Shown here piece after piece: positions 1 through 51,964 of a stretch of 51,964 nucleotides of DNA. This DNA is from Actinomycetota bacterium (GTDB lineage: Bacteria > Actinomycetota > UBA4738 > CALAEC01). The stretch lies in NCBI GenBank assembly GCA_050693165.1, contig JBOGVX010000120.1, positions 1 through 51,964 on the forward strand, written 5' to 3'. Both the position numbers and the translations under genes were made by a program. How positions within the stretch are numbered: the first letter of the stretch is position 1; every line of letters starts with the position of its first letter. Below the pieces are notes generated by a model that was not told the DNA's origin, did not search any database, and saw only the letters and a list, made by a program, of their open reading frames with translations.

Positions 1-916
1 TGCGAGCCGCGGAGCGCATCGGGCCCCACTGCATGGGTCCGAAGACCGCGTTGGATGCGGCGAACTTGAGGAAGCCGAGCTTCTCGAGCAGGCGGTCCAT
101 GTGCAGCGCTCGCGTGCACGACTGGAACCCGTGGTCCGAGATGAAAAGGACCAGGTCGTCGTCGTTAGCGCACTCGAGGATCCGCCCCAGCGCGTCGTCG
201 AGCAGCCTGTAGACGCTGCGGATGTCCTCCGCGAGGGGCTCCTTGGAGAGCGTCGCGAACTCCGGATGATCCGGCGCGACGTACTTGTCGAGACAGTGCT
301 GCACGCGGTCGGTCGCGACGTAGATGAGTGACGCGAACCGCCAGTCGGTGTTGTCGAGGAGCCACAGGTTGGACTTGGTGCGCGCCTCCGTGAGCTGCCG
401 CGCCTCCTCCACGAAGGGCCCCGGCCGGTGCCTGAAAGTGGTCCAGGACATCCCATTGATCGGGAAGGGCACGCCGGCCTTCTCCAGATCCTGCTCAAGC
501 GAGTGCGGGTAAGTGAACGGGCGGCCCTTCGGCAGGACGCCGCCGCCGATCAGCGCGCCCTCGATCTTGGGAGCCGGGAAGGTAAGGGGGAGGTTCGTCA
601 TGACGATCGGGGTCTCCGCAGCCGCGAGGTCGCCGAGGATCGTCTTCTCCTTGATGGAGCGGTACGTGACGGGGAGGTTCCGCCGCTCGCCGAGCTCCTT
701 CTCGAAGATGTCGTAAACGCCGTGGTTCGAGGGCTCGACGCCCGTCAGGAACGAGGGCCACGCCGCCCAGGAGTGGTTCGGCACGGTCGAGCGCAAGACG
801 CCCTTCGCGCCGCGGTTGGTCAGCGCGGCGAGGTTCGGCAGCAGTCCGGCTTCGATCATCGGGTCGAGGATCCGCCAGTCCGCGCCGTCCCAACCGACAA
901 GGAGGACTCGGGACAT
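1..916 (-). CDS. alkaline-phosphatase-superfamily protein (type I phosphodiesterase/nucleotide pyrophosphatase-like); 3' end lies outside the window
   Basis: Absent from the ORF track because there is no stop in the window. Reverse complement from ATG (916-914) reads MSRVLLVGWDGADWRILDPMIEAGLLPNLAALTNRGAKGVLRSTVPNHSWAAWPSFLTGVEPSNHGVYD and later NDDDLVLFISDHGFQ. These are metal-ligand motifs typical of this fold. The frame stays open to position 1. Confidence 0.7.
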   Translation of the reverse strand, partial: MSRVLLVGWDGADWRILDPMIEAGLLPNLAALTNRGAKGVLRSTVPNHSWAAWPSFLTGVEPSNHGVYDIFEKELGERRNLPVTYRSIKEKTILGDLAAAETPIVMTNLPLTFPAPKIEGALIGGGVLPKGRPFTYPHSLEQDLEKAGVPFPINGMSWTTFRHRPGPFVEEARQLTEARTKSNLWLLDNTDWRFASLIYVATDRVQHCLDKYVAPDHPEFATLSKEPLAEDIRSVYRLLDDALGRILECANDDDLVLFISDHGFQSCTRALHMDRLLEKLGFLKFAASNAVFGPMQWGPMRSAAR

Positions 917-974
917 TGAGCCGTCAGTCTATCGGCTGGCCTGGAGGGCCGACCAAGGACTACGGTTCCCGCCC

Positions 975-1814
975 GTGAGCTATTTGGGCGTGTTCGGCCT
1001 CTGGCTCCAGGAGAAGGAGCTCCTCGGCCGGCCCGACGCGGTCAGGGTCGCCGATGAGCTGACCCGGGTCGCGAAGCGAACAGTGGACGGCGCCTCGATC
1101 CAGCCTGGACAACGAGTGCTCGACCTGGGCTCCGGCACGGGCGCGGTCGCCCTCGCGGCGGCCGACAAGGGCGCGAACGTCGTGGCGGTCGACGTCGACG
1201 GAGTCGCGCTGGCTCGCGGCCGCGAGCTCAGCACGTCCATCCAGGCCCCCGTCCGTCATCTCCGGGCCGACGGGAAGGCGCTGCCTTTCGCCGACGACAG
1301 CTTCGACGTGTCCGTCCATCGCTCCGTGCTGATCTACATGAGATCCCGCGAGAAGGCCATCAGGGAGGAGCGCCGCGTGCTGCGGAACGGAGGGCGCGTG
1401 TCGTGCTCCGAGTCCCTGGGCACCGAGCTGGACCTGGAGACGGAGGACCTGGGGATCGAGCGAGTCTGGAGGGGCGGCCTGAGGGACATCCTCCTCGACT
1501 CGCCGGACGCCTTCATGCTCTCCGCTCCCGCCCTGGAATACCTGTACGTCGAGAACGGCTTCGCGGAGGTATCGATGGCCGCCGTACGGCACGCGGTGAA
1601 GCTCGAGTCTGCGGATGCCGTCGCCCGGGCCTTCGCCGTCAGCCCCCCGGCCGCGCTCTCCGCCCGCGAGCGGTGGCAGCGTGCCGGCATCGCGGCCGGC
1701 CTGATCGACGAGTTCCTGGCCAGGCTTGTGGCGGAGGCGGAGCGGGGCCGGCCGGCGACCCTGACCTCCCTGGAGGGATACCTCACCGCTCGGGCCCGAA
1801 AACTCCGCATCTAG
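975..1814 (+). CDS. class I SAM-dependent methyltransferase
   Basis: ORF 816-1814 contains VLDLGSGTGAVALAAADKGANVVAVDVD (SAM-binding motif I plus acidic loop) and RVLRNGGRV. The 5' part of the ORF overlaps the divergent gene starting at 916, so the start is placed at in-frame GTG 975. The start is uncertain; 984 and 990 are alternatives. Confidence 0.72.
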   Translation: MSYLGVFGLWLQEKELLGRPDAVRVADELTRVAKRTVDGASIQPGQRVLDLGSGTGAVALAAADKGANVVAVDVDGVALARGRELSTSIQAPVRHLRADGKALPFADDSFDVSVHRSVLIYMRSREKAIREERRVLRNGGRVSCSESLGTELDLETEDLGIERVWRGGLRDILLDSPDAFMLSAPALEYLYVENGFAEVSMAAVRHAVKLESADAVARAFAVSPPAALSARERWQRAGIAAGLIDEFLARLVAEAERGRPATLTSLEGYLTARARKLRI

Positions 1815-1816
1815 CA

Positions 1817-1845
1817 GGAGGTTCCACTCCGGGTGTCGAACCTCC
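1817..1845 (+). terminator. possible stem-loop after the methyltransferase gene (GGAGGTTC-N13-GAACCTCC)
   Basis: An 8-bp perfect inverted repeat (1817-1824 / 1838-1845) begins 3 nt after the stop at 1812-1814. There is no U-tract, so function is uncertain. Confidence 0.3.
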
Positions 1846-1897
1846 CTGCCACAACCTAGGCCGCAACCCGGGGATGCGGTCCGAGGGCCGTACACCT

Positions 1898-4201
1898 ATG
1901 ATTCAGCCCACTCCCCGCATGAATCGACGCCCACTGGAAAAGCTCCAAGCGGCGGCCGGTTTCGCGCTGGCAACGCTTCTTGTCGCGATCGGCCTACCTC
2001 TCGCCGGGTCCGTGCTCGCCCAAGAGCCGGCGCCCAGCCCCACCGCGAGTGGAAAGGCTCCCAAGGCCGGCCCCGGAGAGACGCCGGTCCCCGGCCCAAC
2101 TGGGTCCGGGACCCCCACGCCCTCCCCCTCCCCCACGATCGCCGCCGGCGCCAAGAGCATCACGGACACCGAGTACCTGAACGTCCACATCGACGAAACC
2201 GGTGCGGCCGGCGACGCCGTGCTGAAGGACTGGCTCCGCGTTCGGGGGCCCGCGGGGGCGCCGATCACCGTCGTCGACCCGGTCATGGTCGAGGACCCGA
2301 AGCCGACGGCGGGAACCCCCAGCCCCGACGAGTCCGACTCCGTGTCCTGGGACGTGACACTGCCCTCGAGCCAGTACACCGACCTCTACTACGAGGGCGC
2401 GGTCCTCCGCGACGAGGAAGGCATGTACATGACCCCGAGGGGTGCGCGACCGCTCCCCGTCGAGGTGGCGATCAAGTACTACACGGGCCCCCCCGGCGCG
2501 GAGTCGCCCGGGGAGTCGAGCGCGTTCCGAGCCGCACGAGGCCCGGCCAAGCTCGTATTCGAGGTCACGAACAAGACACGCCAGATGCAGGAGGTCACCT
2601 ACAGCGACATCCAGACCGGCGAGCAGCAGACGGCGGTCGTGCCGGTGTGGACGCCGTACGTCGTGAAGATCGGACCGATCCTTTTCCCGGACGATCAGTT
2701 CGACCGCATCCAGACCGACGGTGTCGAGTCGCGCGACGTCGCGGGCGGTGGAACAGAGGTCACCTGGACCCTCAACCTCGCGCCCCCCGACTACGACGCC
2801 ACCCAGACTGCCATCGCCCAGTTCCTGGTCGCGGCGCCGGAGATCCCCGAGATCAGGATCGTGGCGCAGCCGCAGTACCCGGCCGCGCAGGCAAAAGCAG
2901 CCTCGCCGGACGAGGTCCAGTTCCAGAAGGGCCGCCGCTCGTTCCTCTACGACGTGTTCGACCTGCTGCGTTCGAACCTGATCTCGCTGACCGGGCTGTT
3001 CGGCCTTCTGGACGACGCGTTCTCGAACCTCGCCATCCCGCTGATCTCCCCCGACAAGGGCAACCGCGAGGCGGGCGAGTTCGACGACCCGAACCAGCTG
3101 TGGGCGCTCTGGACCCTGGCCAAGGGGATGGAGCAGCTCGACCGGGCGCTCAACGTCCTCGACTACTCGCTTCAGCTGTCCCGGGCCGCGGTCAAGGGCC
3201 AGATAGCCACGCTCTCACAGATGCGCCTGCTGCTCGGCAAGTCGACCGACATACCCGCGGTAGATGTTGTCTCGCTCCTGACGCCGCCGCCGTGCCTTCC
3301 CCTCTGCACACCAGCCGACATCGAGGCCTACCTCGAAGGCGTAGCAGGAGGAGCCGAGGGCCTGCTCGAGGAGATCCTCGGCGGATCGATCTGGCAGAAC
3401 ATCAAGGACCTCGAGTCGCTGCTCGGCTGCATCGACTGCGCCGAGGACACTCAACCGTTCCTGCCCGAGGCGCCCGCGTCGGTGACTCCCACATGTCCTC
3501 AGTGCGCGGTGATGCTTTCGATCATCCGGCTCAAGCTCGCCCTGTTCGAGCAGAACCTGACCGCGCTCCAGAAGGAGGATCACTCGAACCAGCTCGCGAC
3601 ATTCACCGGTGTCAGCAACACCGCCGAGTCGACGCTGGCGAACGACTGGCGCAAGTTCACGACGATCACGTTCCCGTTCGGGCTCGAAGAGCTCGACGAC
3701 GGCCTGTATCACCTGAAGGTCGACGGTATCGACCTCGTGCAGCAGGCCCTGGGCAACGAGGACCAGCCCAACTCGATCATCTGGGCGATGCACGTTCTGA
3801 CCGACGGGATGGAGTCGCTCTCCGACTCCTTCCATCAGCTCGGAAGCACGTGGCGCTACCTCGCCGACTCGATCCAGAACTTCGGCATCTTCGGGGTTGA
3901 GACCGCGCAGAACACGCTCCAGCTCGACATCAACCAGATCGATCTCAAGAGCGCACAACGGGCCGCGACAGCATCTCGCGTCAGCGGCGAGACCCCGACG
4001 ACGTTCATGGGCTCGCCGGCTAGCTCGAAGGAAGTGCCGGTGGACACGCAGTTCGTGCTTGTCTTCTCGACCGAGGAGCCGGAGCTCACGGTCAGCAGCC
4101 CGCTCTCCTCGGCGGCCGGCAAGGCGGCGGTGGCGGGGGCGTTCCTGGCCTTGATCCTGGCGCTCCTCGCGTTCGCGAGATTCAGGTGGCACCTGCTATG
4201 A
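1898..4201 (+). CDS. large secreted / C-terminally membrane-anchored surface protein, function unknown
   Basis: The long ORF 1403-4201 is trimmed to ATG 1898 (GAGGG lies 10 nt upstream; ATG 1919 is an alternative). N-terminus MIQPTPRMNRRPLEKLQAAAGFALATLLVAIGLPLAGSVLAQE is signal-like, followed by a Pro/Thr/Ser linker. The C-terminal half looks helical and carries three Cys pairs. The last 35 aa form a hydrophobic helix plus RFRWHLL. Confidence 0.7.
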   Translation: MIQPTPRMNRRPLEKLQAAAGFALATLLVAIGLPLAGSVLAQEPAPSPTASGKAPKAGPGETPVPGPTGSGTPTPSPSPTIAAGAKSITDTEYLNVHIDETGAAGDAVLKDWLRVRGPAGAPITVVDPVMVEDPKPTAGTPSPDESDSVSWDVTLPSSQYTDLYYEGAVLRDEEGMYMTPRGARPLPVEVAIKYYTGPPGAESPGESSAFRAARGPAKLVFEVTNKTRQMQEVTYSDIQTGEQQTAVVPVWTPYVVKIGPILFPDDQFDRIQTDGVESRDVAGGGTEVTWTLNLAPPDYDATQTAIAQFLVAAPEIPEIRIVAQPQYPAAQAKAASPDEVQFQKGRRSFLYDVFDLLRSNLISLTGLFGLLDDAFSNLAIPLISPDKGNREAGEFDDPNQLWALWTLAKGMEQLDRALNVLDYSLQLSRAAVKGQIATLSQMRLLLGKSTDIPAVDVVSLLTPPPCLPLCTPADIEAYLEGVAGGAEGLLEEILGGSIWQNIKDLESLLGCIDCAEDTQPFLPEAPASVTPTCPQCAVMLSIIRLKLALFEQNLTALQKEDHSNQLATFTGVSNTAESTLANDWRKFTTITFPFGLEELDDGLYHLKVDGIDLVQQALGNEDQPNSIIWAMHVLTDGMESLSDSFHQLGSTWRYLADSIQNFGIFGVETAQNTLQLDINQIDLKSAQRAATASRVSGETPTTFMGSPASSKEVPVDTQFVLVFSTEEPELTVSSPLSSAAGKAAVAGAFLALILALLAFARFRWHLL

Positions 4202-4884
4202 GGACGCGCGCCGCCGCTCTAGCGTTCCTACTCCTCTCTCTGCTCGTGTCGTGCGGAACTCCCAATGGCACGTCGGGCTCGGGTTCGGAAACGTCCGAGC
4301 TCGAGGCGACGGGCGAGATCCCCCAGCTGGAGACCGGGCCCGAGGAGGTCGGAGGCGCGGCCGGAGCCGCGGAGGGCTTCGGAGAGGAGGCAGTGTCGAC
4401 GGCCGAGGCGACTCCCGAGGGTCTTCACATCGCCACCGTTCAGGTCGCGCCGACCACGCCCGAGCTCGTCGACGCCATCAACTTCACGGGGTTCAAGTCC
4501 GGCGGGCCTAATGCCCTGATCGAGCTGCCGGTCTACGGCCTCAACGAGCGCCAGAACCTCTACTACCTGGTCGTCCCGGTGATCAACGAGGGCAAGGAGG
4601 AGGTCCGCAACCTCGAGGGACGCGCGGAGTTCTTCGACGACCGCGGCCGCCTGATCTGGGAGGAGACGGTCTTCCTCACCCACCTCCCCACCCGGCTACA
4701 GCTGAACCCGCCCTCGTTGCCAAACAAGGACGAGCCGCAACCCGAGCTCTCGGAGGAAGCCTCGAACTACCCGCTCTACTACATACCGACGAACATGGGC
4801 CTTTTCGTCTTCGCGGTTCCCGACCCCGCCGTCGCTCCGAACGTTAAGTCCTGGAGCCTGAGCTTCCTGGTGAGCCAGGTATGA
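4198..4884 (+). CDS. lipoprotein, function unknown
   Basis: The ATG at 4198 overlaps the upstream TGA (ATGA). MRTRAAALAFLLLSLLVSCG gives a lipobox (LVSC), followed by an acidic low-complexity linker. Confidence 0.7.
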   Translation: MRTRAAALAFLLLSLLVSCGTPNGTSGSGSETSELEATGEIPQLETGPEEVGGAAGAAEGFGEEAVSTAEATPEGLHIATVQVAPTTPELVDAINFTGFKSGGPNALIELPVYGLNERQNLYYLVVPVINEGKEEVRNLEGRAEFFDDRGRLIWEETVFLTHLPTRLQLNPPSLPNKDEPQPELSEEASNYPLYYIPTNMGLFVFAVPDPAVAPNVKSWSLSFLVSQV

Positions 4885-6146
4885 GGACACGTGCCGCGAT
4901 CGCTCTCGGCCTGGCCCTGCTCGCAACCGCGTGCAGCGAGTCGGCGAGCACACCCGTGGCCGGACCGACCGGCAGCCCGGGAGCGACTCCGGCCGGAACC
5001 AAGATCGGGCTGCTGTACACGATCTCCGACATCGGCGGCGAGTTCGCTCAGGCGGCGCTGGGCGCCTCGACGCTGGCCACCGAGGACGCACCGACGCGCG
5101 GTCTCGCCATCGAGGTCGTCTCTCGCGACTACGCCGGCAGCGCCAAGCGCGCCGCACAGCTCGCGCAGCAGCTCGCCGACGCGGGCGTCGCGGGCATCGT
5201 TGTGGCCTCCGACGACCCGGCCCTCGTGCCGGCGCTGTCCGGCTTCGATGCGGTGCCGGTCGTGCACGCACTTCTGGCGGACGACGACGCGGTGGACTCC
5301 TCGACGAGCACCTTCCGGGTGGCTCCCTCGAACCGCCTGCAGGCCGAGAAGCTCGCGGACTACCTGGTCGGCGAGCGCGGCCTGGGCAGGCTGGCCATCC
5401 TGCACGACGACAGCGCCTTTGGTTCGGAGGGCGCCGACGACATCGAGGAGGCGCTGGACGAGCAGGGCGCAACAGTGGTGCTGCGCCATCCCTTCAAGGT
5501 CGGCGGCGACATCCACACCCCGATCACGAACGCCGGACAGCTCGGCGCCGACGGCATGGTGCTCTGGACCCGCGAGAGCAGCGAGGCCGGGCGCATCACG
5601 ATCGAGGTGCAGAAGGCCAACCAGGGCTACCAGCTCATCCTTTCCGGCAACCTGGCCACGTTCGACTACGGCAAGAACGCCGCGAGTCAGGTCGTGCCGG
5701 TCGCCTTCCGTGACGGGATCCTGTCGGTGGGCACGTGGGCCGGACCGTGGTTCGAGCTCGACCGCATGCGCGGCTTCTACGAGCGGTTCCGCTCCACCAA
5801 CAACGTCGAGGCGCCGTTCCAGGCCGTGCAGGTCTACGACGCGATCCTGCTGCTGGCCGAGGCCGCGGATGACGCGGGCAGCTCCGACCCGGCCCAAGTG
5901 ACGAGCGCCGTCGAGGAGATCACGGGCTTCGAGGGGGCCGGCGTTCCGATCTCCTTCTCCTCCAACGACCACGAGGGGATCGGGATGGAGGACATGGCGA
6001 TCCTGGCGTTCACGAAGGACCAGGCCTCCGCCGGCGGGGACTTCGCGCCCGAGATCAGCACCGGAGGCGGCTTCTTCACGATCGACACGCGCACGATCAC
6101 GCTCCCGGACGATCTCGCCTACCTGTTGGAAGGGCTGGTCATATGA
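4881..6146 (+). CDS. type I periplasmic-binding-protein lipoprotein (LivK/LivJ-like branched-chain amino-acid binding fold)
   Basis: ATGA overlap with the upstream gene. MRTRAAIALGLALLATACS is a lipobox. The body (KIGLLYTISDIGGEFAQAALGA..., FRVAPSNRLQAEKLADYL, LAILHDDSAFG) follows the Leu/Ile/Val-binding-protein pattern. Confidence 0.8.
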   Translation: MRTRAAIALGLALLATACSESASTPVAGPTGSPGATPAGTKIGLLYTISDIGGEFAQAALGASTLATEDAPTRGLAIEVVSRDYAGSAKRAAQLAQQLADAGVAGIVVASDDPALVPALSGFDAVPVVHALLADDDAVDSSTSTFRVAPSNRLQAEKLADYLVGERGLGRLAILHDDSAFGSEGADDIEEALDEQGATVVLRHPFKVGGDIHTPITNAGQLGADGMVLWTRESSEAGRITIEVQKANQGYQLILSGNLATFDYGKNAASQVVPVAFRDGILSVGTWAGPWFELDRMRGFYERFRSTNNVEAPFQAVQVYDAILLLAEAADDAGSSDPAQVTSAVEEITGFEGAGVPISFSSNDHEGIGMEDMAILAFTKDQASAGGDFAPEISTGGGFFTIDTRTITLPDDLAYLLEGLVI

Positions 6147-8179
6147 GGCCGAGACTCGTGATTGCACTCGCGCTGGCAACGGCACTCTGCATGCCGGCTA
6201 CGGTGTCGGCGTCGCCGGGCAGCTACCAGAGGGACTGGCCGGTCTCCGGAGGCGGGGACACCCTGAGAACGGGATACAACCCTCAGGAGCCGACGCCGTA
6301 CTTCACGAACGGGCATGAGTTCCAGCCGAACCCCGAGTGGGTCACGAAGCTCTCCGACTTCCCCTCGGGCGTGTTCATCGGCGGCGGCCTGATCGTCGTC
6401 GAGGGGCTCGTTATCGTCACCGGAGCCTCGACGAACTCGCTGGTCGCGCTCGATCAGGACACCGGCCTGCCGGTCTGGCGGTTCTCGCCCGATCCTCGAG
6501 GCAGCAAGTACTTCCCCGGTGACGGATATGCGGGCGCTTACCCCGGCCTCAACCATCCTCACTATCACGAGGGCAACGTCTTCGTGACGTTCTCCAACGG
6601 GACGCTCTACTCGCTCGATGCCAGCACCGGTGAACGGGTGTGGCGCTGGGAGGTGCCCGCCGCGGGAGCTCCGGGCGAGGTGAAGGACCACGTGCTCGAC
6701 CCGAAGATCCCGTTCGACTACCACAACCCCAAGCACCGGGAGACGCCGCTCCGCCCCGAGGTTGCCCCCTATACCGGTGACTACGCGAAGTTCCACTCGG
6801 CGGTGAACATATGCACCGACGAGGACCTCGTCATCGTCGAGACGCTCGACGGGCGAGTGTTCGCGGTCGACACGAACAACGGGAACACGATCTGGCACAG
6901 GTACGTCGGCGCTCCGGACTGGCCGGGCGAGTTCAACTGGCCCGAGGAACCCGAGGGCGGGATCACGCCCGCTTCGGGACGCTCGACCCGCAGGTTCGAG
7001 GCACGTCCCGGGGTCGGTTGCCTGGACGACTACATCCTCGCGCCGGTCGAGGACGGCTTCTTCAAGCTGTTCGACAACGACACCGGCCGTTTCCTCGGCG
7101 CGTACGACACGTTCCACCCCGGAGACCTTGGGTTCGCTCACGACGCGGTGGCCGGGATCGCCGATCCCAAGTCTCACGACATCTTCCTCGAGACGCTTTC
7201 GAACAGGCTCGTCCGGCTGTCGCTCCCCGACCTCGTTCCTCGCTGGCAGCACTTCGAGGATGGGGGGACGCTCTCGATCTGCGAGGACCGGCTGGACAGG
7301 TCCACATGCTCGGTCCTGCCCACCACCGAGGGCGGGAAGCAGGACGGCCCGATCGGCGGCTCCGTCTTCGGCGGGAACAGCGCGCTCGACTACCAGAGGC
7401 GGGTCCTCGCCAGCCCGAACGAGGACGGGCACCTCTACATCTGGAAGGGCATCGACGTCAGGGGTCAGAACCCGACGCTTGTTGCGAAGGTGCCCACAGG
7501 GCTGAACCCCCACTCGAAGTCGAACCCGAAGCCGAACTCGATCTCCCACTACCTGCCACGGGACGGGAAGAACCCCCCCTGGCAGCACCGGACCTCCGTC
7601 ATCGCGACCGTGGTGATGGGCGGCGGCATCATCTACTTCCCTGCCACATGGGAGCACGCGATGTACGGCGTGCAGTACCTGCAGAACGGCAGGCTCATGG
7701 CGAAACCCAAGATCGTGTTCCGTTACGAGGTCATGTGGGACGACACGTTCCGCTACCCGCCGTTCGGCGACACGTTCGATAAGCCGATCGTCGACATCGA
7801 CCTGCTCCTCATGGGAGGACCGGCCGTGACGGACGGCCACCTCTACTTCGTGGCGAACGACGGAAGCGTGTACGCGTTCGACCTGCACAACCCGACGGCC
7901 GACACCCAGCGGAACCTCGCGATCCTCGGCTCGGGGATCGTGCCGTTCCTGCCCACGTGGGACGAGCCCCTCGGCAGCTTCGACCGCGTCTGGACCACCG
8001 CGGACTGGTACAAGAACCAGGTCGCCCCGAGCGAGGGCTGGCGGCTCCCGGCCCCCGGCCAGATCGCCCCGTTCGGCCTGCCGGTCGCTCTGTTCGGGTG
8101 GTGGCTCAGGCGAAGATCGCGCCGCCGCGGATCGAGCGTGAAGACCGGCGGCCATTGGGAGGGCACCGAATGGCCGTAA
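6143..8179 (+). CDS. PQQ-like (BamB-type) beta-propeller repeat protein with C-terminal LPAPG / hydrophobic / Arg-rich sorting-signal-like tail
   Basis: ATGA overlap with the upstream gene. The signal peptide is MRPRLVIALALATALCMPATVSA. Repeated blades fit the motif x-ALD-x-x-TG-x-x-W: LVALDQDTGLPVWRF, LYSLDASTGERVWRW, VFAVDTNNGNTIWHRY. The C-terminus reads RLPAPGQIAPFGLPVALFGWWLRRRSRRRG. Confidence 0.8.
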   Translation: MRPRLVIALALATALCMPATVSASPGSYQRDWPVSGGGDTLRTGYNPQEPTPYFTNGHEFQPNPEWVTKLSDFPSGVFIGGGLIVVEGLVIVTGASTNSLVALDQDTGLPVWRFSPDPRGSKYFPGDGYAGAYPGLNHPHYHEGNVFVTFSNGTLYSLDASTGERVWRWEVPAAGAPGEVKDHVLDPKIPFDYHNPKHRETPLRPEVAPYTGDYAKFHSAVNICTDEDLVIVETLDGRVFAVDTNNGNTIWHRYVGAPDWPGEFNWPEEPEGGITPASGRSTRRFEARPGVGCLDDYILAPVEDGFFKLFDNDTGRFLGAYDTFHPGDLGFAHDAVAGIADPKSHDIFLETLSNRLVRLSLPDLVPRWQHFEDGGTLSICEDRLDRSTCSVLPTTEGGKQDGPIGGSVFGGNSALDYQRRVLASPNEDGHLYIWKGIDVRGQNPTLVAKVPTGLNPHSKSNPKPNSISHYLPRDGKNPPWQHRTSVIATVVMGGGIIYFPATWEHAMYGVQYLQNGRLMAKPKIVFRYEVMWDDTFRYPPFGDTFDKPIVDIDLLLMGGPAVTDGHLYFVANDGSVYAFDLHNPTADTQRNLAILGSGIVPFLPTWDEPLGSFDRVWTTADWYKNQVAPSEGWRLPAPGQIAPFGLPVALFGWWLRRRSRRRGSSVKTGGHWEGTEWP

Positions 8180-8793
8180 CGACGCGACCGAAGGCCCTCG
8201 CGCTGGATGACGTCAGGGTCGTCCGCTTCCCGTGGCGGAAGCTCCTCATCGGCGTCGCCGTCTTCTTCGGCCTCGTGGCGAGCGGCTTCGTGGTCACCAA
8301 CACCTACGCGACGCTGGCGCAGCAGAGCCTCGAGACCGAGTGGGCCGGGATCGTGGCGAGCGGCGGGTCACCGGCTCCCATCGTTGGAGAGCCCGTGGCC
8401 AAGATAGTGATCCCTCGTATAGGGCTGGAGCGGGTCGTGCTCGAGGGCGAGGATCGCGGGGTCCTGAGAAAGGCCCCGGCCCATGCGCCCGGAACCCCCC
8501 TCCCGGGCGGCGCCGGAAACTCGGTGATCCGTGGTCACCGGCTGCTGTGGTCCGGCCCGTTCCGCGACCTCGACAAGCTCGGCCTCGGCTCGGAGATCCA
8601 CGTGCAAACGGTCGAGGGGACGGCCGTCTACCTGGTGGCCGGGATCTTCCGCCAGGACGGCCGGCGTGTCGACATGTTCGAGGACACGACGTTGCCATAC
8701 CTGACGCTGGTTACCAGCGACCCACCACTCAAGGCCGACGGAACCCTCGTGGTTCGAGCGGCGATGGTAGAACGGGACGGGGTGCCGATCTGA
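8170..8793 (+). CDS. sortase-family protein with Ser in place of the catalytic Cys
   Basis: ATG 8170 overlaps the upstream gene by 10 nt. It has an N-terminal TM segment. NSVIRGHRLLWSGPFRDLDKL matches the sortase His motif. YLTLVTSDPP...TLVVRA aligns to the TLxTC...R motif but has AGC (Ser) at 8716-8718. Compare TLTTCHP in the canonical sortase at 15009-15689. Confidence 0.75.
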   Translation: MAVTTRPKALALDDVRVVRFPWRKLLIGVAVFFGLVASGFVVTNTYATLAQQSLETEWAGIVASGGSPAPIVGEPVAKIVIPRIGLERVVLEGEDRGVLRKAPAHAPGTPLPGGAGNSVIRGHRLLWSGPFRDLDKLGLGSEIHVQTVEGTAVYLVAGIFRQDGRRVDMFEDTTLPYLTLVTSDPPLKADGTLVVRAAMVERDGVPI

Positions 8794-8870
8794 TCGAGAC
8801 CAGTGGTCTTCGCGGGCCGCTCCTGGCGTGGCCGGGACGGATCGAGACGAGCGGGACGGTCAAGCGCCGC

Positions 8871-9149
8871 ATGCTGCTGGTCGCCTCCGTCTTCGCGATC
8901 GCCGTGTCGGGCGTCTACACCGTTGACGCGATCGGCAAGACCACGCCGTGGACGCCGCAGCAACAACAGGACATGGCCGGGCTGCCGAACCCGCCCGCGC
9001 AGTACGCGCCCATGGAGGACGGCCGGCTGCGCCAGCTCTCGCCCGAGGAGTACGCGCAGCTCCAGGAGATCCGCTCACTCGTCGAGCGGTTCCCCGTCCC
9101 GGACGAGTTCGCAAACATCAAGAACCCAGCGCAGCGAGGGGGAGGCTGA
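8871..9149 (+). CDS. small membrane-anchored or secreted protein, function unknown
   Basis: ATG 8871 lies in ORF 8232-9149. The N-terminus is hydrophobic (MLLVASVFAIAVSGVYTV). The stop overlaps the start of the next gene by 1 nt. Confidence 0.5.
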   Translation: MLLVASVFAIAVSGVYTVDAIGKTTPWTPQQQQDMAGLPNPPAQYAPMEDGRLRQLSPEEYAQLQEIRSLVERFPVPDEFANIKNPAQRGGG

Positions 9150-10843
9150 TGAGGCGGAAGAAGCGCACCACACGCACGCCCCTGACGAACCGGCCGTTGT
9201 CCGAGGCCGACCAGCGCCGCTATCCGTACGACCACGACGAGCACGGCGCCCTCCACGAGGAGGACGCATCCAGCGCGGGCATCGACACCCCGATGAACCG
9301 CCGCGAGTTCCTCGGGGTTGCCGGCAAGCTCGGGCTGTCGGGGTTCGCCGTCTCCACGCTGTACCCGACATTCCTCGCCTCGTGCGGGAAGACGCTCGAG
9401 ACCGCAACCACCGAAGGGTTCGGCGAGTCGGCCGCGACCGGCGACACGATCAACATCGGCGTGATCTCGATCTACTCGGGCGTCGGCGCCTTCGTGGGTC
9501 AGCTCGTCAAGCACGGGGCCGAGCTCGCCGTGGATCAGATCAACAAGCACGGCATCAATATCCCGAGAGCCGAAGCGGGATCCCTCTTCCCATCCTTCGA
9601 GAAGTACGAGCAGCAGACGAACGGAGGCATCCTGGGCGGCAAGAAGATCACGCTGATCCAGCGTGACGACAACCTGTCTGCTCAGGTTGCGGTCCAGGCG
9701 ATCACCGAGATGAAGACGAAATACGACATACAGGGTGTCATCTTCGGCGGACTGCTCGACGACATCTTCGCGTGCAAGAAGGTCGTGCAGCAGTACAACC
9801 TCCCGGCCATCGCCTGCTACTCGGACCTATTCAGCACGAACAGCCTGTTCCCGCAGTCCGACTACAAGCAGTGCTTCCAGATCTTCCCGCCGGACATCTG
9901 GGCGTGCCAGGTCCTCGCCGACTACGCGATCAACGACCGGGGCTACTCGAGCTTCGCGTTCATCGGCGACAACACGGCGATCGGTAACCAGGGGAAGCGA
10001 ATGGTCGAGCAGGCGCTCGGCGAGCACGGCGCGGGCCTCGCGGCCGCCGAGCAGTACAACGTCGGCGACACCGACATGACCGCGCAGATGCTGCGCATCC
10101 GCGGCACCGGCTGCCACGGCCTGTTCCTGTGGGGGCTCGCCGGGGACACGGCACACGGCCTCCAGAACATCGACGCGATCGGCGGCGGGTACATCGATCG
10201 CGACGCGGCACGGAGCGGAGGCTGGCACCCGCAGATCCTCGGCTTCCCCGGAGGCGCCGCCGAGCGAACGTTCGCCGAGCTGGCCGGGCCCTCGGCGAAG
10301 ACCGGCACGGTCTCGACCTGGTACGTGGGCGGGATCGGCTACCTGCCTCAATTCCAGGGAGCGGTCGAGGTCTTCCGGGACAGGTGGGGAGCGACGCCGA
10401 CCGGAGGCGAGAACAACCCCGCCGACTCCGTCTACCTGCTGGCGAAGGCATTCCACGACGCCGGCGGGACGGACCCGGCGAAGGTCATCGACACGCTCGA
10501 GCACACCAGCATCAACTTCTCGTCCGTGACCCCGCACGCGTTCGCCCCCGACCGCCACATCTCATTGACGGTCGAGGACATCGTCGGCATCACACTGGAG
10601 CGCGGCAGCGCGGCGAGCACGCAGCCCTCCTACGAGCTCGGTACGGAGTACGAGGTCTTCCACCCGCCGGGCTACATCGGACCCACGCACTTCGTGAGGC
10701 CGAACCTGGAGAACAACGTGAAGAAGTACCCCGATCTCATGAAGATCTTCTACGAGGAGGGGTACGGCACGCAGTGCACCAAGGTCCCCGACAAGTCCGT
10801 TCCTTGGGGCTTCCGCCTCACGAACGACTGCAAGATCCACTAG
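9149..10843 (+). CDS. ABC transporter substrate-binding lipoprotein (Liv / branched-chain amino-acid family) with Tat-type signal
   Basis: ATG 9149 is preceded by GGGGGAGG. An internal MNRREFLGVAGKLGLSGFAVSTLYPTFLASCG combines a twin-arginine motif with a lipobox; the alternative start is ATG 9293. The body has the type I PBP pattern (INIGVISIYSGVGAFVG, ITLIQRDD) and sits directly upstream of the liv permease and ATPase genes. Confidence 0.85.
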   Translation: MRRKKRTTRTPLTNRPLSEADQRRYPYDHDEHGALHEEDASSAGIDTPMNRREFLGVAGKLGLSGFAVSTLYPTFLASCGKTLETATTEGFGESAATGDTINIGVISIYSGVGAFVGQLVKHGAELAVDQINKHGINIPRAEAGSLFPSFEKYEQQTNGGILGGKKITLIQRDDNLSAQVAVQAITEMKTKYDIQGVIFGGLLDDIFACKKVVQQYNLPAIACYSDLFSTNSLFPQSDYKQCFQIFPPDIWACQVLADYAINDRGYSSFAFIGDNTAIGNQGKRMVEQALGEHGAGLAAAEQYNVGDTDMTAQMLRIRGTGCHGLFLWGLAGDTAHGLQNIDAIGGGYIDRDAARSGGWHPQILGFPGGAAERTFAELAGPSAKTGTVSTWYVGGIGYLPQFQGAVEVFRDRWGATPTGGENNPADSVYLLAKAFHDAGGTDPAKVIDTLEHTSINFSSVTPHAFAPDRHISLTVEDIVGITLERGSAASTQPSYELGTEYEVFHPPGYIGPTHFVRPNLENNVKKYPDLMKIFYEEGYGTQCTKVPDKSVPWGFRLTNDCKIH

Positions 10844-10845
10844 CC

Positions 10846-11754
10846 ATGGACATCATCCTGCAGGCGCTGATCTCGGGGCTCCTTCAGGGCAGCGTCTACG
10901 CCATGCTCGCCGTCGCGTTCTCGATCATCTACATGACCACTAGGACGATCAACTTCGCGCTCGGCCCGCAGATGCTGATAGCCGCGCTCATCTACTTCAC
11001 ACTCACGTTCGGCGGGGCGCTCGGTGCCGGAGACGGGATCGTTCCCCTGTTCATCGCGCTGCCGATCGCGATCGTGGCATCGGTCCTGATCGGACTGTTG
11101 GTGCACACGCTCGGGCTGAGGCCGCTCGGCCAGTTCGACCCGAACAGCAACATCGGCTGGATCCTCACGACGCTCGCGATCGGACTGATACTGGTCGAGG
11201 GCGGCCGCCTGATCTTCCACGAGACGAACCGTCCGGTCCCCCCAATCATCGAGACGATCGCGGGCCAGGACTCGATCATCAACATCCCACCGCAGAAGTA
11301 CCTGATCTTCATCGTGGGCATCGCCCTCGCGATCGCGCTCGAGACGCTCCACCGCAAGACGAAGCTCGGCCGTGGCCTGCGCGCGACGGCCCACGATCGC
11401 AACACCGCGTCCCTGATGGGGATCAACACGAACTTCATGATCCTGTACTCGTTCGGGCTCGCCGGGGCGATCGCGGCGGTCGCCGCCTGGCTCCTCATCC
11501 CCGTCGTCTTCGTGGACTTCAACGCGCTGGGCACGTTCATCGGCCTGAAAGCGTTCGTCGGGGCGGTGGTCGGGGGCATCGGCTCGACCCGAGGGGCGCT
11601 GGTCGGCGGGCTCGTGGTCGGCCTGGCCGAGTCGATGACCGTCGTGTTCCAGGCCCAGCAATGGGGCGACGCGGTCGTGTTCGTGCTGCTGATCCTGATC
11701 CTGATGGTCAAGCCGACGGGGATCCTGGGCGAGGCAAGGATCGAGAAGGTCTGA
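10846..11754 (+). CDS. livH: branched-chain amino-acid ABC transporter permease (LivH family)
   Basis: MDIILQALISGLLQGSVYAMLAVAFSIIY is a typical LivH N-terminus. The protein is polytopic and the start lies 3 nt after the SBP stop. Confidence 0.9.
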   Translation: MDIILQALISGLLQGSVYAMLAVAFSIIYMTTRTINFALGPQMLIAALIYFTLTFGGALGAGDGIVPLFIALPIAIVASVLIGLLVHTLGLRPLGQFDPNSNIGWILTTLAIGLILVEGGRLIFHETNRPVPPIIETIAGQDSIINIPPQKYLIFIVGIALAIALETLHRKTKLGRGLRATAHDRNTASLMGINTNFMILYSFGLAGAIAAVAAWLLIPVVFVDFNALGTFIGLKAFVGAVVGGIGSTRGALVGGLVVGLAESMTVVFQAQQWGDAVVFVLLILILMVKPTGILGEARIEKV

Positions 11755-13970
11755 TGGGCGACGAATCCGGCGAGCTGTTCGAGGGCATGGATCAGCCGCA
11801 GGGGAACGGCGACTCGCAAGCTCCGGGCCGCCACCGCCCTCCCGGGTTCATGGACAGGCTCCGCGCGGCGAACCAGGAGGCGCGGAGGGAGAGGGACCGC
11901 CGGCGCACGATCCGGCTCATGCAGAAGCTCGGCCCCGATGCGCCGGGACTCACCGCGGCCGCCGGTGCGGGCAAGCCGCCGGAAGGTGACGGTGACGGGC
12001 AGAAGGCACTGGAAAGCGCGGAGCGGTGGGAGGACGCGGCGGTCCCCAAGCCGTTCCGCCCGGGGAGCCTGATCAGGCCGGGGATCCTCATCGGCGCCCT
12101 GTTCATCCTCGGGCTGGTGCTGTACCCGCTGGGGCTCCTACCCGGCATCAACCCGAGCGCCGACCGCTTCCTCTCGCTCAACGTGATCCTGCAGTACTCG
12201 ATCATCATCATCGGGCTGAACCTGATCGCCGGGTTCACCGGCCAGCTGTCTCTGGGTCAGTCCATCTTCACGGCGATCGGCGGCTACTCCTCCGCCGTGA
12301 TCTCCACGAAGCTGATCGAGGGCCACGACGGGCCCTGGGTGGGCCTGATCGCCGCCATCGTGATCTCGGTCGCGATCGGGATCGTCCTGGGTCTGCCGTC
12401 GCTTCGCGTCCGCGGGGCCTATCTCGCGATCGTGACGCTCGCGTTCGTGCCGATCTTCGCCAGGATCTTCACCTCGGGTCCGGAGAGCATCTTCGGGGGA
12501 TCGGCCGGACTCCGCGACCTTCGGACGCCCGTGCCCGACCCCACGCTCGGCGTCCCCGTCGACACCTCCCTGTACCCCCCGTGGGGCGGGGATGCGATGA
12601 CCCAGATCGACTACTACTTCCTGACGCTGGCGATCTTCCTGGTGCTGTTCCTGGCGATCCGCAACATCGTCCGCTCTCGTTGGGGGCGCGCGTTCACCGC
12701 GATCCGGGAGTCCGAGATCGCCGCGAAATCCTCCGGAGTCAACGTGGTTCGCTTCAAGGTCACCGCGTTCGCCATCAGCGCTGGGCTCGCGGGGATCGGC
12801 GGATGGCTGTACGTGCACAACACCGGGTTCATCTCACCCCAGTTCCCAACGATCATCCCCGAGTCGTTCAAGTACGTGGTCATGATGATCGTGGGCGGGA
12901 TGGGAACGCTGTCGGGCCCGTTCGTTGGAGCGGCCGCCATCGAGATAACCCGAACGCTCACGTCGCAGTACCCCGAGTACCAGAACATAATCTTCGGCGC
13001 TCTGGCCCTGTTCACCGTAGTCACCGCGCCGAGCGGTCTGGTCGGTGAGTTCAAGAACATCGCCGCTAAGATCCGCCGCAAGGTGGTGGGGGGTCCCAAG
13101 CCTTCCGAGTGGATACCGCTCGCACCGGCGATGAAGCGTCCGCAGCCGCGCGACCTGCCCGAGCTCGAGAGCGACGTGATCCTCGAGGCGAAGGAGATGT
13201 CGAAGATCTTCGGCGGACTCCGGGCGAACAACAAGATCTCGATCCAGGTGAGGCGCGGAACCGTGCACGCGCTGATCGGTCCCAACGGATCCGGCAAGAC
13301 GACGTTCATCAACGTCCTCACCGGCGTGTACACGCCCGAGGAGGGCGAGGTTCGCTTCCTGAGCAGACGGATCTCGGGAGAGCCCGCGTACGTCACCGTC
13401 GAGATGGGGATGGGCCGCACCTTTCAGAATCTTCAGCTGTGGCGACGCATGACCGTGCTCGACAACGTCATGGTCGGCCTGCACGTCCGTGGGCGCTCGG
13501 GCCTGTTCTCGGTCGCCTCGAAGGCGCCCTGGGCGCTCAAGGAAGAGGAGAGGATGCGGCAGCGCGCGCTCGGCCTCCTCGAGTTCGTCGGGCTGCAGCG
13601 GTACGCGGACATCTCCGCCGGCCAGCTGCCGTACGGGCCGCAGCGGAGGCTCGAGGTCGCGCGCGCCCTCGCGCTCGATCCCTCGTTCCTGATCCTCGAC
13701 GAGCCCGCCGCGGGCCTGAACCCCGCGGAGGTCGGTGAGTTCACCGACCTGATCCGGCGCATCAAGGAGACGGGCATCACCGTGTTCCTCATCGAGCACC
13801 ACATGGACCTGGTCATGGCGGTCGCGGACAGGATCAGCGTGCTCGACTTCGGCGAGAAGATCGCCGACGGCACGCCGCAGGAGGTCGCGAACGACCCGCG
13901 CGTTATCGAGGCTTACCTCGGTGCGGAGGACGACGAGAAGAAGCCCAAGAAGGAGAAGGTGAAGACCTAG
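11754..13970 (+). CDS. fused LivM-type permease / LivG-type ATPase with a roughly 130-aa charged N-terminal extension
   Basis: One uninterrupted ORF. It has a permease core (NLIAGFTGQLSLGQSIFTAIGGY), then an ABC ATPase with Walker A GPNGSGKTT, signature-like LPYGPQRRLEVARAL and Walker B FLILDEPAAG. The ATG overlaps the livH stop by 1 nt. Confidence 0.9.
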   Translation: MGDESGELFEGMDQPQGNGDSQAPGRHRPPGFMDRLRAANQEARRERDRRRTIRLMQKLGPDAPGLTAAAGAGKPPEGDGDGQKALESAERWEDAAVPKPFRPGSLIRPGILIGALFILGLVLYPLGLLPGINPSADRFLSLNVILQYSIIIIGLNLIAGFTGQLSLGQSIFTAIGGYSSAVISTKLIEGHDGPWVGLIAAIVISVAIGIVLGLPSLRVRGAYLAIVTLAFVPIFARIFTSGPESIFGGSAGLRDLRTPVPDPTLGVPVDTSLYPPWGGDAMTQIDYYFLTLAIFLVLFLAIRNIVRSRWGRAFTAIRESEIAAKSSGVNVVRFKVTAFAISAGLAGIGGWLYVHNTGFISPQFPTIIPESFKYVVMMIVGGMGTLSGPFVGAAAIEITRTLTSQYPEYQNIIFGALALFTVVTAPSGLVGEFKNIAAKIRRKVVGGPKPSEWIPLAPAMKRPQPRDLPELESDVILEAKEMSKIFGGLRANNKISIQVRRGTVHALIGPNGSGKTTFINVLTGVYTPEEGEVRFLSRRISGEPAYVTVEMGMGRTFQNLQLWRRMTVLDNVMVGLHVRGRSGLFSVASKAPWALKEEERMRQRALGLLEFVGLQRYADISAGQLPYGPQRRLEVARALALDPSFLILDEPAAGLNPAEVGEFTDLIRRIKETGITVFLIEHHMDLVMAVADRISVLDFGEKIADGTPQEVANDPRVIEAYLGAEDDEKKPKKEKVKT

Positions 13971-14738
13971 ATGGCTCAGGCGACCCAGGCAGAGCAGCAG
14001 CCTCAGCAGGGCGACGGGCAGCCCATGCTGAGGGTCGACGACCTCCACGTGGTCTACGGCAATGTCGAGGTGCTCAAGGGGATCTCGTTCGAGGTTCGTA
14101 CCGGCGAGGTCGTAGTGATCATCGGCTCGAACGGCGCTGGGAAGACGACGACCCTGAAGACCGTCACGTCCTTGCCGGAGATGCTCAAGTCGGTTCGCGG
14201 CAACATCACGTTCGAGGGGACACGAATAGACAGGATGAAGCCCGACAAGATCGCGCGACTCGGGCTGGCGCACGTCCCCGAGGGCCGGCAGGTGTTCCCG
14301 GACCAGAGCGTCCGCGACAACCTGCTCCTGGGCGCCTACCAGCGGCGCGACTACGGCGAGATCGGCCGCGACATCGACCGGATGTCCGAGCGCTTCCCGA
14401 TCCTCGGCGAGCGCAAGAACCAGCCGGCGGGGCTGCTTTCGGGCGGCGAGCAGCAGATGCTCGCGATCGCTCGAGCGCTGATGAGCCAGCCGAAGATGAT
14501 CCTGTTCGACGAGCCCTCGATGGGTCTCGCGCCTCTGGTCGTGAAGAGGGTGTTCGAGATCATCGAGGAGCTCAAGGAGGAGGGGAAGACGATCCTCCTC
14601 GTCGAGCAGATGGCGTTCCAGGCACTCGGCATCGCGGACCGCGCGTACGTGCTCGAGACCGGCGAGATCACCCTCGACGGCACCGGCAGGGCGCTGCTGA
14701 ACGACGCCCGTGTCAAAGAGGCCTACCTCGGCGCCTGA
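13971..14738 (+). CDS. livF: branched-chain amino-acid ABC transporter ATP-binding protein (LivF family)
   Basis: Walker A GSNGAGKTT, signature LSGGEQQMLAIARAL and Walker B ILFDEPSMGLAP. The start immediately follows the previous stop. Confidence 0.9.
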   Translation: MAQATQAEQQPQQGDGQPMLRVDDLHVVYGNVEVLKGISFEVRTGEVVVIIGSNGAGKTTTLKTVTSLPEMLKSVRGNITFEGTRIDRMKPDKIARLGLAHVPEGRQVFPDQSVRDNLLLGAYQRRDYGEIGRDIDRMSERFPILGERKNQPAGLLSGGEQQMLAIARALMSQPKMILFDEPSMGLAPLVVKRVFEIIEELKEEGKTILLVEQMAFQALGIADRAYVLETGEITLDGTGRALLNDARVKEAYLGA

Positions 14739-15012
14739 AAGCGGGGCGCGAGGCTGGCCCCGGAACCTCCTTCTGATCCTGGCCGTCGTGCTCCACGCCG
14801 GAGTCGGGTTCATCTATCTCGTGTCGGGGCTCGTGGCGCCGCTGTGGGGAGTCGCGGTGCTGATCGTTCTCTGGCTGGGGATGTCCGTGTTCCTCGTCGG
14901 AGCGTTGCGTCGCGGGAAGGTCTGGCACGCGCTCGCCGTGCCGGTCGCCGGAGGCGTCCTGTGGTTCGCGGTCGTCCAGGGCCTCGGAACCCTGTTCGAC
15001 TGGACCGCCTAG
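14710..15012 (+). CDS. small integral membrane protein, function unknown
   Basis: A 100-aa ORF with three hydrophobic segments. GTG 14710 is the only canonical in-frame start and overlaps livF by 29 nt. Confidence 0.45.
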   Translation: MSKRPTSAPESGARGWPRNLLLILAVVLHAGVGFIYLVSGLVAPLWGVAVLIVLWLGMSVFLVGALRRGKVWHALAVPVAGGVLWFAVVQGLGTLFDWTA

Positions 15013-15689
15013 TTCTCGAAGATCTCGCTCGAGACCAGCTTGGCCCGCACGATAAGCCGCTGCGCCGCGCTGCCCGGCGGGTGACACGTCGTTAGCGTGA
15101 GGATCGAGCCGTTGCCCGGGTCGAGCACACCGAGATCCGTCGGGGTCGTGATGAAAGGCCTGCCCGTGACCTCGTAGGTGCACCGGCCCACCGGCGTCTC
15201 CAGGGTGATCCGGTCCCCGGCCGACAGGTCGTCGATCTCGGCGAACGGTTTGCCGTAGGTCGTCCGGTGGCCGGCGATCGCGGAGTTGCCCTGCTCGCAC
15301 GGCAATGCCGACTCCTGGTAGTGCCCCGCCCCGGCCTGCAACGCCGAGAGAGTGGTGCCTTCGACGACGATCGTGTCGAGCCCCAGCGCGGGGATCTCGA
15401 TCCGAGTCAGGGCGTCGCCGGGCTCGACCGTCCGGGTGATGTAGGCCCTCCGGCTCGAGGAGGAGGCGAACTGGTCCTCGAGCTTGCCCTGCCGGTAGTC
15501 GGTGTAGAGGTTCGTCAGGAACGGCCACGCGAACAGGAGCGCTCCGCCGAGCAGCATGAGCACCGACAGGACCGCGAGGAACCGCCGCGGCCCGGGGCGT
15601 CGTCGCCACGAGTCGACGAGGACCCCCAGAGCGGAACCGACGCGCTTCGCGCCGCGCGGCTCGCCGCCGGGCGCGCGAGAGCCGAGCAT
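15009..15689 (-). CDS. sortase (class E-like) transpeptidase
   Basis: N-terminal TM segment (FLAVLSVLMLLGGALLFAWPF), GNSAIAGHRTTYGKPFAEIDDL (His motif), LTLTTCHPPGSAAQRLIVRA (TLxTC Cys plus Arg). Start placed at ATG 15689; GTG 15725 is an alternative. Confidence 0.85.
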   Translation of the reverse strand: MLGSRAPGGEPRGAKRVGSALGVLVDSWRRRPGPRRFLAVLSVLMLLGGALLFAWPFLTNLYTDYRQGKLEDQFASSSSRRAYITRTVEPGDALTRIEIPALGLDTIVVEGTTLSALQAGAGHYQESALPCEQGNSAIAGHRTTYGKPFAEIDDLSAGDRITLETPVGRCTYEVTGRPFITTPTDLGVLDPGNGSILTLTTCHPPGSAAQRLIVRAKLVSSEIFEN

Positions 15690-15741
15690 GTCCTCGTTGT
15701 AAAGGGGGGATCTGTCCGAGCTCACGACACCTCGGTTGGAG

Positions 15742-16887
15742 CTATGCCCGCTGCAGGTACCTCCGCAGCCCGTAGCCGATAACGGCGAGCGCAGAGCCTC
15801 CCAGGAAGAACGGAAGCAGTCCGCCACCCGTTGGCGCAGTCTGACGATCGACGGTGATCTCGCCGTTGACACCCGCCGTCGACTGTCCGACGGCCAGGGT
15901 GATGAGGCCGGGGTTCGCACGGGTCTGGCCGATCAGCTCCACGGAGATACCGGCCGAGATGGCCGAGCCCTGGTCGCCCTCCACCGACTCCTCGAAGTCA
16001 CCGGCCCTGACGCGAACGAGGAAAGGATCGGCGTCGGGGATCGTCACGGTCTGACCGGGCGCGACCGTCTGTGGGGCCTGGCCGGCGAGCGTGACGGTCG
16101 CGGTGGCCGCTCCCCCATCGCACTCGGCGTTGTGGCCGTCCCAAGAGCACTCGACGTCGGACGTTCCGGTGGTGATGTTGATGAGCTGCGAGGGAGTAGC
16201 CAGCGAGTTGCACGCCTGCTGGAGCTGGGGGATCGGGATCAGGCCGCAGACGGCCGACAGCCCGCTGATGTCGAGGTCCGCGCTGATGACGATGCCGTCC
16301 GACGAGGCGCTGCCCGACACCTTGGTCGGCTTGGGAGCCTCCGCCGACGCCTGCGTCTTCATCTGAGCCACGTTGACCGAGCCGCCCACGGTTCCGATCA
16401 CCGGCAGAGCCGGCAGGCCGGTGACGTTGATGCTCAGCGCGCCGAACGTCCCCGTGTTCGTGGTGGAGGGCGACTCGTCCGCGGCCTCGGAGGTTGACTT
16501 CGCCGAGCCCTGGAGCGCGCCCACCGAGGCCACTGCGGGGACGGCGATGGCGGGGACGGGGCTGTTCACGGTCTTCTCGTCGTCCGGCGGAGCCTCGGTC
16601 GAGGCCGTGACGGGCGACTGGTTGAGCACGTTGAGGGCGTCCGCGCGTCCCTTGGCGGACGGGCCGCTGGAGGACACCTCGGCTGTGGTCGCGGCCCCGA
16701 AGATGCCTGCCGCGGGAGTGGTCGAGCCCGGAGGCGTGATCGCGAACGTCACGCCGGCCGAGGAAGACGTGGCCGCGTACTTGATCGTGGTGACCGTGGT
16801 CGTCTGGGCGCCACCCGGGATGGCCGCACCCGTAGCCAGGGCGAGCGACGCCGCGCTCACCAGAGCGACGCGAGTGAAACCCCTCAA
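15742..16887 (-). CDS. secreted Ser/Thr/Ala/Gly-rich surface protein with C-terminal sortase sorting signal (TAPTG)
   Basis: A TTG start at 16887 sits 7 nt after AGGAGG and gives MRGFTRVALVSAASLALATGAAIPGGAQ (signal peptide). The C-terminus is QTAPTGGGLLPFFLGGSALAVIGYGLRRYLQRA: motif, hydrophobic stretch, basic tail. The gene lies immediately upstream of the sortase gene. Confidence 0.75.
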   Translation of the reverse strand: MRGFTRVALVSAASLALATGAAIPGGAQTTTVTTIKYAATSSSAGVTFAITPPGSTTPAAGIFGAATTAEVSSSGPSAKGRADALNVLNQSPVTASTEAPPDDEKTVNSPVPAIAVPAVASVGALQGSAKSTSEAADESPSTTNTGTFGALSINVTGLPALPVIGTVGGSVNVAQMKTQASAEAPKPTKVSGSASSDGIVISADLDISGLSAVCGLIPIPQLQQACNSLATPSQLINITTGTSDVECSWDGHNAECDGGAATATVTLAGQAPQTVAPGQTVTIPDADPFLVRVRAGDFEESVEGDQGSAISAGISVELIGQTRANPGLITLAVGQSTAGVNGEITVDRQTAPTGGGLLPFFLGGSALAVIGYGLRRYLQRA

Positions 16888-17017
16888 CCCCTGTACCTCC
16901 TGGACGCGGACCGGGCGCTGCGAACGAGGGAACTTTACCTGAAGGAGGCCCTCTAGCGCTATCACTGAGGGAAGCGCCCTGACCCCTCCAGGGCCAGATG
17001 CCCAGGCCAGAGGGGGT

Positions 17018-17046
17018 TTGACACCCGTGGCCTGGGGCCTGTATAT
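17018..17046 (+). promoter_or_regulatory. candidate sigma-70-type promoter for padR-ino1 (TTGACA-17 nt-GTATAT)
   Basis: TTGACA at 17018-17023 and GTATAT at 17041-17046, in an AT-rich island within GC-rich DNA, 49 nt upstream of the padR start. Confidence 0.5.
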
Positions 17047-17080
17047 GTATCGACGCGATATATCGACGTGATATATCGAG
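17042..17080. repeat. three tandem 13-bp imperfect repeats carrying the palindrome GATATATC; candidate operator
   Basis: Units are tatatgtatcgac / gcgatatatcgac / gtgatatatcgag. CGATATATCG (17056-17065) and GATATATCGA (17070-17079) are self-complementary. They overlap the -10 element and the leader of padR. Confidence 0.55.
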
Positions 17081-17094
17081 ACCAAGGAGAGCGC

Positions 17095-17670
17095 GTGCTG
17101 GAGCTAGCGGTTCTGGGCCTCCTGAAGGAGCGCTCGATGCACGGATACCAGCTCAAGAAGAGCCTGAGCGACACGCTCGGGCCCTTCTGGCAGGTGTCGT
17201 ACGGGGCCCTCTACCCCGCCCTCAAGCGCCTCCGGGCGCACGGCGCGGTCGAGCAGGTCTACCCGAAGACGGAGGTCGGCCGGCGCCGCAACGTCTACCG
17301 GATCACGAAGGAAGGCGAGCGGCAGTTCGCCGAGCTCCTGACGACCGGGGGCGAGCGCGAGACCGTGGACGACAACGGCTTCCGCGTACGCCTCGCGTTC
17401 TTCCGCTACCTGAAGCCCGAGACGCGGATCGGCGTGCTGGAGCGCCGGAAGGCGACGCTCTCCACCCGCCTGACCGAGCTCAAGGATCGGCTGACCGCCT
17501 ACAGCAAGCCGACCGACGGCTACACGCTCTCGCTGATGCAACACGGGATGGATTCCACCGAGAGGGACATCACGTGGCTCGACGGAATGATCGAGGCGGA
17601 ACGACGGGCGACCCGCAGTCCTCGTCGAGCCCGCAAGACCACTACAGGAAAGAAGGAGGGAGCTGCATGA
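17095..17670 (+). CDS. PadR-family transcriptional regulator
   Basis: GTG 17095 lies 4 nt after AAGGAGA. The product reads [50 protein letters not shown], a PadR winged helix. The stop overlaps the ino1 ATG (ATGA). Confidence 0.85.
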
Positions 17671-18803
17671 GCAAGGTGCGGCTGGGGATAGTTGGGGTTG
17701 GTAATTGCGCGTCCGCCCTCGTGCAAGGGCTCTCCTTCTACCGGGACATCGATCCCGTGGAGACCGTGCCGGGCTTGATGCACACGAAGCTCGGCCCTTA
17801 CCTGCCGTCCGACATCCAGGTCGTGGCGGCGTTCGACGTCGACGGCAAGAAGGTCGGCCGTGACGTCGGTGAGGCGATCTTCGCCGAGCCGAACAACACG
17901 ATCCGTTTCGCGGACGACGTCCCCCCGACCGGGGCGACGGTCCAGCGAGGCCCGACGCTCGACGGCCTGGGCACCTTCTACCGCGAGGAGATCCAGGAGT
18001 CGGACGAGCCGCCCGTGGACATCGCCTCGGCCCTGCGCGAGGCGCAGGTCGATGTGCTCGTCAGCTACCTGCCGGTGGGGAGCGAGGACGCGGCTCGGCA
18101 CTACGCCGCCGCCGCGCTCGAGGCCGGCGTCGCGTTCGTCAACTGCATGCCCGCCTTCATCGCCTCCGACAGGGCTTGGGCACAGAGGTTCGCCGACGCC
18201 GGCGTCCCGATAGTCGGCGACGACATCAAGTCCCAGCTCGGCGCGACGATCACGCACCGCGTCCTCGCGAAGCTGTTCGAGGACCGCGGCGTCAAGCTCG
18301 ACCACACCTCGCAGCTGAACTTCGGCGGGAACATGGACTTCAAAAACATGCTCGAGCGCGAGCGCCTGAAGTCCAAGAAGATCTCGAAAACCCAGTCGGT
18401 GACCTCGCAGCTGCGCGACGGCATCGACAAGGACGACATCCACATCGGGCCGTCCGACTACGTGCCGTGGCTCCAGGACCGCAAGTGGGCGCACATCCGC
18501 CTCGAGGGGCGCGAGTTCGGGAACGTCCCGATGTCGATCGAGCTGAAGCTCGAGGTCTGGGACTCGCCGAACTCGGGTGGGATCGTCATCGACGCTGTGC
18601 GCTGCGCCAAGCTCGCCATGGACCGCAAGATCGGCGGACCGCTGATCGCGCCGTCGGCGTACTTCATGAAGTCGCCGCCGGTCCAGTTCTCGGACGACCA
18701 GGCCAGGGAGATGGTGGCGGAGTTCGTCCGGGGCAACGGCGCCGTGGCGGAGCAGGACTGGTCGCGCTTCGTCGAGGCGTTCCAGTCGCGGACCCACAGC
18801 TGA
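17667..18803 (+). CDS. ino1: myo-inositol-1-phosphate synthase
   Basis: [21 protein letters not shown] (Rossmann N-terminus), [11 protein letters not shown] and [10 protein letters not shown] blocks are characteristic of bacterial and archaeal Ino1. The RBS GAAGGAGGG lies upstream. The PadR-ino1 pairing is known from mycobacteria. Confidence 0.92.
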
Positions 18804-18822
18804 GCCGGGTTACGCTCGGCGG

Positions 18823-20280
18823 GTGACCGCCGGCGGATCCAAGAAGTACCCGGGCCTTCGCGACCTCGCGTCTCATCCGAGGTTCCGCAGGCTGATCGGC
18901 GCTCAGGCCTTCTCGCAGGCGGGGGACGGCCTGTACCAGATCGCGATCGCCTCGTTCCTGATCTTCTCGGTCGAGGCAGCCCGCACGCCGGGCCAGGTGA
19001 CGAAGATCCTGGCCGTCACGACGATCCCGTTCTCGATCGTGGGGCCGTTCACGGGCCCGTTCATCGACAGGTTCTCTCGCCGGTCCGTGCTCGTCGGGTC
19101 GAAGATCGCCATGGTCATCCTGACCCTGGCCATCATCCCCGCCCGGGAGGTCTCCGAGGGCCTGGTCCTTGCCCTCGTCGTGGCCGACGTCTCGGTCAAC
19201 CGCTTCTGGCACGCCGCGAAGAACGCGGTCCTTCCGTCCCTGGTCCCTCAGCCGAGGTACCTGCTGGCCAACGCGGTCTCGACGACCACCGGCATGGTGG
19301 CCTCGCTGGGCGGGGCGGTGATCGGAGGGCCGATAGTCGACGCCACCACCCCGATAGCCGGCCTCGTCGCCGGCGCCGCGTGCATGGCGATCTCGGCGTA
19401 CCTGGTCGCCGGGATACCGCTTCCCGCGGGCGAGAAGCGCGGACTCTCCGGGATCCTGTCCGAGCTCCGAGAGAACCTGCGCGACGTTCGCGACGGGCTC
19501 CGGACGCTGCGCGCCAGCCGCCAGGCCTCTTACGGCGTGACTTCCGTCTGGGCGATGCGGTTCCTTCTCGGGTTCGTGATGCTCGCTTCCCTGGTACTGC
19601 TGCGCGAGCGGTTCGACATACAGGCGACCGGCTTCTCGCTGGTGTTCGCGGCACTGGCCATCGGCGGCTTTGCGGGCGCTCTCCTGGTGCCGATCGTCGC
19701 GAAGCGTCTCGGGTACAAGGCCATGGCGCCGGTGGCCATGGTTCTGGCCGCGGTCGCCGCGATGGTCGGAGGTCCCATCCCATCGCTCTACGCGCTGCTG
19801 CCGACGGTTCTCATCGGGGGGATAGCGATGTCCCTCGCAAAGATCGCTTCCGACACGCTCATCCAGAACGCGATCGAGGACCGGTTCCGTGGCCGGGCGT
19901 TCGCCGTGTACGAGCTCGGGTACAACGGCGCGTTCGTCGTCGCGGGACTGATCCCAACGGCTCTTCGCCCGGTGCTCGGCGACGTCGGGGTGATCATGCT
20001 GACCGGAGCGCTGGCGCTGGTGACCGCCGCGGTGCTCTACCGTCGAGCATCTCGCATCCCCGAGCAGATCGAGGTTCATTCCTACGCCGGCTCGCGTGGC
20101 GACGAGACCCCTAGAGAGGTGGTCATCGCCGGTGAGACATTCGCCGTCGAGGAGGTTGAGCGCTCCTGGCATGAGGAGAGGAACGGCAAGCGCTTCCGCG
20201 TCTTCCGGCTTCGGCTTTCGGGAGGACGGCGCGTACAGGTCTCCCTGAGTGAGACCTGGCAGCTCGACAGCCGCGGCTAG
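18823..20280 (+). CDS. MFS transporter with a roughly 75-aa soluble C-terminal extension
   Basis: About 12 hydrophobic segments, and an FIDRFSRR loop motif typical of MFS. The C-terminal tail is IEVHSYAGSRGDETPREVVIAGETFAVEEVERSWHEE...WQLDSRG. Confidence 0.85.
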   Translation: MTAGGSKKYPGLRDLASHPRFRRLIGAQAFSQAGDGLYQIAIASFLIFSVEAARTPGQVTKILAVTTIPFSIVGPFTGPFIDRFSRRSVLVGSKIAMVILTLAIIPAREVSEGLVLALVVADVSVNRFWHAAKNAVLPSLVPQPRYLLANAVSTTTGMVASLGGAVIGGPIVDATTPIAGLVAGAACMAISAYLVAGIPLPAGEKRGLSGILSELRENLRDVRDGLRTLRASRQASYGVTSVWAMRFLLGFVMLASLVLLRERFDIQATGFSLVFAALAIGGFAGALLVPIVAKRLGYKAMAPVAMVLAAVAAMVGGPIPSLYALLPTVLIGGIAMSLAKIASDTLIQNAIEDRFRGRAFAVYELGYNGAFVVAGLIPTALRPVLGDVGVIMLTGALALVTAAVLYRRASRIPEQIEVHSYAGSRGDETPREVVIAGETFAVEEVERSWHEERNGKRFRVFRLRLSGGRRVQVSLSETWQLDSRG

Positions 20281-20666
20281 CGGACCACCCCGAAGCGAGG
20301 GCTGTACCGAACTCGCACCACGCCCTCGATCGCGACGCGCGCGACGGTTCCGAAAGACCGCCCGTCCGTGCTGGCGTCGCTGTTGTCGCCCTCGACCAGG
20401 TACTCGTCCGGGCCTAGCGTTCGGCCGTCAACCACGTCGCCGGGTATGGCCGAGACGCGCTTGACCAGGTCCATCGAGTCCTCGGGGTGACGAAGTACCA
20501 CCACCCTGCCGCGACCGATAGCTCCCGCGCGTGTCGCGATGAGCCAGTCCCCTGGTCTGAGGGTCGGCTCCATGCTCGAGCCGGCGACCTCGACTCGAAA
20601 GGGCCTGAGGAATGCGGCCGCCGCCCCGACGCTTACCAGAATCAGCCAGCGAGTGCGTCCACTCAC
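20277..20666 (-). CDS. sodX: S26-family signal-peptidase-like protease (Ni-SOD maturation protease type)
   Basis: VAGSSMEPTLRPGDWL (catalytic Ser box) and DLVKRV (Lys box). The protein is small (129 aa) and divergent from sodN. Confidence 0.82.
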   Translation of the reverse strand: MSGRTRWLILVSVGAAAAFLRPFRVEVAGSSMEPTLRPGDWLIATRAGAIGRGRVVVLRHPEDSMDLVKRVSAIPGDVVDGRTLGPDEYLVEGDNSDASTDGRSFGTVARVAIEGVVRVRYSPRFGVVR

Positions 20667-20744
20667 CCCGTCAACGTAGCCCCTGACGCGACTCCGTGCG
20701 TTGGTGGTAGCGTGACCGAAGCTACCCCTAACGAAGGAGGAGAC

Positions 20745-21161
20745 ATGCTCAACCTGCTACGTCCTCGCAGAGTCGTGCACGCGCACTGCGACCTGCCATG
20801 TGGTGTGTACGACCCCGCGCAAGCGCGGATCGAGGCCGAGTCCGTCATGGGGATCCAGAAGAAGTACCAGGACGCCGAGAACCAGAAGAAGCCCACCGAG
20901 ACGGCGGACGAGTTCAAGTCACGCGCGCTGTCCATAAAGGAGCAGCGGGCGAACCTGGTCAAGGAGCACCTGTGGGTGCTCTGGACCGACTACTTCAAGC
21001 CCGAGCACCTGGACAACCACCCGGGTCTGCACGAGACGTTCTGGAAGGCGACGAAGCTAGCCGGCGACGCGAAGAAGTCGCAGGACCCGAGCCAGGGGCA
21101 GCAGCTGCTGGACGCGATCGCCGAGATCGACTCGATCTTCCAGGAGACGAAGAAGGGCTAG
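20745..21161 (+). CDS. sodN: nickel-containing superoxide dismutase precursor
   Basis: MLNLLRPRRVVHA is followed by HCDLPCGVYDP, the Ni-hook motif exposed after leader cleavage. The RBS GAAGGAGGAG lies upstream. Confidence 0.95.
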   Translation: MLNLLRPRRVVHAHCDLPCGVYDPAQARIEAESVMGIQKKYQDAENQKKPTETADEFKSRALSIKEQRANLVKEHLWVLWTDYFKPEHLDNHPGLHETFWKATKLAGDAKKSQDPSQGQQLLDAIAEIDSIFQETKKG

Positions 21162-21174
21162 TGGCGACCCGCGC

Positions 21175-21348
21175 TCAGCGGGACCCGCCCTTGCGCCCGA
21201 TCGTGCGGTAGAACTCCGGCCCGTACCGCTCCTTGGTGGTCAGGCCGCCTTTCTTCCCGCCCTTCCTCCCGATCTCCTGGAAGAAGTCGGGCCCATATCG
21301 CTTCTTGGTGGTCAGGCCGCCCTTGCGGCCGGCATCTGCCCTGGTCAT
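21175..21348 (-). CDS. KGG-repeat general stress protein (57 aa)
   Basis: MTRADAGRKGGLTTKKRYGPDFFQEIGRKGGKKGGLTTKERYGPEFYRTIGRKGGSR contains two tandem copies of a KGG-motif repeat. ATG at 21348. Confidence 0.75.
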   Translation of the reverse strand: MTRADAGRKGGLTTKKRYGPDFFQEIGRKGGKKGGLTTKERYGPEFYRTIGRKGGSR

Positions 21349-21481
21349 GCGCGGTTCCGGGTCGGGCAAGTGGGAAACACCCCCTGGTCGTCGAGATGTA
21401 ACCCCTTTCCTTCCCAGGCCACCCGTCGGCCAAACCGCGGAACTCAGGCCGAGGGGCAATGGGGCCGATGAATAGGTACGT

Positions 21482-22585
21482 ATGTCCGCTGCGACTTTCC
21501 TACGCCACATGGTCGAGGCCGGGGCGAGTGACCTTCACCTCAAGGTGGGGCTGCCCCCCACGATCCGGGTGGACGGCGTGCTCGACCAGGCCCCTTTCCC
21601 GCCGATGACGACCGCCGACACCGAGAAAGCCGCCAGGGAGATGCTTTCGGAGGCCAAGGCGGTCGAGTTCAAGGCCACGAACGAGGCCGACGTCGGCTAC
21701 ACACTCCCCGGGGTCGGCCGGTTCAGGGTGAACGTCTTCAGGCAGCGCGGTAACGTCAGCCTCGCCATCCGAAGGGTGCGTTCCGACATCCCGACATACG
21801 AGGAGCTCCACCTGCCCAAGGCCGTCGGCCTCATGGCCGCGGAGCCCCGAGGTCTCATCTTGATCACCGGGCCCACCGGGACCGGGAAGACGACCACGAT
21901 CGCCTCGATGATCGGCTGGATCAACGCGAATCGCCGAGCCCACATCGTGACGATCGAGGATCCCATCGAGATCGTGCACGAGGACATGCTCTCGATCGTG
22001 GACCAGCGGGAGATCGGGCTCGACACCGACTCGTACCAGAGCGCACTGAAGTACATCGTGCGGCAGGACCCCGACGTCATCTTCGTCGGCGAGATCCGCG
22101 ACCCCGAGACGGTCAAGGCGGCCCTTCAGGCGGCCGAGACAGGCCACCTGGTGATCGCGACGCTGCACACGCTCGATGCGACCGAGACGATCAACCGCTG
22201 CATCGACCTGTTCCCCGCCGAGATGCAGCGCCAGGTTCGCGTCTCCCTGGCCGCGAGCCTCCGGGGCGTGATGTCGCAGCGGCTGCTGCCTCGCGCCGAT
22301 GGCAAAGGACGAGTCCCAGCGGTCGAGGTCCTGATCAACACCGGCCGCGTGGCCGAGAGGATCTTGAACCCCGAGCTGACCAACACCATCGTCGACGTGA
22401 TCGGCGACGGCGACTTCTACGGCATGCAACTCTTCGACCAGGCGCTAGTCAAGCTCGTCGCCGACGGGCTCGTCACGGTGGACGCTGCGGCCGACACGGC
22501 TTCCAGCCGCCACGACTTCCTGCTCGCGCTGAAGCAGGCTCAGCTGCTGGACGTTCGCACCGAGCACGAGCACGAGCGCATCTAG
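21482..22585 (+). CDS. pilT: PilT-family type IV pilus retraction ATPase
   Basis: Walker A GPTGTGKTT, DPDVIFVGEIRD (Walker B / Asp box) and GHLVIATLHT (His box). Length 367 aa. Confidence 0.88.
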   Translation: MSAATFLRHMVEAGASDLHLKVGLPPTIRVDGVLDQAPFPPMTTADTEKAAREMLSEAKAVEFKATNEADVGYTLPGVGRFRVNVFRQRGNVSLAIRRVRSDIPTYEELHLPKAVGLMAAEPRGLILITGPTGTGKTTTIASMIGWINANRRAHIVTIEDPIEIVHEDMLSIVDQREIGLDTDSYQSALKYIVRQDPDVIFVGEIRDPETVKAALQAAETGHLVIATLHTLDATETINRCIDLFPAEMQRQVRVSLAASLRGVMSQRLLPRADGKGRVPAVEVLINTGRVAERILNPELTNTIVDVIGDGDFYGMQLFDQALVKLVADGLVTVDAAADTASSRHDFLLALKQAQLLDVRTEHEHERI

Positions 22586-22950
22586 CGCGCCTCCATCTCC
22601 GCGAGCCTTGCCGCCTCCTCGAACGGGTGACCCCTGTACCCCGTGAACACCCAGATCAGCACGTACAGCGGTATGTACAGAGGCCCGAGCCGCTCGTACT
22701 GGCGCACGTGGTGAAGCTCGTGAACCAATAGGGATCCCTGCACGGGGCTGTTCGACAACACGACATGACCGTAGGTGATAGCAGCGCGCCGGAAGAGCGC
22801 GATTAGCCAGATGAAGCCGCGTCTGTCCGCGTCGAAGACGAGGATCCCGTCCTGCGTGCGCGGTCTCTGGAAAGACAACAGTCCGAAGAGGATCCCGAGG
22901 ATCGTGTTCGGTGACGCCCACACGTAGGCGAGAACGCGAAGAAGGGGCAT
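22582..22950 (-). CDS. small membrane protein with HExxH motif, function unknown
   Basis: ATG 22950. The product has hydrophobic segments and LLVHELHHVRQYERLG. Its stop overlaps the pilT stop (CTAG). Confidence 0.55.
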   Translation of the reverse strand: MPLLRVLAYVWASPNTILGILFGLLSFQRPRTQDGILVFDADRRGFIWLIALFRRAAITYGHVVLSNSPVQGSLLVHELHHVRQYERLGPLYIPLYVLIWVFTGYRGHPFEEAARLAEMEAR

Positions 22951-22975
22951 TCGGAGCCTAGGGTATCCTCCAGCG

Positions 22976-24370
22976 GTGGCCCCTCCCGAAGAAGGTTCAC
23001 CCACCGCAGACCTGATCGACGTCCCTCCGCCCGCAGCGGAGCTCGGCCAGCGTTTCGAAAAGGCGGGACACCAGCTGTACCTCGTCGGCGGCGCGGTACG
23101 CGACGCCGTTCTCGGGACCATCGGTGACGAGCTCGACTTCACCACCGATGCGCGACCCCCGCAGATCATCGCGATCCTGCAGGGATGGGCGGAATCCCGC
23201 TATCTGATCGGCATCGAGTACGGCACCGTCGGCGCGCGCAGAGGCGGGTACACCTTTGAGATCACCACGTTCCGCGAGGACGTGTACCGGGAGGAGTCGA
23301 GGAACCCCGTGGTGACGTACGCGAAGGACGTCGAGACCGATCTGTCGCGCCGGGACTTCACGATCAACGCGATGGCGGTGCGTGTCCCCGGCGGCGAGTT
23401 CGTCGATCCCCACCGCGGCCTGCTCGACCTCGGCATGAAGAAGCTCAGGACCCCGCTCGACCCCGACACCTCATTCACCGACGACCCGCTGCGCATGCTC
23501 CGCGCGGCGCGGTTCGTATCGACGCTGGGCCTCGAGCCGGACCCCGAGCTTCTCGAGTCGATCGGACGTCTACGAGACAGGCTCGAGATCATCTCGCCGG
23601 AGCGCATCCGGGACGAGCTGACCAAGCTGCTCCTCGGCGAGCACGTCGACCGGGGGCTCGCGCTGGTGGTCGACACCGGCCTCGCCGAGCAGTTCATACC
23701 GGAGCTCCCGGCGCTGAAGCTCGAGCAGGACCCGGTACACCGCCACAAGGATGTCCTGCACCACACGTTCGCGGTCGTCAAACGGACGGAGCCGAAGCGC
23801 GTCCTTCGTCTGGCGGCGCTCATGCACGACATCGGCAAACCGGCCACGCGCGAGATCACCCCCGAAGGGGTGCAGTTCCACCACCACGAGGTCGTCGGGG
23901 GGCGAATGGCCGAAGAGCGGCTCAGGGCCCTGCGCTATCCCGAGAAGGACGTGCAGGACGTGAAGAATCTGGTCGAGATGCATTTGCGGTTCCACACGTA
24001 CCGCCTCGGCTGGACCGACGGCGCGCTTCGCCGCTACGTGCGCGACGCCGGCCCACTTCTGGACGACCTCAACCAGCTGACCCGGGCCGACTGCACCACC
24101 CAGAACCCGCAGAAGGCCAAGACCCTCACCGCTCTCCAGGACGAGCTCGAGGAGCGGATCGCGCGACTCGCGGAGGACGAGAACCTCGCACGGATCCGCC
24201 CGCCGCTCGACGGTACCCAGGTCATGGAGCATCTCGGCGTGCCACCAGGCCCGCTGGTGGGTGAGGCGCTCGCCCATCTCCTCGAGCTGCGGATGGACCG
24301 GGGACCGATCTCCCAGGAGGAGGCTCTTCGGCTCCTCGACGAGTGGCGGGAGCAAAAGGGCCTCGAGTAG
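22976..24370 (+). CDS. cca: CCA-adding tRNA nucleotidyltransferase with HD domain
   Basis: LYLVGGAVRDAVLG...DFTT, RRDFTINAMA and the HD-domain block RLAALMHDIGKP. GTG start. Confidence 0.9.
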   Translation: MAPPEEGSPTADLIDVPPPAAELGQRFEKAGHQLYLVGGAVRDAVLGTIGDELDFTTDARPPQIIAILQGWAESRYLIGIEYGTVGARRGGYTFEITTFREDVYREESRNPVVTYAKDVETDLSRRDFTINAMAVRVPGGEFVDPHRGLLDLGMKKLRTPLDPDTSFTDDPLRMLRAARFVSTLGLEPDPELLESIGRLRDRLEIISPERIRDELTKLLLGEHVDRGLALVVDTGLAEQFIPELPALKLEQDPVHRHKDVLHHTFAVVKRTEPKRVLRLAALMHDIGKPATREITPEGVQFHHHEVVGGRMAEERLRALRYPEKDVQDVKNLVEMHLRFHTYRLGWTDGALRRYVRDAGPLLDDLNQLTRADCTTQNPQKAKTLTALQDELEERIARLAEDENLARIRPPLDGTQVMEHLGVPPGPLVGEALAHLLELRMDRGPISQEEALRLLDEWREQKGLE

Positions 24371-24379
24371 CCCTGAGCC

Positions 24380-24844
24380 ATGCGGAACAGCGTCGACGTA
24401 CACAACTTCCTCCTGGAGCGACAGGTTCCACACGAGCTCGTCCCGGTGCGAGGACGGTTCCGCTCCGCCGACAACATCGCCGCGGTGCTCGGGCTCGAGC
24501 CCCAACAGGTCGGCAAGGTCGTGATACTCGGGGCGAGCAAGGGCCTGGTGGCGGTGCTGCTTCCCGCGAACAGCGAGCCGGACATGCGGCGGGTCGCGAT
24601 CGCCGCTCCCACGCCGACGCTTCAGGCGCTGTCCTCGGATGAGATCAGCGACGCGACGCAGTACCTCGCCGAGAGCGTCCCGCCGGTCGGGCTTCCCGAG
24701 GGGACGAAGGCGATCATGGATCACGGGCTCGCCGAGCAGGAGATCCTCTACTTCGCGGGTGGCGAGTCCTCGACCCTGCTGAAGATCCGACCCGGTGACC
24801 TGCAGAGCGCGTCTGGTGCCAAGGTCGCGAAGGTTGCCAGATGA
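24380..24844 (+). CDS. YbaK/ProX-type aminoacyl-tRNA editing (deacylase) domain protein
   Basis: 154 aa. The pattern VGKVVILGASKGLVAVLLPANSEPDMRRV...VPPVGLPEGTKAIMD...LYFAGGES fits the YbaK fold. Confidence 0.7.
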   Translation: MRNSVDVHNFLLERQVPHELVPVRGRFRSADNIAAVLGLEPQQVGKVVILGASKGLVAVLLPANSEPDMRRVAIAAPTPTLQALSSDEISDATQYLAESVPPVGLPEGTKAIMDHGLAEQEILYFAGGESSTLLKIRPGDLQSASGAKVAKVAR

Positions 24845-25269
24845 AGACCCAGTACCAGGTCTCCGCCGGGGGCGTGCTTGTCCGCGATTCCGGCGGCGGT
24901 CCGGAGGTGCTTCTCGCGTCGCGGAGGACCCGGCGAGACGAGCTCGTCTGGGGCTTGCCCAAGGGCCTGGTCGAGGATGGCGAGTCGGCGGAGGAGGCGG
25001 CGCTTCGCGAGGTTCGGGAGGAGACCGGCTACAGCGGGGAGATCCGGGAGCCACTCGGCGAGGTCTCGTACTGGTACGTGTGGGATGGCGACCGCGTAAG
25101 GAAGACGGTCCACTTCTTCCTGATGAAGGACACGGGCGAGGAGCCAGGAGAGCGCGACCAGGAGATGGAGGAGGTTCGGTGGTTCGACCTCACCGAGGCG
25201 CAGAGCGTCGCCGGATTCAAGTCCGAGAAGGCGATCCTCAAGAAGGCCACCGAAGCGGTGAGAGCATGA
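24841..25269 (+). CDS. NUDIX hydrolase
   Basis: Nudix box GLPKGLVEDGESAEEAALREVREETGY. ATGA overlap with the upstream gene. Confidence 0.9.
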   Translation: MKTQYQVSAGGVLVRDSGGGPEVLLASRRTRRDELVWGLPKGLVEDGESAEEAALREVREETGYSGEIREPLGEVSYWYVWDGDRVRKTVHFFLMKDTGEEPGERDQEMEEVRWFDLTEAQSVAGFKSEKAILKKATEAVRA

Positions 25270-27290
25270 GGCGAGCCCTCTCTCTCCTGTTCCTGCTGCT
25301 CGCCGCGACTCCCCCGGCGGCGGTCGCTCAGGAGGAGGGCGGCCCGGTGCGCCTCGTCCTGCTGCAGCAGACCCCATCTGCCACACCGACCGAGCCCTTC
25401 CAGATCCGGGTCGGCGCCGTCAACGAGTCACCGGCCGGCTACAGAGACCTGCAGCTGACGGTCGCCGTCTACTCGGCGATCGGGTCTCGCTCGGAGTACG
25501 AGCAGACGCTCACGTCGGGGTCCGTCTCGCCTGTGGCAGCGGCGCCGCGCGCGGTGCGCGGGGCGCTCGAGTCCGGTGACGGGCGCTCCTTCCCTCCGAT
25601 CGAGCTCGGACTGGACGACCTGACGGTCAACGCGCTGTACCCGGTGACCGTTGAGCTCCGCGCCGACGGCGGGGTCACTCCCCTCGCCGTGCTGCGGACA
25701 TCTGTGGTCTTCATAGCGACCCCGCCGGAAGTTCCGCTCAACGTCTCACTCTCGTTCGTCATCGACGAGCCGATCCGCATGCGTCCGGACGGCGTGCTGC
25801 TCGACGACTCTCTGGAACGCTCGCTGGCCCCCGGAGGGAAGGTCGCGAACATCGTCGCGGCTCTCGAGGCAGCACCGGTGCCCGTAACCCTCGCATTCTC
25901 ACCGTTACTGCTCGAGGAGGTAAGGCGGATGGGCGAGGGGTACCGGATACAGGAAGCTGGAGCGATCAGGCAGGTGGCGGCCGGCCAGGCGGGGGCCATC
26001 GCGGCGGCCGAGATGCTCGAGCGCCTCAAGGCTGTGGTGCGCCACGCTGGAACGGAAGTGGTGGCGCTCCCCTACGCCTCTCCGTCCATCCCCGCGCTGG
26101 CCGAGGCCGGCCTCGGGACCGACCTTCGCACGCACATCGATCGCGGGAGGGCCGTGGTTAAGAACGTGCTCGGCATCGAGCCTTCCCAGACCATCTTCCG
26201 TCCGCCGGGGTCGGCCCTGTCCGAAACGTCCCTTGACCTGCTGACCCTCCTGCTCGCGGCGGACGGCCAGACCGAGGCGCTCCTGGTGGACCCGGAGGTC
26301 CTTCAGCCGCCGGTCGGGCTCACGCTCTCCCCGCCGGCAGTCGCAGCGCTTCGCACGTCCGGCGGGGAGCTGCCGGCCATCGCGCCGGATCCGATCCTTG
26401 AGGAGCGCACCGACGCGCTTCCGGCCAACCCGGCGCTCGCGGCGATGCGGACGCTCGGCGAGCTCTCCGCTCTCTACTTCGAGCAGCCGAGCCTGGATCG
26501 TGGCGCGGCCATCGTCTTCTCGGAGGACGAGACGCCCCAGCCGGAGCTGCTGAACACGCTCCTTCGCGGCCTCGTGCCTCGGCCGGGCACATCATGGCTG
26601 CGGCCGATGAGCGCGACACGCGTGCTGTTCGCCGAGACCTCGGAGGAGGATCCACCGCTTCAGGAGCGACTCCTGCAGCAGTCCTCGCGATCGGCTTCGG
26701 TTCCCGACAGCGTCGTTGCGGCGGTCGACCTCGCCGAGGAGACGGTCGGGCGCCTCGAGTCGGTCGAAGCTCCGGCGGATCTGGTGGAGCAGCTCCACCG
26801 CCGGGTTCTTCTGAGCGAGTCCCGGTACCTACTCGGGCGAGAGGACCTCGCGCTGGCGTTCCTCGACTCCGCCACGCGGATCGTGGAGTCGGAGTTCGAG
26901 AAGATCCGCCCGCCCGATGAGAGCACGAAGATCACACTCACGTCCCGTGGTGGAGTGATACCGCTGACGATCCGCAACGACGCCGGCTATCCCGTGCACG
27001 TGCGCGTCGCGCTCCGAGCATCTCGCCTCGAGTTCCTGGAGGGCGCCAGCAGGGAGGTCACGCTCGAGCCACCCGGTGAGGCCTTCTCGTTCCCGGTGCG
27101 CGCACAGACGACGGGTCGCTTCGCCGTTCGCGTCGAGGTGCAGACCCCCGACCGGATCCCGATCGCCTCCTCGACCATCGCGGTCCGGTCGACCGCGTAC
27201 AACAGGGTGGCGCTGATCCTGACGATCGGAGCTGCGGTGTTCCTGGCGCTGTGGTGGGGAAGGAGGTTCCTGCCTCGCCGGAGGGCCTGA
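25266..27290 (+). CDS. large secreted, C-terminally anchored conserved protein (positional equivalent of mycobacterial Rv3909)
   Basis: ATG 25266 (ATGA overlap). The signal peptide is MRRALSLLFLLLAATPPAAVAQ. The C-terminus is VALILTIGAAVFLALWWGRRFLPRRRA. It lies between the NUDIX gene and murJ. Confidence 0.7.
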   Translation: MRRALSLLFLLLAATPPAAVAQEEGGPVRLVLLQQTPSATPTEPFQIRVGAVNESPAGYRDLQLTVAVYSAIGSRSEYEQTLTSGSVSPVAAAPRAVRGALESGDGRSFPPIELGLDDLTVNALYPVTVELRADGGVTPLAVLRTSVVFIATPPEVPLNVSLSFVIDEPIRMRPDGVLLDDSLERSLAPGGKVANIVAALEAAPVPVTLAFSPLLLEEVRRMGEGYRIQEAGAIRQVAAGQAGAIAAAEMLERLKAVVRHAGTEVVALPYASPSIPALAEAGLGTDLRTHIDRGRAVVKNVLGIEPSQTIFRPPGSALSETSLDLLTLLLAADGQTEALLVDPEVLQPPVGLTLSPPAVAALRTSGGELPAIAPDPILEERTDALPANPALAAMRTLGELSALYFEQPSLDRGAAIVFSEDETPQPELLNTLLRGLVPRPGTSWLRPMSATRVLFAETSEEDPPLQERLLQQSSRSASVPDSVVAAVDLAEETVGRLESVEAPADLVEQLHRRVLLSESRYLLGREDLALAFLDSATRIVESEFEKIRPPDESTKITLTSRGGVIPLTIRNDAGYPVHVRVALRASRLEFLEGASREVTLEPPGEAFSFPVRAQTTGRFAVRVEVQTPDRIPIASSTIAVRSTAYNRVALILTIGAAVFLALWWGRRFLPRRRA

Positions 27291-28903
27291 GCTCCGGGGA
27301 TGCACGGCTCGTGCGCGCGACCGCGGGCATGGCGGTCGGCACGACGCTGTCGAGACTCACGGGGTTCCTGAGGGTTGCAGCGATGGCCTTCGCGCTGGGC
27401 GTCGCCGAGACGCGGCTGGCCGACTCCTACAACGTCGCCAACAACATCCCGAACATCGTCTACGAGCTGATACTCGGCGGGATCCTCACCTCGGTATTCG
27501 TGCCGATCTTCGTCCGCCAGCTCACCAAGCGATCCCGCGAAGAGGCGTGGCAGTCGGCTCAGGCAGTCCTCACCGTGACGTTCCTCGTGCTGGCCGTTGT
27601 GACGGTGGTCGGCATCCTGGCCGCGCCGTGGATCGTGCGTCTGTACACGGCGAGGATCCCGGGCGTCGAGCAGCGCGCCGCCGTACAGGAGCTGGCCACG
27701 CTCTTCCTGCGCTTCTTCATGCCGCAGATACTTCTCTACGGGGTCGGCGCCGTGGCCACGGGGCTGCTGAATGCGCACAAGCGGTTCCAGGCGCCGATGT
27801 TCGCGCCGATCCTCAACAACCTGATCGTCATCGCGACCTTCCTGACGTTCGCGTTCATGCCCGGACCGTCCCAACCAGGGCCCGAGACCATCACTTTCGC
27901 GCAGAAGCTCGTGCTCGGCGCCGGCACCACTCTCGGCGTGGTCGGGATGACACTGGCCCTGTGGCCGTCGCTTCGAAAGATCGGGTTCAGATGGCGATGG
28001 CGTCCCGAACTGCGCAACGAGGCCGTGCGCTCGCTCGTGCGGCTGTCGGGGTGGGCCGTGCTGTACGTCGCCCTGAACCAGCTCGGGCTCCTGGTCGTCA
28101 TAGTCCTCGCCGGCGAGGTCACCGGCGGCTACACCGCCTACCAGGCGGCGTTCATCTTCTTCCAGCTCCCGCACGCGATCTTCTCGGTCTCGATCATGAC
28201 CGCGCTGCTCCCGACGCTCTCCGAGAGCTGGATCCGGGAGGACCGCGATGGGTTCCGCTCGAACCTGGCAAGGGGCATACGAGCCTCGGCGTTCGTGGTC
28301 CTGCCCGCCGCCGCGGGCTACCTCGTCCTCGCACGTCCGATCGTTCGACTCCTCCTCGAACACGGCGTTGCCGGGGCAGAGTCCTCCCTGCTCGTCTCGA
28401 AGGTGCTCGTCTATTTCGCGATCGGCCTGTTCTCCTTCTCGGCGTTCATGCTGTTCCTGCGCGCCTTCTTCGCGATGGACGACACTCGCACGCCGGCCCT
28501 CATCAACGTGTTCGCGGTGGGAGTCAACACGGCAGCGAACCTGATCCTCTTCCCGGCGCTCGGCGTGCCGGGCCTGGCGCTCGGCCACGCGATCGCCTAC
28601 ACGTTCGCCGCCACCACTGCCGCTGTGATTTTGAGGCGGCGGATCGGGGGACTCGAGGGTCGCTCGCTGGCGAGAAGCATGTCCAGGATCGTCTTGGCGG
28701 CGGCCGCCACGGGAGGCGCCTCCTGGCTCGCCGTTCACGCGCTGAGCGCCGCGGTGAGCGCGGAAACTTTCGCGGGACAGCTGACCCAAGTCGGGGTTGG
28801 GGTGGGGGTCGGACTGCTAACCTTCGTCCTGGCGGCCCTGGTGTTGAGGATCGAGGAGTTCGACTTGGTGAAGCGGACCCTGTTGGCACGTTCCCGCAAA
28901 TGA
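27251..28903 (+). CDS. murJ: lipid II flippase MurJ/MviN (flippase domain only)
   Basis: MAVGTTLSRLTGFLRVAAMAFALGV...ADSYNVANNIPNIVYELILGG is the MurJ N-terminal signature. The protein is polytopic. The start is uncertain: GTG 27251, GTG 27311 or ATG 27329. Confidence 0.9.
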   Translation: MVGKEVPASPEGLSSGDARLVRATAGMAVGTTLSRLTGFLRVAAMAFALGVAETRLADSYNVANNIPNIVYELILGGILTSVFVPIFVRQLTKRSREEAWQSAQAVLTVTFLVLAVVTVVGILAAPWIVRLYTARIPGVEQRAAVQELATLFLRFFMPQILLYGVGAVATGLLNAHKRFQAPMFAPILNNLIVIATFLTFAFMPGPSQPGPETITFAQKLVLGAGTTLGVVGMTLALWPSLRKIGFRWRWRPELRNEAVRSLVRLSGWAVLYVALNQLGLLVVIVLAGEVTGGYTAYQAAFIFFQLPHAIFSVSIMTALLPTLSESWIREDRDGFRSNLARGIRASAFVVLPAAAGYLVLARPIVRLLLEHGVAGAESSLLVSKVLVYFAIGLFSFSAFMLFLRAFFAMDDTRTPALINVFAVGVNTAANLILFPALGVPGLALGHAIAYTFAATTAAVILRRRIGGLEGRSLARSMSRIVLAAAATGGASWLAVHALSAAVSAETFAGQLTQVGVGVGVGLLTFVLAALVLRIEEFDLVKRTLLARSRK

Positions 28904-29322
28904 CGACTTCCCGCCGCCTCGGCGATCAGCGTGGAGTCGTCGGCATCTCCCTTGTCCGATGGGGGATCGTACTCGTCCTCCTCGGCCTGGTCCTTATCGA
29001 GGGTGGCAGCATCATCTTCACGACGATCGGGCTGCAGAACGCGGCCGACGTGGCCGGGATCGATGCTGCCGACACCTGGGCGAAGACCGGAAACCTCGAC
29101 GCCTCCAGGCAGGCCGCGCTGCTTGCGCTGCGCTCCCGCGATCAGGACGCGGCTCGCATCCCCCGCAACTCCTTCGAGGCCGATGGAGCACCCACGTTCG
29201 AGGTCCGGTTCGAGGTCGTGAAGCAGGCCCGCACCCTGGTCGTTCAGCACATCGGGTTCCTCGAGGATCTCGCCGAAGTCAGCATCGATGTCGAGGCGCG
29301 GCCCATCGAAACCGACGTCTGA
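28900..29322 (+). CDS. small single-pass membrane protein, function unknown (weak TadE-like N-terminus)
   Basis: ATG 28900 overlaps the murJ stop (ATGA). The product begins MTTSRRLGDQRGVVGISLVRWGIVLVLLGLVLIEGGSIIF, followed by a soluble domain of about 100 aa. Confidence 0.6.
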   Translation: MTTSRRLGDQRGVVGISLVRWGIVLVLLGLVLIEGGSIIFTTIGLQNAADVAGIDAADTWAKTGNLDASRQAALLALRSRDQDAARIPRNSFEADGAPTFEVRFEVVKQARTLVVQHIGFLEDLAEVSIDVEARPIETDV

Positions 29323-29357
29323 TCCGGTTGACCAGCGCCATCCGTAGACTTGTCGCG

Positions 29358-30836
29358 GTGGATGCCGAACGACCACATCTGAAGAGTCTTCGTCTGGCCG
29401 ATCGCTACGTCCTGGAGGAGCAGCTTGCCTCAGGGGGCATGGGCTCGCTCTGGATCGCGCGTGACGACCTGCTTGGACGTCCCGTCGCCGTCAAGGTGCT
29501 GCACGAGCACCTCGCTCGAGACCGTGCCCTCCTCGAGCGCTTCCGCTTGGAGGCGGTGTCGGCGGCACGTCTGTCCCACCCGGCAGTGGTTCGAGTCTTC
29601 GACACCGGCGTCGACGAAGGCGCCTGCTACATAGTGATGGAGCTCGTCGACGGATCGACTCTGAGGGAGCTGCTCTCAGACGGGGCTCTTCCGCCCGGCG
29701 AGGCCGCCCGGATCCTGCGCGGCGTGCTTCAGGCGCTCGCCCACGCGCATCGAGAAGGAGTGATCCACGGGGACGTGAAGCCGGGCAACATCCTCGTTGG
29801 ACACGACGGGATGGTGAAGCTCGCCGACTTCGGCATCGCGAAGGCAGCATTCGCCCAGCACGACGCCACGACAACGGGCGACCTGCTCGGAACCTCCCGC
29901 TATCTGTCGCCGGAGCAGGTCGCCGGAGAAGAAGTCGACCACCGCTCGGACCTGTACTCGTCGGGAGTCGTGCTCTATGAGCTGCTGACGGGACGCCCAC
30001 CCTTCGTGGCGGACTCGCACATCGCGACGGCCACGATGCGGCTCACAAAGGACCCCGCTCCGCCCGGCTCGATCCGCCCCGGCATATCCCGGCAACTCGA
30101 ATCCGTGGTGATGCGCTCGCTGGCCCGCGAGCCCGACCAGCGGTTCCAGACCGCCGAGGAGATGAGCTCGGCGCTCGATCACGCAACCCCGGCGGCCACA
30201 CGGGTCAGGGAGGAACCAACCGAAAGGCACCAGCTCGTGGCGCCGCAGCCGAGGCGCTCGATGCTGGGCTCGTGGATGGCGATACCGATCATCCTCGCCG
30301 TGATCGCCGCGCTGATCGTGGGCGGCTTCTTCCTGCTGGAGGGCATCGCTCCGGACGAGCCCGGCCAGGGCGAAGAGAGCACTCTCGTTGCAGCGCCCCT
30401 CGAGATCAATGCCGTCCGCTCGTATGACCCGGAGGGCTCCGGCGTGCTCGGGGAGCACGACGACAATCTCGGTCAAGCCATCGATGGCGACCCCGCTACT
30501 TACTGGTCGACGGAGGGCTACGACCAAGACTTCCCCCTCGTGAAAGCCGGAGTGGGGCTCGTCCTGGATCTCGGGGCCGAGGTTCAGGTCGGACATGTGC
30601 GCATCCAGACAGACCTTCCGGGCTGGGACTTCAACGTCTACGCGGGGGAATCCCCCGACAGTTTCTCCTTAGCCGAGCCACTGATCGCTTCAGAGCAGAC
30701 CGCGCTCGAGTCCGAGATATACGATCTCGAGCCGATAGAGACTCGCTACGTGCTGATCTGGATGACGGGCCTGGTTCAGTCGGATAGATACCGGGCACAG
30801 ATCAATGAGATAGAGCTTCTTTCTCCCGGTGCGTGA
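29358..30836 (+). CDS. Hanks-type Ser/Thr protein kinase, single TM, extracellular discoidin/galactose-binding-like domain
   Basis: LASGGMGSLW (Gly loop), VAVKVL, IHGDVKPGNIL, LADFG and SPEQ. The TM segment is WMAIPIILAVIAALIVGGFFLL. The extracellular part reads AIDGDPATYWSTEGY...LVLDLG...YVLIWMT. Start is GTG 29358 or TTG 29328. Confidence 0.85.
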   Translation: MDAERPHLKSLRLADRYVLEEQLASGGMGSLWIARDDLLGRPVAVKVLHEHLARDRALLERFRLEAVSAARLSHPAVVRVFDTGVDEGACYIVMELVDGSTLRELLSDGALPPGEAARILRGVLQALAHAHREGVIHGDVKPGNILVGHDGMVKLADFGIAKAAFAQHDATTTGDLLGTSRYLSPEQVAGEEVDHRSDLYSSGVVLYELLTGRPPFVADSHIATATMRLTKDPAPPGSIRPGISRQLESVVMRSLAREPDQRFQTAEEMSSALDHATPAATRVREEPTERHQLVAPQPRRSMLGSWMAIPIILAVIAALIVGGFFLLEGIAPDEPGQGEESTLVAAPLEINAVRSYDPEGSGVLGEHDDNLGQAIDGDPATYWSTEGYDQDFPLVKAGVGLVLDLGAEVQVGHVRIQTDLPGWDFNVYAGESPDSFSLAEPLIASEQTALESEIYDLEPIETRYVLIWMTGLVQSDRYRAQINEIELLSPGA

Positions 30837-31401
30837 CGTCCCCGACGACGAGCTGATCCGCAGGCACCTCACGGGTGACCGCGCCGCCTTCGGAGCCCTG
30901 GTCGAACGCCACCAGACGCGCGTGTACAACCTCGCGTATCGGATGCTGGGACGCCCCGAGGACGCCGCCGACGCCACGCAGGACGCCTTCGTCACTGCGA
31001 TGCGGAAGCTCGAGGGTTTCCGAGGTGCCTCCTCGTTCACGACCTGGCTCCATCGCGTCACGGTCAACACGTGCTACGACGCTCTGCGCAAGCGCCAGCG
31101 GGAGATCCCCGTCGAGGAGGAGGAACAGACCGACTCGCCCGCGCCGGGTGACGTGGCCGAGGAATCGGCGACCGCCGTGGACGTGCAGCGAGCCCTGCTC
31201 GAGGTCCCCGAGGAGTTCCGGGCGGTCCTGATCATGCACGACGTCCAGGGATTGCCCTACGAGGCCATCGCCGAAGCGCTCGGCGCGCCGATCGGAACCG
31301 TGAAGTCGCGCCTGCACAGGGGCCGGGTCTCTCTGGCCCGGGCCCTGCGCGGGGAACAACGCGCGGGGTCCCGTGCGTCCAAACAGCGAGGAGCACTGTG
31401 A
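30829..31401 (+). CDS. ECF (group 4) RNA polymerase sigma factor (SigM-like by position)
   Basis: Region 2 (DAADATQDAFVTAMRKL, FTTWLHRVTVNTCYD) and region 4 (EALGAPIGTVKSRLHRGR). GTG 30829 overlaps the kinase stop. Confidence 0.9.
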   Translation: MRDVPDDELIRRHLTGDRAAFGALVERHQTRVYNLAYRMLGRPEDAADATQDAFVTAMRKLEGFRGASSFTTWLHRVTVNTCYDALRKRQREIPVEEEEQTDSPAPGDVAEESATAVDVQRALLEVPEEFRAVLIMHDVQGLPYEAIAEALGAPIGTVKSRLHRGRVSLARALRGEQRAGSRASKQRGAL

Positions 31402-32249
31402 ACGAGCATCCCGAAGAGCTTCTGGCCGAGTACGTCGACGACGCGCTCTCCGCGGGCGAACGAGCTCGCGTGGAGGAGCATCTCTCGACGTGCCAGCAGT
31501 GCCGCGAGGAAGTGGAGCTTTCCACCTCTGCTCTCGCGATCCTGGCGTCGGTGCCCGAGCTCGAGGCCCCGCCCGGAGTCGCGCTCGCGGTGAGGCGCCG
31601 AGAGCGTCAGGCCCCCTCGAGGGTGGTTCGCCTGGTCGCCACCTATGCCGCGGCGGCAGCCCTCGTGGCCGCCGGCGTGGTGGTGCTCGGCAACCTCGGC
31701 CAGGGGGATTCCGCGGCCCCCGGAGGTGGTGGAGACGCGGCCACCGGCGAGCGATCTGAGGCCGAAGGCGGAGGCGGCGGGGTGGGTGGCGAGGACCCGG
31801 CGACGTCCGGGGAGGTGGCTCAGGACCAGTCGGACGGGCCGGCCCCCGCCCTCGCGGCGACGGGCCCGGTGGTCCCCACTTACGAGGAGTCCGACCGCCG
31901 CTACCGGTCGAAAGACCTCGCCCCGCTGGCCCGCAAGCTTCGTGACGATGCGCAGGCTGCGATCGCGGCGGGCCTGTCCCCGACGGCGACGAGCTACTTC
32001 GACGGCTTCGACCCCGCGGCCTTCGGCCCCGAAGTCGAGCAGGCCATCCGATGCGTGCTCAACGAGATCCCTCCGAGCCAGCTCGTGGTGCCGTTCCGGA
32101 TCGAGGCCGCCTCTTTCGAGGGCTCGCCCGCCTACATCGCCGCGTTCCTGCAGGGACCAACTCCTGACGACCCCTACGACCGGATCGTGATCTGGGTCGT
32201 CCACCGGGAGAGCTGCAGCCTCCTCTCCCTTGCCACACAGGTCCTGTAG
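31398..32249 (+). CDS. anti-sigma factor (zf-HC2 type), single TM
   Basis: The N-terminus YVDDALSAGERARVEEHLSTCQQCREEV carries the H-x3-C-x2-C motif. The TM segment is LVATYAAAAALVAAGVVVLG. GTGA overlap with the sigma gene. Confidence 0.8.
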   Translation: MNEHPEELLAEYVDDALSAGERARVEEHLSTCQQCREEVELSTSALAILASVPELEAPPGVALAVRRRERQAPSRVVRLVATYAAAAALVAAGVVVLGNLGQGDSAAPGGGGDAATGERSEAEGGGGGVGGEDPATSGEVAQDQSDGPAPALAATGPVVPTYEESDRRYRSKDLAPLARKLRDDAQAAIAAGLSPTATSYFDGFDPAAFGPEVEQAIRCVLNEIPPSQLVVPFRIEAASFEGSPAYIAAFLQGPTPDDPYDRIVIWVVHRESCSLLSLATQVL

Positions 32250-32297
32250 CCGGCCGGAATACCCTCTCGTTGGAACGGTTGGAGGGCATGCGCGACA

Positions 32298-33233
32298 ATG
32301 ACCGACAACGTGGACGAACGGAACATCGTGATCATCGGCTCGGGCCCGGCGGGGTTCACCGCCGCGCTCTATGCCGCCAGGGCCAACCTCAAGCCGGTCG
32401 TGCTCAAGGGCCTCGAGGCCGGCGGCCAGCTCATGCTGACCACCGAGGTCGAGAACTACCCGGGCTTCCCCGAGGGCATCCTCGGACCCGAGCTGATGGA
32501 GCTCATGGAGAAGCAGGCGGCTCGATTCGACGCGGAGATGCTCCACCAGGCCGCCACCAAGGTCGACTTCTCCTCCGCGCCATTCGGTATCTGGTCGGGT
32601 GACGAGGAGTTCCGCGCCCGCGCCGTGATCATCTCGACCGGCGCCACCGCGCGCATGCTCGGCATCCCCGGCGAGGACCGGCTTCTCGGCCACGGTGTTT
32701 CCACGTGCGCCACGTGCGACGGCTTCTTCTTTCGGGAGCTCGAGCTCGTCGTCGTCGGCGGAGGGGACTCGGCGATGGAGGAAGCGCTGTTCCTCACCAG
32801 GTTCGCCTCCAAGGTGACCGTGGTTCACCGCCGCGGCGAGCTGCGAGCCTCGAAGATCATGCAGCAGCGCGCCAGAGAGAACGAGAAGATCGACTTCATC
32901 TGGGACACGGTCGTCGAGGAGGTGCTCGGCGACAAGACCGTCAGCGGGGTTCGGCTGCGGAACGTGGAGACCGACGAGAAGTCCGACTTCCCGACCAACG
33001 GCATGTTCGTGGCCATCGGTCACACGCCCAACACGGCCGTGTTCGCTGACCAGCTCGAGATGACCGACGGCTACATCACGGTGCGCGAGCCGTCGACCGC
33101 GACGAACGTGGAAGGCGTGTTCGCGGCGGGCGACGTCGTGGACTTCAACTACCGTCAGGCGATCACCGCAGCCGGGATGGGATGCAAGGCGGCCATGGAC
33201 GCCGAGCGGTACCTCGAGGCCCTGGGCCACTGA
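32298..33233 (+). CDS. trxB: thioredoxin-disulfide reductase
   Basis: IIGSGPAGFTAALYAAR (FAD), the redox-active CATCDG, VVGGGDSAMEEA (NADPH) and GVFAAGDV. Confidence 0.95.
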   Translation: MTDNVDERNIVIIGSGPAGFTAALYAARANLKPVVLKGLEAGGQLMLTTEVENYPGFPEGILGPELMELMEKQAARFDAEMLHQAATKVDFSSAPFGIWSGDEEFRARAVIISTGATARMLGIPGEDRLLGHGVSTCATCDGFFFRELELVVVGGGDSAMEEALFLTRFASKVTVVHRRGELRASKIMQQRARENEKIDFIWDTVVEEVLGDKTVSGVRLRNVETDEKSDFPTNGMFVAIGHTPNTAVFADQLEMTDGYITVREPSTATNVEGVFAAGDVVDFNYRQAITAAGMGCKAAMDAERYLEALGH

Positions 33234-33925
33234 AGCCCAGGCTCCTCCTCGCCCTCCTGGTCACGACGCTCGTCTCGCCGCCACACGCGAGCGCTCAGCC
33301 GCCGCAGCTCGTGGCGCCGCCGTCCTACTACAGGCCGGTCGTGGTCGGTGGGTTCACGTTCCCCGTCGCGCGGACGAACTGGCTCTCGGTGATCGAGCAC
33401 GGCGACGACTGGCACGACCCGAGATTCAGGCTGATCGGCGGCGAGTGGCAGCTGGTCGGCGTGCACGAGGGCAACGACATCACCGCCGAGAAGGGAACGC
33501 CGATCCTGTCGGTCACGGCCGGCCACGTGGAGGCCGTCGGATGGACGTTCTACTCGGGCACGCGCGTCGGCGTCCGAGGGGACGACGGCAAGTACTACTT
33601 CTACGCGCACATGTCCCGAATCGCCGGCGGGATTAGCGTGGGCACGCCGGTCGGCCCCGGCACGGTCCTCGGTGCGGTCGGCAACACCGGGTACGGTGAC
33701 CCCGGCCACGAGGACGAGTTCCCTCCCCACCTGCACATCGGCATAGAGGGGCCGAATGGGTGGGAGAACCCGTACCCTTTGGTGCGTAGGCTGTACAGGA
33801 GATCGGTCGCGGTCACGACGCGGCGGGAGGCGGAGCTATCGGCTCTCGGCCGCTCGGGTGACCGGGCCGGCTTCGAGAAGGCAGCCCGGAAGCTCTACGA
33901 GGACCTCTACGCGCGTATGGAATAG
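33182..33925 (+). CDS. M23 (LytM-type) metallopeptidase, secreted
   Basis: HEGNDI (HxxxD), the AVGNTGYG glycine-rich loop and PPHLHIG (HxH). The signal-like segment is LKPRLLLALLVTTLVSPPHASAQ. ATG 33182 is the only canonical upstream start and implies a 52-nt overlap with trxB. Confidence 0.78.
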   Translation: MQGGHGRRAVPRGPGPLKPRLLLALLVTTLVSPPHASAQPPQLVAPPSYYRPVVVGGFTFPVARTNWLSVIEHGDDWHDPRFRLIGGEWQLVGVHEGNDITAEKGTPILSVTAGHVEAVGWTFYSGTRVGVRGDDGKYYFYAHMSRIAGGISVGTPVGPGTVLGAVGNTGYGDPGHEDEFPPHLHIGIEGPNGWENPYPLVRRLYRRSVAVTTRREAELSALGRSGDRAGFEKAARKLYEDLYARME

Positions 33926-33984
33926 GGGTGCTCGCCAGAGGGTTCCTTTGTTGGAGCACGTTGATGCGAAACGGAGGAAATGAG

Positions 33985-34314
33985 ATGGGTGCTGTAAGCG
34001 AAGTCACGGACCAAGAGTTCGAGACCGAGATCCTCAAGTCCGACAAGCCTGTCCTCGTAGACTTCTGGGCCGACTGGTGCGTGCCCTGCCACATGGTCTC
34101 GCCCGTGGTCGAGGAGATCGGCATCGACAAGGCAGAGAAGATGCGCGTGGCCAAGCTCAACATCGACGATAACCCCGACACCGCGCAGCGCTACGGGGTC
34201 ATGAGCATCCCGACTCTGATCCTCTTCGTCGAGGGACAGGAGAAGGCCCGGGTCGTCGGCGCCAAGCCCAAGGAAGCCATCCTCCGGGAGATCCAGGACC
34301 ACATCCCCGCCTAA
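33985..34314 (+). CDS. trxA: thioredoxin (active site WCVPC)
   Basis: MGAVSEVTDQEFETEILKSDKPVLVDFWADWCVPCHMVSP...MSIPTLILF. The RBS ACGGAGGA lies upstream. Confidence 0.92.
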   Translation: MGAVSEVTDQEFETEILKSDKPVLVDFWADWCVPCHMVSPVVEEIGIDKAEKMRVAKLNIDDNPDTAQRYGVMSIPTLILFVEGQEKARVVGAKPKEAILREIQDHIPA

Positions 34315-34344
34315 CCGTTCTCGGTAGGGTCTTACACTTCGCCC

Positions 34345-35439
34345 GTGCAGCTCATCCGCCGTGGCGACCGCGGCCCTCGTGTGCGTGACGTCCAATCTCG
34401 GCTGCTCGGGCTCGGCTTCACGGTCGAGGCCACCGATCTCGAGGGCCACACGTTCGACGAGTCCACCGAGGGCGCGCTGAAGGCGTTCCAGCAGGAGCGC
34501 GGCCTCCTGGTCGACGGCGTTGTGGGCCCGAACACCTGGCACGAGCTGATCGAGGCCGGCTACGCGCTGGGCGACCGCATCCTTTATCTGCGCCGGCCGT
34601 TCACTCGTGGTGACGACGTACGCGCTCTGCAGCGTCGTCTGAACCTGATCGGGTTCGACCCGGGGCGCGAGGACGGGATCCTCGGAGAGCAGACCGGGAA
34701 GGCGATCCTCGACTTCCAGCGCAACGTGGGGCTTCACGCGGACGGCATCGCGGGCGCCACGACGATCCAGGCACTCGACCGGCTGATCGCCGCGCCGGTC
34801 ACTCGCACGGGGCGCACCTCAGTTCGAGAAACGGAGGGGCTGCGTGCGCCCGGCTCCTCTCTCGCGGGCAGGCGGGTGGCCATCGATGCCGGGCACGGAC
34901 CCGACGACCCCGGCTTCATCGGCTCCGGAGGCTCTCGGGAGAACGACGTGACATACGACCTCGCGGACGCACTGAAGGACGAGCTGACCGAGAGAGGCGC
35001 CGCTCCCCTGATCCTGCGCGTGAGGCAGGAGGACCCCGACCAGTCAGAGCGAGCTGCCCGCGCCAACGAGGCCGACGCCGAGGTGCTGGTATCGATCCAC
35101 CTCAACGGCCACGACGACGCCGCCGCCGAGGGCTCCTCCTCCTATTACTTCGGCGCGATCGGGGCGGGCTCGGTCGCGGGGCAGGCTCTCGCCGAGCTGG
35201 TCCAGGACGAGCTGACCGCGGCGCTCGGCCTTCGTGACGGCCGGGCGCATCCGAAGGCGTTCCCGATACTTCGGGAGACGAGGATGACGGCGATCCAGGT
35301 CGAGCCGTGCTTCATCACGAACCCGAAGGAGGAGCTGCTCCTCGGAGAAGAGCCGTTCCGGCGGGAGGTGGCGCGGGCGCTGGCATCCGCGATCGAGCGC
35401 TACTTCGCGGGCGGCTCGGTCGAACAGCCGGGCGGCTAG
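34345..35439 (+). CDS. cwlM: N-acetylmuramoyl-L-alanine amidase-fold protein with two PG-binding domains (CwlM-like)
   Basis: Two PG_binding_1-like repeats (VRDVQSRLLGLGF...DGVVGPNTW and VRALQRRLNLIGF...DGIAGATT), then an Amidase_3 core (VAIDAGHGP..., VLVSIHLN). The position after trx matches mycobacteria. Confidence 0.85.
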   Translation: MQLIRRGDRGPRVRDVQSRLLGLGFTVEATDLEGHTFDESTEGALKAFQQERGLLVDGVVGPNTWHELIEAGYALGDRILYLRRPFTRGDDVRALQRRLNLIGFDPGREDGILGEQTGKAILDFQRNVGLHADGIAGATTIQALDRLIAAPVTRTGRTSVRETEGLRAPGSSLAGRRVAIDAGHGPDDPGFIGSGGSRENDVTYDLADALKDELTERGAAPLILRVRQEDPDQSERAARANEADAEVLVSIHLNGHDDAAAEGSSSYYFGAIGAGSVAGQALAELVQDELTAALGLRDGRAHPKAFPILRETRMTAIQVEPCFITNPKEELLLGEEPFRREVARALASAIERYFAGGSVEQPGG

Positions 35440-35568
35440 CGCCGGGGGCGCTCACCTAGCCTCGTTAGGAGCCATCCCAGCAGCAGGCCCAGGGAGACCC
35501 CTCTCACCGCTCTGCTCCTCTCGGACACGACTCGATCCTACGGGTCCGAGCCCCTCCCCTGCTAACCT

Positions 35569-36771
35569 GTGGACATGCCCGGCGCAGACGCATTCGCCGA
35601 CCGCTACGCCAGCCGCGCCGCACACATGACCCAGTCCGAGGTCCGCGCACTGTTCGCCGTCGCCGCACGTCCCGATGTGATCTCGCTGGCCGGCGGCATG
35701 CCGTTCGTCCAGGCACTGCCGAACGAGGAAGTCATGGACGTCGTCGCGCAGGTCCTACGGGATCGCTCGGCGATCGCGCTTCAGTACGGCGCGGGCGACG
35801 GCCAGGAGGGCCTGCGGATCCGCTTGACGGAGCTGATGGCCGAGGAAGGGATCGCGTCGAGCCCCGACGAGCTCGTCGTGACGGCCGGCGCCCAGCAGGC
35901 GCTCGACCTGGTCGCCAAGCTGTTCATCGAGCCGGGAGACACGATCGTTGTGGAGGCGCCCTCCTACGTCGGCGCGCTCTCGGCGTTCTCGGTCTACGAA
36001 CCGAAGTACCTGCAGATCCCAATGGACCAGGACGGGATCATCGTCGAGAAGCTCGAGGAGGCCCTGAGCGGCGAGCTGAAACCCAAGTTCCTCTACGTCT
36101 GCCCCAACTTCCACAACCCCGCCGGCGTGACGATCTCGCTCGAGCGGCGCCACCGGCTCGTCGAGGTATGCAGGGCCGCGGGACTGCCGATCATCGAGGA
36201 CGACCCCTACGGAATGCTTCGCTTCGACGGCGACCCGCTGCCCTCGCTCCGCTCGCTCGACCCCGAGAACGTGATCTACCTCGGCACTCTCTCCAAGATC
36301 TTCTGCCCGGGCATCCGGGTGGGCTGGGCGCTCGCGCAGGGCGGCGTGCTGGAGCGGCTGATCAGGTTCAAGGAGGCCGCGGATCTGTGCTCGTCCAACT
36401 TCAACATGCTGGTCGCCGAGCAGTGGCTGTCCGAGCCCGAGCGCTGGAAATCCTCGCTGAAGGGTCTCGTGGAGGTCTACAGGAGCCGGCGCGACACCAC
36501 CCTCCGCTCGCTCGAGGAGCACTTCCCCGAGGACTCGCACTGGACGCACCCTCAGGGAGGGTTCTACGTGTGGGCCACGGTCCCCGGCGCAGACCTGCGA
36601 GCGCTGCTCCCCCAGGCGGTGGAGCGCAAGGTCGCCTATGTGCCCGGCACCGCGTTCTACCCGGACGGGAGAGGGACCGACCAGATGCGCATCGCCTACT
36701 GCTACCCGCCGGATGATGCGATAGCGGAGGGCATCAAGCGGATCGGCGGCATGCTCGCCGACCGCGGCTGA
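35569..36771 (+). CDS. PLP-dependent aminotransferase (class I/II, aminoadipate/MocR-type fold)
   Basis: GGMPFVQALP, YGAGDGQEGLR, PNFHNPAGVT and the PLP-lysine block LGTLSKIFCPGIRVGW. Start is GTG 35569 or ATG 35575. Confidence 0.85.
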   Translation: MDMPGADAFADRYASRAAHMTQSEVRALFAVAARPDVISLAGGMPFVQALPNEEVMDVVAQVLRDRSAIALQYGAGDGQEGLRIRLTELMAEEGIASSPDELVVTAGAQQALDLVAKLFIEPGDTIVVEAPSYVGALSAFSVYEPKYLQIPMDQDGIIVEKLEEALSGELKPKFLYVCPNFHNPAGVTISLERRHRLVEVCRAAGLPIIEDDPYGMLRFDGDPLPSLRSLDPENVIYLGTLSKIFCPGIRVGWALAQGGVLERLIRFKEAADLCSSNFNMLVAEQWLSEPERWKSSLKGLVEVYRSRRDTTLRSLEEHFPEDSHWTHPQGGFYVWATVPGADLRALLPQAVERKVAYVPGTAFYPDGRGTDQMRIAYCYPPDDAIAEGIKRIGGMLADRG

Positions 36772-36772
36772 C

Positions 36773-37624
36773 CTAAAGGATCAGCTCGACGATCCTGTCG
36801 AGGTCCGCCTTGGATCCGAACTCGATGACGATCTTTCCCTTGCGTTTCGCGCGTTGCACCCGCACTCGCGTGCCCAGCGCGTCGCCGAGCGCCTCCTCGA
36901 TCTGAAGCAGCTTCGCGTCCCTGGCGGGCGGCTCCTTGACGCCGGCCGTTCTCACCGCGGGATGCGCGGAGTAGGTCTTGACCAGCTCCTCCGTTTGTCT
37001 GACCGATAGCCCCTCGGCCGCTATGCGCTGTGCGAGCGCTCGCTGGCCTTCCGCATCGTCGAGGGCAAGTAGTGCGCGGCCGTGCGCGGCGGTGATCGCG
37101 CCCTCTGCGAGCATCCCCTGAACCTCAGCCGGAAGGTTGAGGAGCCGGATCGTATTCGCGATGTGCGGCCGCGAGTGCCCGAGGCGGCGCGCGAGGTCCT
37201 CCTGCGTGACGCCGAGCTCGTCCTGAAGCTCCTGGAACGCCGATGCCTGCTCGAGCGGCGCGAGGTCCTGGCGGTGGATGTTCTCGATCAGCGCTTCGCG
37301 CAAGGCCTCGGTGTCGTCGGTCGTCCTGATGATCGCGGGCAGAGTCGCTAGCCCTGCCATCCTTGCCGCGCGAAGCCGCCGCTCCCCCGCCACGAGCTCG
37401 TATCCCGACTCATCGACCTTCCTGACGACGATGGGCTGGAGCACCCCGACCTCGCGGATCGATCGCGCGAGCGCCTCGAGCGAATCGTCGCCGAAGACCT
37501 GCCGGGGCTGTCTGCGGTTCGGGGCCACCGAGTTGACCGGCACCTCCACGAGCGCGGTCTCGTCGGACGCGCCCGGGATGAGGGCGGACAGCCCCCTTCC
37601 GAGGCCTCCTCGTTGAGTGGGCAT
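36773..37624 (-). CDS. parB: chromosome partitioning protein ParB
   Basis: GLGRGLSALIP, the ParB box LQPIVVRK...YELVAGERRLRAA and the HTH segment QEDLARRLGHSRPHIANTIRLL. Confidence 0.93.
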   Translation of the reverse strand: MPTQRGGLGRGLSALIPGASDETALVEVPVNSVAPNRRQPRQVFGDDSLEALARSIREVGVLQPIVVRKVDESGYELVAGERRLRAARMAGLATLPAIIRTTDDTEALREALIENIHRQDLAPLEQASAFQELQDELGVTQEDLARRLGHSRPHIANTIRLLNLPAEVQGMLAEGAITAAHGRALLALDDAEGQRALAQRIAAEGLSVRQTEELVKTYSAHPAVRTAGVKEPPARDAKLLQIEEALGDALGTRVRVQRAKRKGKIVIEFGSKADLDRIVELIL

Positions 37625-37626
37625 GC

Positions 37627-38583
37627 CTACTCCTCCTCCTCCACTTTTCCGTTACCTCCGGCCCAGCCCTCGCCATCCTCGTCGGTGGGCGCATCCATGC
37701 GCTCGATCGCGATCACCGCCGGCGGCTCGTGCTCGGGCAGCGGCTCGTCAGTAGCTTCTCGCTTGAGGAACTCCTTGGCGAGCTTCCGGTATGCCTTGGC
37801 TCCCTTCGACGAAGGGTCGTACATGGTGATGGGTACGCCGAAGCCGGGAGCCTCTGACAGTCGAACGGTCCTGGGTATGATGGTGTCATACACTCTTGAC
37901 CCGAAATACCTCTTGACCTCCGTCACCACCTGCTCGGAAAGCTTGGTACGGCTGTCGAACATCGTCATCACGATCCCGGTAAGTCGGAGCTTCGGATTCA
38001 GGTTCTGCTGGACCAGGCGGACGTTGCGAAGCAGCTGGCCGAGGCCCTCGAGCGCGTAGTACTCGCACTGGATCGGGACGATGAGCTCGTCGCAGGCGGT
38101 CAGTGCGTTGACCGTCAGGAGGCCAAGGGACGGCGGGCAGTCGAGGATGATGAAGTCGTAGCTGGAGATGACTGGCTCGATCGCCTTGGCAAGCCGGGTC
38201 TCGCGGGAGATCTGGCCGACCAGCTCGATCTCGGCGCCGGCCAGGTCGATCGTCGACGGGATCGCCCACACCCCCGAGACGACGGTCTCCATGACCGCCT
38301 CCTGGGCCGGGACCCCCTGAGACATCACCTGATAGGTCCCGATCTGGCGCCGGCCTGGTTCGATGCCGAGCCCCGTGGAGGCGTTGCCCTGAGGATCCAG
38401 ATCGACGATCAGAACTCGCTTGCGATTCTCGGCGATCGTGCATCCGAGGTTGACGGCGGTCGTGCTCTTGCCCACCCCGCCCTTCTGGTTCGCGACGGCC
38501 ACAACCCGGGCTTGGCGGCCGGGATCGGACGGACCCTCAACCTTGGGTTGAGGCTTCGCCCGTTCGATCACGGAACGCAGCAT
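37627..38583 (-). CDS. parA: chromosome partitioning ATPase ParA/Soj
   Basis: The deviant Walker A VANQKGGVGKSTTAVNL, plus DLDPQGNAS and an acidic C-terminal tail. Adjacent to parB. Confidence 0.93.
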   Translation of the reverse strand: MLRSVIERAKPQPKVEGPSDPGRQARVVAVANQKGGVGKSTTAVNLGCTIAENRKRVLIVDLDPQGNASTGLGIEPGRRQIGTYQVMSQGVPAQEAVMETVVSGVWAIPSTIDLAGAEIELVGQISRETRLAKAIEPVISSYDFIILDCPPSLGLLTVNALTACDELIVPIQCEYYALEGLGQLLRNVRLVQQNLNPKLRLTGIVMTMFDSRTKLSEQVVTEVKRYFGSRVYDTIIPRTVRLSEAPGFGVPITMYDPSSKGAKAYRKLAKEFLKREATDEPLPEHEPPAVIAIERMDAPTDEDGEGWAGGNGKVEEEE

Positions 38584-38587
38584 GCAC

Positions 38588-39178
38588 TCATCCTTGTCGC
38601 GTCATGATAACGAGCGGGGAGGAACCTGCAACTACGCGCTCCACGAGCACGAGATCGGGGGGCTCGGGCTCGGTTATCGCCTCTGCCGTTCCCTCGGGAT
38701 CCTCGAGCCCCTCCCCCGCGAAGTAGATCAGCCGGCCCCCGGGCCGCAGGATCGGGACCGCGGCCTGCCAGGACCGCTCCAACGAGGCGAAGGCACGGGT
38801 GGCGGCCACGTCGGCCTGGAGATCCACGTCCTCGACACGGGCCTCGCGGATCTCGACATTGCCCAGCCTGAGTCGGTCGACCGCGAGCTCGAGGAATCCG
38901 AGGGCGCGGGTCTTCGGCTCGACGAGCACCACGGAGAGCCCGGGGCGAGCGATCGCCAGGACGATCCCCGGCAGGCCGGCCCCGGAGCCGATGTCGACGG
39001 CGAGACCGTCGGCCTGAAGGATCAGATTGGCCGCCCGGAGCGAGTCTCGGACATGCCGCTCCCCCAGTCGGTCCGCGTCGGATTCGGCGACCAGCCCCAG
39101 CTGCACCGCACGATCGCGGAGCAGCAACTCGAACTCCCGGAGCTGCTTCTCTTGATAGGCGGAGAGCTCGAGTGGCAT
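38588..39178 (-). CDS. rsmG: 16S rRNA (guanine527-N7)-methyltransferase
   Basis: The SAM motif DIGSGAGLPGIVLAI, together with its position between jag and parA. Confidence 0.88.
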   Translation of the reverse strand: MPLELSAYQEKQLREFELLLRDRAVQLGLVAESDADRLGERHVRDSLRAANLILQADGLAVDIGSGAGLPGIVLAIARPGLSVVLVEPKTRALGFLELAVDRLRLGNVEIREARVEDVDLQADVAATRAFASLERSWQAAVPILRPGGRLIYFAGEGLEDPEGTAEAITEPEPPDLVLVERVVAGSSPLVIMTRQG

Positions 39179-39277
39179 TGCGAAAACTTACCCCAGAAAT
39201 GGGCAAAAACATAGCCTGACCTGGGGTTTTGAGTGATCGTTTCTGAGAAACGTTACATGTAGACGAGCAGATTCCGC

Positions 39278-39928
39278 TCAGCTGGACTTGCTAATTACCA
39301 CGAAGCGCTCGGGATCCTCTCCCTCGCTGCTGGTCTCGACGCCACCGACTCCGTTGGCCGCGTCGTGGACGATCTTGCGCTCGTAGGCGTTCATCGGCTC
39401 CATGCTTTCGGGCCGGCCAGTCCTCTTGACCTTGGCGGCGCTGGAGCGGGCCCTCTCCGCGAGCTGGGAACGGCGGCGCTTGCGATAGTCCTCGATATCC
39501 ACCATCACGCGGCAACGGCTCTCGGTTTGCCGTTGCACCGCTGAGCGCATGAGCTCCTGAAGCGCGTCGAGCGTCTGACCGTGCCTTCCGATCAGGAGAC
39601 CGACGCTGTCGTCGTCGTCAACGAGGACGTCCACGTACATGGTGCCGTCCACCACGTCGTGGTCTAGATCCGCGGCCACATCCATCTGCTCGAGCAGCCC
39701 CTCCAGGAAGTCCATGGCCATCTCGGCCTGCTCCTCGAGATCGATGCCCTCGTCCTCGTCCTGTACGCGAACGCGGACGATCGCCTCTTGAGATCCGAAC
39801 CCCAGGAGGCCTCGCTGGGAGTCCTGGACTATCTCGATGGAGGCTTCTTGCTCACTGACCCCGAGCTCCTCGAGGGCAGCCTCAAGAGCCTCTTCAACGC
39901 TTGCGGCGCTTCTTTCTACTTCCCGCAT
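39278..39928 (-). CDS. jag: Jag/KhpB RNA-binding protein (Jag_N, KH, R3H)
   Basis: SVEEALEAALEELGV (Jag_N), LLIGRHGQTLDALQ (KH GxxG) and MNAYERKIVHDAA (R3H). Confidence 0.9.
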   Translation of the reverse strand: MREVERSAASVEEALEAALEELGVSEQEASIEIVQDSQRGLLGFGSQEAIVRVRVQDEDEGIDLEEQAEMAMDFLEGLLEQMDVAADLDHDVVDGTMYVDVLVDDDDSVGLLIGRHGQTLDALQELMRSAVQRQTESRCRVMVDIEDYRKRRRSQLAERARSSAAKVKRTGRPESMEPMNAYERKIVHDAANGVGGVETSSEGEDPERFVVISKSS

Positions 39929-40793
39929 TCCGGGCCCCCTGCTGATTCCCCTTCGGCAAGGCGTTCTTGGTCACGCTGCCGTTCGGCTTGCCGTCCCTCG
40001 AGCCGTCCTTCGAGCCGTCCTTAGCACCGACCGGCGCTTCTTCGCGACGCCTCAGCATCACGGTCTGCTGCGCGACCTGCCACGCGTTGGTCGTGACCCA
40101 ATAGACGAGCACGCCGGCTGCGATCTGGAAGGAGATGAATCCGAGGAAGACCGGCATGATCGTAGTGATGATCTTCATCTGCTGAGCCTGGGGACCGGAC
40201 GACGCCTTCTGCATCTGCTTCTGCTGGAAGAACGTGGTTCCCACCATCAAGGCGACCATGATGAAGTACGGGATGCGTGCTCCACCTCCAATCCCGCATT
40301 GCACCTCGGCGGCGCCCTGAGCGACCTGAACGAGGCCCCTACCCGCCGCAGCGGGGGAGCACGCCAGATTCATGCCGAGGAACCGCTCGGCCCCCTCCTT
40401 GATCGACTGCACCAGCGCGGACCCGTCGGGCAGGTACTGCGTTCCTCCGCCGTTCGTGAGCACCCGGTAGAGAGCGAAGAAGACCGGGAGCTGAAGCAGC
40501 AGCGGGAGGCATCCGCCGAGCGGGTTCACCTGATGCTCCTTGTAGAGCTTCATCAGCTCTTCGTTCAGCTTCTGCCGGTTGCCCTTGTACTTCCTCTGCA
40601 GCTCCTTGACCTTGGGCTGGATCTTCTGCATCCCCTGCATCGACCTGGTCTGCTTGATCGTGAGGGGGAGCAGCAGAATACGGACGAAGATCGTCAGCAG
40701 GATGATCGCGATGCCGTAGCTCGGGATCAGGTCGTAGAAGAAAGAGAGTATGGATCCGAGTCCACTCAGCAGGCCGTTCCACAGATCGGCCAT
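39894..40793 (-). CDS. yidC: membrane protein insertase YidC (short, Gram-positive type)
   Basis: YGIAIILLTIFVRILLLPLTIKQ, NPLGGCLPLLLQLPVFFALY and a basic C-terminal tail. Overlaps the jag start by 35 nt. Confidence 0.93.
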   Translation of the reverse strand: MADLWNGLLSGLGSILSFFYDLIPSYGIAIILLTIFVRILLLPLTIKQTRSMQGMQKIQPKVKELQRKYKGNRQKLNEELMKLYKEHQVNPLGGCLPLLLQLPVFFALYRVLTNGGGTQYLPDGSALVQSIKEGAERFLGMNLACSPAAAGRGLVQVAQGAAEVQCGIGGGARIPYFIMVALMVGTTFFQQKQMQKASSGPQAQQMKIITTIMPVFLGFISFQIAAGVLVYWVTTNAWQVAQQTVMLRRREEAPVGAKDGSKDGSRDGKPNGSVTKNALPKGNQQGARNAGSRKKRRKR

Positions 40794-40857
40794 CAGTCGA
40801 CCTCGCCTTCACCCTTGTATGACAACATCATCAGAGTCGCGATGGCGTAGGACGTCT

Positions 40858-41136
40858 TCATACGACGCTCCGAGAACGCCAATTTCCGCGGTGGGGGACC
40901 GGGTCCAGGCCGCCGGCGGTGAGAGGACTGCAGCGCGCGACACGCCAGGCGGCCAGCGCCGAGCCCTTGAGCGCGCCGTGCTCACGAATCGCCTCGAGCG
41001 CGTAGGCCGAGCAGCTCGGATGGAACCTGCAGCGACCGACCATGAGCCGGCCGAGAGTCACCCTGTACAGGCCGATGAGCCCCATCAGGGCCAGCCGGAT
41101 CGGGGACGTCAGAAACCAGGTAGCTTGCCGGATCAA
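40858..41136 (-). CDS. yidD: membrane protein insertion efficiency factor YidD
   Basis: [39 protein letters not shown] is the YidD signature. Overlaps the rnpA stop. Confidence 0.9.
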
Positions 41137-41444
41137 CGCATCAGCCCTGCATCAGTGAACAGCTCTCGAATCTCCTCGATAAGCTCCGGGGCCTTCGAAC
41201 CCCCAAGGGGCCCTCGAGCGACGAGGACCAGGTCGAAACCCTCCGCAACCCCTGGCCATAGCGCTCGCCATGCCTCCCGAAGCAAGCGCCGAGCGCGATT
41301 GCGGGCGACGGCGCCTCCGACTCGTTTCCCGGTCACCCAGGCCGCCCGAGATAGGCCAGGCCTGAGCGCGACGTACACTATCACCCGTTCGGATCTGTGT
41401 GGCGTCCCCTCTCGGAGGGCCCGGCGGATCGCCGGGGCGTCCAA
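41133..41444 (-). CDS. rnpA: ribonuclease P protein component
   Basis: A basic 103-aa protein containing [24 protein letters not shown] (RNR motif). The TTG start lies 1 nt after the rpmH stop. Confidence 0.85.
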
Positions 41445-41445
41445 T

Positions 41446-41580
41446 TCAGACGCCGAGCCTGGCGCGGCCCTTCTTGCGCCTGCGACCCAGGATCGCGCGG
41501 CCCTGACGGGTCCGCATGCGCGAGCGGAAGCCGTGTGTTTTCTTCCGGCGACGCGTGCTGGGCTGGTAGGTGCGCTTCAT
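41446..41580 (-). CDS. rpmH: 50S ribosomal protein L34
   Basis: Too short for the ORF track. The reverse complement reads [44 protein letters not shown] (44 aa), the near-universal L34 sequence. Confidence 0.95.
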
Positions 41581-41637
41581 GTGAGCAAATAAAGTAACAA
41601 AACGCGGCTCGCTTCACGTTCCCGCAGGTCAGTGCCC

Positions 41638-41646
41638 TTATCCACA
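41638..41646 (+). promoter_or_regulatory. perfect DnaA box TTATCCACA
   Basis: Exact 9-mer in the rpmH/dnaA spacer. Confidence 0.75.
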
Positions 41647-41658
41647 GACCGCTTGGAT

Positions 41659-41687
41659 TTGGGGTGCGCAAGCACCGGGTCTATAAT
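41659..41687 (+). promoter_or_regulatory. candidate dnaA promoter (TTGGGG-17 nt-TATAAT)
   Basis: A perfect TATAAT at 41682-41687 with a weak -35 at 41659-41664, about 97 nt upstream of the dnaA ATG. Confidence 0.4.
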
Positions 41688-41756
41688 CCGTCTCGTACCT
41701 CCCTCAGGGGCCGCCTCGAGGCGGCCCTGATTTGCTTCCCCAGCAATTTGCACACC

Positions 41757-41778
41757 TGTGGAAAAGGGGTGTGGACAA
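41757..41778 (-). promoter_or_regulatory. two DnaA boxes in inverted orientation (TTTTCCACA and TTGTCCACA on the minus strand)
   Basis: TGTGGAAAA (41757-41765) and TGTGGACAA (41770-41778), just upstream of the dnaA ATG. TTGTCCACA is the actinobacterial consensus form. Confidence 0.7.
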
Positions 41779-41783
41779 GCGAT

Positions 41784-43133
41784 ATGAGCGGGGAAGCCGA
41801 CGCGATATGGACCCAGGCCGCCGAGCGGATCAAGCAGGAGGTCCCTCTCGGCACGTTCAACCTATGGTTCGCCCACGTTCGGGCCGGGCAGCTCGACCAG
41901 AACAGGCTCGAGCTCACCGCTCCCAGCGACTACGTGCGTACCTGGCTATCGCGCAACCACCTCGAACTGATCACCAGGCTCGTCGGCCAGGTGAGCGGCC
42001 GTCCGCTGGAAGTTCACCTCGAGGCCGACGAGAGCGAGCCGGAGAGCGCCTCCGCCCCGGAGGCCAAAGAGCCGCAGGAGCCCGACCAGTCTCCGTCGTC
42101 CTCGTATCCGACCCGCTACACCTTCGACAACTTCGTGCTCGGGCCCTCGAACAGGTTCGCGCACGCGGCCGCCATGGCCGTCGCCGAGGCTCCGCCCTCG
42201 CAGGCCTACAACCCCCTGTTCATCTACGGGGGAGTGGGGCTCGGCAAGACCCACCTGATGTACGGCATCGCGAACCACATGACTCGGCTGACTCCCGGTG
42301 TCCGAGCCAAGTACGTGACATCCGAGACCTTCGTCACCGAATTCATCAAGTCGATCCGTGACGGGCAGGGCTACCTCTTCCAGCGAAGGTACCGGGACGT
42401 GGATGTGCTGCTGGTCGACGACATCCAGTTCTTGGCCCGGGCGGAGGAGACCCAGACCGAGTTCTTTCACACCTTCAACACGCTTCACGGAGGCGAGCGC
42501 CAGATCGTGATCGCGTCTGATCGACCACCCCAGGAGCTCTCCGGCCTGGCCGAGAGGCTCCGCAACCGCTTCCGTTGGGGCTTGATCGTCGACATCCAGC
42601 CGCCCAACCTCGAGACGAGGATCGCGATCCTGCAGGCGAAGCTCCTGAGAGACGGCCTGCGCATCCCCGACATTGTCACCCACTTCATCGCGCAGAGGTT
42701 CGACGCGAACATCCGAGAGCTCGAGGGTGCGCTTCTGCGAGTGGTGGCTTTCGCGTCCCTGTCTCGCCAGCCGGTCGACCTCGCGCTGGCCGAGAGGGCT
42801 CTCGAGGACCTCCTTCCACAGGGAGGCCAGCAGGTGCCCGCAGAGACGATCCTCCTGGAGACCGCCGAATACTTCGGGCTCACGCGAGAAGACCTGGTCT
42901 CCAAGAGCAGGTCCCGTCCACTCACCACCGCGAGGCACATGGCCATGTACCTGATGCGGGAGCTCACCGGGCTCTCCCTCATCAAGATCGGGGAGCTCTT
43001 CGAGCGCGACCACTCGACGGCACTGCACGGCATCAAGCGAGTCGAGACCCTCATGCCGAACCGCGACACGGTCTACCGCCAGGTGCAGGAGATCACCAAG
43101 CGGATAAACACAAAAGCTAGGGCAACAAGGTGA
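41784..43133 (+). CDS. dnaA: chromosomal replication initiator protein DnaA
   Basis: MSGEADAIWTQAAERIKQEV..., an AAA+ Walker A GGVGLGKTHL, Walker B LLVDDIQF and the C-terminal DNA-binding domain (ARHMAMYLMRELTGLSLIKIGELFERDHSTALHG). The ORF-track start at 41664 is rejected because it would cover the DnaA boxes. Confidence 0.95.
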   Translation: MSGEADAIWTQAAERIKQEVPLGTFNLWFAHVRAGQLDQNRLELTAPSDYVRTWLSRNHLELITRLVGQVSGRPLEVHLEADESEPESASAPEAKEPQEPDQSPSSSYPTRYTFDNFVLGPSNRFAHAAAMAVAEAPPSQAYNPLFIYGGVGLGKTHLMYGIANHMTRLTPGVRAKYVTSETFVTEFIKSIRDGQGYLFQRRYRDVDVLLVDDIQFLARAEETQTEFFHTFNTLHGGERQIVIASDRPPQELSGLAERLRNRFRWGLIVDIQPPNLETRIAILQAKLLRDGLRIPDIVTHFIAQRFDANIRELEGALLRVVAFASLSRQPVDLALAERALEDLLPQGGQQVPAETILLETAEYFGLTREDLVSKSRSRPLTTARHMAMYLMRELTGLSLIKIGELFERDHSTALHGIKRVETLMPNRDTVYRQVQEITKRINTKARATR

Positions 43134-43335
43134 GCAAACTTTGTGGAAGGAATGCGGTCGGACGGGGGAGTGGGTGTGGGCCTGTGCATAACCAACCCTT
43201 CATTCCACCAACGGTCCACATGTCAGACCCCACCGCTACGCTGCGGAAAGGGTCGGTTATCAGCTTTTCCCCCGCCCCTACTACTACTACTGGTTCTTAG
43301 AGTATGAAGAAGGCAGAAGAAGGGGAGGTGGAGAA
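43134..43335. other. dnaA-dnaN spacer: possible oriC component (weak DnaA-box-like 9-mers, AT-richer 3' part)
   Basis: CGGTCCACA (43212-43220, 7/9 to TTGTCCACA) and TGTGGAAGG (43142-43150, weak). The AT-richer segment at 43278-43320 includes (CTA)4. The spacer is only 202 bp. Confidence 0.35.
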
Positions 43336-44439
43336 GTGAAGTTCAGGTGCGACCGGGACCTTCTGTCGGAGGCCCTCCAGACTGTGCAGCGTGGAGTCTC
43401 GACCAGACCTGGGATCCCGGCCCTGACGGGCGTCCTGATGACCATCGATGCCGAGGGACTGGCGCTAACCACGACGGACCTCGAGGTGACCACGGAGGTC
43501 CGCGTCCCGATCGAGGCCACCGAGGAGGGGGCCGCGCTCGTTCCCGCCCGCCTGATCGCCGACATGGTCAAGTCGTTGCCGCCGGACGCCGTGGACTTCG
43601 AGAGCGACGGCTCGCGGGCGAAGGTGATCTGTCGCAGCTTCGAGGGCACCCTCAGGTGCCTTGCCGCCGAGGACTTTCCCGCCGTCCGGGACGTGGAGGG
43701 GATCACCCTGAAGGTCGAGGCCCAGGCCTTCGCGGAGGGTGTCGGTCAGGTTGCGCGGGCGGCCTCGAAGGACGAGGCCAGGCCCGTCCTCACCGGCGTG
43801 CTGATGGAGGCGGGGAGGGAGGGGCTGACGATTATCGCCACCGACTCCTACAGGCTGGCCGTCCGTGAGTTCACAGCGTCGGCGGATGGCGAGGCCAAGG
43901 CCCTGGTGCCCGAGAGAGCTATATCGGAGGCCGGTCGAGCGGCCGCGGGCCAGGAGAAGGGCGAGGTCGAGCTGATCATCGGGGAGGCTCAGGTGGCCTT
44001 CAAGGTCGGAACCCTCCGGATGACGTCGAGGCTGATCGACGGCGAGTTCCCGAATTACCGGCAGCTGCTGCCAGAGCCGGCCGAGAACCGTCTTTCGGCA
44101 GGGCGGCAGGAGCTGCTCGAGGCCGTTCGCAGGGTGGGCCTGCTCGCGAGGGAGTCGTCACCGGTGCGGTTCGAGCTCAACGCTCTCGGAGTGCGGCTCA
44201 CATCTCAGTCCCCGGACCTCGGCGACGCGGTCGAGGCGGTCGAGGCAAAGTACGAGGGCGAGGAGCTTACGGCCGCGTTCAATCCCGGGTACCTCGGTGA
44301 CGGACTGTCGGCCGCGGTGTCCGATCGGATCACCCTCGAGCTGAGGGATGGGCTCAAGCCGGCGCTCGTTCGCAGTGAGGGGGACGACTCCTTCACGTAC
44401 CTCGTGATGCCGGTGAGGCTGCCGGCGCCGGTCGGCTAG
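43336..44439 (+). CDS. dnaN: DNA polymerase III beta sliding clamp
   Basis: MKFRCDRDLLSEALQTVQRGVSTRPGIPALTGVLM..., a three-domain length of 367 aa, and LIDGEFPNYRQLLP. The GTG start follows GGGGAGG. Confidence 0.95.
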   Translation: MKFRCDRDLLSEALQTVQRGVSTRPGIPALTGVLMTIDAEGLALTTTDLEVTTEVRVPIEATEEGAALVPARLIADMVKSLPPDAVDFESDGSRAKVICRSFEGTLRCLAAEDFPAVRDVEGITLKVEAQAFAEGVGQVARAASKDEARPVLTGVLMEAGREGLTIIATDSYRLAVREFTASADGEAKALVPERAISEAGRAAAGQEKGEVELIIGEAQVAFKVGTLRMTSRLIDGEFPNYRQLLPEPAENRLSAGRQELLEAVRRVGLLARESSPVRFELNALGVRLTSQSPDLGDAVEAVEAKYEGEELTAAFNPGYLGDGLSAAVSDRITLELRDGLKPALVRSEGDDSFTYLVMPVRLPAPVG

Positions 44440-44444
44440 GGCCG

Positions 44445-45524
44445 CTGAGGCTCCTCTGGCTGGAGGTTCGGGACTTCCGTAACCACACGGAGACCAAGCT
44501 TGATGCTCCAGAAGGGATCCAGGCCCTTGTCGGCCCGAACGCGCAGGGGAAGACGAACCTCCTCGAGGCGGCGCATTACCTGCTCACCCTTCGCTCGACA
44601 CGCGTCTCGTCGGATCAGCCGCTGGTGCGCGTGGGGGCCGAGAGCGCGTTCCTGCGAGGCGAGGTGGAGACGGCCGCCGGCCGAACCCTTGTCGAGGTCG
44701 AGGTTCGCTCATCCGGCGCCAACAGGATCCAGGTCAATCGGAGCGGGGTCCGCAGGAAGCGGGACCTGCGACAGCGGGTGCGTTCGGTGATGTTCATCCC
44801 CGAGGACGTCGCCGTGATCCAGGGCGGTCCCGAGGACCGCCGCCGTTTCATGGACGATGCCGTCGAGAGCTTGTGGCCGGTTGAGGAGGCCGCGCGAACG
44901 GCCTACGACAAGGCGCTGCGCCAGCGGAACCGGCTGTTGAAGGAGAACGAGGGTCCGGGCGCTCCGGCCGAGCTCGAGGCGTGGGACTCGGAGCTCGCCT
45001 CGCACGGCGCGGCCGTGACGGCGGCTCGCAGGAAGGCCCTTGCGTCGGTGGCTCCGAAGGCCGGAGACGAGTTCGAGCGCGTCTCCGGAGAACGGCTGCG
45101 CGTGGAATACCGGCCGTCGGTCGACGCCGAGGATGACCTCGAGTCCACGATGCTGAAGATGCTCGCCGAGCGTCGGGAGGACGAGCTCGTCCGGCGAACC
45201 ACGCTGGTAGGGCCGCATCGCGACGAGCTCGACATCGCGGTGGGGGAGATGAAAGCGCGCCGTTTCGCGTCGCACGGCGAGTCCCTGGCGGGCGCGCTGT
45301 GCCTGAGGCTCGGGATCTGGGGCGCGGTTTCGGCGGAGATACACGAGTCCGCCGTGCTTCTGCTCGACGACCCCTTCTCGGGACTCGACCCGGTGCGCCG
45401 GAAGAAGCTGGGTGACGGGCTCGCCTCGCGGGGCCAGGTGTTGATCTCGGTGCCCGATCGCGCCCAGGTTCCGGCGGGCGCGAGCGTCTGGGAAGTGGAG
45501 GGCGGACGTGCCAGCCCGGAGTGA
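44445..45524 (+). CDS. recF: DNA replication and repair protein RecF (apparent CTG start)
   Basis: The frame is open from 44379. LRLLWLEVRDFRNH...GPNAQGKTNLLEA (Walker A) lies upstream of the first canonical start (GTG 44625). There is no ATG, GTG or TTG between the in-frame TGA at 44376 and 44625. CTG 44445 gives an N-terminus colinear with E. coli MSLTRLLIRDFRNI. Confidence 0.85.
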   Translation: MRLLWLEVRDFRNHTETKLDAPEGIQALVGPNAQGKTNLLEAAHYLLTLRSTRVSSDQPLVRVGAESAFLRGEVETAAGRTLVEVEVRSSGANRIQVNRSGVRRKRDLRQRVRSVMFIPEDVAVIQGGPEDRRRFMDDAVESLWPVEEAARTAYDKALRQRNRLLKENEGPGAPAELEAWDSELASHGAAVTAARRKALASVAPKAGDEFERVSGERLRVEYRPSVDAEDDLESTMLKMLAERREDELVRRTTLVGPHRDELDIAVGEMKARRFASHGESLAGALCLRLGIWGAVSAEIHESAVLLLDDPFSGLDPVRRKKLGDGLASRGQVLISVPDRAQVPAGASVWEVEGGRASPE

Positions 45525-45831
45525 TGAGCCGGCCGGGATTGGCGCGGTGCTCCGGGGATTGCTCGGCGGTCCGAAGCTACGACAGGGCATGGCGCTGGGG
45601 CGTTTGTCGCGGGCCTGGAAGACGGTTGTCGGGGATGAGCTTGCCTCCCAGACCGAGCCCCTATCCCTCGATGAGTCCGGTTTGGTGGTCGGAGCGAGCA
45701 GTCCGGCGTGGGGTGCCCAGGTCCGTTTCCTGGCCGAAGACATCCGTCATCGAGCCTCCGAAGCGCTCGGCGGCGCGACAATCGGCCCGGTCCGCATTGT
45801 GGTCCGTGAACGAACGCAAAACCGCAGGTAA
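45508..45831 (+). CDS. DUF721 / DciA-like protein
   Basis: LSRAWKTVVGDELASQTEPLSLDESGLVVGASSPAWGAQVRFL matches the DUF721 pattern (W..VVG...A.HT.P..L..G.L.V...S.AWA). It sits between recF and gyrB, like Rv0004. GTG overlaps the recF end. Confidence 0.8.
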   Translation: MPARSDEPAGIGAVLRGLLGGPKLRQGMALGRLSRAWKTVVGDELASQTEPLSLDESGLVVGASSPAWGAQVRFLAEDIRHRASEALGGATIGPVRIVVRERTQNRR

Positions 45832-45967
45832 ACAGGCCTTTTTTGACCCTCTCGAGGTGACGAAGCAGGGCTCCCGAATGATAGAATCTGTAGTGCGAAC
45901 CGACCCCTTCCCGGCCCTCTGCGCGGCGTTGTGTCGGTGCGCCGTGGCAGGCTAAATCGGAGGTTCG

Positions 45968-47938
45968 TTGGCGAATAAGGTTTCCCCCAAGAAGACGACA
46001 GCCCGCAAGCCAGTTGCCGGTAAGAAGCCTCGTTACGAGGCCGCGGACATCTCGGTACTCGAAGGTCTCGAGGCCGTCCGGCGCAGGCCGGGCATGTACA
46101 TCGGCTCGACGGGACCGCGTGGTCTCCACCACCTGGTCTATGAGGTCGTCGACAACGCGATCGACGAGGCTCTCGCCGGGGCCGCCACCAAGATCCTCGT
46201 TCGGCTGCTCGCTGACGGCGGAGTGCAGGTCGTGGACGACGGCCGAGGCATCCCCGTCAAGCCCATCCCGAAGTCGAAGGACCGCAGGCCCGCCGTCACC
46301 GTCGTCCTGACCACGCTGCACGCCGGCGGGAAGTTCGACGGTAAGTCGTACGCGGTATCCGGAGGTCTGCACGGCGTCGGCGTGTCGGTGGTGAACGCGC
46401 TCGCGTCGAAGTTCGAGGTGCAGGTCGCGCGCGACGGAAACGTGTGGACGCAGGCGTTCTCGCGAGGCAAGCCCGTGAACAAGCTCACCAAGGGCGCCGT
46501 GAGCAAGAAGACCGGAACGGTTATCTCGTTCTGGCCCGACGCGGAGATCTTCGAGGAGTTGGAGTTCAAGCGCGAGACGCTCGCGGAGCGTCTTCAGGAG
46601 CTCGCGTTCCTTACGCGTGGTGTCGAGATCGCGTTCGTCGACGAGCGAGAGCGCCCCGAGTGGCGGCAGGTATACAAGGCCGCCGGCGGTCTCGCGGACT
46701 TCGTCAAGCACCTGAACAAGGGCAAGGACGTCCTCAACCAGCGCACCATCCACTTCGAAGCGAAGAAGGAAGAGACCGCCGAGGTCGAAGTGGCCATGCA
46801 GTGGAACACCGCGTATTCGGAATCCCTCTACTCGTTCGCCAACACGATCAACACCCACGAAGGCGGAACGCACGAGGAAGGTCTGAAGAAGGCCCTGACG
46901 AACGTCATCAACCGCTACGCGCGTGGCAAGAACCTCCTGAAGGAGAAGGACCCGAACCTCGAGGGCGATGACGTCCGCGAGGGCCTGACCGGCATCGTCT
47001 CCGTGAAGCTCAAGGAGCCTCAGTTCGAGGGTCAGACGAAGACCAAGCTCGGAAACACCGAGGTCCGCTCGTTCGTGGAGACCGCGGTGAACGAGCACCT
47101 GATGGACTGGCTGCAGGAGCACCCGGGCGACGGCAAGCGGATCGTCCAGAAGGGCTCCGAGGCCGCGAAGGCTCGCATGGCCGCGCGTCAGGCTCGCGAC
47201 CTCGCCAGGCGCAAGGGCCTGCTCGATTCCTCGCTCCCGGGCAAGCTCGCGGACTGCCAGCTCGAGGAGCCGGAGAAGACCGAGCTGTTCATCGTCGAGG
47301 GTGACTCGGCGGCCGGGCCGGCCATCCAGGCTCGCGACCCGGCGTACCAGGCCATCCTGCCGATCCGCGGGAAGATCCTGAACGTCGAGAAGGCGCGGCT
47401 GCATAAGATCCTCGAGAACAAGGAGATCCAGGCGCTCATTACCGCGATCGGGACCGGGATCGGCGAGGAGTTCGATGTGTCCAAGGCTCGTTACGGCAAG
47501 ATCGTGGCGCTGACCGATGCCGATGTCGACGGTGCGCACATCCGCACCCTCCTGCTGACGTTCCTGTTCCGGCACATGTACGAGCTGATCGAGCAGGGAC
47601 ACGTGTACATCGCCCAGCCGCCCCTATACCGGATCAACGTGGACGGGAAGCCCGCGTACCTGTGGAGCGACAAGGAGCTCGACGCGCACCGCAAGGAGAA
47701 CGGGAAGAACGGCAAGAAGGAGATGACCGTCCTGCGCTTCAAGGGACTGGGCGAGATGAATCCCGAGCAGCTCTGGGAGACCGCGATGAACCCGGAGCAA
47801 CGGACCCTTCTACAGGTCACGATGGAGGACGCCGCCGCCGCCGACCGGATCTTCAGCGTGCTGATGGGCGAGGACGTCGAGTCGCGCCGCGACTTCATCA
47901 AGGAGAACGCGAAGGACGTCCGCCTGATCGACGTATGA
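45968..47938 (+). CDS. gyrB: DNA gyrase subunit B
   Basis: VLEGLEAVRRRPGMYIGST, LHHLVYEVVDNAIDEA, the GGLHGVG block, the Toprim EGDSAGG and PLRGKILNVEKA-type motifs. The TTG start follows GGAGG. Confidence 0.95.
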   Translation: MANKVSPKKTTARKPVAGKKPRYEAADISVLEGLEAVRRRPGMYIGSTGPRGLHHLVYEVVDNAIDEALAGAATKILVRLLADGGVQVVDDGRGIPVKPIPKSKDRRPAVTVVLTTLHAGGKFDGKSYAVSGGLHGVGVSVVNALASKFEVQVARDGNVWTQAFSRGKPVNKLTKGAVSKKTGTVISFWPDAEIFEELEFKRETLAERLQELAFLTRGVEIAFVDERERPEWRQVYKAAGGLADFVKHLNKGKDVLNQRTIHFEAKKEETAEVEVAMQWNTAYSESLYSFANTINTHEGGTHEEGLKKALTNVINRYARGKNLLKEKDPNLEGDDVREGLTGIVSVKLKEPQFEGQTKTKLGNTEVRSFVETAVNEHLMDWLQEHPGDGKRIVQKGSEAAKARMAARQARDLARRKGLLDSSLPGKLADCQLEEPEKTELFIVEGDSAAGPAIQARDPAYQAILPIRGKILNVEKARLHKILENKEIQALITAIGTGIGEEFDVSKARYGKIVALTDADVDGAHIRTLLLTFLFRHMYELIEQGHVYIAQPPLYRINVDGKPAYLWSDKELDAHRKENGKNGKKEMTVLRFKGLGEMNPEQLWETAMNPEQRTLLQVTMEDAAAADRIFSVLMGEDVESRRDFIKENAKDVRLIDV

Positions 47939-47967
47939 GGACCCGCTAGACCAATGGGTAAGAGCCG

Positions 47968-50433
47968 ATGGCAGTAGAAGCACTACGTATCGAACCGATC
48001 GACATCGAGGAAGAGGTCAAGACCTCGTTCCTCGACTACGCGATGTCGGTCATCGTCTCGCGAGCGCTGCCCGATGTGCGCGACGGCCTGAAGCCGGTCC
48101 ACCGCCGGATCCTGTGGTCGATGCTCGAGCAAGGCATCAGGCCGGACCGGCCTACCAAGAAGTCCGCCCGCGTCGTCGGCGACGTCATGGGCAAGTACCA
48201 CCCTCACGGCGACCAGGCGATCTATGACGCCATGGTTCGGATGGCCCAGCCGTGGTCGCTCCGATACCCGCTGATCGACGGGCAGGGCAACTTCGGCTCG
48301 ATCGAGGGGCACCCGGCCGGCGCGCAGCGTTACACCGAGGCTCGCCTTGGCTCGATGGCGATGGAGCTGCTGCGTGACATCGGCGCGGAGACTGTCGACT
48401 TCATCCCGAACTACGACGGCGAGGAGCACGAGCCGGTCGTGCTGCCTGCGAGGTTCCCGAACCTCCTTGTCAACGGCTCGGCTGGGATCGCGGTCGGGAT
48501 GGCCACGAACATGCCACCCCACAACCTCAGCGAGATCATCGAGGCGGTTGTGGCCACGATCGACGAGCCGAACATCACCTTGCCGAAGCTTCTGAAGATC
48601 GTGAAGGGCCCGGACTTCCCAACCGGCGGCGTCGTGATGGGGAAGGACGGCATCAAGGAGTACCTCACTACGGGACGCGGCTCCGTCAAGATGCGCGGCC
48701 GGGTCACCATCGAGGAGGACTCGAAGGGGCGCCACAAGCTCGTCATCACCGAGGTCCCGTACCAGGTCAACCCCGCGCGGCTGGCCGAAAAGATCGCCGA
48801 GCTCGCGATGGCCCGGCGGCTACCCGAGATCGCCGCGAGCGCCAAGGGCATCCGCAACGAGTCCAGCAACAGGACCGGCATGCGGATCGTGGTCGAGCTG
48901 AGCCGCGGAGCGAACCCGCAGATGCTGCTGAACCGCCTGTACAAGATGACCCCGCTTCAGGAGAGCTTCGGGGTCATCAACCTCGCGCTCGTAGACAGCG
49001 TGCCGCGCACGCTGGGGCTCCTCGACCTCATCAAGCACTACATCGAGCACCAGGTCGAGGTCGTAACCCGTCGTACGAGGTTCGAGCTTCGCAAGGCGGA
49101 GGAGCGCGACCACATCGTCGAAGGCCTGCTGATCGCGCTCACGAACCTCGATGCGGTCATCAAGATAATCAGAGCGTCGGCGGACGCGGACGAAGCCCGC
49201 AAGAAGCTGATGTCCCGCTTCAAGCTCAGCGAGATCCAGGCGAACCACATCCTGGACATGCCGCTGCGCAGGCTCACCAAGCTCGAGCGCGAGAAGCTGG
49301 AGGAAGAGCACAAGGAGCTGCAGGCGACGATCAAGCGGCTGAAGGCGCTCCTGAAGGACCCGAAGAAGCTCCGCGCACTGATCAAGACCGAGCTCTTGGA
49401 GGTCAGGGACAAATTCGCCGACCCCCGCAAGACCGAGATCAAGGCCGACGAGGGGGAGATCGACCTCGAGGACCTCGTCACGGAGCAGGACGTGGTGATC
49501 ACCGTCTCCCGGACGGGCTACGTGAAGCGTCTCCCGGTGGACACGTATCGCCGGCAGGGGAGGGGCGGCAAGGGCGTGCGCGGCGCCAAGCTCAAGGAGG
49601 AGGACGTGATCGCGCAAGCGTTCACCACCACGACCCGGCACTGGCTGCTTTTCTTCACGAGCAGCGGGAAGGTCTACAGGGTCAAGGCTCACGAGATCCC
49701 GGAGGGCTCCAGAACCGCCCGCGGGACCTACGCGGCGAACCTCCCCGGCGTCTCGCTGACCAGCGACGAGAAGATCGCCGCGGTCATCCCGCTCAAGGCT
49801 TACGACGACGCGAAATACCTCATCTTCGCCACCAAGAACGGGATGGTGAAGAAGACCGCGCTCGCCGAGTACGACTCGCCCAGGACCGGGCTCGCCGCGA
49901 TCAACCTCAAGAAGAAGGACGAGCTGATCGGGGTCACCCTGACGAACGGCAAGGACGACGTGATCATGGTCTCTCGCGCGGGGCAGGCCGTGCGGTTCGC
50001 GGAGAAGCTCGCCCGGCCGATGGGCCGGCAGACGGCCGGTGTCATCGGGATGCGCCTCCGTCCGAAGGACGTGGTGATCTGGATGGGGCTGGCAAGCCAG
50101 GGCCAGGAGCTGGTGACGATCACCCAGGGCGGCTACGGGAAGCGAACCGACCTGAAGGAGTACCCCCGCAAGGGCCGAGGGATCCTGGGGGTCGTGACTC
50201 ACCGGCTCACCGACAAGACCGGCATGGTGGCGGGCGCGTTCGTGGGCTCGAAGGACCAGGACCTGTTCGTCATCTCGTCGACCGGCCTCGTCGTGCGCGT
50301 CAGTGCCGGCGACATCCGAAGGACGGGACGGCCCAGCCAGGGAGTCCGAGTGATGCGCTTCGATCGCAACGTCAAGGTCGCCGCCGTCGCCCCGGTCATC
50401 ATGCAGGTCGAGGCGGAACAGCCCGAGGCCTAG
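47968..50433 (+). CDS. gyrA: DNA gyrase subunit A
   Basis: [47 protein letters not shown] (the QRDR region), the active-site RYTEARL and the C-terminal beta-pinwheel repeats. No intein. Confidence 0.95.
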
Positions 50434-50492
50434 CCTCCTCGGGATGACGACCCCCGCCGCGCACGCCCTCCTGCGCGTGGCATGATTTCCGG

Positions 50493-50747
50493 ATGGATAA
50501 CGGAGGCTGGATCGTCGCCGTGAGTGCGAGCGCCGCCCTGGCAGCCGCCTTGGTCCTGCGATCGCGAGCACCCGGCCCGCTGGTGGTGGGCATCCTCGCT
50601 ATTGCGGGGGCTGGCCTCGGCTGGGGAGGCATGCTGATCCAGCCTGATCCTTCTGTGGGCGAGTTCGTCGCGGCCGTCGCGCTCCTCGCGGGGCTCGTGC
50701 CCGCGCACGTGCGTATCGTCCTCGGCCCGTTCGGGCCGCAGCGTTGA
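50493..50747 (+). CDS. small membrane protein (84 aa), function unknown
   Basis: Three hydrophobic segments. The stop overlaps the TTG start of the next gene (TTGA). Confidence 0.5.
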   Translation: MDNGGWIVAVSASAALAAALVLRSRAPGPLVVGILAIAGAGLGWGGMLIQPDPSVGEFVAAVALLAGLVPAHVRIVLGPFGPQR

Positions 50748-51157
50748 GCGCGCGTTTCGAGATCCTCGAGCACACCTCCGACGTCGGCCTCACGCTCCAG
50801 GCCGACACGCTGGAGGAGATCTTCCAGGCTGCGGGGGAGGGCCTCGCGACGCTCCAGGGCTCCTGGTTCCCGGGCGTGGGCGAGGAGCGCGAGATGGAGG
50901 TGAAGGCAGTCGACAACCCCGGCTTGCTGGTCGCCTGGATCAACGAGCTCCTCTACGTTCAGGATTCCGAGAACGCCGTGTTCGGTGGGTTCGCCGTGAA
51001 CAGCGTTTCGGACGGCTCGCTGAAGTCGGTCGTCAAGGTCGCCCCCCGCGCCGAGCACGAGCTCGACACCGTGGGCGTCAAGGCTGCCACCCATGACCGA
51101 CTCCGTCTGGAGCGGGGCAGTCGCGGCTGGACCGCCGATCTCTACCTGGACGTCTGA
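50744..51157 (+). CDS. archease-family protein
   Basis: FEILEHTSDVGL (the EHTAD-type N-terminal motif) and VKAATHDRLRLER...WTADLYLDV (the KA.T.H C-terminal motif). Length 137 aa. Confidence 0.78.
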   Translation: MSARFEILEHTSDVGLTLQADTLEEIFQAAGEGLATLQGSWFPGVGEEREMEVKAVDNPGLLVAWINELLYVQDSENAVFGGFAVNSVSDGSLKSVVKVAPRAEHELDTVGVKAATHDRLRLERGSRGWTADLYLDV

Positions 51158-51167
51158 CAAAGAACGA

Positions 51168-51205
51168 GCCCGGAGAGACGCCGGTAGCCCGGCGCTTCTC
51201 CGGGC
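51168..51205. terminator. compound GC-rich hairpin between convergent genes (candidate bidirectional terminator)
   Basis: GCCCGGAGA (51168-51176) pairs with TCTCCGGGC (51197-51205). An inner stem CGCCGG-tagc-CCGGCG is also present. The hairpin lies between the archease stop (51157) and the stop of the minus-strand gene (51225). Confidence 0.45.
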
Positions 51206-51224
51206 CCGCTGTGGGACCTTTATC

Positions 51225-51836
51225 TCAGAACGTGATCGTTCCCTTGTACGGCGCGCAGGGGTTCGGCCGGACCTCCGCCGGGAGGGCGCACAGGTCGACA
51301 GCGTGGAGCGTCGTGAAGTACGCGACCTCCACCAGCAGGTACTTGGTCGGCTCGGCGAGGGTCGTCTCGATCGAGAGCTGAACGAACTCGTCGGGGTCGA
51401 CGACATCCAGGTTGGCAGAAGCGCCGAGCTCGTCACCCTTGACGCTCCCGTTGGCGTTCGTGGCGTACACCGAGAAGTCGACGTCGGTGGCCGGGCTCTG
51501 GAGCGAGAAAGAGTCCAGCAGGATGCCCACGTTCTTCTTCACCTTGCCGTCGGCGTCACCGGCCGGCACGGGGTTCGTCAGCGAGACCAGTGCGTACTCG
51601 CACATCGCGCGCGGGTCATAGTCGAAGTCCCCGGGGTTCGTGACGTTACAGTGGCGGTTGTCGTCGACCAGACCGTTGTAGTTCGCGTTCAGGCCGAGGC
51701 GCGACGTCCCGTTCCAGGTCTTCGTCTCCCCGGCGTTCAGCGCCAGGTTGTGCGTGATCTCCGTCGCCTGCGCTTCGCCGGCGAAGAGCATCAGAGCGAG
51801 TGCGGTCGCTGCGACCACACGGATGGCGTTCTTCAT
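51225..51836 (-). CDS. secreted protein, function unknown
   Basis: The signal peptide is MKNAIRVVAATALALMLFAGEAQA. The mature protein is about 180 aa, looks beta-rich and has 4 Cys. Confidence 0.65.
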   Translation of the reverse strand: MKNAIRVVAATALALMLFAGEAQATEITHNLALNAGETKTWNGTSRLGLNANYNGLVDDNRHCNVTNPGDFDYDPRAMCEYALVSLTNPVPAGDADGKVKKNVGILLDSFSLQSPATDVDFSVYATNANGSVKGDELGASANLDVVDPDEFVQLSIETTLAEPTKYLLVEVAYFTTLHAVDLCALPAEVRPNPCAPYKGTITF

Positions 51837-51964
51837 ATGGGCCTCCTCTAAGGGGCGGTCGGGCAGTGCCCTTAAGAATTCGCCACGGATCGCCGGATTC
51901 CTGCCTGAGCGGGGTGGGCCCGATGAGCGGGCCCGAGCTCAGGAAATCGCCCGAGGGCTTAGTC

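Follow-up and report, generated by a model that had tools for sequence, protein, structure and literature searches.

What is the role of a C-terminal tail that is built like a cell-wall sorting signal but has no Thr to cleave? We addressed this question in a window of 51,964 nucleotides from an Actinomycetota bacterium (contig JBOGVX010000120.1; the window is the whole stretch of DNA that was analysed). In this window, an exported beta-propeller protein ends in LPAPG, a hydrophobic span and an Arg cluster, next to a gene for a sortase-like protein. Sorting signals are usually read as peptides to be cut and stapled to the wall. The propeller tail is built like them, yet the known mechanism cannot cut it. 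It is conserved in a broad set of uncultured Actinomycetota, always accompanied by a sortase relative without catalysis. The propeller gene and its parts are as follows.

6143-8179, + strand: propeller gene, 678 aa, encoding a secreted, C-terminally anchored, 8-bladed PQQ/BamB-like beta-propeller
6143-6214, + strand: probable signal peptide, read from the sequence (MRPRLVIALALATALCMPATVSA, followed by SP)
8036-8059, + strand: juxtamembrane motif G632-W-R-L-P-A-P-G639, with the conserved core G-aromatic-R-L-P
8045-8059, + strand: LPAPG, residues 635-639, inside the juxtamembrane motif
8060-8107, + strand: hydrophobic membrane span of 16 residues, QIAPFGLPVALFGWWL (AF2 helix at 645-661)
8108-8131, + strand: basic cluster RRRSRRRG, a positive-inside stop-transfer signal
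8132-8176, + strand: cytoplasmic end of 15 residues, SSVKTGGHWEGTEWP, the last codons of which carry the Shine-Dalgarno sequence and start of the next gene

The propeller protein matched the Pfam family PQQ_2 (E 7.9e-17), and the best Foldseek matches of its AF2 model (pTM 0.78) were BamB and YxaL (E 3e-16; TM-score on target up to 0.83). The 8-bladed PQQ-like fold is common to all three proteins, and BamB and YxaL are scaffolds rather than enzymes. The propeller is about twice their size and has large insertions. Whereas BamB is an outer-membrane lipoprotein, the propeller is a type I membrane protein from a Gram-positive-type phylum. This single-pass topology is indicated by the signal peptide, the one C-terminal span and the positive charges on the cytoplasmic side, together with AF2 helices at residues 4-16, which are followed by a low-confidence linker, and at 645-661.

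In the ORF translation, the C-terminus reads EGWRLPAPG, QIAPFGLPVALFGWWL, RRRSRRRG and SSVKTGGHWEGTEWP up to the stop codon. The tripartite layout described in an earlier, sequence-only reading of the window is real: the ORF, the coordinates and the conservation of 37 tails all agree with it. Leu635 lies 44 residues from the end, inside the ~30-45 residues at which sorting signals carry their motif, and is followed by the span and the basic cluster. AF2 confidence fell below a pLDDT of 50 on either side of the motif (residues 623-631 and 635-647), as would be expected if a flexible linker joined the propeller to the membrane helix. It was slightly higher at G632-W633-R634, with a beta-bridge at residue 634, so that this segment could pack on the propeller itself.

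A Thr at P1, before the scissile bond, is a requirement for a sorting signal (PMC5148588, PMC8361268). The P-X-T cores of LPXTG, LAXTG, NPXTN and LPXTA have this Thr, but P1 in the propeller tail is Pro. Loci for comparison were taken from a genome search and from a metagenome scan, and a separate search for related loci on genome contigs yielded one locus only; 33 propeller orthologues were found in Actinomycetota metagenomes. We compared 37 distinct orthologous tails from lineages with the sortase-like gene, down to ~40% identity. The Pro and the aromatic residue of the core are present in all 37 tails, the Leu in 34 and the Arg in 33. Because this core is kept in so many distinct tails and to such low identity, the layout is not due to chance.

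The conserved plan consists of G-aromatic-R-L-P and two or three small residues, followed by the membrane span and an Arg cluster. An Arg/Lys cluster occurs in 37/37 tails, LP and the first basic pair are 17-23 residues apart in every orthologue, and the span keeps P-x-G-[LI]-P across the family. The cytoplasmic tail is 10-57 residues long, with no conservation in its middle. What follows LP depends on the family (T/A/S-P/A/S-G/A versus K-x-A-G). The would-be scissile residue is Pro in 20 tails, Ala in seven, Ser in five and Gly in five, and it is never Thr, in agreement with the earlier observation that Pro replaces the scissile-bond Thr in LPAPG. That observation had been made on a minority form: the exact pentapeptide occurs in 3/37 tails and the commonest variant, LPTPG, in 7/37, so LPAPG as such is not conserved in orthologues, although LP and the upstream G-aromatic-Arg are. 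The same reading had suggested looking for further LPAPG tails with a span and a basic end. Among the sorting-signal-like tails listed for the 2.58-Mb source genome, the propeller carries the only one, and ordinary LPFTG and LADTG tails are found in the same genome.

The propeller tail therefore has to be considered together with its neighbours, which are listed below.

4881-6146, + strand: gene for a Liv-type substrate-binding lipoprotein (Pfam Peripla_BP_6, E 1.2e-33), upstream of the propeller gene
8170-8793, + strand: sortase-fold gene, 207 aa; the protein has a membrane helix at its N-terminus and keeps His123, but Ser183 replaces the Cys and Thr192 the catalytic Arg
8871-9149, + strand: gene for a small single-pass membrane protein that carries an AGLPxPP motif (92 aa when read from its one in-frame ATG)
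15009-15689, - strand: canonical class E-type sortase with an intact AGHR / TLTTC / QRLIVRA triad

The sortase-like gene is coupled to the propeller gene. Its start overlaps the propeller stop by 10 nt (ATGGCCGTAA), and the last propeller residues, WEGTEWP, encode both its Shine-Dalgarno sequence (GGGAGGG, 8157-8163) and its start (ATG 8170). The same layout, with the overlap A/GTGGCCGTRR, was seen in four comparison loci (L004, L006, L007 and L061), and in a sister family of ~40% identity the junction reads GAGGAGG followed by GTGA or ATGA. The order of propeller and sortase-like gene, with overlap and internal Shine-Dalgarno sequence, is thus kept in both families. In the window's family, across lineages, a Cys-less sortase fold lies directly 3' of an anchored exported protein, overlaps its gene and belongs to an importer operon. 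The lipoprotein gene is joined to the propeller gene through an ATGA overlap, and the gene order that includes an upstream substrate-binding gene is conserved in L028, L059 and L061. The operon's first protein has a plain C-terminal anchor with no LP motif. The small protein had no match in Pfam; its gene is part of the conserved cassette and has counterparts in the sister family and in a clade that has no sortase-like gene.

We assessed whether the sortase-like protein is a sortase. It matched the Pfam Sortase family (E 1.2e-19), and its AF2 model (pLDDT 86.7) superposed by Foldseek at an rmsd of ~2 Å on SrtD (4d70, 2.2 Å), SrtF (5uus) and SrtE. It has the sortase beta-barrel fold (PF04203 / MEROPS C60) but lacks the His-Cys-Arg triad of that family. 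The sequence LTLVTSDP stands in the place of the sortase TLxTC, and the TSDPP loop is very well conserved. Of 54 aligned homologues, 47 have Ser at the nucleophile position, six have Ala and one has Gly; a separate homologue alignment has Ala in 13, and an Ala-variant gene adjoins a normal WRLPSPA tail. At the position of the catalytic Arg the window's family has Thr (27), Val (7), Leu (7) and Ser (6). The Arg of a nearby VVRA was considered as the catalytic residue and ruled out, because alignment to canonical sortases puts the catalytic position at Thr192. Conservation is strongest on the former active-site strands (H105, P112, G113, G116, N117, G122, H123, R124 and L178-P185).

Class E sortases (Streptomyces coelicolor SrtE1 5CUW, S. 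avermitilis SrtE 5GO5, C. diphtheriae SrtF 5UUS and T. fusca SrtE 9IOK) are among its closest relatives in sequence and fold and have the same membrane topology. The window's protein differs from them in the broken triad (Cys to Ser/Ala, Arg to Thr) and in the replaced S3 Tyr, and it scored 62.2 bits with the class E model NF033747 of NCBIfam, for which the curated cut-off is 160. The Tyr of the class E GHY motif corresponds to Ala106 in the window's copy, and the family has Val, Ala, Leu or other residues there and never Tyr. For SrtE1, it has been proposed that Tyr229 of the S3 subsite makes Ala preferred to Pro at P3; the equivalent residue of the LPXTG-reading S. aureus SrtA is Ala (PMC5148588). 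In the sister family, His is replaced by Asn or Gly and Cys by Asn, Pro, Ser or Gly, and the gene order and RLP tail are retained all the same. Judged by these residues, the window's protein is a pseudo-sortase and not a Ser enzyme.

The lack of a cleavable Thr and the coupling to a sortase-like gene without catalytic residues make the tail most likely a permanent membrane anchor. The explanation that we favour, with a probability of roughly 55%, is that the tail serves as a type I anchor that stays uncleaved and, through its LP motif, docks to the co-translated pseudo-sortase within a surface complex of a Liv-type importer. The signal peptide would export the propeller, and the C-terminal span would hold it in the membrane with the Arg cluster inside. 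The tail would retain the architecture of a sorting signal (LP motif, span and Arg cluster) but could no longer be cut. G-aromatic-R-L-P would then lie at the outer face of the membrane, at the height where the N-terminally anchored sortase-fold protein has its ectodomain. This partner would act as a pseudo-enzyme in which the former active-site strands stay the most conserved parts, binding the LP motif without cleavage, possibly aided by contacts between the two membrane helices. Through LP docking, the BamB-like propeller would become part of a surface complex belonging to the Liv-type ABC importer operon around it. We note that the residues after LP vary between families, a pattern that a loose linker would explain as readily as a ligand, that the complex could be held by membrane-helix contacts only, and that the pseudo-sortase could bind cell-wall precursors or binding proteins instead.

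The alternative that survives best is a plain stop-transfer anchor, although we consider it unlikely. Here G-aromatic-R-L-P would be a structural, juxtamembrane element only, and the pseudo-sortase would partner binding proteins, the permease or the cell wall, or would contact the propeller through the membrane helices alone. The variation at the would-be P2, P1 and P1' positions and the somewhat higher AF2 confidence at G632-R634, with its bridge at 634, fit such an anchor, but a purely structural role is harder to reconcile with the clade that has no sortase-like gene (L028, L059, L060 and L071). This clade folds the same propeller with a different, longer linker and has neither the G-aromatic-R-L-P core nor the Arg cluster. 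We note that this co-occurrence of motif and sortase-like gene is statistically weak because the lineages are related and in essence a single gain or loss accounts for it. The span's conserved Pro and Gly (P-x-G-L-P) could mediate helix packing, and another protein of the operon is anchored without LP. Against these points, conservation in the pseudo-sortase is highest in what was once the substrate cleft, small or aliphatic residues have taken the place of the S3 Tyr, and both families retain the translational coupling.

Processing by a canonical class E sortase of the genome, with the pseudo-sortase only presenting or regulating the tail, is very improbable. The genome has two intact sortases, the one at 15009-15689 on the - strand and a second on contig C71, together with ordinary substrates (LPFTG and LADTG), and some upstream neighbours in a wider Cys-less family carry canonical LPXTG or LAXTG signals; but none of the 37 tails offers a Thr at P1, and sorting signals do not typically have cytoplasmic ends as long as these, which reach 57 residues. 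Equally hard to credit is a Ser-His sortase variant that cleaves or transfers the LPAPG tail through altered chemistry: His123 and Ser183 in the window's copy, the Ser majority and the conserved TSDPP loop speak for it, but natural homologues with Ala or Gly keep partner and motif, the catalytic Arg is lost, the sister family keeps the pairing without His or any nucleophile, and the known mechanism requires attack by Cys on the carbonyl of a P1 Thr (PMC8361268), where these tails mostly have Pro.

The sequence-only reading had proposed a co-evolved enzyme-substrate pair with altered Ser chemistry, and this part of it fails on the Ser/Ala/Gly distribution, the lost Arg and the sister family without His and Cys. 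The pairing with the Cys-less sortase homologue stands in terms of gene order, translational coupling and the loss of the core in the clade without the gene, though not as a pairing with a Ser enzyme, and the non-cleaving anchoring role that had been offered as an alternative fits the data. The suggested covariation between motif and sortase was assessed over 16 same-contig pairs. Motif flavour and pseudo-sortase residues are correlated at the level of lineages only (Y[KR]LP[AS]GL, for instance, occurs together with Val at the Arg site and with Glu or Gln at S3), and this is not independent evidence.

The propeller tail shares its C-terminal position with known sorting signals (LPXTG of class A; LAXTG of class E, as in the substrates of S. 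coelicolor SrtE1/SrtE2), as well as a short motif led by Leu-Pro, directly followed by a hydrophobic span and an Arg-rich cluster, and a linked N-terminally anchored sortase-fold protein. Unlike them, it has no scissile Thr, its conserved part extends upstream (G-aromatic-Arg) rather than downstream, its cytoplasmic end is 10-57 residues long among orthologues, and its partner has no catalytic Cys and Arg. iRhoms, of the rhomboid family, are membrane-embedded former peptidases that have lost catalysis, are conserved and are thought to hold single-pass membrane clients. Client binding has been shown for iRhoms, whereas for the pseudo-sortase we only infer it; the comparison is an analogy between proteins of unrelated fold and from different kingdoms.

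If LP docking is true, automatic labels such as 'class E sortase' and 'LPXTG-like protein' mislead for a whole group of loci, and a sortase cleft can be used as a peptide-binding module. Gram-positive-type bacteria could then hold large extracytoplasmic scaffolds beside nutrient importers, and the locus would be a natural case of an enzyme-substrate pair decaying into a receptor-ligand pair. A literature search for papers on pseudo-sortases or Cys-less sortases found nothing relevant.

We compared the window's family to the wider family of Cys-less sortase homologues from actinobacterial ABC-importer operons (L026/L027). In both, a dead fold is coupled directly after an extracytoplasmic protein, and this partner is held by a C-terminal sorting-signal-like helix without a cleavage site. 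After two extra membrane helices, 15 out of 16 members of the wider family end in an LP-type sequence of their own ([LIF][LI]P[NSA][TLM][LIV]-COOH), and LPMTG, LASTG or LPSTG tails are frequent among the proteins encoded just upstream of them. Together, these ends suggest that the dead sortases still deal with LP peptides. We tentatively propose that, in Actinomycetota, the sortase fold may have been repurposed as a non-covalent reader that binds the LP of a co-translated partner or, in the wider family, its own LPxTL end, and so assembles surface proteins onto ABC importers; the LP-span-Arg tail would then be an assembly signal and not a cleavage signal. The two groups also differ. The window's operon is Liv-type with a BamB-like propeller as the partner, whereas the wider family is phosphate-type, and the window's pseudo-sortase is short (207 aa) and keeps His, without the two extra C-terminal helices or the terminal LPxTL-like end.

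We read the C-terminus of the propeller, a 678-aa BamB-like protein, from its ORF (...DWYKNQVAPSEGWRLPAPG-QIAPFGLPVALFGWWL-RRRSRRRG-SSVKTGGHWEGTEWP-stop). The sequence-only reading had described LPAPG, a hydrophobic span, RRRSRRRG and a 15-residue end. This layout matches the translation exactly, and translation and coordinates bear out the tail observation as a whole.

Features of the propeller tail and the start of the next gene
6143-8179, +, propeller ORF, 678 aa (translated sequence)
8045-8059, +, LPAPG (translated sequence)
8060-8107, +, hydrophobic span (translated sequence)
8108-8131, +, basic cluster RRRSRRRG (translated sequence)
8132-8176, +, final 15 residues (translated sequence)
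8157-8163, +, Shine-Dalgarno GGGAGGG of the sortase-like gene, then a six-base spacer (DNA)
8170, +, ATG of the sortase-like gene (DNA)

The propeller carries a signal-like sequence at its N-terminus and PQQ_2/BamB repeats (Pfam, 7.9e-17), and its AlphaFold2 model (pTM 0.78) resembles the eight-bladed propellers BamB and YxaL in structure comparison. Tail residues 623-631 and 635-647 have pLDDT <50 and a helix occupies residues 645-661, so the model would place the motif in a linker next to the membrane that is flexible, as would suit a short linear docking motif. Separately, the span (8060-8107, +) contains a second Pro-rich element, P-x-G-[LI]-P (APFGLP), that is conserved in the window's family, unusual for a 16-residue span and absent in the sister family (propeller/sortase-like pairs ~40% identical to the window's).

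We compared tails from 33 protein-collection homologues, loci from 401 genomes of the phylum and one metagenome scan. The tallies cover 37 distinct tails, all from lineages with the sortase-like gene. The Pro after Leu and an aromatic residue directly before the Arg (W21, Y12, F4) are present in 37/37; Leu is found in 34 (otherwise F2, I1), Arg in 33, and Gly two residues before the Arg in 31. P2 is T16, A8, K6 or S5, the would-be scissile P1 is P20, A7, S5 or G5, and P1' is G17, A15 or L5. The span covers 17-23 residues between the motif and the first basic pair, and 10-57 residues, with a middle part that is not conserved, follow the basic cluster. The sister family (f15 of the 401-genome locus search) has G-Y/F-R-L/F-P-K-x-A-G. 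On these residue counts and the sister motif, the conserved element is G-aromatic-R-L-P plus small residues and not an LPXTG-type pentapeptide. LPAPG as such is therefore not what the orthologues keep: it occurs exactly in only 3 of the 37 tails (LPTPG in 7), and the G-aromatic-R-L-P core is conserved instead.

The extreme end of the tail has a different explanation. The sortase-like gene, 8170-8793 (+), begins within the last propeller codons (ATGGCCGTAA), where the propeller 3' DNA reads CAT TGG GAG GGC ACC GAA TGG CCG TAA. Orthologous loci are built alike (L006, GGGAGGGAGAGGG-ATGGCCGTAA; L004 and L061, GTGGCCGTGA), and the acidic ends of the sister family (..EVVEEAVP-stop) encode GAGGAGG, then a GTGA or ATGA overlap. 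The tail codons thus contain the Shine-Dalgarno sequence and start codon of the sortase-like gene, and these signals explain why the terminal residues (WEGxxWP, HWWP, EE-rich) are conserved. The translational coupling between propeller and sortase-like gene is of ancient origin. In the same-genus genome G044 (loci L006 and L019), the propeller is duplicated in tandem, and both paralogues, with 65-68% identity to the propeller of the window, end with GWRLPT[PA]G tails; the first ends GGRWWAGEAVDR, with an ATGA overlap with the start of the second, and the sortase-like gene directly follows the second only.

The product of 8170-8793 has 207 aa, an N-terminal membrane helix and a Pfam Sortase match (1.2e-19), with LTLVTSDP at the TLxTC site. 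Its fold is intact (AF2 pLDDT 86.7), at an rmsd of about 2 A to C. perfringens SrtD, C. diphtheriae SrtF and T. fusca SrtE (Foldseek). We aligned 80 homologues with the same genome's two canonical sortases, tallied a 54-sequence subset and also aligned the sister copies, which score above the Pfam Sortase threshold.

Catalytic sites in canonical sortases, the window's family and the sister family
His site: canonical AGHR; window's family, kept in 50/54; sister family, Asn or Gly (TANR, SGR, AGR)
Cys site: canonical TLTTC; window's family, Ser 47, Ala 6, Gly 1 (n=54); sister family, Asn, Pro, Ser or Gly
Catalytic Arg site: canonical QRLIVRA; window's family, Thr, Val, Leu or Ser; sister family, kept

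Two features hint that the pseudo-sortase cleft remains in use, its conservation and its S3 site. The most conserved pseudo-sortase positions (H105, P112, G113, G116, N117, G122, H123, R124 and L178-T179-L180-V181-T182-x-D184-P185) map to the strands and loop lining the active site of real sortases. In class E sortases, a preference for Ala rather than Pro at P3 has been proposed to come from a Tyr in the S3 subsite (Tyr229 of SrtE1, in the GHY motif); the corresponding residue of S. aureus SrtA, an LPXTG reader, is Ala (PMC5148588). Alignments to 5GO6, 5UUS and 5CUW put Ala106 of the window's pseudo-sortase there; none of the 54 sequences has Tyr at this site, which is occupied by Val, Ala, Leu or other residues, and the aligned sister family has Leu or Ala. 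A non-Tyr S3 site would be compatible with Pro at P3, as offered by the partner tail.

Where G-aromatic-R-L-P tails could be inspected with DNA, the sortase-like gene is next in all but one tandem duplicate, the same-genus case in which a second propeller copy lies between the first and that gene. A distant propeller clade (L028, L059, L060 and L071; 33-37% identity) keeps the cassette and lacks the sortase-like gene. Its linkers are longer and different (..GYKGAQQNLPWNLG.., ..VQQQRIGRLALL.., ..AAASIPLWPW..), and neither the aromatic-Arg nor the Arg cluster was found in these four tails. The co-occurrence would be consistent with motif and partner being linked; as one evolutionary event, it is weak on its own.

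In this pair, both the sorting signal and the sortase have decayed. We favour, at a probability of about 0.55, a type I anchor that stays uncleaved and docks to the pseudo-sortase through its LP motif. The main rival, a plain anchor with no contact between motif and cleft, is a tentative second choice. In the propeller model G632-R634 have slightly higher confidence than their flanks, with a bridge at residue 634, so that these residues may instead pack on the propeller itself.

Cleavage is far less probable. The established sortase mechanism depends on a Cys that attacks the carbonyl of the P1 Thr, together with His and Arg (PMC8361268; PMC5148588), and no tail among the 37 has Thr at P1. Ala replaces the Cys (LVTADPP) in 13 homologues of the larger alignment, and one Ala-variant gene, P0073, lies in the same cassette (L061) directly after a propeller whose tail, WRLPSPA, is normal. 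A nucleophile position that alternates with Ala, and different triad losses in two families that keep the pairing, argue strongly against catalysis by the partner. Of the proposed Ser-variant enzyme/substrate pair, the pairing is real and co-inherited; the altered chemistry does not survive the Ala or Gly at the Cys site and the broken triad, and cleavage by the Ser variant is very improbable. Cleavage of the tail by canonical sortases is just as doubtful, even with two intact class E-type sortases in the genome (window 15009-15689, -, and contig C71). Ordinary LPFTG and LADTG tails also occur in this genome, so the dead copy is not the housekeeping enzyme. Presumably the two intact sortases act on the substrates with these ends, which are encoded on contigs C1 (ORF from 8489, +) and C211 (ORF from 3819, -).

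The conserved cassette encodes, in order, a large C-terminally anchored protein, a lipoprotein, a Liv-type binding protein, the propeller, the pseudo-sortase, a small membrane protein, a Tat-lipoprotein binding protein, LivH, LivM-G and LivF. The propeller has the fold of the scaffold proteins BamB and YxaL, and a scaffold-type fold would suit a propeller/pseudo-sortase pair within an importer-associated surface complex. The first two genes, 1403-4201 (+; plain C-terminal anchor, ..AGAFLALILALLAFARFRWHLL-stop) and 4186-4884 (+; lipoprotein), have products without a Pfam or NCBIfam match and conserved counterparts in L028 and L061. The small membrane protein (8871-9149, +) has no Pfam family and bears the motif [AS]G[LV]P-x-PP on its extracytoplasmic side; every cassette version retains this protein, even where the sortase-like gene is absent. 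ATG 8871, 78 nt past the sortase-like stop, is the one canonical start in its frame. In L071 (metagenome contig Ga0183260_10000574, ORF 2258-4735) the propeller continues in frame into this small protein; either the two genes are naturally fused or a stop between them is missing.

Cys-less sortase homologues at a greater distance, such as P0116 of a Nocardioides MAG, are spread over many Actinomycetota families. Those at loci L029-L044 and L026/L027 have 300-350 aa and are Cys-less and mostly His-less (GRR/GRQ). None reached the class-specific cut-off of a curated NCBIfam model, and our literature searches found no paper on such proteins. Their genes lie in phosphate-type importer operons, directly downstream of and overlapping a gene for a hydrophobically anchored protein, whose C-terminus often consists of LPMTG, LASTG, LPSTG, VPVTG or HPNTG with a span and basic residues, and is otherwise a motif-poor anchor. 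Of 16 such homologues, 15 have [LIF][LI]P[NSA][TLM][LIV]-COOH as their C-terminus, preceded by two additional membrane helices; this end resembles a built-in LP ligand.

Follow-up and report, generated by a model that had tools for sequence, protein, structure and literature searches.

Background

The pseudokinase tail of MviN is a textbook case of a bacterial pseudokinase that controls peptidoglycan synthesis. In MviN of the Rv3910 type a phosphothreonine in the juxtamembrane tail is made by PknB and bound by FhaA, and the work behind this regulation of the M. tuberculosis protein is said to be that of Gee et al. 2012.

M. tuberculosis MviN/MurJ (Rv3910) possesses a pseudokinase (ActPs3) and a carbohydrate-binding tail and is regulated by PknB and FhaA (PMC10166564, PMC12599244). 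Members of the ActPs3 family have lost the VAIK lysine, the HRD aspartate and the DFG aspartate and have a shortened activation loop (PMC12599244; 10.1101/2025.01.12.632604); the motifs VALT and LSIDHPSR are listed for the M. tuberculosis protein (PMC12599244). According to the literature the pseudokinase tail is confined to the mycolata (PMC10166564). Literature searches yielded no description of an arrangement in which MurJ and such a tail are encoded by separate genes.

Locus structure

The window analysed here is a stretch of 51,964 nucleotides from an Actinomycetota bacterium (contig JBOGVX010000120.1). In a preliminary description of this DNA it had been proposed that the MviN architecture is split over three genes, and indeed murJ, a gene for a 140-aa single-pass protein and a gene for a kinase with a transmembrane (TM) segment and an ectodomain are present as separate ORFs with the coordinates proposed. 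They are flanked by a DUF6049 gene upstream and an ECF sigma/anti-sigma pair downstream, and the following features were assigned:

25266..27290, forward strand: gene for a DUF6049 (Rv3909-type) secreted/membrane protein, first gene of the block (PF19516, E 6e-15)
27251..28903, forward strand: murJ, lipid II flippase without C-terminal extension (PF03023, TIGR01695)
28900..29322, forward strand: small gene for a 140-aa, single-pass, pilin-like/TadE-like membrane protein (sequence, conservation, AF2 model)
29328..30836, forward strand: receptor Ser/Thr kinase gene with start TTG 29328 or GTG 29358 (PF00069, E 6e-47)
29406..30161, forward strand: cytoplasmic kinase domain (Pkinase HMM in the whole-genome search, catalytic motifs)
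about 30273..30338, forward strand: TM segment of the kinase, WMAIPIILAVIAALIVGGFFLL (from the translation; aligns with the TM segment of fused MviN)
30393..30833, forward strand: extracytoplasmic CBM32/discoidin-fold domain, homologous to the C-terminal ectodomain of MviN (AF2 and Foldseek)
30829..31401, forward strand: ECF sigma factor gene in the SigM position (Sigma70_r2/r4_2)
31398..32249, forward strand: zf-HC2 anti-sigma factor gene (PF13490, E 7e-10)

The start of the DUF6049 gene is probably ATG 25266, from which a signal-peptide-like stretch, MRRALSLLFLLL, is read. The murJ ORF comprises 550 aa (PF03023, E 1e-96) and matches the curated equivalog model TIGR01695 over its full length (340.6 bits, cut-off 235.6); because the alignments with this model and with more distant relatives begin at residue 20, GTG 27308 is more probably the true start. 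No other MurJ match was found in the whole genome. The longest possible ORF of the kinase gene, beginning with ATG 28959, overlaps the small gene and was rejected as the real start.

No single polypeptide of about 1200 aa in the manner of fused MviN is encoded at this locus, as the murJ frame closes at 28903 and the next two ORFs lie in other frames. The coupling of murJ to the 140-aa protein that had been described beforehand agrees with the sequence: the murJ stop TGA (28901-28903) overlaps the ATG of the small gene (28900-28902), giving the junction ATGA. The kinase gene in turn ends with TGA 30834-30836, which results in an 8-nt overlap with the ECF sigma gene starting at GTG 30829, and the sigma and anti-sigma genes overlap by 4 nt. 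Since stops and starts overlap along the block, its genes are probably co-translated; a scan for promoters and terminators between 22500 and 35000 gave nothing above shuffled expectation. The genes for DUF6049, MurJ, the small protein, the kinase, the ECF sigma factor and the anti-sigma factor form a conserved actinobacterial cell-envelope gene block. As an overall explanation, a conserved envelope block with an unfused, active-kinase counterpart of MviN and a MurJ-linked small protein appears quite probable to us.

Conservation of the gene order

Among relatives gathered with MurJ as query, about 30 related genomes, whose MurJ proteins are 55-79% identical, show the same order of three genes in three frames, and the three-gene order is also found in families f7, f8, f9, f40 and f5. 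Of 34 distinct loci compared, 21 retain the 4-nt overlap of the murJ stop with the start of the small gene. Because both the order with its three different frames and the overlap recur in relatives, the arrangement is, by this comparison, more than chance. That the three ORFs are a single gene broken by frameshift or assembly errors would at first sight suit a fragmented MAG of 266 contigs; however, identical frames and junction overlaps recur in independent assemblies, the middle ORF encodes a TM helix of its own as well as a domain modelled with confidence, and the small-protein family is conserved down to an HMM E-value of 1e-54. As the ORFs are kept separate in so many genomes, such an error can practically be dismissed.

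There are exceptions to the order, including a locus with murJ and the kinase gene without the small gene (L024), one with murJ and the small gene without the kinase (L025) and one in which the DUF6049 gene, small gene and kinase gene occur without murJ (L087). By gene order, the linkage of the three genes is not obligatory.

The kinase gene and its ectodomain

In the kinase protein a Pkinase domain (E 6e-47) is followed by a single TM segment and the C-terminal ectodomain. Its best solved relative is M. tuberculosis PknB (PDB 1MRU, E 1.5e-71), and all kinase motifs are present, namely GGMGS, VAVK, the alphaC glutamate, HGDVKPGN, DFG and SPE, with the arginine of the HRD motif replaced by glycine in this genome (HGD). 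The losses that define ActPs3 pseudokinases are thus not seen in the window kinase, which keeps VAVK, HGD...N, DFG and SPE. Judging from these motifs the kinase looks active and not like a pseudokinase. Catalytic motifs are intact here and in families f2, f7, f8 and f9 and degenerate elsewhere, most other lineages carrying a pseudokinase in its place.

Like the Hanks receptor kinases of the PknB/PknA type, the protein is a single-pass receptor kinase with an extracellular sensor. It differs from them in having HGD instead of HRD and a sensor of the CBM32 fold instead of PASTA repeats: the PASTA-kinase model NF033483 scores 366 bits (cut-off 450), only model positions 4-273 of 563 are matched, and the match covers the kinase part, no PASTA repeats being found in the protein. 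In addition, the genome has its own PknA/PknB-like kinases, encoded next to each other and to FhaA (FhaA_N) on another contig.

The ectodomain matches F5/8-type-C models weakly, below the Pfam gathering scores (PF00754, 22.5 bits against 28.2; PF22633, 18.4 against 27.8), and when the ectodomain by itself was searched against PDB sequences there was no significant match, the CBM32 of AlyQ appearing at E 0.57. Its AF2 model (pLDDT 93, pTM 0.88) has this same AlyQ module as best Foldseek match (PDB 7D29, E 2e-8, TM 0.70/0.76); there were 165 PDB matches at E<=1e-3, and the top matches were all CBM32 modules (E 2e-8 to 1e-5). The ectodomain therefore models as a galactose-binding-domain-like beta-sandwich of the CBM32 fold, similar in size to the CBM32/F5/8 type C modules represented by AlyQ; the sequence similarity to these is marginal, however, and the ectodomain is attached here to a membrane kinase and not to a glycoside hydrolase or lyase. 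A profile search of the genome found the domain in the kinase gene alone.

Relationship to the mycobacterial MviN tail

BLASTP aligned residues 31-476 of the kinase protein with residues 724-1168 of a 1184-aa MviN of the mycobacterial type, a label (f41) which, like 'Streptomyces-like' (f27), was inferred from motifs and protein length. This single collinear alignment (E 3e-11) runs through kinase, TM segment and ectodomain, and its target carries the VALT and LSIDHPSR motifs. In the reciprocal search with the MviN tail the kinase gene came first in this genome (E 9e-15), before a PknB-like kinase (3.5e-7). The ectodomain was furthermore matched by tblastn to the C-terminus of L015 (E 7e-8), and it has the motifs FDPxG, DGDPxTxWxT, KxGVGL and YxLxW in common with L014 and L015. 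As in the window, a DUF6049 gene precedes the fused mycobacterial-type MviN in L014. The window, the fused L014 and the split L023 all have the slot bounded by DUF6049 and ECF sigma genes, and trxB follows at a greater distance downstream. Homology of the kinase gene to the C-terminal region of MviN, and the same syntenic position as Rv3910, had both been claimed for this locus and are borne out; nothing in MviN corresponds to the small gene.

By sequence and position, the kinase-TM-CBM32 protein is a free-standing counterpart of the fused MviN tail. M. tuberculosis MviN has the same MurJ core in the same DUF6049/ECF sigma locus, and there too the kinase fold is followed by one TM helix and a homologous extracytoplasmic beta-sandwich domain. 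The differences are that one polypeptide there corresponds to separate genes here, that a conserved small membrane protein gene lies here between murJ and kinase, and that the kinase keeps Lys, Glu, the HxD aspartate, Asn, DFG and S/APE, whereas MviN has VALT, LSIDHPSR and no DFG. The alternative of a chance neighbourhood, in which an ordinary receptor kinase of the PknB family with no relation to the MviN tail has come to lie close to murJ, could draw on the closeness of the kinase domain to PknB and PknA among solved structures, on the absence of MviN pseudokinase chains from the top 60 structure-sequence matches and on several families in which this ectodomain is encoded at a distance from murJ. 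It is nevertheless very unlikely, given the collinearity of the alignment, the reciprocal result, the single ectodomain gene in the genome and the shared slot; moreover, the forms are linked by graded intermediates, such as split pseudokinases with MviN-type VALT and DHP motifs (L054).

The preliminary description had left open whether the unfused form is ancestral or arose by secondary fission and had called for a survey, which was carried out on a 301-genome sample of Actinomycetota. The ectodomain profile matches 154 of the 301 genomes, and 44 of the 68 placeable matches lie within 5 kb downstream of MurJ; the remaining 24, among them second copies and matches located on other contigs, are not near murJ. 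Frames of at least about 1200 aa with both MurJ and the ectodomain were found in f41 only. At least ten family codes thus show the split state, against one with the fusion, so that the split state is no rarity but common and ordinary outside one family. In the MurJ tree, which was obtained by a quick search and rooted at midpoint, the fused proteins form one clade (support 99) that is sister to a split locus of Pseudonocardiaceae (100), the split state of the latter resting on a single MAG, and both together sit within a clade of split pseudokinase lineages (100).

Fission of a fused MviN ancestor into separate genes is conceivable inasmuch as gene fissions do occur and, in a locus of family f54 (L081), murJ and a kinase-like gene share one frame and are parted by two nearby stop codons, which indicates that the split and fused states are mutationally close. 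Yet the single fused clade nests inside split-state lineages, from which it follows that the fusion is derived, and the split form is spread over so many more families. Furthermore, the conserved gene between murJ and kinase, whose product folds on its own, would not arise from a simple fission, and the kinase is catalytically intact by its motifs here, in contrast to all fused forms seen, which are degenerate (VALT, LSIDHP, no DFG). We therefore consider fission highly improbable, whereas a split arrangement as the general, older state, with fusion as a later event in one lineage, fits the data.

The small membrane protein

The small gene is conserved in 35 of 41 relatives and, at the thresholds applied, this genome has one copy of it. 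Since homologues were found in 122 of the 301 phylum genomes, its earlier designation as an inserted gene does not hold in the sense of a local insert; its proposed role as a candidate partner stands, the partner more likely being MurJ.

The AF2 model (pLDDT 83) consists of a long N-terminal helix and a small sheet, and a Foldseek search against the PDB gave no match below E 0.03. In its small size, in an N-terminal ERG motif and the hydrophobic helix behind it, which closes with (I/V)E(G/F)G, and in the modelled packing of the long helix on the small sheet, the protein resembles TadE/TadG-like pseudopilins (PF13400, PF07811; Rv3654c-type TIGR03816). However, the HMM matches stay below the cut-offs (PF13400, 16.9 bits against 22.3; TIGR03816, 23.1 against 51), a search with PF07811 (TadE) found no match, and neither the prepilin-peptidase site of TadE/TadG (Gly with Glu at +5) nor a tad/flp locus was found: in 34 family members the residue at +5 after the conserved ERG is S, A, L or similar, never E, and the gene follows murJ. 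By these comparisons the protein belongs to an unnamed family whose genes follow murJ in a large part of the Actinomycetota, whether or not the kinase is present.

Indeed, 45 of the 51 strong matches with a listed MurJ place sit directly after murJ, and 26 sampled genomes have murJ and the small gene without a kinase-ectodomain gene behind; in family f31 the small gene is present in 11 of 11 cases and the ectodomain in 0 of 11. Because homologues usually follow murJ directly even where no kinase exists, gene order and coupling suggest that the small protein is more likely a partner of MurJ than of the kinase. Were it chiefly a co-sensor of the kinase or the CBM32 ectodomain, one would understand why 52 of the 99 strongest small-gene matches have an ectodomain gene 0.9-2.3 kb downstream and why the small-kinase pair persists in f15 without murJ between the DUF6049 gene and the small gene. 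This is, however, unlikely in view of f31 and the other whole families without the kinase, of relatives such as L024 with murJ and kinase but no small gene, and of the tight stop/start overlap, which is with murJ.

Possible function of the locus

Gene order and coupling suggest that MurJ is functionally linked to both the kinase and the small protein. The CBM32 ectodomain may read cell-wall glycan outside the membrane, and the cytoplasmic kinase may phosphorylate itself or a partner and thereby tune the export of lipid II by MurJ; the signal could pass via an FHA protein, e.g. the FhaA encoded elsewhere in the genome. The kinase might thus represent an active-kinase forerunner of the PknB/MviN-pseudokinase/FhaA checkpoint described in mycobacteria. 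The small protein, with a predicted cytoplasmic N-terminus, one TM helix and an alpha/beta domain outside (N-in, C-out), would be made in step with MurJ as its accessory subunit and not as a kinase-specific partner.

More speculatively, and with considerable doubt, the small protein could be a hitherto unrecognised subunit of lipid II export, made one-to-one with MurJ in about 40% of the sampled genomes, and the kinase a still-active ancestor of the MviN pseudokinase checkpoint of mycobacteria, sensing wall glycan and controlling MurJ by phosphorylation. If true, the system of mycobacteria would derive from this state through the loss of both catalysis and the small subunit and through gene fusion.

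In contrast to the picture of a module confined to the mycolata (PMC10166564), the MviN-type module occurs as a separate gene adjoining murJ across many Actinomycetota, being catalytically intact by its motifs in some deep uncultured lineages, decayed in many and fused in one. The split kinase offers a concrete evolutionary route and what would be a natural 'active' version of the MviN module. The small-protein family, coupled to murJ in roughly two-fifths of the sampled genomes, is a candidate MurJ accessory factor; no such factor was found described for Actinomycetota in the literature searched.

Further reading frames and gene copies

Three long frames around MurJ of the same order (1177-1253 aa; G031, G285, G329) were rejected as fusions, being chance read-through into the upstream gene at contig ends. 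Family f14 (L020, L022) also has small ORFs in the interval from murJ to the kinase gene; they are rich in Arg and Pro, lack a TM segment, give no match to the small-protein HMM and are probably not genes. Genomes of f41 carry a second ectodomain kinase (L085/L086).

Organization of the gene block

Six genes lie on the same strand between 25266 and 32249 and either overlap or nearly abut.

Genes of the block, in order along the strand
25266 to stop at 27288-27290, + strand: DUF6049 gene (Pfam), first of six
27308 or 27251 to 28903, + strand: murJ, second of six
28900-29322, + strand: small gene encoding a 140-aa protein, third of six
TTG 29328 or GTG 29358 to 30836, + strand: kinase gene (Ser/Thr kinase, one TM helix, ectodomain), fourth of six
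from GTG 30829, + strand: ECF sigma factor gene, fifth of six
ending at 32249, + strand: zf-HC2 anti-sigma factor gene, sixth of six

The murJ stop and the small-gene start have the ATGA at 28900-28903 in common, the gap from the small-gene end (29322) to the kinase start is 5 nt (TTG 29328) or 35 nt (GTG 29358), and the sigma factor gene, counted from its GTG, shares 8 nt with the end of the kinase gene (stop 30834-30836). The MviN architecture was therefore correctly described as distributed over three genes with an ATGA overlap, and the trio is flanked by the DUF6049 gene and the ECF sigma gene, which bears out its reported position between an Rv3909-like gene and an ECF sigma gene. The most likely DUF6049 start is ATG 25266 (MRRALSLLFLLL, signal-peptide-like). 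The end of the NUDIX gene before it (24841-25269) runs 4 nt into this start, so the coupled block may extend further upstream.

The window MurJ passes the curated equivalog threshold of TIGR01695 and is the sole MurJ match in its genome, a 2.58-Mb MAG of 266 contigs and 93% completeness. Its start is probably GTG 27308, 17 nt past the DUF6049 stop, and not 27251, because the alignments to the TIGR01695 model and to more distant relatives begin at residue 20. An AAGGAGG is found at 27260-27266 without a start codon at the usual distance.

It had been considered that the three frames could be one gene broken by assembly errors. Homologues of the small protein are, however, present in 35 of 41 related genomes, tblastn on the fetched relatives recovered MurJ, small protein and kinase in the same order and in different frames, and among 34 distinct loci the murJ stop and the small-gene start overlap by 4 nt in 21 and by 1 nt in three others. 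Judged by these relatives, the arrangement is not an artefact. Four loci of 'uncultured Acidimicrobiales' MAGs (L057-L059, L061) have a MurJ broken over two or three frames, which looks like an indel error of long-read assemblies rather than biology.

The kinase gene and the MviN tail

For comparison we used a 1184-aa MurJ fusion (genome G105, locus L014) carrying VALT and LSIDHPSR, the strings given for M. tuberculosis MviN (PMC12599244). BLASTP of the window kinase against it gave a single collinear alignment (residues 31-476 to 724-1168, E 3e-11) spanning kinase fold, TM helix and ectodomain, and the motifs FDPxG, DGDPxTxWxTxxY, KxGVGLxL and YxLVWxT are common to the window and fused-MviN ectodomains. 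When the MviN tail was searched back against the window genome, the window kinase gene came first (E 9e-15, 24-469 of 485 covered), followed by a PknB-like kinase matched in the N-lobe only (E 3.5e-7); the ectodomain profile has a single match in this genome. The flanks match as well, the order being DUF6049, fused MviN, ECF sigma and TrxB in L014, and MurJ, kinase-like gene, ECF sigma and zf-HC2 in L023, a split locus of a large-genome family. By sequence comparison, the window kinase gene corresponds to the tail of MviN, in agreement with the homology claimed in the preliminary description.

In genomes with fused MviN there is also another kinase, unfused, whose ectodomain is of the same type (L085, G270:C1:3258500-3262000; L086, G281:C16:37200-40600). 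Its kinase domain is ~36% identical to the window kinase, and any orthology argument must reckon with this paralogue.

Pfam gave a sub-threshold F5/8-type-C match for the ectodomain. The best PDB neighbours of its AlphaFold model (17 sequences; pLDDT 93, pTM 0.88) are all CBM32 modules, the first being the CBM32 of AlyQ (E 2e-8, TM 0.70/0.76), among 165 matches at E<=1e-3. The modelled fold thus supports the label 'sugar-binding'. A search of 1.8 billion representative proteins with the ectodomain by itself gave 2917 relatives; full-length relatives among the top matches are typically 450-600 aa long and carry the domain C-terminally.

Distribution and direction of change

Among 301 genomes spread over the phylum Actinomycetota, MurJ was found in 293 and the ectodomain in 154. 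For 44 of 68 placeable matches the ectodomain lies within 5 kb downstream of MurJ; the other 24 include several second copies or matches on other contigs. A single open frame with MurJ and ectodomain (1198-1977 aa) occurs in this survey in family f41 (mycobacterial-type) only, in genera g96 and g103, while the split state is wider, as in Streptosporangiaceae, Pseudonocardiaceae and Pseudokineococcus. 'Acidimicrobiales' MAGs have MurJ alone.

The split state had been read either as ancestral or as a secondary fission. In a MurJ tree of 73 rows (quick search, midpoint root) the fused proteins group in a single clade (support 99), its sister is a split Pseudonocardiaceae locus (support 100), and both are nested in a clade of split pseudokinase lineages (support 100). 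Since the fused clade is nested inside split lineages, the fusion is derived and probably of single origin. On this rooting the split state of the window is the older arrangement, the first of these two readings, and not a fission.

In L081 (G196:C1:1734700-1740300) the pseudokinase-ectodomain gene downstream of murJ shares the murJ reading frame; two stop codons with a spacing of 12 nt are all that parts the two genes, leaving them one small deletion short of fusion. In L021 (G257:C169:15500-21800, f14) a 371-418-aa ORF with a signal-peptide-like start and coiled-coil-like sequence, for which no Pfam match was found, lies between murJ and a degenerate kinase.

Catalytic motifs

All catalytic motifs are present in the window kinase and in families f1, f2, f7, f8 and f9, and also in some kinase copies away from murJ. 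At least one is lost in f5, f14, f16, f18, f40, f44, f27, f54, Streptosporangiaceae, Pseudonocardiaceae, Pseudokineococcus and the fused f41 proteins; in Pseudonocardiaceae the MviN-type strings VALT and DHP are already present in a gene that is still separate. From its motifs the window kinase looks active, and the module looks decayed in other lineages. The window genome alone has glycine in place of the HRD arginine (HGD, 29766-29774); HRD is kept in its closest relatives (L026, L027, L038 and others). The closest solved structure is PknB (E 1.5e-71), and profile comparison found no PASTA repeats in the window kinase.

The small protein

The N-terminus of the small protein is basic and contains a conserved (D/E)ERG motif; there is a single TM helix, which ends in (I/V)(E/D)(G/A)G, and an outside part of ~100 aa. 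The model of the protein (pLDDT 83) has a pilin-like shape and combines two helices, the N-terminal one 60 residues long, with a small sheet; no significant PDB neighbour was found. HMM matches to Tad and Rv3654c-type TadE-like families are all under the cut-offs, and the family lacks the Glu found at +5 in prepilin-peptidase substrates. Every database relative is either a metagenomic entry labelled 'hypothetical protein' or carries the automatic name 'TadG'.

The family profile matches 122 of the 301 genomes (f5 16/17, f9 20/21, f18 13/14, f31 11/11, f16 7/9), with 0/9 in the Streptomyces-like f27 and 0/8 in f41. For 51 of 99 strong matches a MurJ place is listed in the genome, and in 45 of these the gene lies 126-567 nt past the MurJ model-match end. 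An ectodomain gene follows in 52 of the 99, and in 26 genomes murJ and the small gene have no kinase behind them. Order variants are murJ-kinase without small gene (L024), murJ-small-sigma without kinase (L025), and DUF6049, small protein and active-looking kinase with murJ absent between (L087, f15, G129:C7:199300-204200). Because of match placement and these variants, the small gene is, in the genomes sampled, tied more closely to murJ than to the kinase. The f15 genomes of the L087 type have one more kinase with this ectodomain at another place (L074).

Possible function and other kinases

The CBM32 domain may bind wall glycan, and the kinase may signal to MurJ, directly or via an FHA protein. 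Such a kinase would be the active forerunner of the PknB/MviN/FhaA checkpoint summarised for mycobacteria (PMC10166564, PMC12599244), and the small protein might be a MurJ accessory subunit. The MviN family and its regulatory idea are already known in mycobacteria, and the MviN extension has been described as confined to organisms with arabinogalactan (PMC10166564). The literature searched gave no account of the separate murJ-adjacent kinase gene, its active form or the small murJ-linked family.

Contig 99 of the window genome (18902-26301) carries two adjacent Hanks kinases (PknA/PknB-like) ~5 kb from a gene with an FhaA_N domain, a group that resembles the division/wall cluster conserved in actinobacteria. 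Contig 115 of this genome has a fourth kinase.
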